A stretch of DNA of 64,000 bases from Eledone cirrhosa (Eukaryota), in contig OZ024750.1 in the NCBI GenBank assembly GCA_964016885.1, positions 54,312,001-54,376,000 of the forward strand, read 5' to 3'. The notes under the pieces were generated by a model, which did no database searches, was not told the DNA's origin, and saw only the letters and a program-made list of their open reading frames with translations. The first letter of the stretch is position 1. Each line of letters starts with the position of its first letter. This document shows, in pieces, positions 1 through 64,000 of the stretch. Both the position numbers and the translations under genes were made by a program.

Positions 1-114
1 TCGGTACGCCTGGCCGACTGAACTCACTCGATATGCAAATTAGGCTGCTCAGCCGTTAATTTTCATAAGGAAAGTATATACTTTCGAACGTTCAACTATC
101 TGGCAGAAGGGTAT

Positions 115-157
115 ACGGTGCTGATGATAGCTAACAAGCTTGAAACTAGTACATCGT
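115..157 (+). ncRNA. Minimal type I hammerhead ribozyme (Penelope-type)
   Basis: acggtg-CTGATGA-t agct aaca agct t-GAAA-ctag-TA-catcgt. Stem I acggtg/catcgt, stem II agct/agct, palindromic stem III ctag, GUA cleavage triplet. AATAAA and (TA)n follow downstream. Confidence 0.85.
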
Positions 158-306
158 TCCTGTGTCAGTGTTGAACAAAAAGGTGACGTGGTTGCCTTAA
201 CACCGTATGGCATAAATCAGGCTGTTCGCTTGTTTACAAACGGACAAAGCGAGCGTTATAATAAACGTTCGCTAAACTGATACGTACATATATATATGTG
301 TACCTG

Positions 307-308
<2 letters not shown>

Positions 309-364
<56 letters not shown>

Positions 365-475
365 TGCTACTGTACGTCTCTATACATATATGTATGTACG
401 TATACATACATACTTACATTTAAGTAAGTGCCGTACTAAGAGTGAGAAATGAAATTTCGTTTCATTATATTACAA

Positions 476-548
<73 letters not shown>

Positions 549-590
549 ATATATATGTATGTATATACATATATATGTATACACATAGCT
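309..590. repeat. (TA)n microsatellite tracts
   Basis: Pure TA runs at about 311-360 and 479-540. Confidence 0.95.
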
Positions 591-1211
591 TTATACAATA
601 CTAGCAGAATGGCCCGGCGTTACTCGGGATTCTAAACATAGATTGGCATGTTTATCCCTCCTTTCTGAAACAGTTTCGTCGTATGTTCACCAATTGATGC
701 AGAAGTCCAAATAAAAAGTGAAGTTTCCTTGGGTGTATAGGAAAATAATTTTCCATTAAGATTTTTCAAAAGTATGTAATGCGTTCCCTCTTTTTGTTGT
801 TGTTGTTTTTGCTACTGTTGTGTGATAGCAGCTGTTGGTCGTACTACTAACACAATCTCGTCCTTCTTCAGCCAATCGTGTATATGCCCTTCTGCCTCGT
901 CAGCAATGAGAACAATATTTGCTCTAGGGTTCTTATATATTTGATATATATTTATCCTTATCGAGCCTTTTGAAATAAATACGTTTGTTTATATTTTGTT
1001 TTTGTGTATGTAAATATATCTGTACACGAATATATAATTACATATATATATATAATATTAAGGATACTATTTATGGTTATGTATATACTAACACTTTTTA
1101 TAGTTATATATATTTTAAACCCTAAACAGTGAAGGTCAGTAATTTATTACTACCTTATTACCAGTAAGATAAATAGCTCAATGTAATCAGTTGTTCTACA
1201 GAGCAGTTATA

Positions 1212-2262
1212 TAGAATTCACAAGAATCAATTCACTTACAATTGTTTCATCCAAAACTAGGCTTGGAGTCTTCGGAGCATTTTTCAATGTTTGTACACAT
1301 AATTGACCTCTTTTCCAACGCAAGAGACATACAGATACATATATATATATTGATGTACAGTGGAGTGACATATATTATATTATTTCTGTATAGCAATTCA
1401 AATTCAAATTCAAAATCAAAATTAAAATTAAAACAAAATTAAAATCCATTCGGCAGTTAACACAGATAATGCAAGAGGATAGTTTGTTAGTCAGATGTAG
1501 TAGTTATTGTATGCGTTAGTTACACGTGGGGCATGCACGTGTGTCTCATTTATATATGATTATTGTGTGGCAGGGTGTTACAAGTAATACAAGCACTTTA
1601 AGCGGGTAAGTAAGAGTATTATGGAGGTTGTAGTGGTAAGGTATTTTTTGTATATAATAAAAAAGTATGTGTGCAGAAAAATAAAAATAAAAAAGGAGAA
1701 GCAAAAGAAAGTTATGGTTTTCGTATCCACCCCCATTTCACATTCAGGAAATGTAATATATAGTTTATACATCCATCACATAATTAACGATGATTCTGTA
1801 TTGGATGTTTGATGCATTAAATTAAATTATTTTAGCTTATTGCGGCTCAGTGTTCTTTAATCCAATTTTATAGAGTAGGTTGTTTCTGCTGCGAGAATTT
1901 ACATCAGTTTATTATCCGGAAGTATATGTGTAATTAAGGGGAGTTAATGCGTAAGGGGAGGTAACTAGCTGATTTCCATAACTAAATTTATTGTTCTAAC
2001 ATACATTATAAGGTGTCTCAATTGAGTCCCTTATATAGACGGTTATATATTTATATTCAGTTTCTAATTTTAAATGTTCCAATTAATATAAATATATAAC
2101 CGTCTATATAAGGGACTCAATACATGTATCTGTATGTCTCTTGCGTTGGAAAGGAGGTCAATTATGTGTACAAACATTGAAAAAGGCTCCAAGCCTAGGT
2201 TTGGATGAAACAATTGTAAGTGAATAAATGCTTTGAACATAACTTTGATTCTTGTGAATTCT
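1212..2262. mobile_element. Inverted pair of Penelope-like terminal repeat fragments
   Basis: About 1212-1340 is the reverse complement of about 2124-2262. A further hairpin lies at 2023-2120. Confidence 0.6.
1233..1279 (-). ncRNA. Hammerhead ribozyme, CCGAAGA core variant
   Basis: Reverse complement reads tgct-CCGAAGA-ctccaagcctagttttggat-GAAA-caattg-TA-agtg. Same family as 28602-28648 and the core-deleted inverted copy at about 2185-2222. Confidence 0.7.
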
Positions 2263-2283
2263 CTCTCTCTCTATATATATATA

Positions 2284-3164
2284 CTAGCAGTAAAGCCCGG
2301 CGTTGCTCGGGGTCGCTCAGTAGCTGTGTTAGAGTTACAATGTTAAGTTTCTTTTTTGGCTTAAAAACTGTAGTGTCTACTGTGCAGACTTGCATGTGGT
2401 GTTTTTGATTAATATTCCCTCAACCAACAATATGCCTTATGAAGTTAAGAAAACATAACGATAACCCCAATGTTATAACAAAAGAGGATGCTGGGGATAG
2501 AAACTGCACTGGTTATTTATTAACAAAGATCGAAAATGTAAACACTGCAACGCAGAGAAAAACATTAGCGTAACCAAATTATCAGTTATGTCTGTCTGCA
2601 CGCCTATATCACCTCTCTGCACGACTGTCTGTCTGCACGCCTATATCACCTCTCTGCACGACTGTCTGTCTGCACGCCTATATCACCTCTCTTCACGACT
2701 GTCTGTCTGCACGACTGTCTGTCTGCACGCCTAACGACGAAATATTTGCTTGTTTTACGTAGTCTTTAAATAGACTTGTTTTCAAGTAAAAATATTGTTT
2801 TAAAATGCTTTTAAATGGAAATGAAGCAAAACGGAAGCCTAGTGTTCGAACTGATGAATTTTGCAGGTCAATATTTTGCTGGCTCGACAACTGTTAAAGC
2901 CAGCGTAATTTTTTACGTAAGACGCTCAATGTAAACAGAACAAAGGGAAATAACTGATAACTTACGCTCAAAAATCGATACATTATATTCGATTTCGTCA
3001 CATAGGGTGGGTCAATTTGAAATTTTTTTTTTCCGATGTCTTCGCTAGGGCTCAATGTACAAGTATAGCAATTTCGGTGCAATTCCGTGAGAGATTCTAA
3101 GAGGAGATGTGTGCCAAAAATCGATAGACAGACAGACAACCACAGTTTTATATATATATATAGA
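2284..3164 (-). mobile_element. Non-autonomous Helitron (copy 1) with internal 37-bp VNTR
   Basis: 5' TC, 3' cccgagcaacgccggg hairpin plus CTAG, inserted between A and T. Near-identical to 48591-49591. About 3 copies of the 37-bp unit at 2589-2700. Confidence 0.85.
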
Positions 3165-3322
3165 TTAAAATAACAGATTAAAGAATTCTATATATATATA
3201 TATATTAAAATAACAGATTAAAGTTTAAGCGAAGAATCGCTGCTTTCACCACTAACGGGATCTTCTGAAACTAAAAGAATCAATCTGTGAATGCAGAAGT
3301 AAATATTTCGAAAAACGTTACA

Positions 3323-3384
<62 letters not shown>

Positions 3385-3814
3385 TATTTATACATACACA
3401 CACACACACACACAGATAGTGTCATAATGTCGTAACGCAGACAGCCAGACATACAGACAGATATTATAAGGGCGCAACGTTATAGCTATGTATCTATCTA
3501 AAAAGACAGACTAAGAAAGAGAGGAATGTCGCTAAATCGCCTAAAGCGGTCCCTAGGGCATTGAAAATTTGAAATATTCTTTGCTCAATACACTTTTACG
3601 ACCATAAGTATTATGTGTAAAGTTTGAAAAAAGTCGGTTGGGTGGTTCTCGAGTTTTAGGGAGTCAGACAGACAGACAGACATTCTCTGTTTTAGATATA
3701 TAGATGTATATAGAAATTTCGTATTTCTAAAGAAATACGATTTTAGGAAGCCATAGCTATGCAAACACCGGGGCTAACGCCCTCTGGTGGTGTCCAGCAA
3801 AAGCAAAGGGGTCA

Positions 3815-3858
3815 ATCGTCTATGCATTTCAGGCTTGACTGGCCTTCGTCAGGACGGT
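3815..3858 (-). ncRNA. Minimal hammerhead ribozyme with canonical core
   Basis: Reverse complement reads accgtc-CTGACGA-aggc cagtcaa gcct-GAAA-tgca-TA-gacgat. Stem I cgtc/gacg, palindromic stem III tgca. Confidence 0.85.
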
Positions 3859-3989
3859 CCCTCCCACCACTTGCTACTGCTGGACTTGAAAACAGTCGAG
3901 AATATATAGTTTTCTCATCTGTGTAAATGAGGTGATTAATCTCATTTGCATATGAAGCAGCATAAAGTTTTCAATGAACCCTCCATATA

Positions 3990-4360
3990 GGTATGTGGTC
4001 AAAAACTGAATGTTGCTGACAGATTTGTGTATTTGGGGAGTACTCTGAGTGTGACCTGCTCTCTGGATGCAGAAGTTGGTTTACGTGTTATTAAGGCAAG
4101 TGAGTCATTTGAAGGCTCAATGACCGTCTGTGGTGCAGGCGAGGAATCACAATGAGGACCAAGGTGAGAGTGTATGCTGCATGTGTACTGTCAGCATTGC
4201 TGTATGTGTGTGAGACATTGGTTGCCTACACATAGCATATCAAAAGACTGGAACGATTTCACCAGCAGTGTTTCAGGAAGATGCTCAGTATTAAGTGGTA
4301 GATGCATATCAGTGATGTTGAGGTCCTTGAGAGAAGTGAGTTTGCATGCTCTGGTGGATA
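3990..4360 (+). mobile_element. RTE/BovB-type LINE fragment (RT C-terminal region)
   Basis: Translates with breaks to DRFVYLGSTLS, TKVRVYAACVLSALLY and IKRLERFHQQCFRKML. Confidence 0.8.
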
Positions 4361-4419
4361 TGTAATAGTAATATACGTGAACAGTAAAGCGTAGATGAAT
4401 TGAGAGAGAGACTAAATAT

Positions 4420-5022
4420 AGGAATCAAATGCTGTGTGCAGGAGAGGAGATTACATTGGTATGGACATGTGATGCGTATAAAGGTGGAGAGTGCTAAATG
4501 TCGATGGAAGCCTTAGAGTGGGGAGACCCAAGAAGACCTGGGTTGATAAACTCTGATCTTGCCCAATTGCCTCACTCAAAGACGATGACACAGTACCAAA
4601 ACCTCTGGTGTTGCGCAGTAATACAGAAGACCCGACTTCCCACGAGCATAAGCTGAAGCATATATACAGTATCCCCCAACCCACCTTCCTATACACCCCA
4701 ATGAGGATTGGCAAAAGTAAATGCATTCAGTGAAGCCCTCAGCCCACACTGTAAAATGGTCATGATGGTGACACAGCAAAAAGTGCCCAGCCCACACTGT
4801 AAAGTGGTCGTGTAGGCGTCACGACAAAAACACCCAGCCCACACTGTAAAGTGGTCAAGTAGGCTTCATGACAAAAAGCACCCAGTACTCACTGTAAATG
4901 AGGTTGGCGCTAGGAAGAGCATCCAGCTGTAGAAAACCAGCCAGAAACAGTTCTATATGAGCAAGATACGTGAAACCCATGCTAGTGTGGAAGATGGATG
5001 TTAAACAATGATGAGGATGATA
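4420..5022 (+). mobile_element. 3' end of RTE LINE with shared LINE/SINE tail
   Basis: RRLHWYGHVMR and GRPKKTW motifs, then cacccag..cactgtaaa repeats, catccagctgtagaaa and a (GAT)n-like end. Confidence 0.75.
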
Positions 5023-6420
5023 CATACATATATTCTTTATTATGGCTAAGAAGTGAGTCCTGTTATTCTTGACAGAGAGAGAGAGAGAGTCAAATTTAGC
5101 AACAGGCCAGCGGTACCTTAGAATTGTCTTCACTTAAAGATACTATAAACATTTGAATTAAGAAACACATTTGTAGACTTTTCTACTAAATTATTACAGG
5201 AGGTTAAGATTGGTAGCATAAAGTCCCTATTTATGGAAGATTTGAAGTTATTCATAAAGGAAGAGAAAAATATCAAATAGACTCTTTATGGCAAACATTA
5301 GATGGATTAAGTGAAGGTATTAGGGTGGAATTTGAGATTAAAAAACCCCCAAAACTGTGGAGGTTTTATGATGAAAATAGGAGAGGTAGTGGAAAGTAGT
5401 GGTATATGGTTAACAGATAAGGAAAGTATAAAACAGGGAGGGAAAGCTATAAATACTTTGGTAGAATAGAAGCAGATCAGATATAGGAAACTTACAACTA
5501 ATACAAAGAAACATTAGCCAACGAGACGAAGGAGCCTCTAAATGGTTGTTCAGCATGCTAGAAATAGCAGACAAACTAAATCTTCCAAATCACATCTGAA
5601 AAACATATATAATAAGGATGTGGTTAGATTTTGTTAGGGCTGAATTAAAGTAACTAAGTACTCTGGGCTAGAGAACCTTTGCCCTACCTCCCTATTTCCT
5701 GTCCCCCTCCCTCCTCCCCTGTCTGTCAGAGGAAGCTGGATCTGACTTGATGTAACATACAAAAATGTGGAGATAATTATCATGTGGATAGCAAATAGAT
5801 GACCCTTCCCCGCTAGCTACTCAGCAGGATTAAAGTAACTAGAGTCCCTAAGCTAGAGAACATTTTCAGCTCCCCACACACAAACAGCATCTGATATCAA
5901 ATGAAAATTAAAAAGTACATAAAAATAGACCAACACATAGAAGGATGTTGAGATTCCAGTATTGATCCATGTTCACCTCAAAAACAGAGGTGACACACAA
6001 AAATGGGGCCAGACTAAAGCAACTAGGAGCCATAGACTAGAGAACATTTGGAGTCCTCAATACTTGCTTGCAAGAAACCTGATGAAAATTAAAAGTAGAC
6101 AAATATAATCCTACACATAGAATGATGTTGAGATTTCAGCATCAATTGAAGCCATCCTTTAAAACAGAGGCGACATCCAGTAAAAGGAAATATATTGAAT
6201 AACAATTATATTTTAAATTTTGACCAAAGTATTGCTCCGTAGCTATATGTTAATATCTAAATATATATTTAAAATAGGACATGTTCCCACAATTATAACA
6301 TTCTAAATTTTAACAAAAAATGTTGTTTCATTTTATTATAAATCTTTTGTCCTGGATACACCATATCATGTTAAATTAAAACAGAAATAAGATGAACATT
6401 GCTGGAAAATAAAGGTGTTA

Positions 6421-6873
6421 CAACCAGGGGGCTGACCTAGGGCTAAACAACAACATAATATGTTGGTCTGCTCAACCAGGGGGCTGACCTAGGGCTAAAT
6501 AACAACATAATATGTTGGTCTGCTCAACCTGGGGGGCTGACCTAGGGCTAAACAACAACATATGTTGGTCTGCTCAACCAGGGGGCTGACCTAGGGCTAA
6601 GCAACAACATAATATGTTGGTCTGCTCAACCAGGGGGCTGACCTAGGGCTAAATAACAACATAATATATTGGTCTGCTGAACCTGGGGGCTGACCTAGGG
6701 CTAAACAACAACATAATATGTTGGTCTGCTCAACCAGGGGGCTGACCTAGGGCTAAATAACAACATAATATGTTGGTCTGCTCAACCAGGGGGCTGACCT
6801 AGGGCTAAACAACAACATATGTTGGTCTGCTCAACCTGGGGGGCTGACCTAGGGCTAAACAACAACATAATAT
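6421..6873. repeat. About 52-bp minisatellite (about 9 units)
   Basis: Unit caaccagggggctgacctagggctaaacaacaacataatatgttggtctgct. Confidence 0.95.
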
Positions 6874-7384
6874 GACGGAACAGTTTAGAAAAGATAAGAT
6901 TATTTTAGAATATTAAATTTTAGCTAAATGGTAAAAAATAACATTTTATCCATTAAGATATAAACCTTATCTTCTGTTAATGCTTTTGATACCAAACTTT
7001 GAAACAGAATCTGGTTCAATGATACAAGACTGTTTATTTTAAAGTATTTATATTTACCTAAATACCCTCTATCATAATTTTATGTAACACCCTTTTTTAA
7101 ATAATGTTCCAAACACCAGTTTAATAATGAGAAAGTTTTCTTGATTATTCTCAAAATTATTTCAAAATCATAAGCAGTTTGTTTCATTCAAAATATGATA
7201 ATGAAAAATTTAAAATGTATATATATACCCGTCTAACCCATGCTAGCGTGGAAGATGGACGTTAAACGATGATGATGATGATGATGATGATGATATTTAT
7301 CTAAAAGCCTTCCATCAAAATTTTACGTAGGAACCTTTGATAAGTTTTGTTTCAAACACCAGCTTAATAATGATTTCTGATTTA

Positions 7385-7555
7385 GGTATAAGGCCAACAA
7401 TTTGGCAGGAGACGAAGGTCGATTAAATTGACTCCAGTGGTACTTTATTTTATCAACCTTGTAAGGACGAAAGGCATTTAAACTCAGAACATAAAGGGAC
7501 GTAACTATATGCCACAAAGCATGATGTCCGACACTACTGATTCTGCCAATCCACA
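7385..7555 (-). mobile_element. tRNA-derived SINE (octopus OR-like), degenerate
   Basis: Reverse complement contains ttctgagttt-aaatgccttt..gataaaataaagtacc..ttgttggcctt, matching the other copies. Confidence 0.7.
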
Positions 7556-7839
7556 TATTATTAAACCCCTCAAGATTTTTGATTATTTTCGAAATGATTT
7601 GAAAGCCATAGGCAGTGTCTTTCATTAGAAATATAGTAATGAAAGGGTTAAGTTATGAGGGAGGAATTCTAATATGGAATAAAGAGAAGGTTAATTTGAT
7701 TATGAAACACAGGAACAGCAATGGCCATATATGGAGAAATACACAACAAAAATAGTTTTAACAGGATTTATAATAGCGAAAGGAGGAAATGATTAGTTGT
7801 GAAGAATGTATATTATATACAGTGTTGTAAAAGAGAGAT

Positions 7840-9514
7840 GGAGCCACATCCGTGACGCCACTTACAAGACTATTGTCGACACTTTTGGAAGGAGAAAGCA
7901 GAAAATCCCTGGTTTGAGGCTGGAATTGTGGACCTCAAGCAAGCCATCTCATCTAAGAGAACTGCCTTATTCAACCACAAGCAAGACCCCTGTGAAAAAA
8001 CACTTGCCACCCTTAGGAGGGCCAGAAGTGATGCCCAACGAATTGCTAGACAGTGCACCAACAACTACTGGCGGAACGTATGTCAAGGCAGCCAACTGTC
8101 CGCTGACTGCGGCAACATTCAAGCCATGTATGAGGGTATGAAAAAGGCCTTTGGCCAATGCACCATCACGATCGCCCCGCTGAAGTCTATCATAGGCAAA
8201 ATCATCACCGATCGTGCAGAGCTAATGGAGACATGGGCAGAACACTACCAAGAGCTATACTCGAGGGAGACTATTGTTGCAGACTCGACTGTGGAAAACA
8301 CAAGCCCCCTGCCAATCATGGAAGAACTCAATTAGCTGCGCACCACCAAGGAGCTCAGCAAGGCTATCGATTCTTTGGCCAGGGGGAAAGCCCCAGGAAA
8401 TGATGGCATCCTGTTCTCCCTGCTGCTGTGCTGTGCCTTTGGTCAATCTGAAGAGGGCATCTATTTTCACACCAGAGGCGATAGCAGCCTGTTTAACTTC
8501 GCACGCCTCTATGCAAAGACCAAAGTACAAAATGTTCTCATTCATGTGATGCTGTTTGCTGACGATGCCACCCTGACGACACTCACCAAGGCTGCCCTCT
8601 TAGAGCTCTTACCAGCAAAGAGTTTGGTCTCATGATCAGCATCAAAAAGACCAACATCCTGGGCCAAGATGAAAGCTTGGCTCCCTGCATCTCCATCATC
8701 AACTGTACCCTTGACGTGGTGGAAGACTTTACATACCTTAGCTCCACCATCTCCAGCAGCCTCAGCCTGGACATCAAACTGAACTCAAGGATCGGCAAAA
8801 CATCAGCAGCAATGGCCCGCCGGTCAAAGTGAGTGTGGGAAAACTCCATGCTATCAAGTGTAAAGTGTACCAAGCCTGCGTGCTGAGTACACTGCTGTAT
8901 GGGAGTGAGGCCTGGACTCCATACTCCTGCCAAGAATGCAGGCTCAACACCTTTCACCTATGCTACCTCAGGAGGATCCTCGGTATTTCATGGCAGGACC
9001 ACATCCCTAACAAGGATGTCTTAGCACGGGCAGGAACCCCAGCATATTTGCCCTGCTCATAAAGAGACGCTTACATTGGCTTGGCCATGTTAGCCGCATG
9101 CAGGATGGCAGAATATCCAAAGACATTTTGTATGGTGAGCTTACCAGTGGCTCCAGACCCAGAGGAAGGACCATACTCCGCTATAAAGATGTGTGCAAGT
9201 GGGACCTCATGGCAGGTGGTGTTGCACCAGCAGGCCTTGAAGTGGTGGCAGCTGACCACAGCAGCTGGCAACTTGCCATCAAGTCAGCCATTAAAACATC
9301 AAAGCAGAGGAGAGAGGAGCAGTGGGAAGAAAGAAGAGCACGCAGATGTCAGAGAATAGAGTCAGTGTCCTTGGACGACATCATCTTCACATGCAGCAAC
9401 AGGACCTGCCGTTCAAGGATCGGGCTCAACAGTCACAGCCGGCGCTTCCACTACAGACTGAATTCCATGACGCAATCTCCATTGTCTCCTGAGACAGACG
9501 GATGCCAGAGATAG
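7840..9514 (+). mobile_element. RTE/BovB-type LINE relic with internal RT deletion
   Basis: WAEHYQELYS, GKAPGNDGI fused directly to LFSLLL, LFADDA, FTYLSSTI, LLYGSEAW, GRISKDILYGEL and a C-terminal CxxC..H. Multiple frameshifts. Confidence 0.9.
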
Positions 9515-9592
9515 GAAAATAGTGTAATATGTAGGGGCTAGTGTGGAACTCTGCTGCTGTAAAAAATTAGGGAAAAACTGGAATAGTTTATT

Positions 9593-9925
9593 TAACCATT
9601 ACCATGTATCCTGTGTCTATTATTTTCAAATAATTTAGAAAATACTAACTTTCCCATGATTAAACTGGAGTTTGGAGTATAATTTAACAAAGGTTCTTAA
9701 ATAAAATTAGGATGGAATATTTTTAGATATAAACACTTTAAATAACTAGTTTTATATCTAATGAAAGACACAGTTTATAATTTTCAGATTATTTTGAGAA
9801 GATTCAAGAACTTGAAGGGATTTAGTAATATAACTTTTTCATTATTTATCTGATAAAAATTCCTTAAAATGAGTGGTTTTCATAGAATCAATCAGTTTTG
9901 GCCTTGTTGGTGTCAAAAGGGTTAA
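9593..9925. mobile_element. TTAA-flanked MITE-like DNA transposon relic
   Basis: ttaacc...aaagggttaa termini. Related sequence at about 6970-7650, 14190-14283 and 49600-49964. Confidence 0.5.
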
Positions 9926-10009
9926 TGTATTTTATAAGTGAATGTAATAAATTTTAGGGAATAAATCATTAAGAATTTCATAGAAAGTGCAATTACATTG
10001 TGAAAGAGT

Positions 10010-10150
10010 AATCACCTATTATAGAGATTGTTTCCATTTTCTTTCTCCATATACAGGTTGTCTCTATTTTTAGATCTTTATATTTTGATAATTTCTCCAT
10101 TTCTTTGAGGGATATATGGTTAACTGTTGGAACTGATACGTCAATCTTAT
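10010..10150 (-). mobile_element. R4/Dong-type LINE restriction-like endonuclease fragment
   Basis: IDVSVP..ISLKEMEKLSKYKDLKIE..IW..ISIIG matches the RLE C-terminal pattern. Confidence 0.7.
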
Positions 10151-11054
10151 TATAATTCTTGGTATGTTTTGTCCATTTGTTCATATGTTATGCTTTAGTT
10201 ACATACACATAAATGCATAAACAGATACACAGACAACAGAACTGAAAACACACACACACATACACACACACATCTACTCATCCATATTCATAAATAGACG
10301 TATTATATAAAATAATTGTTACATACACACACCTCTATATAATAATTGAGGAAGGAAGGGCCTGGTGAAAGTCTATAGCGATGAGTTTTCCAAAATTAGC
10401 TACACTTGTGTGAGTGTGTTTTGTGTGTGTGTGTGTTTGTGCATTTATATTTATATACTCATACATATACATATACACACACAATTGTAATGAATTGTGT
10501 GTGTATGTACAGAGATGTGAGGAAATGAATGAAGAATATAATTTAGAGCAAGGTAGACTAAGACAACAGGAGAGAAGAAATACAACTAGACGAATGTCTC
10601 TTAAATAGCTCCTCTTAAATTTTTCATCCATGGAATTTCCAAGGGTTTTGCTGTAGTTAAGAGTAATTTCTTTTCTTGGTTTGACTTTGATAACAATATC
10701 AGTTCAATTAGTATTGACCTCCCTGTCTGGATGTATTGGAATTTCCCATAATGGAAGAATGCACAAATATTGGAAAATACAGACTGATTGGCATGTTTGA
10801 TAGCTGATTTGGAACTTCTTTGTGGAAAGATAATACTGGAACTGGACAATTCTGCATTCAATAGATATTTGGGACAGATAAAGGTATAACTCTCTGTGTG
10901 AAAGCTATGTGAATGCAAATAATAATAAATATTTTGACAGAGTCAAAACAAACCAATATACATACATACATAGGTAAAATATAACCTGTGCCATTAAGAC
11001 ATTAACAGTCCAAACACGTGATTTTGTATTATTTGATTGGAACAGGTGACAAAT

Positions 11055-11215
11055 TGGCAGAATTAGTAGTGTCAGACACAATAATTTATGATATTTACAC
11101 TGGCTCTTTATATTCTGAGTTCAAATCACACCAAGGTCAATTTTGCCATTCATCTTTTCGGGGTTAATAAAGTAGCAGTCCCGTACTCGAATCAACATTC
11201 CCTCTAATTTTTCCC
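11055..11215 (+). mobile_element. tRNA-derived SINE (OR-like), degenerate
   Basis: tggcagaatt..ttctgagttcaaatc..ttttgccattcatcttttcgggg. Confidence 0.7.
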
Positions 11216-11859
11216 CAACCATTGAACAGAATATTTGACAAGTTGTTGCAAAAATATTACAAATTCTAAGCTACTGCAACATTTCAATGCTACTGAATTA
11301 CCAGTGTACAGCACCAGTGTACAGCACCAGTACAGCAACTGTGCAGATGTATACATGTGCAGTTTAGAGAGAACACTGACTTTCTTGATTAAACTGGAAC
11401 ACAAGAGAGCTAGATCTTATAGTAGGCATAGTTTAAAACAACATTTACAATAGTGAACTCACAAATGTCCCATAAAATGATCATGGTGTTTTATGCGTTT
11501 TCTTGACCTGTTAGAAGTAGCAGCCAAATACCCCTTAAATCACACAACCTACTGTCTTATAAAAGGTTTGATATATTAGATAATGAAATACCAATAAAAT
11601 CACACAGCCTAATTATAAAAGGTATTATATATTAGATAATGAAAATAAAAGACAGAATAATTATGGCTAGATTTTTTTTCATAAAGGATCTACTTGGTTA
11701 AAGCTGACTTGGAGCTAAACAACACCAGCTAAACCAAACCATCTAAAATCACATCTGGTTCCTCTAAGTTATACTGCAAATACCATCTTAATAAAAAAGG
11801 TATCTTATACAGACTTCATAAATCAGAGGTTAATAGAAAAAAATACAATAGATAATCTA

Positions 11860-14190
11860 ATCATCTCAAGCAGGTAGCAAAAAAGGCAGCGCTTGAATTT
11901 GAACAGCATGTAGCAACCAACCCTGACAGCAAAGTGTCCTGGAAATATGTACATCCAAAACAGAGACCTTACTCTCCAGTTGGTCCTCTTTGCAATCCCC
12001 ACACAACAGATTACCGACGATCCCAAAGAATGCGTAGAACTCATTGCTGAATGCTATGCAGGCATTTTTACTGTTGAAAATCAAAATGTACCATGTCCAC
12101 CACCTCTGACATTAAATTCTATAGTAATTATGGAATTTACACCTGCAATGCTACCTTAAGAATAAGCGCAACTATGCCTCTCCTGGTCTTGATGGTGTTA
12201 CTTTCTTTTGCACCAGCTTTCATTCTTCTTTCAATTCTGCCTTGACTTTGGTGTTAACCCAGAGCAGTGGAAAACTGCCAGTGTCATTCCTCTGTTCAAA
12301 AAGGGTCACCGCATGTCGCCTGTCAATTATCGCCCAGTCAGTCTTACTAGCTACATCACCAAACTGATGGAATCCTGTATCAGAGAAACACTCTGGAACT
12401 TCTGGAACTCTCACAGCCTTATTTGGCCCTCACAATTTGAATTTATCCCTAACTCCAACTGCTGTGATCAACTCATCGAGTTTCTTGAAGACATTACCCA
12501 GATCACTGATGGCGGCTCATGGGTGGATTTTATTTATCTTGACTTTGCTAAAGCTTTTAATTCTGTGCCACACTTATAGCAAAACTCTATGCAATGGGTG
12601 TGCGAGATGATCTTTATAACTGGTTGAAGTCCTTCATTCTTAGTTGAAAAGAGGTAGTCACGGTTCTAGGACAGCATTCTTCACCCTATGAGATGACATC
12701 TGATGTACTGCAGGGATCTGTTCTTGGTTCCCTTTTGTTTGTTGTATACATTAATGACATAGATGCCAACTTAAATAATGTCTCTTTGTTGCTGTAGTGG
12801 AGTCTGTGCTTTTGTACGGGTCTGAGACTTTGACACTGACCAAGAAACTCACTCAGATGGTGGATGGGTGCTACATGAGAATGCTGAGGATGGCTCTGAG
12901 CATCTAATCAGTATACACTGAGGATGAAGAACTCAGAGCTGTATGGGAGCCTCCCAAAGGTCAGCTCAAGAGTAGCACAGAGGAGACTGAGGTTAGCTGG
13001 ACATGCTCACCGACATCCAGAGTTGACACTGCACTCAGTGCTCCTGTGAGAGCCCCTGCATGGACACACTGGAAGAGGAAGACTGAGGTTAACATATGTT
13101 GATGTCCTAAGGACAGACACTGGTCTCTTGGAGACAGAACATGGCAGTAATAATGAGGGACAGAGATCGCTGGAGAGAACTCGTCCATGTATCTTGGGAA
13201 TTTTACCCGCCCTAGACAGTGCTGAAATATGCAGATGACATCAAGCTGTACCTTGAGATAAAAAGGACAGATCCTATATACTTATAGATCTTTCCTGCAA
13301 TCAAACCTGGACACAATGCAGGAATGGATTATGGCAACTCAAGCTAGCTGTAGACAAGTGAACCACCATGCATTTGGGGAGGAAAAGCCCAGTGTTCACA
13401 TGCTCACTCCACAACATCAATCTCAAGAAGTCTTCTTTTGAATGTGACCTGGGTATTATTGTCAATAGTGATTTACATTGGACAAAGAACATCTTTAAAA
13501 TTGTCAAGAAGGCCAAGGATGTCTTAGGATCACTCAGTAAGACCTTTGTCAGCCACTCTCCAGCTATCTATTTAAAGCTGTATATAGCTATGGCGCGTCC
13601 ACACATAGAATTTGCATCACCAGTCAGAAAACCCCTATCTTGCTCAGAATATTGAGTTCCTGAAAACTGTTCACAGACATGCAACCAAACAAATACCCTC
13701 CATCAGGCATCTACCATACTCTGAACGCCTTGGTTCTCTGGGCATGGATACATTAAAGCTCTGACATCTGGCAACTGACTTGGTAGACACCCACAAGATT
13801 ATTAAACATCTTTCCAACAATAACCCTGAGCACCATTTTGAATTCCATATGTCTAACACCTGTGAACATGCTTACAAGATCATGAAACATTTTTTCATGC
13901 TCAGAATTGCTGAAACATGGAACAAATTACCTGCATCAGTTGTTAGCTGTTGGGACACTGCATCCTTGAAAACTTCTATGCTTCCCGAAAATTCGCCAAC
14001 ACGACACCTGATATTCCCTCTCCATACACATGCATGCATTTATGTGTGTGTCTCTGTGTATATCATGACTCATACACTGTTCACTTTCCTGACATTTGTA
14101 CATTATTCTATATACTATACATGCACCTTTGATGAGTTATAGTGCACCTGAGCACTGTACACAATAATTTTTATTATTAATATCATTATT
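11860..14190 (+). mobile_element. CR1-group LINE relic
   Basis: WKTASVIPLFKKG..NYRPVSLTS, YLDFAKAF, QGSVLG..YIND, KYADDIKLY, RPHIEFAS and an (TTA)-rich tail. Stops and frameshifts present. Confidence 0.88.
12783..13215 (+). mobile_element. RTE-X-like LINE 3' fragment inserted in the CR1 RT
   Basis: VESVLLYGSETLTLTK..DGCYMRMLRMAL and RRLRLAGH lie between the CR1 YIND and YADD motifs. Confidence 0.75.
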
Positions 14191-15343
14191 ATAAATCCTT
14201 CCAAATTCTTGATTATTTTTTAAAATGATTAAAAAAATCATAAACTTTATCTTTCATCAGAAATATGCTAATAAAAGGGTTAAACACACTGGCTTGTGTT
14301 AAATTTAAAGTTAGTTATAGATATACAAAAAGATGGAATGGGATGGTCATGGCTGGAATGCTTTTGATCATAGATTGTCTTGATCATGGCTGATCCAGGA
14401 TTCTTTTGATACTAACTTGACCAAAACGGACTCTCGTTCTATGAAAAAAACATTAATTTTAAAGGGTTTCTATTTAGATTAAAATCTTTGGACATAATCT
14501 TATATAAGAACCATGTTAAGTTACTATCTTAGTAATGAAATAATAAAAATAATTAGTAAATCCCTCAAAATTCTTCATTAACTCTTAAGATCCTCTTATG
14601 ATTTAGTAAAAACAGGTTTGTTAATTCAAATGTATGTAGTATCATTACTAATGGACAGATCCTTGTGGAAATTTGCAGTATTAGAATTAAGGCTTTAGTC
14701 TTTCATGTGATGCAATCATAATGCTGTATTGTACTTTTCAATGCATGTGGTGCAGGGGGTTAAGAATTGATGGTGTATTTCATTAGTCATGAAAGGATTA
14801 AACAATAATAGTAGAAAACAACTTCCTAGCATTTGTTTCTATCATTTGATCCTACATAGTAACTGAACAAATCTTTTTGGAATTGAAGTCACTGCTTAGC
14901 CATCTTTGGCATTTTAATACTAAAGCTGTTTAAAAAACTCACTCTGTAATATTTAGCTATACATTGCTTAAGCTTTACTTCCTTTGGAAATCTTTTGCAG
15001 CTTCTTTTTTTAGATTTAAGCAGATTATCTTCCATGTATAATTCCTTATTTGTCCTTCATTCTCATTCCACTGTCACCAAATTTCTCCTTATCTCTCACA
15101 CAAAGAATGACTTAATTATTGACGCAGTAAGCAGTGTTCTGTGGACACCATAGATGTACTATCGAGAATATCTATTGCATTAGTGCATATTTAAGCCAAC
15201 ATTACATTGGTCATTTAAATACACTGGAAAAATATAAACAAATACCAATAGTCTCTTTATTGACAAAATGAAAAACATGGTTGATAATACATTTGCATTA
15301 TCCAAAACATGCTGTCAGCAAAGCATTATTTATGCAAGTGGAA

Positions 15344-15525
15344 TGGCAGTATCGGTAGAGGGTCAGACACAATGTTTTGACGCATGCAGTTACGGCCCTT
15401 GCCATTCTGAGTTCAAATCCCGCCGAGGTTAACTTTGCCTTTCATCCTTATGGGGGTCGATAAAATAAAGTACCAGTAATACACTGGGTAATTGCTGGCC
15501 TTGTGCCAAAAGTAAGAAACAATTA
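15344..15525 (+). mobile_element. tRNA-derived SINE (OR-like), deletion subfamily
   Basis: A-box-like tggcagtatcggtag, B-box gagttcaaatccc, and core gcctttcatcctta..ggggtcgataaaataaagtacc. Confidence 0.85.
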
Positions 15526-15591
15526 TTTATGCAAATAAGATCCTCCAACTTAATATAACCTTTAATTGTCATGATTATATATATATATATA

Positions 15592-15745
15592 CAATGATAT
15601 TAAATAAACGGAAGCTATATTTATAAAACCATATTTATTCTATTATATATATTTCAAAGGTACCAAAACTTTTGTACCCTTGAAATATATATAATAGAAT
15701 AAATATGGTTTTATAAATATAGTTTCCATTTATTTAATATCATTG
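15592..15745. repeat. Long AT-rich palindrome next to (TA)n
   Basis: Arms of about 70 bp around ggtaccaaaacttttgtacc. Confidence 0.85.
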
Positions 15746-15900
15746 AATATTATACTCCAGAAAATCTGTCGAGTGCTCTGAATCAGTTATAAACATTTAT
15801 ATTTGTTGAATTACCAACAAATTGAATATCCCTTTTGCTTATATATATAATTATATATATATATTGTTATACTTTGGGAGGGTCAATATATATATATTTA

Positions 15901-17190
15901 TTAAAATAACAGATTAAAGTTTAAGCAAAGAAATCGCTGCTTTCACCCTTAACGGGATCTTCTGAAACTAAAAAAATCAATCTGTGAACACAGAAGTAAA
16001 TATTTCGAAAAACGTTTTAGCCGAAGGAAGACAGGAAGACGATACTTTGGTTCGTGGAAACGTTCCCTGGCAAAGAACGGAAAAAAACGAAGATAATACA
16101 TCATTATTTGATGTGGTAGCTAAGTATATTTTATGTTTATACCATTACTTATTTGTATTGGTAAGTATATATTACCTGTATGTTTTGTGAAGGTACGTAT
16201 ACTTTCTCGTACGTATATTTGCTTGCATTTGTTATAGGTGTATATATTATATTATATATACTGGTACATGTGTATATGGTTATTGTGTATACGTGTATTT
16301 TGCGTCTGTGTGTGTATGCGGGTTTGCACGTATGAAGGGTGTGTGTATATGCGAACTTTGTGTTTTGGTTGACGTACGTTTAGCGAACATATATGTATTT
16401 ACCTGTAGGTAGGGGCGTGCGTTTATATACGTATATTTATATACGTTTATATAATTATATGTATACACGCACACACACACATATATATATATATTTTTTA
16501 AATATATTTTTATGTGTATTTGGTGTATACGTTTGTATGTGTGTGGGTACAGGTGTTGCGCAAGTTTTTGTATGTGTGCGCGTGTTTTTGTGTACGTGCT
16601 TGTATATGCATACCCATGGTGGGTGTTTTCGCGTATGCATGTGTATGTACGTATTTGGATGCGTGTATGTATATATTTAATTATTGTTGATTTCAATAAC
16701 CTCTGTAATTTATTTACATTATTCTTAACTCTGAAGCCGAGAATCATTCGGTTTCCTAATAGAATTTTAGTCTACGACTTCAGTTATACCATTTACGTGG
16801 TTTTGTCTTTGCGTGTATTGTTCTCACCGCTCCACATAATGACGTATTATCTTCGCTTTTATTCCGTTTATTGCCAGGGAACGTCTCCACGAACCACCTA
16901 ATAGAATATTAGTCTACAACCTCATTTATACCATAAACGTGGTTTTGTCTTTGCACGTAATTGTTTTCACCGCTCCCAAATAATGACTATTATCTTCGTT
17001 TTTTTTCCGTTCATTGCCAAGGAACATCTCCACGAACCAAAGTATCGTCTTCCTGTCTTCTTTCGTTTGCAACGTTTTTTTAAATATTTACTTCTGCGTT
17101 CACAGATTGAATTTTTTAGTTTCAAAGATCCCGTTAAGGGTGAAAGCAGCGATTCTTTGCTTAAACTTTAATCTGTTATTTTAATAAATA
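15901..17190. mobile_element. Inverted and tandem terminal-repeat structure, probably Penelope-like
   Basis: 15901-16110 is the reverse complement of about 16985-17190, and 16757-16900 is tandemly repeated at 16900-17040. The same end occurs at 3205-3320. Confidence 0.55.
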
Positions 17191-17274
17191 TTTGCTCTAC
17201 GGTTCTTATATATTTGATATATATTTATCCTTATCGAGCCCTCTTTGGATTTTAGTCTTCAAATTTATTATTAT

Positions 17275-17318
<44 letters not shown>

Positions 17319-18089
17319 CTTTTTGGACAGAAAACAAGCAGCGCTGTTTATGAGCTGACTAAAGCCAATCAAAATAATTTCTTTTTTTTCTAGCCCTGAA
17401 GTTATTATATAAACAAGTGGCACCAGCTAAATTTTGTACATATAAATTATCCAACATAAACTGTAATTAATTGATCTAGCAGCCAGCAAATTGTTATTTA
17501 TGCAAAACAGATTTTTCAGTTTAGAGACATCGTTAATATTAGAAAATATATATAAAACTTTTCCATAGACAGAAAACAGGCAGGTATATGGTCGCTAAAG
17601 AACTGTCTCAAATAAGAGGACTAAAGCATGTCAGACTGACCTCCAATTTAATCCATTGTGGCATGGTTTCTACAGCTGGAAGCCGTTCTTAACACCAACT
17701 ACCATACAGTGTGTACTGGATGTGTTTTATTGACACCAGTACTAGGGAGGTTTTCGTGTCTTTGACATAACTGAAGAGTTTTCTCTACCTTTTGTTTAGC
17801 AAGTTTTGGGTGTATTTTTCATGACACAAGCACTAAGCATGTTTTTTGTCAACATAACTGAAGAGATCTCTTGACTCTTTCTTTGAGTATATATGCAATT
17901 TCTCTATGGACAATACAAAGATTCTATAGTACATTTAACCTGAGAATTACATACAGCTTCTCTTTCTTCTATAACATTGTTCTTTCCTAACTTTCCTAAC
18001 TTACGGTACTTATCCATTCTCTTACTTCTTCAATACTATACAACATGACCAATCTAACCTTTATTTTCTTATATATGTATATTTTTTTA

Positions 18090-18611
18090 ATGTCATCATC
18101 ATCATCATCATCACTGTTTAGCATCCATTTTTCCCTGCTTGCATTGGTTCGACGGATCATTCATGCCGGGTCAGATTGACCATGCTGTACCTTACTCCAA
18201 TGAGACTGTAAATTTAGCCAGGGATTTTACAGCTGGATACCCTTCCTAACACCAACCACATTTACAGTGTGGAACTGGATGGCACCATTATGAGGAAGGA
18301 CAGGCCAGATGGTGTGCCGATCCCATCTCACAGTGGAACATGGTACTGAATGGCATCGCTATGAGGAGGGACAGGTTAGTCGGCAATGCCAAACCCTTCT
18401 CACAGAGGAACTGAATTTGGGAGTCTGGAACTGGGTGGCACCGCTGTGAGGAGGGGCAGGCCAGTTGGCCACAGCGGAACCATAGTTTTGGAGCCCGGTA
18501 CTGGATGGCACTGCTATAAGGAGGAACTGTATTTTGCGTGCCGCAACCACGCTTGCAGTGTGGAACTGGGTGGCTACGCTATGGGAAAGGACAGGCCAGC
18601 TGGCCATGCTG

Positions 18612-18612
<1 letters not shown>
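18090..18612 (-). mobile_element. RTE-family tail (minus strand) followed by degenerate ~80-bp tandem repeats
   Basis: (CAT)n, then ttttacagctggata.ccttcctaacaccaacc, then repeated gtggaactgg.tggcac..gagg.gg.caggccag. Confidence 0.65.
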
Positions 18613-18685
<73 letters not shown>

Positions 18686-18687
<2 letters not shown>

Positions 18688-21105
18688 AGGATAGTAAGTT
18701 CAAGCATATTCTACAACGGGAGGACCAAAGACATAAGGTGTTCAGGATTGCGAGGCAATGTGTCAAGGAGAACTGTGATATTGTTGGGGAGACGTGTGTC
18801 CGCAATGACGATGGTGTACTTGCCCTCACTGATAGTGATAAGAAGGTAGCTTGGAAGTGTCCCTACCAGAGACTACTAAATGTGGAGAATGAATGGAATA
18901 AAGATAGTCTGCCCCACATTGATCCAACAGAAGACCCAGCTATGCAAGTTAATAGCAGTGTAGTAAGTAAGGCAATCAAAGATATGAAGACAGGCAAGGC
19001 AGCTGGGCCTTCGGAGATAGTTGCTGAAATGTTGAAGGTATCTGGAATGGTGGGACATACTATGGTCAGCCGGATAGTAAACCAAGTAATACAGAATGGG
19101 GGTCATACCAAATGACTGGCGTAGCAGCATTATCATCAACTGTTACAAGGGCAAAGGAGACGCCCTGGATAGAGGAAACTATAGGGGTATTAAATTAGTT
19201 GACCAGGTCATGAAAGTCACAGAAAGAGTTATTACTCAACTGATTAGAGACCAAATTGATCTCGATGAAATGCAGTTTGGGTTTGTGCCAGGTAAAAGTA
19301 CCACGGATGTTCTTTTCCTTGTACGGCAATTGCAGGAGAAGTACCTGGCTAACAGTAAACCCCTCTACTTAGCTTTTGTTGACCTGGAGAAGGCCTTTGG
19401 CAGAGTCCCATGCACATTAATCTAGTGGGCTCTTAGAAAACTAGGAGTGGAAGAATGGGTTGTGAGAGTTATACAAGCCATGTATAGAGGAACAGTCAGC
19501 AAGGTTAGAATTAACGATAATAGTAGGAGTTCACCAGGGTTCCATTCTTAGCCCCAGGAGCCTCGTTTGCCTTAAAAATGTGGTGGGGACCAACCAACAT
19601 TTGTTGATTCTTAAAGGAGCATAAATTGCTTATGGTGCCTTTCCCAGACCCTATCACATAAGTAAAATTTTACGCTAATTAAATTTTATATATTCAAATG
19701 AAGTTCAAATATAAAAAAATAAGCTAAAAAGAATTTATTATATCAAATAACAAAAAATAAAATATAGACGTTTGAAAAAGTGGTACCCCCCCAGAAACAA
19801 GGCCCTTGCTTAGCCCCCTCCTATTATTGTCCTACAGGCTATAACAGAGGGGTTTAAGACTGGCTGCCCATGGGAACTTCTATATGCAGATGATCTAACT
19901 TTCATAGCTGAATCCATTGCTGAACTAGAGAGGAAGTTCCAAACATGGAAGCATGGCCTTGAATCAAAAGTCCTTAGAGTCAACTTGTCTAACACTAAGG
20001 TTCTAGTATGTAGAAAGAAGAATAGGGCACACGTACCCTCTGGGAAATGGCCATGCTCAGTTTGTAAGAAAGGAGTAGGTAGAAACTCCATTCTATGTCC
20101 CAAATGCAAACTATGGGTACATAAAAGATGTAGTGGGATCAGAGGTAAGCTATCTAAGAATGTAGATTTTATATGTGGCCAATGCTCAGGTGCAGTAAAT
20201 AGCAAGGACCCATTGGATGATATCTCCTTCAACTGCCTAGATGGTTCTATAGAAATAGTAGACACCTTCCGTTACCTGGGTGACAAAATCAGCAGTGGAG
20301 GAGGGTGCTCTGAAAGTGTAGTAACCAGAGTTAGAATGGGATAGAAAAAGTTCAGAGAGTTAATACCACCGTTGGCCACAAGGGATTTTTCTCTAAAAAT
20401 GAAAGGCAGATTGCATGATGCATGTATACGAACGGCGATATTATATGGTAGTGAGACTTGGGCATTGTGTGCTGAAGACCTGCGTAGATTAGAAGGAAAT
20501 GAAGCTTGCATGCTCCGATGTGCGCGAAAGGCGAAGCATAAACGAATTGAGCGACTAACCATAAGAAGTATCAAATGATGTGTTCTGGAGAGGAGATTGC
20601 GTTGGTATGGACATGTGGTGCGTATGAAGGACAGCTGTATAAAAAGTGCAGGGCAATGAACATTGATGGAAGCTGCGGAGTGGGTAGACCAAGAAAAACT
20701 TGGACGAGGTGATAAAACTGACCTTGCCCACCTACACCTCTCTAAGACAATGACACTGGATCGAGACCTTTGGTGCCATGCAGTAATACAGAAGACCTGA
20801 CTGCCATTGCATACAAACCTACAGTCAGTAGGCACCTCTTAACTCAATGTACACTCCACCGCCGCACCCTACCCCACCTTCCCTCGCCTGTTTCTTCCAC
20901 TGTGACAATGACACAACACTCCACACTGTAAGTCGTGTACGAGACATAGTGAAAAGGCCCCCAGTCCACACTGTAAATGTGGTTGGTGTAAAAAAAACCT
21001 GCCAGAGACACTTCCGTGCAAGCGAGACATGGTCTCCACACCATTCCCGCATCAAATGGAACAAAACCGTCTAACCCATGCTAGCGTGAAAGATGGACGT
21101 TAAAC

Positions 21106-21162
<57 letters not shown>

Positions 21163-21165
21163 ATA
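18686..21165 (+). mobile_element. RTE-clade LINE relic with PHD-finger insertion after RT
   Basis: NYRGIKL, QFGFVPGKSTTD, FVDLEKAF, GVHQGSILSP, LLYADDL, CSVC..CPKC..HKRC..CGQC, LYGSETW and a (GAT)n tail at 21106-21161. Confidence 0.92.
19555..19808. mobile_element. hAT-type MITE
   Basis: 8-bp TSD cttagccc (19547-19554 and 19809-19816). Imperfect TIRs caggagcctcgttt / aaacaaggcccttg. Confidence 0.85.
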
Positions 21166-22264
21166 TCATATGATGATGATATATCATATGTATGTGTACA
21201 ATCCAATCCAAGAAGAGAGAGAGTAGAGATTAGTTTGTGAGAATTAAATGCCAGTCGTAAGGCAGGCAGTGTGCTCAATCCGTATAGGATGCAAGACAAT
21301 TAGAGAGAGTAAAACTAGTACAAGCCAAGCATTGAATATATAGACAGAGCGTAATTATCAAAGTTATAGTAAGAGAAAATACAACCAAAGTACTTGAAAA
21401 AGTGTTTATTTGTTTCGAAGGATAAAATCACAATTCAATCTATAAACGTAGATATTACCAATATTTAAATAAATAAATCCATGTGTTAAGAGCAAATCAT
21501 GACTCAAACGTCTTCTTTGTAACTTACAAACAATTTTTTTTAATGTATCTCTTGTGGAGGAATTAAAACAAATGTGAAAAACACATCAGTAATTTTATCA
21601 GAAAAATTAAAACCCCCAGAAAAGTTCCCAAGATATTTTCTGTTGACAAAAACGCCCGCCGCCATTATAACGGATATTCAACATAACAGGATGAGATGAC
21701 TCCTACGAAAGATATGTTTAAATACACAGGCGAGCTTCAATATATGTAGATTATATATTATAATAAAAAATAGTATTAATTATATAACATTAGGCTATTA
21801 CTAAAGAATAGTGTAAGAAGTAACTAATATCCCAGGTAGCATAAATAATTTATCAATAGTGAGGTGACAGGACTCAATCAATTCAGAAATGTTAATTAAC
21901 GAAGAAAACATATATATAGAGAAACAAAAAAGTAAAAAAATGAGGGGTTAAATAAGGAATATTGAATAAAAATGTCTATATGTTCATATTTAATGACCAA
22001 TTTAAACTTATGATATACTGTAATATTCTATTAATAGACAAGGGCTTACCTAATGTGTGTGTTATGTTTAGTCAAAGGGGTGATTAAGAACCTGATTTAG
22101 TGTTGACCCAGGATAACTACTTATTAGAATTATATCATTACCCCAAGAATTAACATTATATATAATATACCATGAGAAGTAACTAAAGAAAGGGAACATA
22201 TCCCTTAATTGTAAACAAATAAACTTTTTCAAGTATTTTGATTGTATTTTCTCTTACTATAATT

Positions 22265-23335
22265 TGACAAGAAAGTAATTTCGTTTTCCCACAAATAGAT
22301 AGTTACGATTTTTAAAAATGACTTTTGTCAATGTTATGATTTTTTCCTTTTGACATTTAGAGGCAAAGTGCGCGTAATTTTGTTTACAGCTGTTAGTTCA
22401 GTGGCAATTTTAACATGGAGTGCAAAACGAACATTTTCACCATTTTTGCTGCTGAGGCTCACAAAGAGATATGTGAAGTTTATGGTGTTGATTGCTTAAC
22501 AGAACGCACATGTCAGAAATGGTTTTAAAAATTCCGTTCTGGAGATTTTTCACTCAAAGATGACCAACGTTCTGGTCGACCTACTGAAGTTGATGATGAC
22601 CGAATAAAAGCCTTAAATGAATCTGATTGTCACATAACTGTGCGAGAGATTGCAGAGAGGTTTTATCACACATAACAATTGAAAATCAAGTAAAATGTCT
22701 TGGACTCGTTAAGAAGATCGATATTTGGGTTCCACATAAATTGAAAGAGATTCACTTAACACAACGAATCAATATTTGCAATATTTCATTGCGTTTGAAA
22801 TGCATATTTGCAATATGCATTTCAAACGCAATGAAATCGACTTTTTTTTAAAACAATTCATCACTGGAGATGAAAAATGGATTGTCTACAATAACATCAA
22901 TCGAAAACGATCATAGTCCAAGTATAATGAACCAGCACAAACCACATCGAAAGCTGAATTGCATAAAAAAAAAGGTCATGCTGTCAATTTGGTGGGATTA
23001 CAAAGGTGTTGTGTATTTTGAGCTCCTTCCAAAGAACCAAACAATCTATTCAGATGTTTACTGTCAACAACTAATGAAACTGGAGGAAGCAATCAAAGAA
23101 AAACGGCCAGAATTGCCAAATCATAAAGGAATCGTGTTCCACCATGACAACGCTTGACTACATACGTCTTTGCTAACTCATGAAAAATTATTGGAGCTCA
23201 GTTGGGAAGTGATGTCACATCCACCATATAGCCCTGACCTTGCACCATCAGATTACCATTTATTTAAAAGTTTGCAAAATTCTTTGAATGGTAAAATTTT
23301 CAATAACGATGATGACTTGAAATTGCACTTGCTTC
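22265..23335 (+). mobile_element. Mariner (DD34D) transposon, pseudogenised, 3' end lost
   Basis: WVPHKL, ITGDEKW, HHDNA and HPPYSPDLAPSDYHLF motifs. Frameshifts and stops. Confidence 0.92.
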
Positions 23336-23460
23336 AGTATTAAGTAAATATCGGTATTAAGTAAATATCGGTATTAACTAAATATTAACTAATATCAGTA
23401 TTAACTAAATATCAGTATTATCTAAATATCGGTATTGCTTCAGTATTAACTAAATATCGG
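23336..23460. repeat. 17-bp tandem repeat
   Basis: Unit tattaa(g/c)taaatatc(g/a)g. Confidence 0.85.
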
Positions 23461-23855
23461 TAACATTTATCTATTATTTCTTGAAACTTACATTTTAAAC
23501 TTAGCTCCATTTAATTGATTATTTATTTAGTTAATTTCTCCGAACTAAGAAGAAAAATTAGGTAAATTTTATCTGTCTGTTCTTCAAACTTATAATTTTA
23601 TATAGCTCTGATTAATGATTATTTGTTTAATTCATTCATTGAGCCACACCGTTGACGGTAGGCTACACTCATAAATGTATCTATGCTTATGTTTAAATAT
23701 ATGTGTTTTCTCTGACTTTGTTCTAACTCCTTTATGGTTGAGTAAAATTAGACGGTAACTAACTGCTTCTTCTAGCAAAGAACTTACTGGCCACCAGTCT
23801 ACACTTCACAACACTTCTATCTTGAGCATTAGCCACGTGATAATTTCACTCCTTT

Positions 23856-25360
23856 TGTGGGGCTGCCGTCGGAGAGATTGCCGAAAGGTGAGGGACGCCT
23901 GACCAGAAGCATGAAGACGAGTGACGTCACATGAGTGTCGATGGACCACTCTCCTGCAACCTTGTGCTAGCAGTTTGTGTGGTGTGTAGACGGTGGAACG
24001 ATTCTGCCCAAAGTGATTTGAAGACACAATGTAATTCCAAATGCCTCCAGCTACAAGCTATTTTGGTGTTTAAAGAATTTTCCAATCTTTCGGCATTCTT
24101 ACTCCCGGCAACGTATTTTTTTCCCTCCTTCTTTCTTGGGGTATTTTCTGATCTCGCAAAGGAGATTGCGGCGAAATTGAGAATGAGTAGTGAGGCGATC
24201 AAAGCCTTTAACGCCGAGGAAGATGTCATCACCTGATTGAGAAAAGTGAGATTGGTTGCCACATTGCAAGGTATTGAGAATGTGGCTGGCTTAATTGCTC
24301 TTTATCTCGATGGAGATGCACTGGCATTATACCTTGAGATGGGCGAGTCAGACCAACTGAACGCAGAGAAGATAGAGCAACAGCTTAAGGAAACATTCAC
24401 TGAGAGGCCTTATGCTGCTTTCACCAAGCTAAGCAGAGTGAGATGGAAGGGAGAACACGTATTTGCAATGGAATTACAGCGGTTGGCTACGTTGGCTGGA
24501 TTCAGGGTAGACCGCGAATGTGCCGTGCAGGTGGCATTTGTGAATGGTTCCCCAATGAGATCACAGTGATGTTCCAACAGCTGCCTGGTAATGGAGCGAC
24601 GAGCAGGAGTGAACTAATTGTGCAGGCCCGCATAGTAACACATGACACGAGGTGGAATGTTGCAACACTAGCAGTGACGGAAGGTCATGGCAGTCGACAG
24701 CGATTGACGAACGATGAAAGGAGAACAGCCACTGTAAATATTCGTCCGCGTGCGTTCAGGGGCCGGTGCTTCAGGTGCCAGGGCTTGCACATGGCAAGGG
24801 ACTGCAGAGAGCCGAAGCCAGACATAACCTGCTACCGATGCAAGTGGACAGGCCACATCACCAATAATTACGACCAGGGAAATGGTCCAAGGGGGCTACT
24901 GCGTCGGCTGCCACCCCTGCAAGCGAGTAGAGGCGCCTTTGCAACAGCAGAACAGGGAGATCCACAAAGAAAAACATGCTGCTCACACCATACAGGACAA
25001 GGATTTCAGGGCTGTGTTCAATGGGCAGCAGTGGGTAGTTGAGTGGTACTGGAAGTGGGAACCACCAATGCTTAAGAATAGAGTGGGCTGTTATCAGCAT
25101 ACCCTAAAAGGAGACGCCAGAAGCGAGTTTGAGGGTGAGGTACAGAGATGGATCGATCCTGACCGGAAGCATGAGGATGAGTGACGTAACACGAGTATCG
25201 ATGGGCCACTCTCCTGCGCCCTTGTGCTAGCAGTTCACGTGGCATATAGATCTGTTGTGTGAACACAGACTGGGTTGGATGTACCGCACGTAGACGGTGG
25301 AACGACTCTGCCCATAGTGATTCAAAGACACAAGGGAAGTCCAAATGCTTCCGGCTAACT
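23856..25360 (+). mobile_element. Internally deleted Gypsy-like LTR retrotransposon (same family as 33928-38089)
   Basis: 5' LTR TG..CA at 23856-24055 and partial 3' LTR at 25158-25360. Gag with ALYLDGDAL and CFRCQGLHMARDC / CYRC knuckles. RT start DKDFRAVFNGQQWVVEW. Confidence 0.88.
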
Positions 25361-25489
25361 GAGGCAGTCCTTTGATAAGCTCAATGGCTCATGGATAATG
25401 TTCATGTCCAACGATCTTACTCATTTCCATATAGCACAAGCGAAACTGTCAGCAGTCGGGGCTAGAGGAATATCGGTAACATTTATCTG

Positions 25490-25875
25490 AAGGCCCATGG
25501 CTTAGTGGTTAGAGCATTGGGCTTGCAATCGAAAGGTTGTGAGTTCAATTCTCAGACCGGGTGATGTGTTGTTTCCTTGAGCAAGACACTTTATTTCACA
25601 TTGCTCCAGTTTACTCAGCTGTAGAAATGAGATGAAGGGGACTGAGGTCCCTATCATTCCACTGCAAAATGGTCGTGGAGGTGCCACAGCAAAAAAGCAC
25701 CCAGCCCACACTGTAAAGTGGACCTGTAGGCGCCACGGAAAAAAAATCACCCAGCACTCACTGTAAATGAGGTTGATGTTAGGAAGGGCATCCAGCTGTA
25801 GAAATCAAGCCAGAATCAGTTCCAGTCTCACCCTTGCAAGCAGGGAAAAGCGGACGTAAAATGATGATGATGAAT
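25490..25875 (+). mobile_element. tRNA-derived SINE (OK-like) with RTE-type tail
   Basis: tggcttagtggttag A-box, gagttcaatt B-box, ccttgagcaagacact core and (GAT)n tail. ttatct is duplicated on both sides; the empty site is at about 23465. Confidence 0.85.
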
Positions 25876-25911
25876 GAAATTATCTATTATTTCTTCAAAC
25901 TTACATTTTAA

Positions 25912-26130
25912 CCTTTTAGCCTTTACATTACTCTATATATACTATTGTATTTTCACAGTAAAGGCTTTACCTCACATAATATCTTACATAACATCGAATT
26001 ATGAGATTTTGATATTATTTGTTTTAAGAACAATACCCTAACATCAGTATGAACGGCCAGTTACAGCCGGTTTAAACAGAAAGAGGTGAAAGAATTCTGG
26101 CTGGATATGGCCAGTTTAAATGCTAAAGGG
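25912..26130. mobile_element. TTAA-specific (piggyBac-like) MITE
   Basis: TTAA-ccttttagc...gctaaaggg-TTAA. The paralogous empty site at about 23495 has a single TTAA. Confidence 0.8.
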
Positions 26131-26572
26131 TTAAACTTAACTCCATTTAATTGATTATTTATTTAGTTAATTCTCCGGACTAAGAAGAAAAATCAGGTAA
26201 ATTTGATCTGTCTCTTCTTCAAACTTATAATTATATATAGTGAGGGTAGTCCAGTGAAATACTGGTGTTGGTACCTAATCAAGCACTCTATGTGCAGGCA
26301 GAGTTGTATATAATAGTAAAAACGAGGAAGTTTTGTTTACATGCAAAAAATATTTTTTGTGTATCAACCTGTTATGTGCGTTTCACAGAGGATTGGCTCA
26401 AATATCCTATGAGTTATGGACTCCTGCATCGATCTGCTCATCATACTGGTGATGTGGCAAAAAATATATTTTCATTGTGGTATGTGAGCTGAGAAGGCAT
26501 ATACATACTCATCGGGATAATTGCTGGTCTTGTGCCGAAAATAGAAACAATTAATATTATTACTTCCTGGTT

Positions 26573-26785
26573 TGGCAGTATCGGTAGAGAGTCGGACACC
26601 ATGCTTTCAAGCATAGAGTTACGTCCCTTTATGATCTGAGTTCAAATCCCGCCGAGGTTAACTTTGCCTTTCATCCTTAAGGGGTCGATAAAATAAAGTA
26701 CCAGGCAGGCGCTGGGGTCGATTTAATCGACTTTCCCTTCCCCCCAAATTGCTGGCCTTGTGCCTATTTAAGAAACCATTATTAC
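26573..26785 (+). mobile_element. tRNA-derived SINE (OR-like), full-length form
   Basis: Contains the gtcgatttaatcgac hairpin segment that is missing from other local copies. Confidence 0.88.
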
Positions 26786-27325
26786 TTCCTACCACTATTA
26801 TTCACAACCAACCAATTTCATGATACGATGAACTAACACCAGGTCGTCCAAGCGTGACCCCCCCCCCCACACACACACACACACCACGCCAATGGGGTCA
26901 CCCCCACTTTCAGCTTCCTGTTTACACCAAAGCAAGTCTTTGACTGACCAAAATACACCTACACGTGCTCACATACACACACACAAATCCTTAAATGCTC
27001 ACGCGCTCGTGAAAACACGCACACGAATATCTGTGAATACACACCTACATTGCCACCCCACCAATTACATCACAATACACACATACGCCCACACACACAA
27101 AATAGGGTTCATGCCTATATATATACCCTCTCAGCCCACATACCACAACAGAAATATATTTTTTGTCACATCACTAGTCTGATGGGCAGATCGATATGCA
27201 ATAAATATTTTTCACATGTAAACGAAACTTCCTTGATTATTCTATTATATATATATATATAGAGAGAGAGAATAATATAATAAAATAACAGGAGGATGGA
27301 CTTGTGTAAATCCTTGAAAGGTTTA

Positions 27326-27387
27326 TTATACTATGATCATTTCAATGACCGGGTTCCGTATGAATCCGGTGATATCATCAGGTATTC
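27326..27387 (-). ncRNA. Hammerhead ribozyme (inverted twin)
   Basis: Reverse complement of the 27543 motif with an identical core. Confidence 0.78.
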
Positions 27388-27542
27388 GAAATATAATAAA
27401 TGCATGTAACAGATAAAATCCATGGGGCTGAAAATCATAGACCCGAGGACGACCGACCATCTAGCATCTTCCACTTTAGCCGGTCGCCCTCAAGTGCTGG
27501 CTATTCGGTCTACTTAACGCTATCTGGTGAGGGGACGATTTC

Positions 27543-27604
27543 GAATACCTGATGATATCACCGGATTCATACGGAACCCGGTCATTGAAATGATCATAGT
27601 ATTT
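27543..27604 (+). ncRNA. Hammerhead ribozyme
   Basis: gaatac-CTGATGA-tatc accgg attcatacggaac ccggt catt-GAAA-tgatca-TA-gtattt. Confidence 0.82.
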
Positions 27605-27773
27605 ACACCAGTCCAGCCTCCTGTTATTTTATTATAATATTTAACTCCGTACTTGCCCCACCGACTACACAAACGAAGACGGTTGAGCTGCTTTACGTTG
27701 AGTACTCTCCATATTATTACATCAAGATTGACCATACGGAATGACCATCTCTATCCAGTGGTGAACCTTCAAA

Positions 27774-27834
<61 letters not shown>

Positions 27835-28000
27835 TTACAATGTCCTTAAAAACCTAAAATTAAAAGTGTATGGCATTTAATCACTAACAATTGTTTCTTC
27901 CCACAGTAATATAACACAGATAGCAAATTATTTAACAATTTGCCATCAATTAGCATATACTCTAGGTGTCATCAGAGTGTCACCATTATGTAGTGAATAG

Positions 28001-28120
28001 TCTGAGTTCAAATCCCGCCGAGGTTAACTTTGCCTTTTATCCTTACGGGGTCGATAAAATAAAGTACCAGTAATACACTGGGATAATTGCTGGCCTTGTG
28101 CCAAAAGTAGAAACAATTAT
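28001..28120 (+). mobile_element. 5'-truncated OR-like SINE
   Basis: tctgagttcaaatcccgccgagg...gaaacaatt. The sequence attatgtagtgaatagtc flanks both sides. Confidence 0.8.
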
Positions 28121-28601
28121 GTAGTGAATAGTCGTATTCTTTGCAGGATGAATGATAACAAGAATGATGCAAGAATTGTGATGTTGACAATGTTTATTTT
28201 ATAATAACAAAATTCACTTGTTGGGTCATTGAATATCGAGTAATAAAATCGTGACAGCAATTATCACTACATTAATTTCTTACTATGTGTATGTGTGTGT
28301 GTATGCATCGAACTAGCGTGTATGCATGTATCGAATAAACGATATAGTAAAAATTGTGTTGCATTTTACAGTAGTGGAGAAATGACAGGAAGGTGAAAGA
28401 ATAGATAAAGTGTAGTAGGGAACAATATAAGGAAACCTACTGTCTGTGTGTGTGTGTGTGTTTATCCTTAGCATACGTTGTTCCTGTAGTAGTAGTCGAT
28501 CTGTCGAGCTGGTATGAATGTTGACCCACAATATTTGCATATGTATCTGTATGTCTCTTGGGTGAAAAGGAGGTCATATAAGTGTTCATTCATTAATAAA
28601 T

Positions 28602-28648
28602 TGCTCCGAAGAATCCAAACCTCGGTTTGGAGGAAACAGTTGTAAGCA
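28602..28648 (+). ncRNA. Hammerhead ribozyme, CCGAAGA core variant
   Basis: tgct-CCGAAGA-a tccaaacc tc ggtttgga g-GAAA-cagttg-TA-agca. Confidence 0.72.
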
Positions 28649-28686
28649 TAAAAATGTTTTGAACAGTTCTTTGATTCTTATAATTC

Positions 28687-28811
<125 letters not shown>

Positions 28812-28883
28812 TGATGGTAGCTAAGATGCTTCCATAGGCGGTATGCCGGTTGAGCACTCTATGATCTTACAGAGCAGAGTATC

Positions 28884-29205
28884 ATATAATAGAAAACGAA
28901 AAATCAGTGATGCATCTCAACTCAATTTATTGTGTGTTACAATCGTTTCGCCGGCGGACAGCTCGAGACGTAATCATTATGTGGATCTGTCTGATTCTGG
29001 ACCCGCAGGTTCGACGGACACGTCTAATGATTTCAGAGCATATTCTCTCACTCTCCGAAATCATTAGACGTGTCCGTCGAACCTGCGGGTCCAGAATCAG
29101 ACAGATCCACACAATGATCACGTCTCGAGCGGTCCGCCGGCGAAACAATTGTAACACAATAAATTGAGTTGAGATGCATCACTGATTTTTCGTTTTCTAT
29201 TATAT
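28884..29205. repeat. Near-perfect ~320-bp palindrome (Penelope-like inverted terminal repeat)
   Basis: Arms of about 150 bp with a spacer at about 29035-29056. Each arm ends in a GAAA-ca(a)t(t)g-TA-acac-AATAAA-like motif next to TA repeats. Confidence 0.9.
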
Positions 29206-29676
29206 ATATATATATATATATATAAATGAAATGTAGAGTTAATAACTCATACTGAAACCCTGTAATTAACAAGCTCAAAGTAATTGTTATTGAGGCGGTC
29301 TGTATAATTTTATTTTTATCATTCTGTCTGCTTCATGGTTAAATATTTCAAACAAATGTGGTTCTTCAACCCTCGTAATATTAAACACACGATTTACTGT
29401 GTTTATTACTACATATATTATTGTTATATATATATATATATTAATGTTTCAGTTACAGAGATGTTATACCTACGGTATCAATTATTAAATAATTAATAAT
29501 ATTTAATTATATGTAAGAAGAATGAGTATATTACTGTCAAAATAAACAAATATTTATGTGTTTCAGGGTAATATTTCAGAAGTTAAACGGCAGGTAATTT
29601 AATGAGTTGAACCGATGTTATATTTACAAAGTAGACCTTTAATTTTACGTTATCTAAATATTATTGCTAAGTACTT

Positions 29677-29920
29677 ATCATCATCATCATCATCACCATT
29701 TTACATCCATTTTTCCACGCTGATTTTGGCTTGATTTCTACAGCTGGATGCCCTTCTTAACACCAACCTCATTTACAGTGAGTACTGGGTGCTTTTTTTC
29801 TGTGGGGCCTACACGTCCATTTTACAGTGTGGGCTGGGTGCCTTTTGAATGACACCTACACGACCACTTTATATATATGCTTCAGCTTTGGCCTGTACCC
29901 ATGAGAAGTCGGGTTTATGT
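29677..29920 (-). mobile_element. RTE/SINE tail fragment
   Basis: (CAT)n then tttctacagctggatgccctt..ctgggtgc; reverse complement of the tail at 4640-5020. Confidence 0.75.
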
Positions 29921-30138
29921 ATTATATATTTGAATTAATATATGTTAAACATTTACACTTATCTAAAGGATATTTGGCAAAGAGATATAAGTGAGTGAGG
30001 TATATAAGAAAATTAAAACTTTATAATGAAATAAATTTATTTAGTTCAGACATAAAGGAGTAAGATGAGATAAGATAATCTATTATATTGAATAAATTAA
30101 TATAACTTGTTAATAATGTATCAGTATATTTTACAATA

Positions 30139-30421
30139 CAGTTGCCCCCCCCCATTCGTGGGGCTTATGTTCCTAGAGCACCCACAAAGAGTGAAAAACC
30201 GCGAATATTGGACATGGTCCAATAGGCGGGCAAATACGGTATATCATTATTAATAATTTAGCGTTAAAAAAATATATATTGCCACGAAAAGCCCATTAAA
30301 AAAATTGTGAAAGATATTTACGATTTCGTGAATATGCAGTGGTTTCCACAAATAATTATTAGTTTTGGTTCTAAGGAAAATTCTGCAAATAACCGGGACC
30401 GTGAATGCCAGGGGTACATTG
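30139..30421. mobile_element. Tigger/pogo-like MITE
   Basis: TA-cagttgcccc..attcg ... tgaatgccaggggtacattg-TA. Confidence 0.6.
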
Positions 30422-30645
30422 TATATAAATGTTGGAACCTACCTATAGATTATTACAAACAATGGTTTTAACATAAGAATAAGTGCTATTCGAAGTATAC
30501 GGAGATAGCTGAATTTATTTGCTAAATGTCTGTCTAATATATATTTATCCTCTGAAATTATCAAAATTATTGCACCAAATACAAATAAACACCCCCATCA
30601 ATTATATTTAAGTATTTATTATTATTAAGGTCAAAGGGCAGTGGA

Positions 30646-30830
30646 TTGGCAGTATCGGTAGAGGGTCGGACACCATGCTTTGCAGCAAAGAGTTACGGCC
30701 CTTTATGGTCTGAGTTCAAATCTCGCCGAGGTTAACTTTGCCTTTCATCCTTATGGGGTCGATAAAATAAAGTACCAGTAATACACTGGGATAATTGCTG
30801 GCCTTGTGCCAAAAGTAGAAACAATTATTA
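30646..30830 (+). mobile_element. OR-like SINE, deletion subfamily
   Basis: Same head and core as 15344. ttattattaaggtcaaagg flanks both sides. Confidence 0.85.
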
Positions 30831-31588
30831 TTAAGGTCAAAGGAAGTTGGATAAGATAGTATATTAATTAAACAAAAGTATCATTTAATCTATATAAACA
30901 TTAATAAGGATTCAGTATCAAGTTCAGCATTAGTTGAAGTAAAGGTTGTAATTGACAGTGTTAGGTTTATAATGGTTAAACGATTGTAGTTTTTTATGGG
31001 GACAAGTAAAGAAAATGTCTGATTTCTTATTTAAAATGTTAGCTTTGGAATAAATAATTAGTTGAAATTCAAGGAGACGTAATCTACATATTATATTGTT
31101 AGATTTATACTCAGAGGATCAACCTAATATTTCCCAATTCAATGTATAAGGTATGTTCTTAATTTTTAATTCCAAGATAAAACGAGCTTATGATGCCATA
31201 ACTTTTAATTTAGGTTTTCTAAAAGAACGAAGATGAGTTAAATCTTGTTTTGAAACTATTTGATGTAGTTCCTGCCATGAGGTGTTAACCATATATTATC
31301 AGTTAAACAATTACTGCTAAGTGGGCATGGTGTTTTATTTCTACAGTTACAGTTTGGATTAATAATAGAATTAGTGTGATTGTCGATTGCTATTAATAAG
31401 AATATATTTGTTGTTGTGGGTGTTAATATTATTTATAAAGTTACATGTAATTTGTATGTTATTCATAGTACCAGGTATTGGGTTATTAATATTATTATTT
31501 GCAGGGTTATTTTGATTGGATGTATTTAATAGCTATTTGTTATTCATTTTAAAGGATTAACAAATTGTACGGTTGAGAATGAGAGTTT

Positions 31589-33582
31589 TGTAGCAAGAGT
31601 TGGCTCCCTTGTCATGACAATCTCATCACCGCTCTCTAGACAGGAAGTAGCTGGAGTTGCTTCCCTTTGGAAGTGACCAACAGGGAGTCTGTCAATCCCA
31701 AAGGGAAGCAACTCCAGCTACTTCCTGTCTAGAGAGCGGTGATGAGATTGTCATGACAAGGGAGGCAACTCTTGGCGAAGGATTATCAAAAAGGAATCAT
31801 CTCAAGCTAAGGTCGCAGGTGTTACCACTTCGGAAATCAGGAGGCGAGAGAGAGATATCGTGGTGACCTGTTCCTTTTATAGGAGGTGACCGGAAGTGAC
31901 CAACAGGGAGTCTGTCAATCCCAAAGGGAAGCAACTACAACTACTTCCTGTCTAGGGAGCGGTGATGAGATTGTCATGACAAGGGAGGCAACTCTTGCTA
32001 CATTATCCCCCGCCAGATTTTTAAAACATAAAAATCGAAAGAAGCATGCATGGAGTAAGATGGCGAGCATGTAAGAGGCATGAAAATTATGATACAATGT
32101 AATAAAAGTAAGAGAAGAGGTCAAAAGTTCAAATATCTAAAATACAGTTCACATGTGTGTAATCACATGACAGCAGTAAAGAATGTGTTCCAGAGAATGA
32201 ATGCAGGTGGTTTCTGTTCTGTGGTATATCGTGAAATTTCCAACCTCCGAATGGATTTTCTCACAGGAAGAATGCTGCAAAAATAAATTCTCTGGCTTGT
32301 TCTGCTGGTTTTGGTTGTTGATGAAGCTGTGTTGCTGTTGATGTTGTTGTCTCGCGGAGTGAAAAAAAATTTTCAGAAAAAATGAGTTGCGCAAAGTGCT
32401 AGAAATAACAGCCGAAGTTGATGGTCGATGTTGAGAATGCGTTGGCCTGGAAGGGTCAAGAGGCCAGCGACCAAAGAAATAAGCATTCTGAATAAATGCG
32501 CAGTTTTCAACGGCAAATTTACGTGGTAAATTTTTAAACCGGCAAATAGGAGAATATAGCTTAAGGCTGGAGAATCCTTGGCGAGAAACATTATCCCTGG
32601 CGTGTGGCTACCTCAGTGAATCGCGATATCTCAGTGAATCGAGAATCCTACACGTGCCAAAACAAGGTTAAGTTGAAAAAATAATATTTCTAATGCGCGA
32701 GAAAATGGCGCGAAAATGATAGTGCAGCAGGTCGTTGGCAGTCATTTTGAAAAAATGTGTGTGTGAAAGTGACAATGATGAAAAAGAAAGAAAGGCTTCA
32801 CTTAGCATAACAAATATGGCGAGTTCAATTTGTTTTCTTTTTATTTTTGGTGTGAACTTTGAAAAAAACTTGAACGATGAAGAAAACGATGAAAAAAAGG
32901 CAATGGTTGAGGTTCATCGAAAATAAATGTTCCTGTTGTAATACGTGTTCGTTGTAAGAAAAGAGAAACATATATATATATATCGTGAAATGCGACAGTT
33001 AGTTGATGCGTGAGAGAAAAAGTCTGTCTGAACGCGAATTTCACATGTGTGTGGTGTGTTCGTTTCTTGGTTGCGTATTTTCATAGTTTGTCAATAAAAT
33101 TTTGCTGTGTATTCGTAATGTTACTCACACAACACCAGATTCTGCTATTTTTTTCTTTTTTCGGGGTCACCACTTATAACAATGAACGGCTGCGTGTTCG
33201 TATCACGTCGGGGTCACCACTTATAGCGAAATACTGGGTTGTATGAATGTAACAAGGAGACGTGGTTTGTGTGTATAATATTTAATTAACAATTTGTGGA
33301 TATATAGAACAGTAGAGTTGACATGTCAATGAGTAGATGAGAGAATGAAACAAAGTTATTAGTTACCGCTTGGTTGCCAGGGTTACACACGCCTGAGAGA
33401 AGACTCCTGGCGAAAGCCAGGAGGCGCCTGACCGAAAAGGCGAATGAGAGAGAGAGAACTTAAAGTTGTTAGTTTTATAGGGTTCTGACCGGAAGTAACA
33501 GAAAGGGTTCTACTTCCTGTCTAAAGAGCGTTAATCTATTGGGGTTGTGAGTGTCACAACAAGGGAGGCAACTCCTGCTACA
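31589..33582 (-). mobile_element. Non-autonomous tRNA-Trp-primed LTR retroelement with rearranged 3' LTR
   Basis: 4-bp TSD GTTT, which rejoins the host Penelope frame. 5' LTR 33222-33582 (TGTAGC..GCTATA), PBS TGGTGACCCCGA, and PPT ggcgggggataa just before the 3' LTR start at 32002. Confidence 0.82.
33161..33219 (-). promoter_or_regulatory. Doubled tRNA-Trp primer-binding site (32-nt and 12-nt copies)
   Basis: Plus strand ggctgcgtgttcgtatcacgtcggggtcacca (33188-33219) equals the tRNA-Trp 3' part including CCA. A second tcggggtcacca lies at 33161-33172. Confidence 0.88.
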
Positions 33583-34192
33583 GTTTAATCGTATTTTTGT
33601 TAATTAGTTTATGGTATCTATGTCCAAGTGGGGAGTTCCTATCTATTATAGAGAAGAGTATATTAGTAGATATATTTAAACGGTGGGTAAAAATGTGTTT
33701 AATCATCTGCGATTTCTTTTTTCGTTTTTATTTTGGCTTATATTTATATTATTACATTGGTTAATCATGTGTGTGGATATATCTGTGGGTTCAGCTGGTT
33801 TATATTTAGTGTTGATATTCTGGATTATAGGTTTTATGCGGGTGTTTATTTTATTGTTCCTAATATTATTTTTACTGTTATTATTTATAATATAGAATAT
33901 ATACTATTGGTGTTTTGTGTTAGTCTTTGTGGTTAGAAAAAGCTATCTCACTTACCGCTTTTCATAAGCGCCGCTAAATTACACTGCTGGTCTCTCCTCT
34001 TCCACGTGCGTCCAACTGTTTAACACCGGGAGCTGCCAAAACTCGCGTCCACCCCGTTGCTGGTCACCACTAGAGAGGGGCATCTGCTGGCCTTTCCGGT
34101 CGAGCATCCTTCCGACAAAGCACCCTTCCGGTCGAGCACTCCCCCACTTCCGGCCACCGCACGCTACACCATACCCACACGCCCCCCTGATC

Positions 34193-36920
34193 TCAAGGAT
34201 CAATTTCCCCCTCGTCCTTCTGCATATGAAAGTCTGCTGTCCAGGTTGGTGGTTTACGACTTCTTTGCGATCTCCGCAGTGTTGGAACAGCACTTTGGGT
34301 TTCCTCTTCCTCGGAGTCCGTTGACACAGTGATTCTACGGACATCCAGGACATGACGTGGTACTCCGTCCACGGACAAATTGTTCTGGGAATTTACGGCC
34401 GTCACCGTTCCCCTTCCCCATTGAGATGTGCAACGTGCGTCTGGGGGCTTAACCCAGACTTCTTCGCCCACCTGCACGAATGCACTCTCTCTCCCCACTG
34501 GCCATTGTGGTGGCGTGCACGGGTGCCGCCACTCGTATCTGAATACTGCTCTGTGTGGCACGATTCCTCGACCTGACCCACCCGAGGGGACATGTACCAG
34601 AACACTGCCTCCATTGGTGAGATATGGCCCCGCTCCGCCATTGCCTTGATTGTCCGGTGGTGTCGCTCCACAATTCCATTCCCGCTCGGCCTGTGCGCTA
34701 CTCTGAAGAAACGGTCCAGCTTCCATCCATCGAGCATTTCCCTCAGCGCCTCCGAGCGGAACGCTGCGCTGTTGTCCATCAGCAGTTCGTCCACAGGGCC
34801 CCACTCCAAGAAAACCTCTCTCAACGTCCGCATGATTTCCTCGGCCGTTCCAGTCTTCATCTCCCTCCATATCGCCATCCGTCCTGGTCCACAGTCGACC
34901 ATCGAGAGGTACGTTCCCTGTCAGTAGTGCGTTACATCCACCGCCAATCGCTTCCAGTCGCGATCCACCGGGAGGCTTCCCGTTTCGTGTACACCCGGGG
35001 CGGGATCAATGGACTGACATCGGACGCAGCCTCTAACCACCCTTTGAACACCGTGTCTGTTAACGTCCGAGTCGATTTTCCTGTGATGCAATCCTTTCAA
35101 TTCCGACTCGGTCAGCTGACACACGGCAGCTATCTTATCTTCTACCTCCTCCGGCGCTTCCATCCAGGCTTTCTTCACCCTAGTTAAGATGTCCGCCCTA
35201 TTTTTCTCTGAGACCACGAAAACTACGCTCAACCTCAGGTCGAACTCGGTGGCCAACTCTCCTAAAGTTCCCAGGCGGCGCTTTATCAGCATCTCCGCCG
35301 CCCCTCTCGTTCGCACTCTCTTCTCACTGGTGATCACTGATCTCACCCATCCGAGTACAGTAGCCGAGTCGGTGCGTATCTCGATGGTGCGCAGTCCCCA
35401 CCTCAGGGCGAGGTTCACCCCTCTCAACACTGCGTCCAACTCGGCCACATTGATGTGGTTGCAGTCGTCCTTCTTCCTAAGCCAGGCTGCATCCTCGACC
35501 TCAACACCTCCTATCTCCAACGTGACACCCAGCGCTATGCGGCTGGCATCGCACCATACGGTCCCGCTCTGTGATTTGGGAACATACCAGCGTCCCCGCA
35601 CTGGGTCATCGGCCTTCACCCTCCCCATGATCTCCTGCATCATGGCCACCGTCCTCTCTCCCACTCTGTCACTCCTCCCGCTCGTCTCTTGACATAGCTG
35701 CATGCCGTCCGGAGCCACCCAGCAATCGGGTAGTGACCCACTAACTTTCTACACACCGAGAAAAGCTCCCACCTACTCATACTTGGGCCCAGTTCTGGAA
35801 CTTCATTTCCCCTTTGGAATACCAAGACGCCCGTCCTGTCTCGCCGTAGCCTAAGTCTCAGCGCGGCTCCTCCCTCCAACGCTTCTGACGGCTTCGCAGC
35901 CAGTCCATACCCATGTAAATGGCTCGTGACCTCCGTCGCCGACACCACGGACTCGTCCACTAGGATGTCGTCAATATAGGAGTTAGTAGCCCTCTTCATC
36001 TTGTCGGCCTTTCCCAGAATGGTCTTGAGGACCGCCGCCCGAAACCGAGCCTGGTCAGGCAATATGTCCGGCCCTTATACCTGACCAGCTGATACTGCCA
36101 GAGCTTCTCATCTATATGAAATTGCAAGTATGCCGACTTTAGATCTACGATTACTGAACCCCCCGTCATGCGTCTCCACTCACGCAGGGTTTCCCCACAG
36201 ACATCCGTGACCTCGCCACCCGTGTGGCATGAGACGTGCTCGTTCAGCTCCCGAAAGTCCAGCACCGGCCTCACCTTGTTCTTCGTGGGTTGCGCCACCG
36301 CCATTAACGGCAATACTCCGCACTTCACCTCCTCTTTCCAGGGAAGCAGTATGCTCTCCTCAATCCATCTCTCTACCTCTCGCTCGAACTCGCTCCTAAT
36401 GTTTCCCTTCAATGTGTGTTGATAGCATCCCACTTTGGTCTTCAGTGTTGGTGGTTCTCCCTTCCAGTACCACTCAACAACCCATCGCTGCCCATCGAAC
36501 ACGGCCTCTAAGTCTTTGTCCTGCACAGTGAAAGCGGAGTATTTCTCCTCGTGGGTCTTCTAGTTCTCCTGTCGCGCACTCACAGCGCATACCGATGCAG
36601 CGACGCCAAACGACACACCGACGTTGTTCACTGTGATGCCTCCTAGACGGCCAATTGCGTCCATGCCCATAACCACACCGATCCCATCCACCACGCTGTC
36701 CACTACGAAGGCAGAAAGCCTTATTTTCCTTCCCCGTAACGCTATTTCCATCTCGCTGCGACCTCGGCATTCAATTTCCTGCCGTCGACTGCCCTTACGC
36801 TGCTCTTCCCTCTCCACCTCTGCGCCACCCCCGCGGTCACCAGTGTCGTCGTACAGCCCGTGTCCACGAGCGCTCGCTGTGGCTTTCCCCTCACGAAGAC
36901 TTCCACCACGGGCAGCGCCT
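34193..36920 (-). pseudogene. pol: pol (protease, RT, RNase H, integrase), frameshifted
   Basis: ALVDTGC; VRPVLDFRELN, DLKSAY, YIDD; WCDAS..NVAELDA..RTDS; HH..CVRC, AVDV, LMDN, GNGIVER; GEEVWVK..W. Confidence 0.92.
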
Positions 36921-37679
36921 CTACTCGTAAGGGGCAACTACCGGCGCAGTAGTTCCCCTTGGATCGTTTCCTTGGTCGCAGTTAACAGCGATGTCGCCTG
37001 GTCGCTTACACCGGTAGCATATTATTTCCGGCCTTGATTCTCTGCAGTCTCTACCCATGTGCGGGCCCTGGCACCGAAAACAGCGACCTCTAAACGTTCG
37101 CGGGCGACCACGTGCCGTGGTTGCCTCCCTTTCACCATTTCGCTGCCAGCTGTCTTGAGCCTCTGTAGTTGCTATCGCCGCGACACTCTTCTTGGCATCT
37201 TCTGCTATGATCCGGGCTTGTTCCACCAGTGAACGCATTTCCATTTCTTTGTAACCCGGGACTTGCTGCAGTTTCACAGCTATGTCGTCTGGAAATCCAT
37301 TTATGAACGCCAACCGCACCGTGCGTTCGCATTCCACCTGATATCCAGCCAACATGGCCAATCGCCGTATTTCCGCTGCGAAAATGTCCACGCGTTCACC
37401 GTTCCATCTAATTCTTGCCAGCTTAGCAAAAGCGGCTAACAGTCCCTATGCGAACGCTTCCATCATGCGCCTCTCAATATTTTGCGCATCTCTTTGGCTG
37501 TGTTCATCCAACTCAAGGAAGAGTACCAACGCGTCCCCCTCGAGGTACAGTGCCATGAGGCCAGCCACATCTATCTTCTGTAAGCTTGCGACCAGCCGGA
37601 CTTTTGGCAGCCATGCGACAACATCGCCTTCACCGGTAAATGCCTTAATCGCTTCACTTGTTCGTAGTCTCGTCGCCAT
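36921..37679 (-). pseudogene. gag: gag (frameshifted), two zinc knuckles
   Basis: ALYLEGDAL, CFRCQGPHMGRDC and CYRCKRPGDIAVNC. Confidence 0.88.
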
Positions 37680-37807
37680 ATCCTAATTTGTCTTGCGGTA
37701 CGTGATAAAAAAACAACAACAGACTCCTCTCTGTTTTTCCAGTAGCTTTGTTTTCGAGAAAGTTTTTTTTTTTTTTTTTTTTTTTCAATCAGATCTCAGT
37801 TTCCAGT

Positions 37808-51639: not shown

Positions 51640-54600
51640 ATTTGTCTCGCAAGAAACTGCTTGTATCCCAACTAACCACCATATCTAGTGGATGTATTGC
51701 TATTTGTCTGACATGAATCAGCTTATATCCCAGTTAACCACCATATCTAGTGGATGTATTGCTATTTGTCTGGCATGAACCTGCTATTATCCCAACTAAC
51801 AATATCTAGTAGATGTATTGCTATTTGTCAGACATGAAGCTGCTTATATCCCAACTAACCATATCTCGTGAATATACTGCTATTTGTCTCACATGAACCT
51901 GCTTAGATCCCAACTAACCACCATATCTAGTGGATGTATTGCTATTTGTCTGACATGAACCTGCTTATATCCCAACTAACCATATCTAGTGGATGTATTG
52001 TTATTTGTCTGACATGAACCAGCTTATATCCCAAGTAACCACCATATCGAGTGGATGTATTGCTATTTGTCTGACATGAACCTGCTTATATCCCAACTAA
52101 CCACCATATCTAGTGGATGTATTGCTATTTGTCTCACATGAACCTGCTTATATCCCAACTGACCACCATATCTAGTGGATGTATTGCTATTTGTCTTACA
52201 TGAATCTGCTTATATCCCAGCTAAAAATATCTAGTGGATGTATTGCTATTTGTCTCAAATGAACCTGCTTATATCCCAACTAACCATAACTAGTGGATGT
52301 ATTGCTATTTGTCTGATATGAACCTGCTTATTTCCCAACTAACCATATCTATTGGATGTATTGCTATTTGTCTGACATGAACCTGCTTATATCCCAACTA
52401 ACCACCATATCTAGTGGATGTATTGCTATTTGTCTAACATGAATCTGCTTATATCCCAGCTAACCACCATATCTAGTGGATGTATTGCTATTTGTCTGAG
52501 ATGAACCTGCTTATATCGCAACTAACCATAACTAGTGGATGTATTGCTATTTGTCTGACATGCACCTGCATATATCCCAACTAAGCACCATATCTGGTGG
52601 ATGTATTGCTATTTGTCTGGCATCAACCCGCTCCTTTCCCCACTAACCACCATAGCTAGTGGATGTATTGCTATTTGTCTGGCATGAACCTGCTTATATC
52701 CCAACTAACAAACATATCTAGTGGATGTATTGCTATTTGTCTGGCATCAACCTGCTTATATCCCAACTAACTATATCTAGTGGATGTATTGCTATTTGTA
52801 TGACACGAACCTGCTTATATACCAACTAACCACCATATCTAGTGGATGTATTGCTATTTGTCTCACATAAATCTGCTTATATAGCAACTAACCACCATAT
52901 CTAGTGGATGTATTGCTATTTGTCTCACATGAACCTGCTTATATCCCAAATAACCACCATATCTAGTGGGTGTATTGCTATTTGTCTCACATGAACCTGC
53001 TTATATCCCAACTATCCATATCTAGCGGATGTATTGCTATTTGTCTGGCATGAACCTGCTTATATCCCAACTATCCATATCTAGCGGATGTATTGCTATT
53101 TGTCTGACATGAACCTGCTTATATCCCAACTAACCACCGTATCGAGTGGATGTATTGCTATTTGTCTGACATGAAGCTGCTTATATCCCAACTAACCACC
53201 ATATCTAATGGATGTATTGCTATTTGTCTGACATGAAGCTGCTTATATCCCAACTAACCATCATATCTAGTGGATGTATTGCTATTTGTCTCACATGAAA
53301 CTGCTTATATCCCAACTAACCATATCTAGTGGACGTATTGATATTTGTCTGACATGACCTACTTATATCCCATCTAACCACCATATCTAGTGGATGTATT
53401 GCTATTTGTCTCACGTAAACCAGCTTATATCCCAATTAACCATAACTAGCGGATGTATTGCTATTTGTCTGGCATGAACATGCTTATATCCCAACTAACC
53501 ACCATAACTAGTGGATGTATTGCTATTTGTCTGGCATCAACCCGCTTCTTTCCCAACTAACCGCCATATCTAGTGTTGTATTGCTATTTGTCTGGCATGA
53601 ACCTGCTATTATCCCAACTAACAATATCTAGTGGATATATTGCTATTTGTCTGACATGAAACTGCTTATATCCCAACTAACCACCATATCGAGTGGATGT
53701 ATTGCTATTTGTCTGATATGAACCTGCTTATATCCCAACTAACGACCATATCTAGTGGATGTATTGCTATTTGACTGATATGAACCTGCTTATATCGCAA
53801 CTAACCATATGTAGTGGATGTATTGCTATTTGTCTCACATGATCCTCCTTATTCCCATCTAACCATATCTAGTGGATGTACTGCTATTTGTCTGACATGA
53901 ACCTGCTTATATCCCAACTAACCACCCTATCTAGTGGATGTATTGCTATTTGTCTGACATGAAGCTGCTTATATACCAACTAACCACCATATCTAGTGGA
54001 TGTATTGCTATTTGTCTGATATGAACCTGCGTATATCGCAACTAACAATATGTAGTGGATGTATTGCTATTTGTCTCACATGATCTTGCTTATATCCCAT
54101 CTAACCATAAATAGTGGATGTACTGCTATTTGTCTGACATGAACCTGCTTATATCCCAACTAACCACCATATGTAGTGGATGCATTACTATTTGTCTGAT
54201 ATGAACCTGCTTATTTTGCAACTAACCATATCTAGTGGATGTATTGCTATTTGTCTCACATGAACCTGCTTATATTGCAACTAACCTTAACTAGTGGATG
54301 TATTGCTATTTGTCTGATATGAACCTGCTTATATCGCAACTAACAATATCTAGTGGATGTATTGCTATTTGTCTCACATAAACCTGCTTATATCGCAACT
54401 AACCATAACTAGTGGTTGTATTGCTATTTGTCTGACATGGACCTGCTTATATCCCAACTAACAATATCTAGTGGATGTATTGCTATTTGTCTGGCATGAG
54501 CCTGCTTACATGCCAACTAACCATATCTAGTGGATGTATTGCTATTTGTCTGACATGAACCTGTTTATATCCCAACTAACCACCATATCTAGTGGATGTA

Positions 54601-57600
54601 TTGTTATTTGTCTCACATGAACCTGCTTATATCCCAACTAACCATAACTAGTGGATGTATTGCTATTTGTCTGATATGAACCGGCTTATTTCCCAACTAA
54701 CCATATCTATTGGATGTATTGCTATTTGTCTAACATGAATCTGCTTATATCCCAGCTAACCACCATATCTAGTGGATGTATTGCTATTTGTCTGACATGA
54801 ATCTGCTTATATCCCAACTAACCACCATATCTAGTGGATGTATTGCTATTTGTCTGAGATGAACCTGCTTATATCGCAACTAACCATAACTAATGGATGT
54901 ATTGTTATTTGTCTGGCATCAACCCGCTCCTTTCCCCACTAACCAGCATAGCTAGTGGATGTATTGCTATTTGTCTGGCATGAACCTGCTATTATCCCAA
55001 CTAACCAGAACTAGTGGATGTATTGCTATTTGTCTGACATGAACTTGCTTATATCCCAACTAACAACCATATCTAGTGGATGTATTGCTATTTGTCTGGC
55101 ATCAACCTGCTTATATCCCAACTAACTATATCTAGTGGATGTATTGCTATTTTCCTGACATGAACCTGCTTATATCCCAACTAACCATATCTAGTGGATG
55201 TATTGCTATTTGTATGACACAAACCTGCTTATATACCAACTAACCACCATATCTCGTGGATGTATTGCTATTTGTCTCACGTAAACCTGCTTATATAACA
55301 ACTAACCACCATATCTAGTGGATGTATTGCTATTTGTCTCACATGAACCTGCTTATATAACAACTAACCACCATATCTAGTGGATGTATTGCTATTTGTC
55401 TCACGTAAACCTGCTTATATAACAACTAACCACCATATCTAGTGGATGTATTGCTATTTGTCTCACGTAAACCTGCTTATATAACAACTAACCACCATAT
55501 CTAGTGGATGTATTGCTATTTGTCTCACATGAACCTGCTTATATACCAACTAACCACCATATCTAGTGGGTGTATTGCTATTTGTCTCACATGAACCTGC
55601 TTATATACCAACTAACCACCATATCTAGTGGGTGTATTGCTATTTGTCTCACATGAACCTGCTTATATCCCAACTATCCATATCTAGCGGATGTATTACA
55701 ATTTGTCTGACATGAACCTGCTTATATCCCAACTAACCACCGTATCGAGTGGATGTATTGCTATTTGTCTGACATGAAGCTGCTTATATCCCAAATAACC
55801 ATCATATCTAGTGGATGTAATGCTATTTGTATCACATGAACCTGCTTATATCCCATCTAACCACAATATCTAGTGGATGTATTGCTATTTGTCTCACGTA
55901 AACCAGCTTATATCCCAATTAACCATAACTAGCGGATGTATTGCTATTTGTCTGGTAGAAACCTGCTTATATCCCAACTAACTATCATATCTAGTGGATA
56001 TATTGCTATTTGTTTGACATGAACCTGCTTATATCCCAACTAACCATATTTAGTGGATGTATTGCTATGTGTCTGACATGAAATTGCTTATATCCCAACT
56101 AACCATATCAAGTGGACATAATGTTATTTGTCTGATCTGAACCTGCTTATTTCCCATCTAAACATAACTAGTGGACGTATTGCTATTTGCCTGATATGAG
56201 CCTGCTTATATCCCACCTAACCACCATATGTAGTTGATGTTTTGCTATTTGTCTGACATGAACCTGCTTATAACCCAACTAACCACCATATCTAGTGGAT
56301 GTATTGTTATTTGTATGACATGAACCTGCTTATATCTCAACTAACCACCATATCTAGTGGATGTATTGCTATTTGTATGACATGAACCTGCTTATATCCC
56401 AATTAACAGTATCTAGTGGATGTATTGCTATTTGTCTGGCAATGACCTGCTTATATCCCAACTAACCATCATACCTAGTGGACATATTGCTATTTGTTTG
56501 ACATCAATCTGCTTATATCCCAACTAACCATATCTAGTGGATGTATTGCAATTTGTCTGACATGAACCTGCTTATATCACAACTAAACATATCTAGTGTA
56601 TGTATTGCTACTTGTCTGGCATGAACCTGTTTATATTCCAACTAACAACCATATCTAGTGGATGTATTGCTATTTGTATGACATGAACCTGCTTATATCC
56701 CAATTAACAATATCTAGTGGATGTATTGCTATTTGTCTGGCAATGACCTGCTTATATCCCAACTAACCATCATACCTAGTGGATATATTGCTACTTGTTT
56801 GACATGGATCTGCTTATATCCCAACTAACCATATCTAGTGGATGTATTGCAATTTGTCTGACATGAACCTGCTTATATCCCAACTAACCATATCTAGTGG
56901 ACGTATTGTTATTTGTCTGACATGAACTTGCTTATATCCCAACTAACCACACTATCTAGTGGATGTATTGCTATTTGTCCGACATGAACTTTCTCATATC
57001 CCAACTAACATTATCGAGTGGATGTATTACAATTTGTCTGACATGAACATCCTTATATCCCAACTAACCACTCTATCTAGTAGATGTATTGCTATATGTC
57101 TGACATGAACCTGTTTACGTCCCAACTAACCATATCTAGTGGATGTATTGTTATTTGTCTGACATGAACCAGCTTATATCCCAAGTAACAACCATATCTA
57201 GTGGATGTACTGCTATTTGTCTGACATGAACATGCTTATATTCCAACTAACCACCATATCTATTGGATATATTGCTATTTGTCTGACATGAACATGCTTA
57301 TATCCCAACTAAACATATCTAGTGTATGTATTGCTATTTGTCTGGCATGAACCTGTTTATATCCCAACTAATCACCATATCTAGTGGATGTATTGCTATT
57401 TGTCTGGCATGAGCCTGCTTACATGCCAACTAACCATATCTAGTGGATGTATTGCTATTTGTCTGACATGAACCTGCTTATATCCCTACTAACCATCATA
57501 CCTAGTGAATGTATATCTATTTGTTTGACATCAGTCTGCTTATATCCCAACTAACTATATCTAGTGTATGTATTGCTATTTGTCTGGCATGAATTTGTTT

Positions 57601-60600
57601 ATATCCCAACTAACCATATCTAGTGGATGTATTGCTATTTGTCTGACATGAATCTGCTTATATCCCTACTAACCATCATACCTAGTGAATGTATATCTAT
57701 TTGTTTGACATCAGTCTGCTTATATCCCAACTAACTATATTTAGTGTATGTATTGCTATTTGTCTGGCATGATTCTGTTTATATCCCAACTAACCACCAT
57801 ATCTAGTGGATGTATTGCTATTTGAATGATGTGAACCTGCTTATATCTCAACTAACAGTATGTAGTGGATGTATTGCTATTTGTCTGGTATGAACCTGTT
57901 TATATCCCAACTAACCACCATATCTAGTGGATGTATTGCTATTTGTCTGACATGAAATTGCTTATATCCCAACTAACTATGTCTAGTGGATGTATTGTTA
58001 TTTGTCTGACATGAACCAGATTATATACCAAGTAACCACCATATCTAGTGGATGTATTGCTATTTGTCTGACATGAACATGCTTATATTCCAACTAACCA
58101 CCATATCTATTGGATATATTGCTATTTGTCTGACATGAACATGCTTATATCCCAATTAACCACCATATCTTGTGGATGTATTAATATTTGTCTGGCATGA
58201 ACCTGCTTATATACCAAGTAACCACCACATCTAGTGGATGTATTGCTATTTGTCTCACATGAACCTGCTTATATTGCAACTAACCTTAACTAGTGGAACT
58301 GCTTATTTCCCAACTAACCATATCAAGTGGACGTATTGTTATTTGTCTGACATCAACCTACTTATATCCCAACTAACCACCATATCTAGTGGATGTATTG
58401 ATATTTGTCTGAGATGAACTTGCTTATATCCCAACTAACCATATCTAGTGGATGTATTGCTATTTGTCTGACATGAACTTGGTTATATCCCATCTAACCA
58501 CCATATCTAGTGGATGTATCGTTATGTGTCTGACATGAACCCGCTTATATCCTAACTAACCACCATATCTAGTGGATGTATTGTTATTTGTCTGACACGA
58601 ACTTGCTTATATCCTAAATAACAATTTATCTAGTGGAAGTATTGCTATTTGTCTGACATGAACATCGTCATATCCCAACTAACCTTATCGAGTGGATGTA
58701 TTACAATTTGTCTGACATGAACCTCCTTATATCCCAACTAACCACTCTATCTAGTGGATAATTGCTATTTGTCTGACATGAACCAGCTTATATCCCAACT
58801 AACAGTATCTAGTGGACGTATTGTTATTTGTCTGACATGAACCAGCTTATATCACAACTAACAACCATATCTAGTGGATGTATTGCTATTTGTCTGACAT
58901 GAACATGCTTATATCCCAACTAACCACCATAACTAGTGGATGTATTGCTATTTGTCTGGCATCAACCCGCTTCTTTCCCAACAAACCGCCATATCTAGTG
59001 TATGTATTGCTATTTGTCTGGCATGAACCTACTATTATCCCAACTAACAATATCTAGTGGATATATTGCTATTTGTCTGACATGAAACTGCTTATATCCC
59101 AACTAACCACCATATCGAGTGGATGTATTGCTCTTTGTCTGATATGAACCTGCTTATATCCCAACTAACGACCATATCTAGTGGATGTATTGCTATTTGA
59201 CTGATATGAACCTGCTTATATCGCAACTAACCATATGTAGTGGATGTATTGCTATTTGTCTCACATATCCTCCTTATTCCCATCTAACCATATCTAGTGG
59301 ATGTACTGCTATTTGTCTGACATGAACCTGCTTATATCCCAACTAACCACCCTATCTAGTGGATGTATTGTTATTTGTCTGACATGAAGCTGCTTATATA
59401 CCAACTAACCACCATATCTAGTGGATGTATTGCTATTTGTCTGATATGAACCTGCGTATATCGCAACTAACAATATGTAGTGGATGTATTGCTATTTGTC
59501 TCACATGATCCTGCTTATATCCCATCTAACCATAAATAGTGGATGTACTGCTATTTGTCTGACATGAACCTGCTTATATCCCAACTAACCACCATATGTA
59601 GTGGATGCATTACTATTTGTCTGATATGAACCTGCTTATATCGTAACTAACCATATGTAGTGGATGTATTGCTATTTGTCTCACCTGATCCTGCTTATAT
59701 TGCAACTAACCTTAACTACTGGATGTATTGCTATTTGTCTGATATGAACCTGCTTATATCGCAGCTAACAATATCTAGTGGATCTATTGCTATTTGTCTC
59801 ACATAAACCTGCTTATATCGCAACTAACCATAACTAGTGGATGTATTGCTATTTGTCTGATATGAACCTGCTTATATCCCAACTAACAATATCTAGTGGA
59901 TGTATTGCTATTTGTCTGGCATGAGCCTACTTACATGCCAACTAACCATATCTAGTGGATGTATTGCTATTTGTCTGACATGAACCTGCTTATATCCCAA
60001 CTAACCACCATATCTAGTGGATGTATTGCTATTTGTCTCACATGAACCTGCTTATATCCCAACTAACCATATCTAGCGGATGTATTGCTATTTGTCTTAC
60101 ATAAACCTGCTTATATTTCAACTAACCATATATAGTGGATATATTGCTATTTGTCTAACATGAAGCTGCTTATATCCCAACTAACCACCATATCTAGTGC
60201 ATGTATTGCTATTTGTCTGGCATGAACCTGCTTATATCCCAACTAACTATATCTAGTGGATGTATTGCTATTTGTCTGACATGAACCTGCTTATATCGCA
60301 ACTTACCATATCTAGTGGACGTATTGCTATTTGTCTGACATGAACCTTCTTATATCCCAACTAACTATATCTAGTGGATGTATTGCTATTTTTCTGTCAT
60401 GAATCTGCTATATCCCAAATAACTACCATATCTAGTGGTTGTATAGCTATTTGTCTGACATGCACCTGCTTATATCCCAACTAACCATATCAAGTGGATG
60501 TATTGCTATGGGTCTGGCATGAAACTGCTTATATCCCAACTAAATGCTATATCTAGTGGATGTATTGTTATTTGTCTTACATGAACCTGCTTATATCCCA

Positions 60601-63600
60601 ACTAACCATATCTAGTGGATGTATTGAAGTTTGGCTAACATGAACATGCTTATATCCCAACTAACCATATCTAGTAGAGGTATTGCTATTTGTCTGACAT
60701 GAATCTGCTTATATCCCAATTAACCAAAACTAGTTGATGTATTGCTATTTGTCTGACATGCACCTGCTTATATCCCAACTAACCACCATATCTAGTGGAT
60801 GTATTGCTACTTGTCTAAACTGAACCTGTTTATATCCCAATTAACCACCATATCTAGTGGATGTATTGCTATTTGTCTGGCAGGAACCTGCTTGTATCCC
60901 ATAGCTAGTGGATATATTGCTATTTGTCTGAAATGAACCTACTTATATCCTAACTAACCATATCTAGTGGATGTATTTCTATATGTCTGATGTGAACCTG
61001 TTTATATCTCAACTGACCACTATAGCTAGTGGATATATTGCTATTTGTTTGAGATGAACCTGCTTATATCCAAACTAACCATATCGAGTGGATGTATTGC
61101 TATTTGTCTGACATGAACCTGCTTATATCACAACTAACCATATCTAGTGGATGTATTGCTATTTACTGACATGAACCTGCTTATATCGCAGCTGACTATA
61201 ACTAGCGGATGTACTGTTATTTGTCTTCCATGCACCTGCTTATATCCCAACTAACCATCATATCTAGTGGATATATTGCTATTTGCCCGACATGAACCTG
61301 CTTATTTCCCAACTAGCCACCATATCTAGTGGATGTATTGCTATTTGTCTGACATGAACCTGTTTATATCCTAATTAACAAACATATCTAGTGGATGTAT
61401 TGCTATTTGACTGACATGAACCTACTTATATCCCAACTAACCATATCTAGTGGATGTATTGCTATTTGTCTGGCATGGACCTGCTTATATCCCAAGTAAC
61501 CACCATATCGAGTGGATGTATTGCTATTTGTCTCACATGAACCTGCTTATATCCCAACTAACCATATCTAGTGGATGTTTTGAAATTTGGCTTACAGGAA
61601 CCTGCTTATATCCCAACTAACCACCATATCTAGTGGATGTATTGCTATTTGACTGACATGAACCTGTTTATATGCCAACTAACCATATCTCGATGATGTA
61701 TTGCTATTTGTCTGATATGAACCTGCTTATATGGCAACTAACCATAACTAGTGGATGTATTGCTATTTGTCTGACATGCAACTGCTTATATCCCAACTAA
61801 CCACCATATCTAGTGGATGTATTATTATTTGTCTGACATGAACCTTCTTATATCCCAAGTAACCAACATATCTAGTGGATGTATTGCTATTTGTCTGACA
61901 TGAACCTGCTTATATCCCAACTAACCATATCTAGTGGATGTTTTGAAATTTGGCTTACAGGAACCTGCTTATATCCCAACTAACCATATCTAGTGGACGT
62001 ATTGCTATTTGTCTGGCATGGACCTGCTTATATACCAAGTAACCACCATATCGAGAGGATGTATTGCTATTTGTTTGATAAGATCCTGCATATATCCCAA
62101 CTAACAGTATCTAGTGGATGTATTGGAATTTGTTTGAGATCAATCTGCTTATAACCCAACTAACCATATCTAGTGGATGTATTGCTATTTGTCTGACATA
62201 AACCTGCCTATATCCCAACTAAAGATATCTAGTCTATGTATTGCTATTTGTCTGACATGAACATGCTTATATTCCAACTAACCACCATATCTTGTGGATG
62301 TATTAATATTTGTCTGGCATGAACCTACTTATATACCAAGTAACCACCATATCTTGTGGATGTACTGCTATTTGTCTGATCTGAAACTGCTTATTTCCCA
62401 ACTAACCATATCAAGTGGACGTATTGCTATTTGTCTGACATCAACCTACTTATATCCCAACTAACCACCATATCTAGTGGATGTATTGATATTTGTCTGA
62501 CATGAACTTGGATCATATCCCAACTAACCATATCTAGTGGATGTATTGCTATTTGACTGTATCGGACCTCCTTATATCCCAACTAACCACCCTATCTAGT
62601 GAATGTATTGCTATTTGTCTGACATGAACCTGCTTATATCCCAACCAACCACCATATCTAGTGGATGTATTGCTATTCGTCTCACATGAACCTGCTTATA
62701 TCCCAACTAACAGTGTCTAGTGGATCTATTGCTATTTGTCTGGTAGAAACCTGCTTGTATCCCAACTAACTATCATATCTAGTGGATATATTGCTATTTG
62801 TTTGACATGAACCTGCTTATATCCCAACTAACTATATTTAGTGGATGTATTGCTATGTGTCTGACATGAAATTGCTTATATCCCAACTAACCATATCAAG
62901 TGGACATAATGTTATTTGTCTGATCTGAACCTGCTTATTTCCCATCTAAACATAACTAGTGGACGTATTGCTATTTGCCTGATATGAGCCTGCTTATATC
63001 CCACCTAACCACCATATGTAGTTGAAGTTTTGCTATTTGTCTGACATGAACCTGCTTATAACCCAACTAACCACCATATCTAGTGGATGTATTGCTATTT
63101 GTATGACATGAACCTGCTTATATCCCAACTAACCACCATATCTAGTGGATGTATTGCTATTTGTATGACATGAACCTGCTTATATCCCAATTAACAGTAT
63201 CTAGTGGATGTATTGCTATTTGTCTGGCAATGACCTGCTTATATCCCAACTAACCATCATACCTAGTGGATATATTGCTATTTGTTTGACATCAATCTGC
63301 TTATATCCCAACTAACCATATCTAGTGTATGTATTGCTACTTGTCTGGCATGAACCTGTTTATATTCCAACTAACAACCATATCTAGTGGATGTATTGCT
63401 ATTTGTATGACATGAACCTGCTTATATCCCAATTAACAATATCTAGTGGATGTATTGCTATTTGTCTGGCAATGACCTGCTTATATCCCAACTAACCGTC
63501 ATACCTAGTGGATATATTGCTACTTGTTTGACATCGATCTGCTTATATCCCAACTAACCATATCTAGTGGATGTATTGCAATTTGTCTGACATGAACCTG

Positions 63601-64000
63601 TTTATATCCCAACAACCATATCTAGTGGATGTATTGCTATTTGCCTCATATGAGCCTGCTTATATCCCACCTAACCACCATATCTAGTGGACGTATTGCT
63701 ATTTGTCTGACATGAACCTGCTTATATCCCAACTAACCATATCTAGTGGACGTATTGTTATTTGTCTGACATGAACTTGCTTATATCCCAACTAACCACA
63801 CTATCTAGTGGATGTAGTGCTATTTGTCCGACATGAACTTTCTCATATCCCAACTAACATTATCGAGTGGATGTATTACAATTTGTCTGACATGAACATC
63901 CTTATATCCCAACTAACCACTCTATCTAGTAGATGTATTGCTATATGTCTGACATGAACCTGTTTACGTCCCAACTAACCATATCTAGTGGATGTATTGT
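51640..64000. repeat. Satellite array of 59/62-bp monomers, running off the window end
   Basis: Consensus atatcccaactaac(cac)catatctagtggatgtattgctatttgtctgacatgaacctgctt, roughly 200 monomers. Confidence 0.97.

What the first reader, a model, noticed from the sequence alone, without database searches (positions are those of the whole stretch)
33161..33222. Doubled tRNA-Trp PBS with a 32-nt tRNA copy carrying an A58-to-T (m1A) misincorporation fossil
Seen: 33188-33219 matches the tRNA-Trp T-arm, acceptor stem and CCA, but the T-loop reads TTCGTAT instead of TTCGAAT (T at 33201). A second 12-nt PBS lies 47 bp away with the same tataag prefix. Known: plus-strand synthesis normally stops at m1A58, giving an 18-nt PBS, and read-through of m1A commonly yields A-to-T errors. 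Inference: RT read through m1A58 and mis-transferred, writing an extended primer copy and an RNA-modification footprint into the genome.
Basis: partly seen in the sequence, partly recalled or inferred. Interest (0 to 1): 0.7.

Follow-up and report, generated by a model that had tools for sequence, protein, structure and literature searches.

The report
Retrotransposon junctions record tRNA modifications
A jumping-gene family carries a doubled tRNA-primer site with an over-long copy of the mature tRNA, and such copies across this genome carry mismatches concentrated at positions where tRNAs are usually methylated, so they likely preserve a fossil record of RNA modification in DNA.

Summary
Observation confirmed. 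33188-33219 is a CCA-tailed copy of tRNA-Trp positions 45-76 with T at 58; a 12-nt PBS lies 47 bp away. It is not a one-off: it is the inherited 5' junction of a ~2-kb non-coding, CsRn1-type LTR element (81 exact-junction copies; 20 of 30 unbiased copies doubled, all T58; 10 single-PBS). Of 410 perfect 18-nt Trp PBSs, 160 run on into tRNA sequence. I reduced 168 fetched copies to 50 independent junction lineages. Position 58 is non-A in 12 of 50 (transversions 10.8/50 against 3.0/560 at free positions; unbiased subset 4.3/34 against 6/1020, p=2e-4). Position 37 is changed in 3 of 8 tails that pass it, and tails end mainly near positions 37 and 26. A second family shows the same doubling with T58, and metagenome contigs show similar tails and doublings. 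Likely mechanism: plus-strand strong-stop DNA reads through m1A58, then switches template onto the LTR end. Caveats: this family's T58 is one founder event; two damaged host genes have T58; most tails keep A58; no modification was measured. Nine paper searches found no description of such integrated tails.

The parts
33583..33586 (-). left 4-bp target-site duplication (AAAC)
33222..33582 (-). 5' LTR (361 bp, TGTAGC...GCTATA) of a non-coding LTR element
   Evidence: 42 scored genome matches; 3' LTRs of relatives end at the same GCTATA
33202..33219 (-). first PBS, 18 nt, complementary to tRNA-Trp 76-59 including CCA; the likely priming site
   Evidence: 3' LTRs of relatives stop before it
33201..33201 (+). 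T at tRNA position 58 (host genes mostly A)
   Evidence: 44 of 46 gene-type matches have A
33188..33200 (-). primer over-extension, tRNA positions 57-45 (G57, G49, C47 isodecoder)
33173..33187 (-). second LTR-end-like stretch (13 nt) plus AG spacer
   Evidence: matches the LTR end of single-PBS relatives
33161..33172 (-). second PBS, 12 nt; the only PBS in single-PBS relatives
32015..33160 (-). interior with no match to CsRn1-type gag/pol baits
   Evidence: no tblastn hit; no retroelement domain in the 152-aa frame
32003..32014 (-). polypurine tract
31589..32002 (-). rearranged right end: LTR of a related subtype, internally repeated and closed by an inverted copy of its own start, ending in GCTACA
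31585..31588 (-). right 4-bp target-site duplication (AAAC)

Best explanation
The stretch is the inherited 5' junction of a non-coding, tRNA-Trp-primed LTR retrotransposon family, and it likely arose once in a founder when plus-strand strong-stop DNA copied 32 nt of the mature primer tRNA, likely misreading m1A58, and then likely switched template onto the LTR end of the minus strand. Copying on from there would give LTR - long PBS - LTR end - old short PBS - interior. Shown: the architecture, its inheritance, single-PBS relatives, CCA, 3' LTRs ending before the long PBS, and enrichment of mismatches at 58 and 37 in independent tails of other families. Inferred: that the bases are m1A58 and m1G37; that transfer follows the Ty1/Ty3 route, in which the tRNA-copying strand is normally a dead end and the minus strand offers R-U5 as acceptor; that the single-PBS form is ancestral; that CsRn1-type autonomous elements supply the enzymes.
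For: CCA in tails, none in genes. 160 of 410 perfect PBSs continue with N[CT]GAAC. 50 junction lineages in 20 upstream (LTR-end) clusters. Position 58: transversions 10.8/50 vs 3.0/560 (p=1e-10; the search left 58 free); unbiased set 4.33/34 vs 6/1020 (p=1.7e-4; all mismatches p=0.021). After dropping 4 lineages that a T58 gene could explain: 8/46 vs 19.7/506, p=0.001. All three wrong bases occur at 58. Position 37 changed in 3 of 8 lineages that read well past it, none at 36-27 (p=0.0025). Ends: 16 of 34 length-unbiased lineages at 37-42 nt, 3 at 48-49, none at 43-47. LTR-end duplication of at least 8 nt after the tail in 4 of 50 vs 1.6% of 2266 control pairings, each ending exactly at the LTR end. 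An independent doubled-PBS family (4 copies, gag downstream) also has T58. Other tails jump into pol, gag or the inverted LTR. Mutated first PBSs are inherited in many family copies, as expected if the PBS is not recopied from tRNA (PMC5371799 section 2.2). HIV RT stops at 58, 55, 54 and 37 (PMC13191261 passages). In metagenome contigs 5 of 18 distinct tails are non-A at 58, two end at position 27, and doubled PBSs recur.
Against: The family's T58 is one event. 38 of 50 lineages keep A58 as main state, and family B has A58 in 33 of 33. Two host gene copies have T58; L044 matches the window's 32 nt except at 49. Only 46 of at least 71 gene-like copies were read at 58 by pattern. The trees need 3-4 changes between single and doubled forms and have no root, so gain and loss cannot be ordered. 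The 32-nt end point (position 45) is not a site I can tie to a blocking modification. Tail lengths come from my own x-drop rule, which treats 58, 57, 47 and 37 as neutral and can overshoot. Lineage grouping was partly by hand.
Confidence: 0.72

Rival explanations
1. Read-through and template switch happened, but T58 was copied faithfully from a U58 tRNA variant, which lacks the m1A stop and so is read through preferentially.
For: 2 of 46 gene-type matches have T58; L044 differs from the window copy only at 49 within the 32 nt; L118 has the A57/T58 haplotype seen in 4-5 lineages.
Against: Both genes carry further damage (L044 at 32, 37, 49; L118 at 24). No gene with G57/T58/G49 among the 46 or the 22 read in full. 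C58 and G58 tails have no gene counterpart. Enrichment survives removal of the A57/T58 lineages.
Confidence: 0.12
2. T58 is an ordinary point mutation in the founder, kept because a methylated A58 cannot pair with the template anyway.
For: One event cannot be assigned a cause; the methyl group blocks Watson-Crick pairing (PMC13191261 passage), so the site would be free of selection in inherited extensions.
Against: One-off LTR-plus-tail insertions that were never replicated further also show changes at 58 (L084, L092, L013, L113, L102). Background transversions are about 0.5% per site against about 22% at 58.
Confidence: 0.08
3. The long match is a selected extended primer-pairing element, like the lentiviral primer over-extension sequence, and not a captured tRNA copy.
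For: Several coding families keep a fixed 29-40-nt extension before gag (B, E, ev4, ev6). The family propagated with a mutated first PBS, which extra pairing could offset.
Against: Most lineages are single insertions with different end points, many followed by host DNA, pol or an inverted LTR. Single-PBS relatives lack the whole 47-bp unit. Selection may explain retention, not origin.
Confidence: 0.05
4. A piece of a tRNA gene or tRNA-derived SINE was inserted at DNA level next to the LTR.
For: tRNA-derived sequence occurs in non-autonomous LTR elements (Helenus; PMC10886601).
Against: CCA is not gene-encoded here. Every tail starts at the tRNA 3' end, 1-2 nt after an LTR end, antisense, without box A.
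Confidence: 0.03

Closest known systems
CsRn1 clade of Ty3/Gypsy (Metaviridae) LTR retrotransposons
   Same: tRNA-Trp PBS and 4-bp TSD; coding families with the same PBS in this genome have the CHCC gag and GPY integrase motifs.
   Different: The window's family is non-coding, so it is at most a passenger of the clade; extended or doubled PBSs were not in the passages read.
Plus-strand over-extension products of HIV-1 and the lentiviral/spumaviral primer over-extension sequence
   Same: RT passes position 58 and stops at later modified bases; genome sequence downstream of the PBS matches the tRNA.
   Different: Products running past 54 are described as unable to transfer or integrate. Here tails of 24-52 nt are integrated and some are inherited.
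Dead-end plus-strand strong-stop DNA of Ty1/Ty3 (PPT recycling; primer tRNA not inherited)
   Same: Explains inherited PBS mutations and supplies an R-U5 acceptor for the switch.
   Different: In yeast the strand copies 12 nt and is discarded; here it likely copies far more and is sometimes captured.
Helenus/TRIM non-autonomous LTR elements
   Same: Non-coding, two LTRs, PBS, PPT, 4-bp TSD, tRNA-derived sequence.
   Different: Helenus has promoter-type tRNA sequence inside the LTR and is under about 1.3 kb; here the tRNA piece is antisense, at the PBS, in a ~2-kb element.
RT misincorporation signatures used in mim-tRNAseq
   Same: Same positions (58, 37, 26); the m1A signature depends on the neighbouring base, and here A57 tails are changed at 58 in 9 of 17 against 3 of 33 for G57.
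   Different: Made in vivo by retrotransposon RT and fixed in the germ line.

Membership tests
CsRn1 clade | PBS complementary to tRNA-Trp | tested here: met
CsRn1 clade | 4-bp TSD | tested here: met
   AAAC in the window; matching 4-mers in 12 of 17 relatives with a 3' LTR, in the other 5 the script did not place both ends
CsRn1 clade | CHCC gag motif and GPY integrase motif | tested here: not met
   the window element has no coding match; both motifs are present in coding family B, locus L260
CsRn1 clade | RT phylogeny with named members | not tested
   no named reference RT was fetched
TRIM | non-coding with LTRs, PBS, PPT | tested here: met
TRIM | shorter than 1000 bp (PMC10886601) | tested here: not met
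   1994 bp in the window, about 2.0-2.2 kb in relatives
Helenus | tRNA-derived promoter (boxes A and B) inside both LTRs | tested here: not met
   the tRNA piece covers 45-76 only, is antisense and lies outside typical 3' LTRs
tRNA gene | full cloverleaf without encoded CCA | tested here: not met
m1A58 RT footprint | mismatch excess at position 58 across independent events | tested here: met
m1A58 RT footprint | host genes have A58 | tested here: inconclusive
   44 of 46 have A, 2 damaged copies have T; at least 25 further gene-like copies not read by the pattern
m1A58 RT footprint | the tRNA is methylated at 58 in this organism | not testable with these tools
   no RNA holder was listed

The most novel reading that the evidence does not exclude
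CsRn1-type retrotransposons routinely integrate over-extended plus-strand DNA, so animal genome assemblies hold a readable germ-line record of primer-tRNA modification (errors at m1A58 and m1G37, stops near G37 and G26), with RT-family- or isodecoder-specific error rates; capture of this normally dead-end strand is a recurrent way to lay a fresh PBS in front of a decayed one.
Probability: 0.55. Interest if true: 0.78.

Novelty: new variant of a known kind. Interest (0 to 1): 0.63.

Why it matters
Whether m1A58 is the in-vivo plus-strand stop, and what becomes of products that pass it, has been studied mostly in HIV-1 and yeast, where long products are taken to be dead ends. Here dozens of natural integrated products can be counted from DNA alone. 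That makes stop sites, error spectra and the transfer route testable for a retrotransposon clade and a host with no tRNA-modification data, and shows how a PBS that is not recopied from its primer could be renewed.

Tried and rejected
ARAGORN on the window: no gene. IMG/VR scan: 0 matches. Sequencing runs: no RNA holder listed. Laying four runs showed no difference row at 33201 among the 40 rows printed, but 36 rows were hidden, so I draw nothing from it. Earlier findings of the scan: none in 3 look-ups. The abbreviation search for doubled PBS returned mostly unrelated papers. Dropped before counting: L243 and L289 (doubtful short tails); three tails wrongly joined through TA repeats were split; changes at 37 in tails ending within 2 nt of it (L006, L071, L075, L078) were not counted as they may be host DNA. 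In one search, four bacterial tRNA genes and one full-length match were set aside and two identical pairs merged (25 to 18). The TSD test on LTR-plus-tail insertions is only suggestive: 12 of 23 with a called LTR start against 21% in controls, several in TA repeats, 7 not called. None of the 50 lineage representatives has integrase within the upstream stretch held, so I could not show tails on 3' LTRs of full-length elements; direct integration of short DNA and later LTR-LTR recombination remain open. The idea that the perfect new PBS drove the family's spread is weakened by the many doubled copies with a mutated first PBS. L359 and L374 fell out of the trees through the pattern used (43 of 45 rows).

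Full report
Observation. The sequence is as described: 33188-33219 equals tRNA-Trp positions 45-76 including CCA, with T at 33201 (position 58), and 33161-33172 repeats the last 12 nt; on the minus strand the two PBSs start 47 bp apart, each after TATAAG. tRNA numbering is mine, from the host gene in L051. The window lies in a 3.0-Gb animal assembly.

Anatomy. Read on the minus strand: TSD AAAC, a 361-bp LTR (33582-33222), AG, an 18-nt PBS, 14 further tRNA-matching bases, a 13-nt LTR-end-like stretch plus AG, a 12-nt PBS, a 1.15-kb interior without gag/pol match, a PPT, a rearranged right end (32002-31589) closed by an inverted copy of its own start, and AAAC. The element is 1994 bp.

It is a family trait. 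The pattern PBS-N-CGAAC has 143 matches (control 0): 85 with T58, 53 with A58, 5 with C58. 81 of the 85 have this family's junction, 13 of them in one array on C14. A search anchored on the short PBS and interior, blind to the long PBS, gave 206 matches; of the first 30, 20 are doubled, all with T58, and 10 have the short PBS directly after the LTR. Among all fetched family tails a few differ at 58 (C in three, A in one). In 17 of 19 longer stretches a 3' LTR was found (88-100% identical to the 5' LTR, six or more at 99.7-100%), and it ends before the long PBS, so priming is at the first PBS. In copies with a further 46-47-bp duplication the unit can enter the 3' LTR (L017/L018). Many doubled copies share a mutated first PBS, so the PBS is inherited and not recopied from the primer. 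Trees of the LTR and of the interior put 7 single-PBS copies in one diverse clade and 3 among doubled copies; 3-4 changes are needed and there is no root. One gain with later losses fits, but is not shown.

Host genes. 71 places match the gene's 5' half. Of 64 matches to the 3' half, 18 are LTR-linked tails and 46 are gene-type (flanks seen for part; the rest assigned by array position or lack of CCA); 44 have A58 and 2 have T58. None of 22 gene-like copies read in full encodes CCA. The two T58 copies are damaged: L044 also differs at 32, 37 and 49, L118 at 24 and has A57.

Independent events. 410 perfect 18-nt PBSs exist; 160 continue with N[CT]GAAC. 168 fetched copies with tails of 24-52 nt fall into 50 junction lineages after hand curation. 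12 are non-A at 58, one more is mixed, and all three wrong bases occur. Transversions at 58 are 10.8/50 against 3.0/560 at positions the searches left free. In the set from the 38-nt, three-mismatch search, which favours no position, they are 4.33/34 against 6/1020 (p=1.7e-4; all mismatches p=0.021). Removing the four A57/T58 lineages leaves 8/46 against 19.7/506 (p=0.001). Position 37 is changed in 3 of 8 tails of 48 nt or more, with no change at 36-27. Of 34 lineages found without length bias, 16 end at 37-42 nt, 8 at 31-33, 3 at 48-49 and none at 43-47; stops before 37 and 26 would give 39 and 50 nt. That eukaryotic tRNA-Trp bears m1G37 and m2,2G26 is recalled, not tested. Changes at 58 go with A57 (9 of 17 against 3 of 33, p=0.001) and cluster in a few LTR families.

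What follows the tails. A duplicate of the LTR end in 4 of 50 (control 1.6%), with short overlaps at the joint; gag, pol or the inverted LTR in others; host DNA with a candidate TSD in some. A second, coding family has PBS + T58 + 3 nt + LTR end + degenerate PBS in 4 copies. Chimeras join this family's ends to other Trp-primed families (L273, L274, L275, L310). Coding families B and E have a fixed 32- and 39-40-nt extension; B shows the CHCC and GPY motifs of the CsRn1 clade.

Elsewhere. The metagenome scan gave 25 loci; after setting aside four bacterial tRNA genes and one full-length match and merging two identical pairs, 5 of 18 are non-A at 58, two end at 50 nt, one is changed at 37, and two distinct loci show a doubled PBS; 5 of the 25 have CsRn1-like gag or pol downstream. 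The yardstick was this genome's gene. IMG/VR gave none.

Mechanism. In Ty1/Ty3 the first plus-strand strong-stop DNA copies the primer and is a dead end, while a later one transfers to R-U5 at the minus-strand end (PMC5371799, section 2.2 read). If the dead-end strand passes m1A58 and anneals by its 3' end near the U5 end, extension gives exactly the doubled layout; annealing elsewhere gives the deletions and inversions seen. This step is inferred. HIV-1 RT stops at 58, 55, 54 and 37, and products beyond 54 are said not to integrate (PMC13191261 and PMC8599865, passages). For the window's own T, the contrast of about 22% against 0.5% favours a modification error over mutation; a U58 template remains the main rival.

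Literature. Nine searches found no report of integrated, extended primer-tRNA tails with modification footprints or of PBS doubling by this route. Also seen: PMC3630058, PMC2582038, PMC8062790 and PMC7472051 as passages (the last looked for modification errors in mouse ERV PBS mutations and found no match), and PMC10886601 parts 1-3 of 6. The PBS alignment in the supplement of PMC2582038 is an image I did not see and may show extensions. The library lacks most subscription and older virology papers; primer remnants at retroviral circle junctions are known to me from recall only.

Verdict. Real, inherited and part of a genome-wide pattern. The element is a known kind; the integrated modification record appears to be a new variant. 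Interest 0.63.

Noticed in passing
window 33928-38089 (- strand): Separate, decayed Ty3/Gypsy element with 86%-identical LTRs, a 5-bp TSD (AAGAC), gag zinc knuckle, RNase H and integrase remnants broken by stops and frameshifts; no tRNA-Trp PBS.
   Followed up: partly
window 41029-48198 (+): 2389-codon stop-free frame of Gly/Ser/Tyr-rich repeats (GGSGGGSSSSGSSSY-like); the opposite strand is open too (Thr-rich), so it may be a structural-protein exon or a satellite.
   Followed up: no
L044 (G000:C4:277429797-277429860): A tRNA-Trp gene copy in a gene cluster, without CCA, whose four changes include both 37 and 58, the two sites changed in RT-made tails; possibly converted by cDNA, possibly chance.
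   Followed up: partly
window 31589-32002: The right end is an LTR of another subtype folded back on itself to end in CA, inside one TSD; similar inverted LTR starts follow the PBS in L218, L237, L251 and L273.
   Followed up: partly
L242, L288; family of L230: Single-base insertion exactly between positions 59 and 58 in two family-B copies, and a 15-copy family whose PBS is followed directly by GAA, as if 58-57 were skipped.
   Followed up: no
G000:C4:353.39-353.49 Mb and C14:21.37-21.46 Mb: A tandem array of tRNA-Trp genes (mostly A57), and an array holding 13 copies of the window's family.
   Followed up: no
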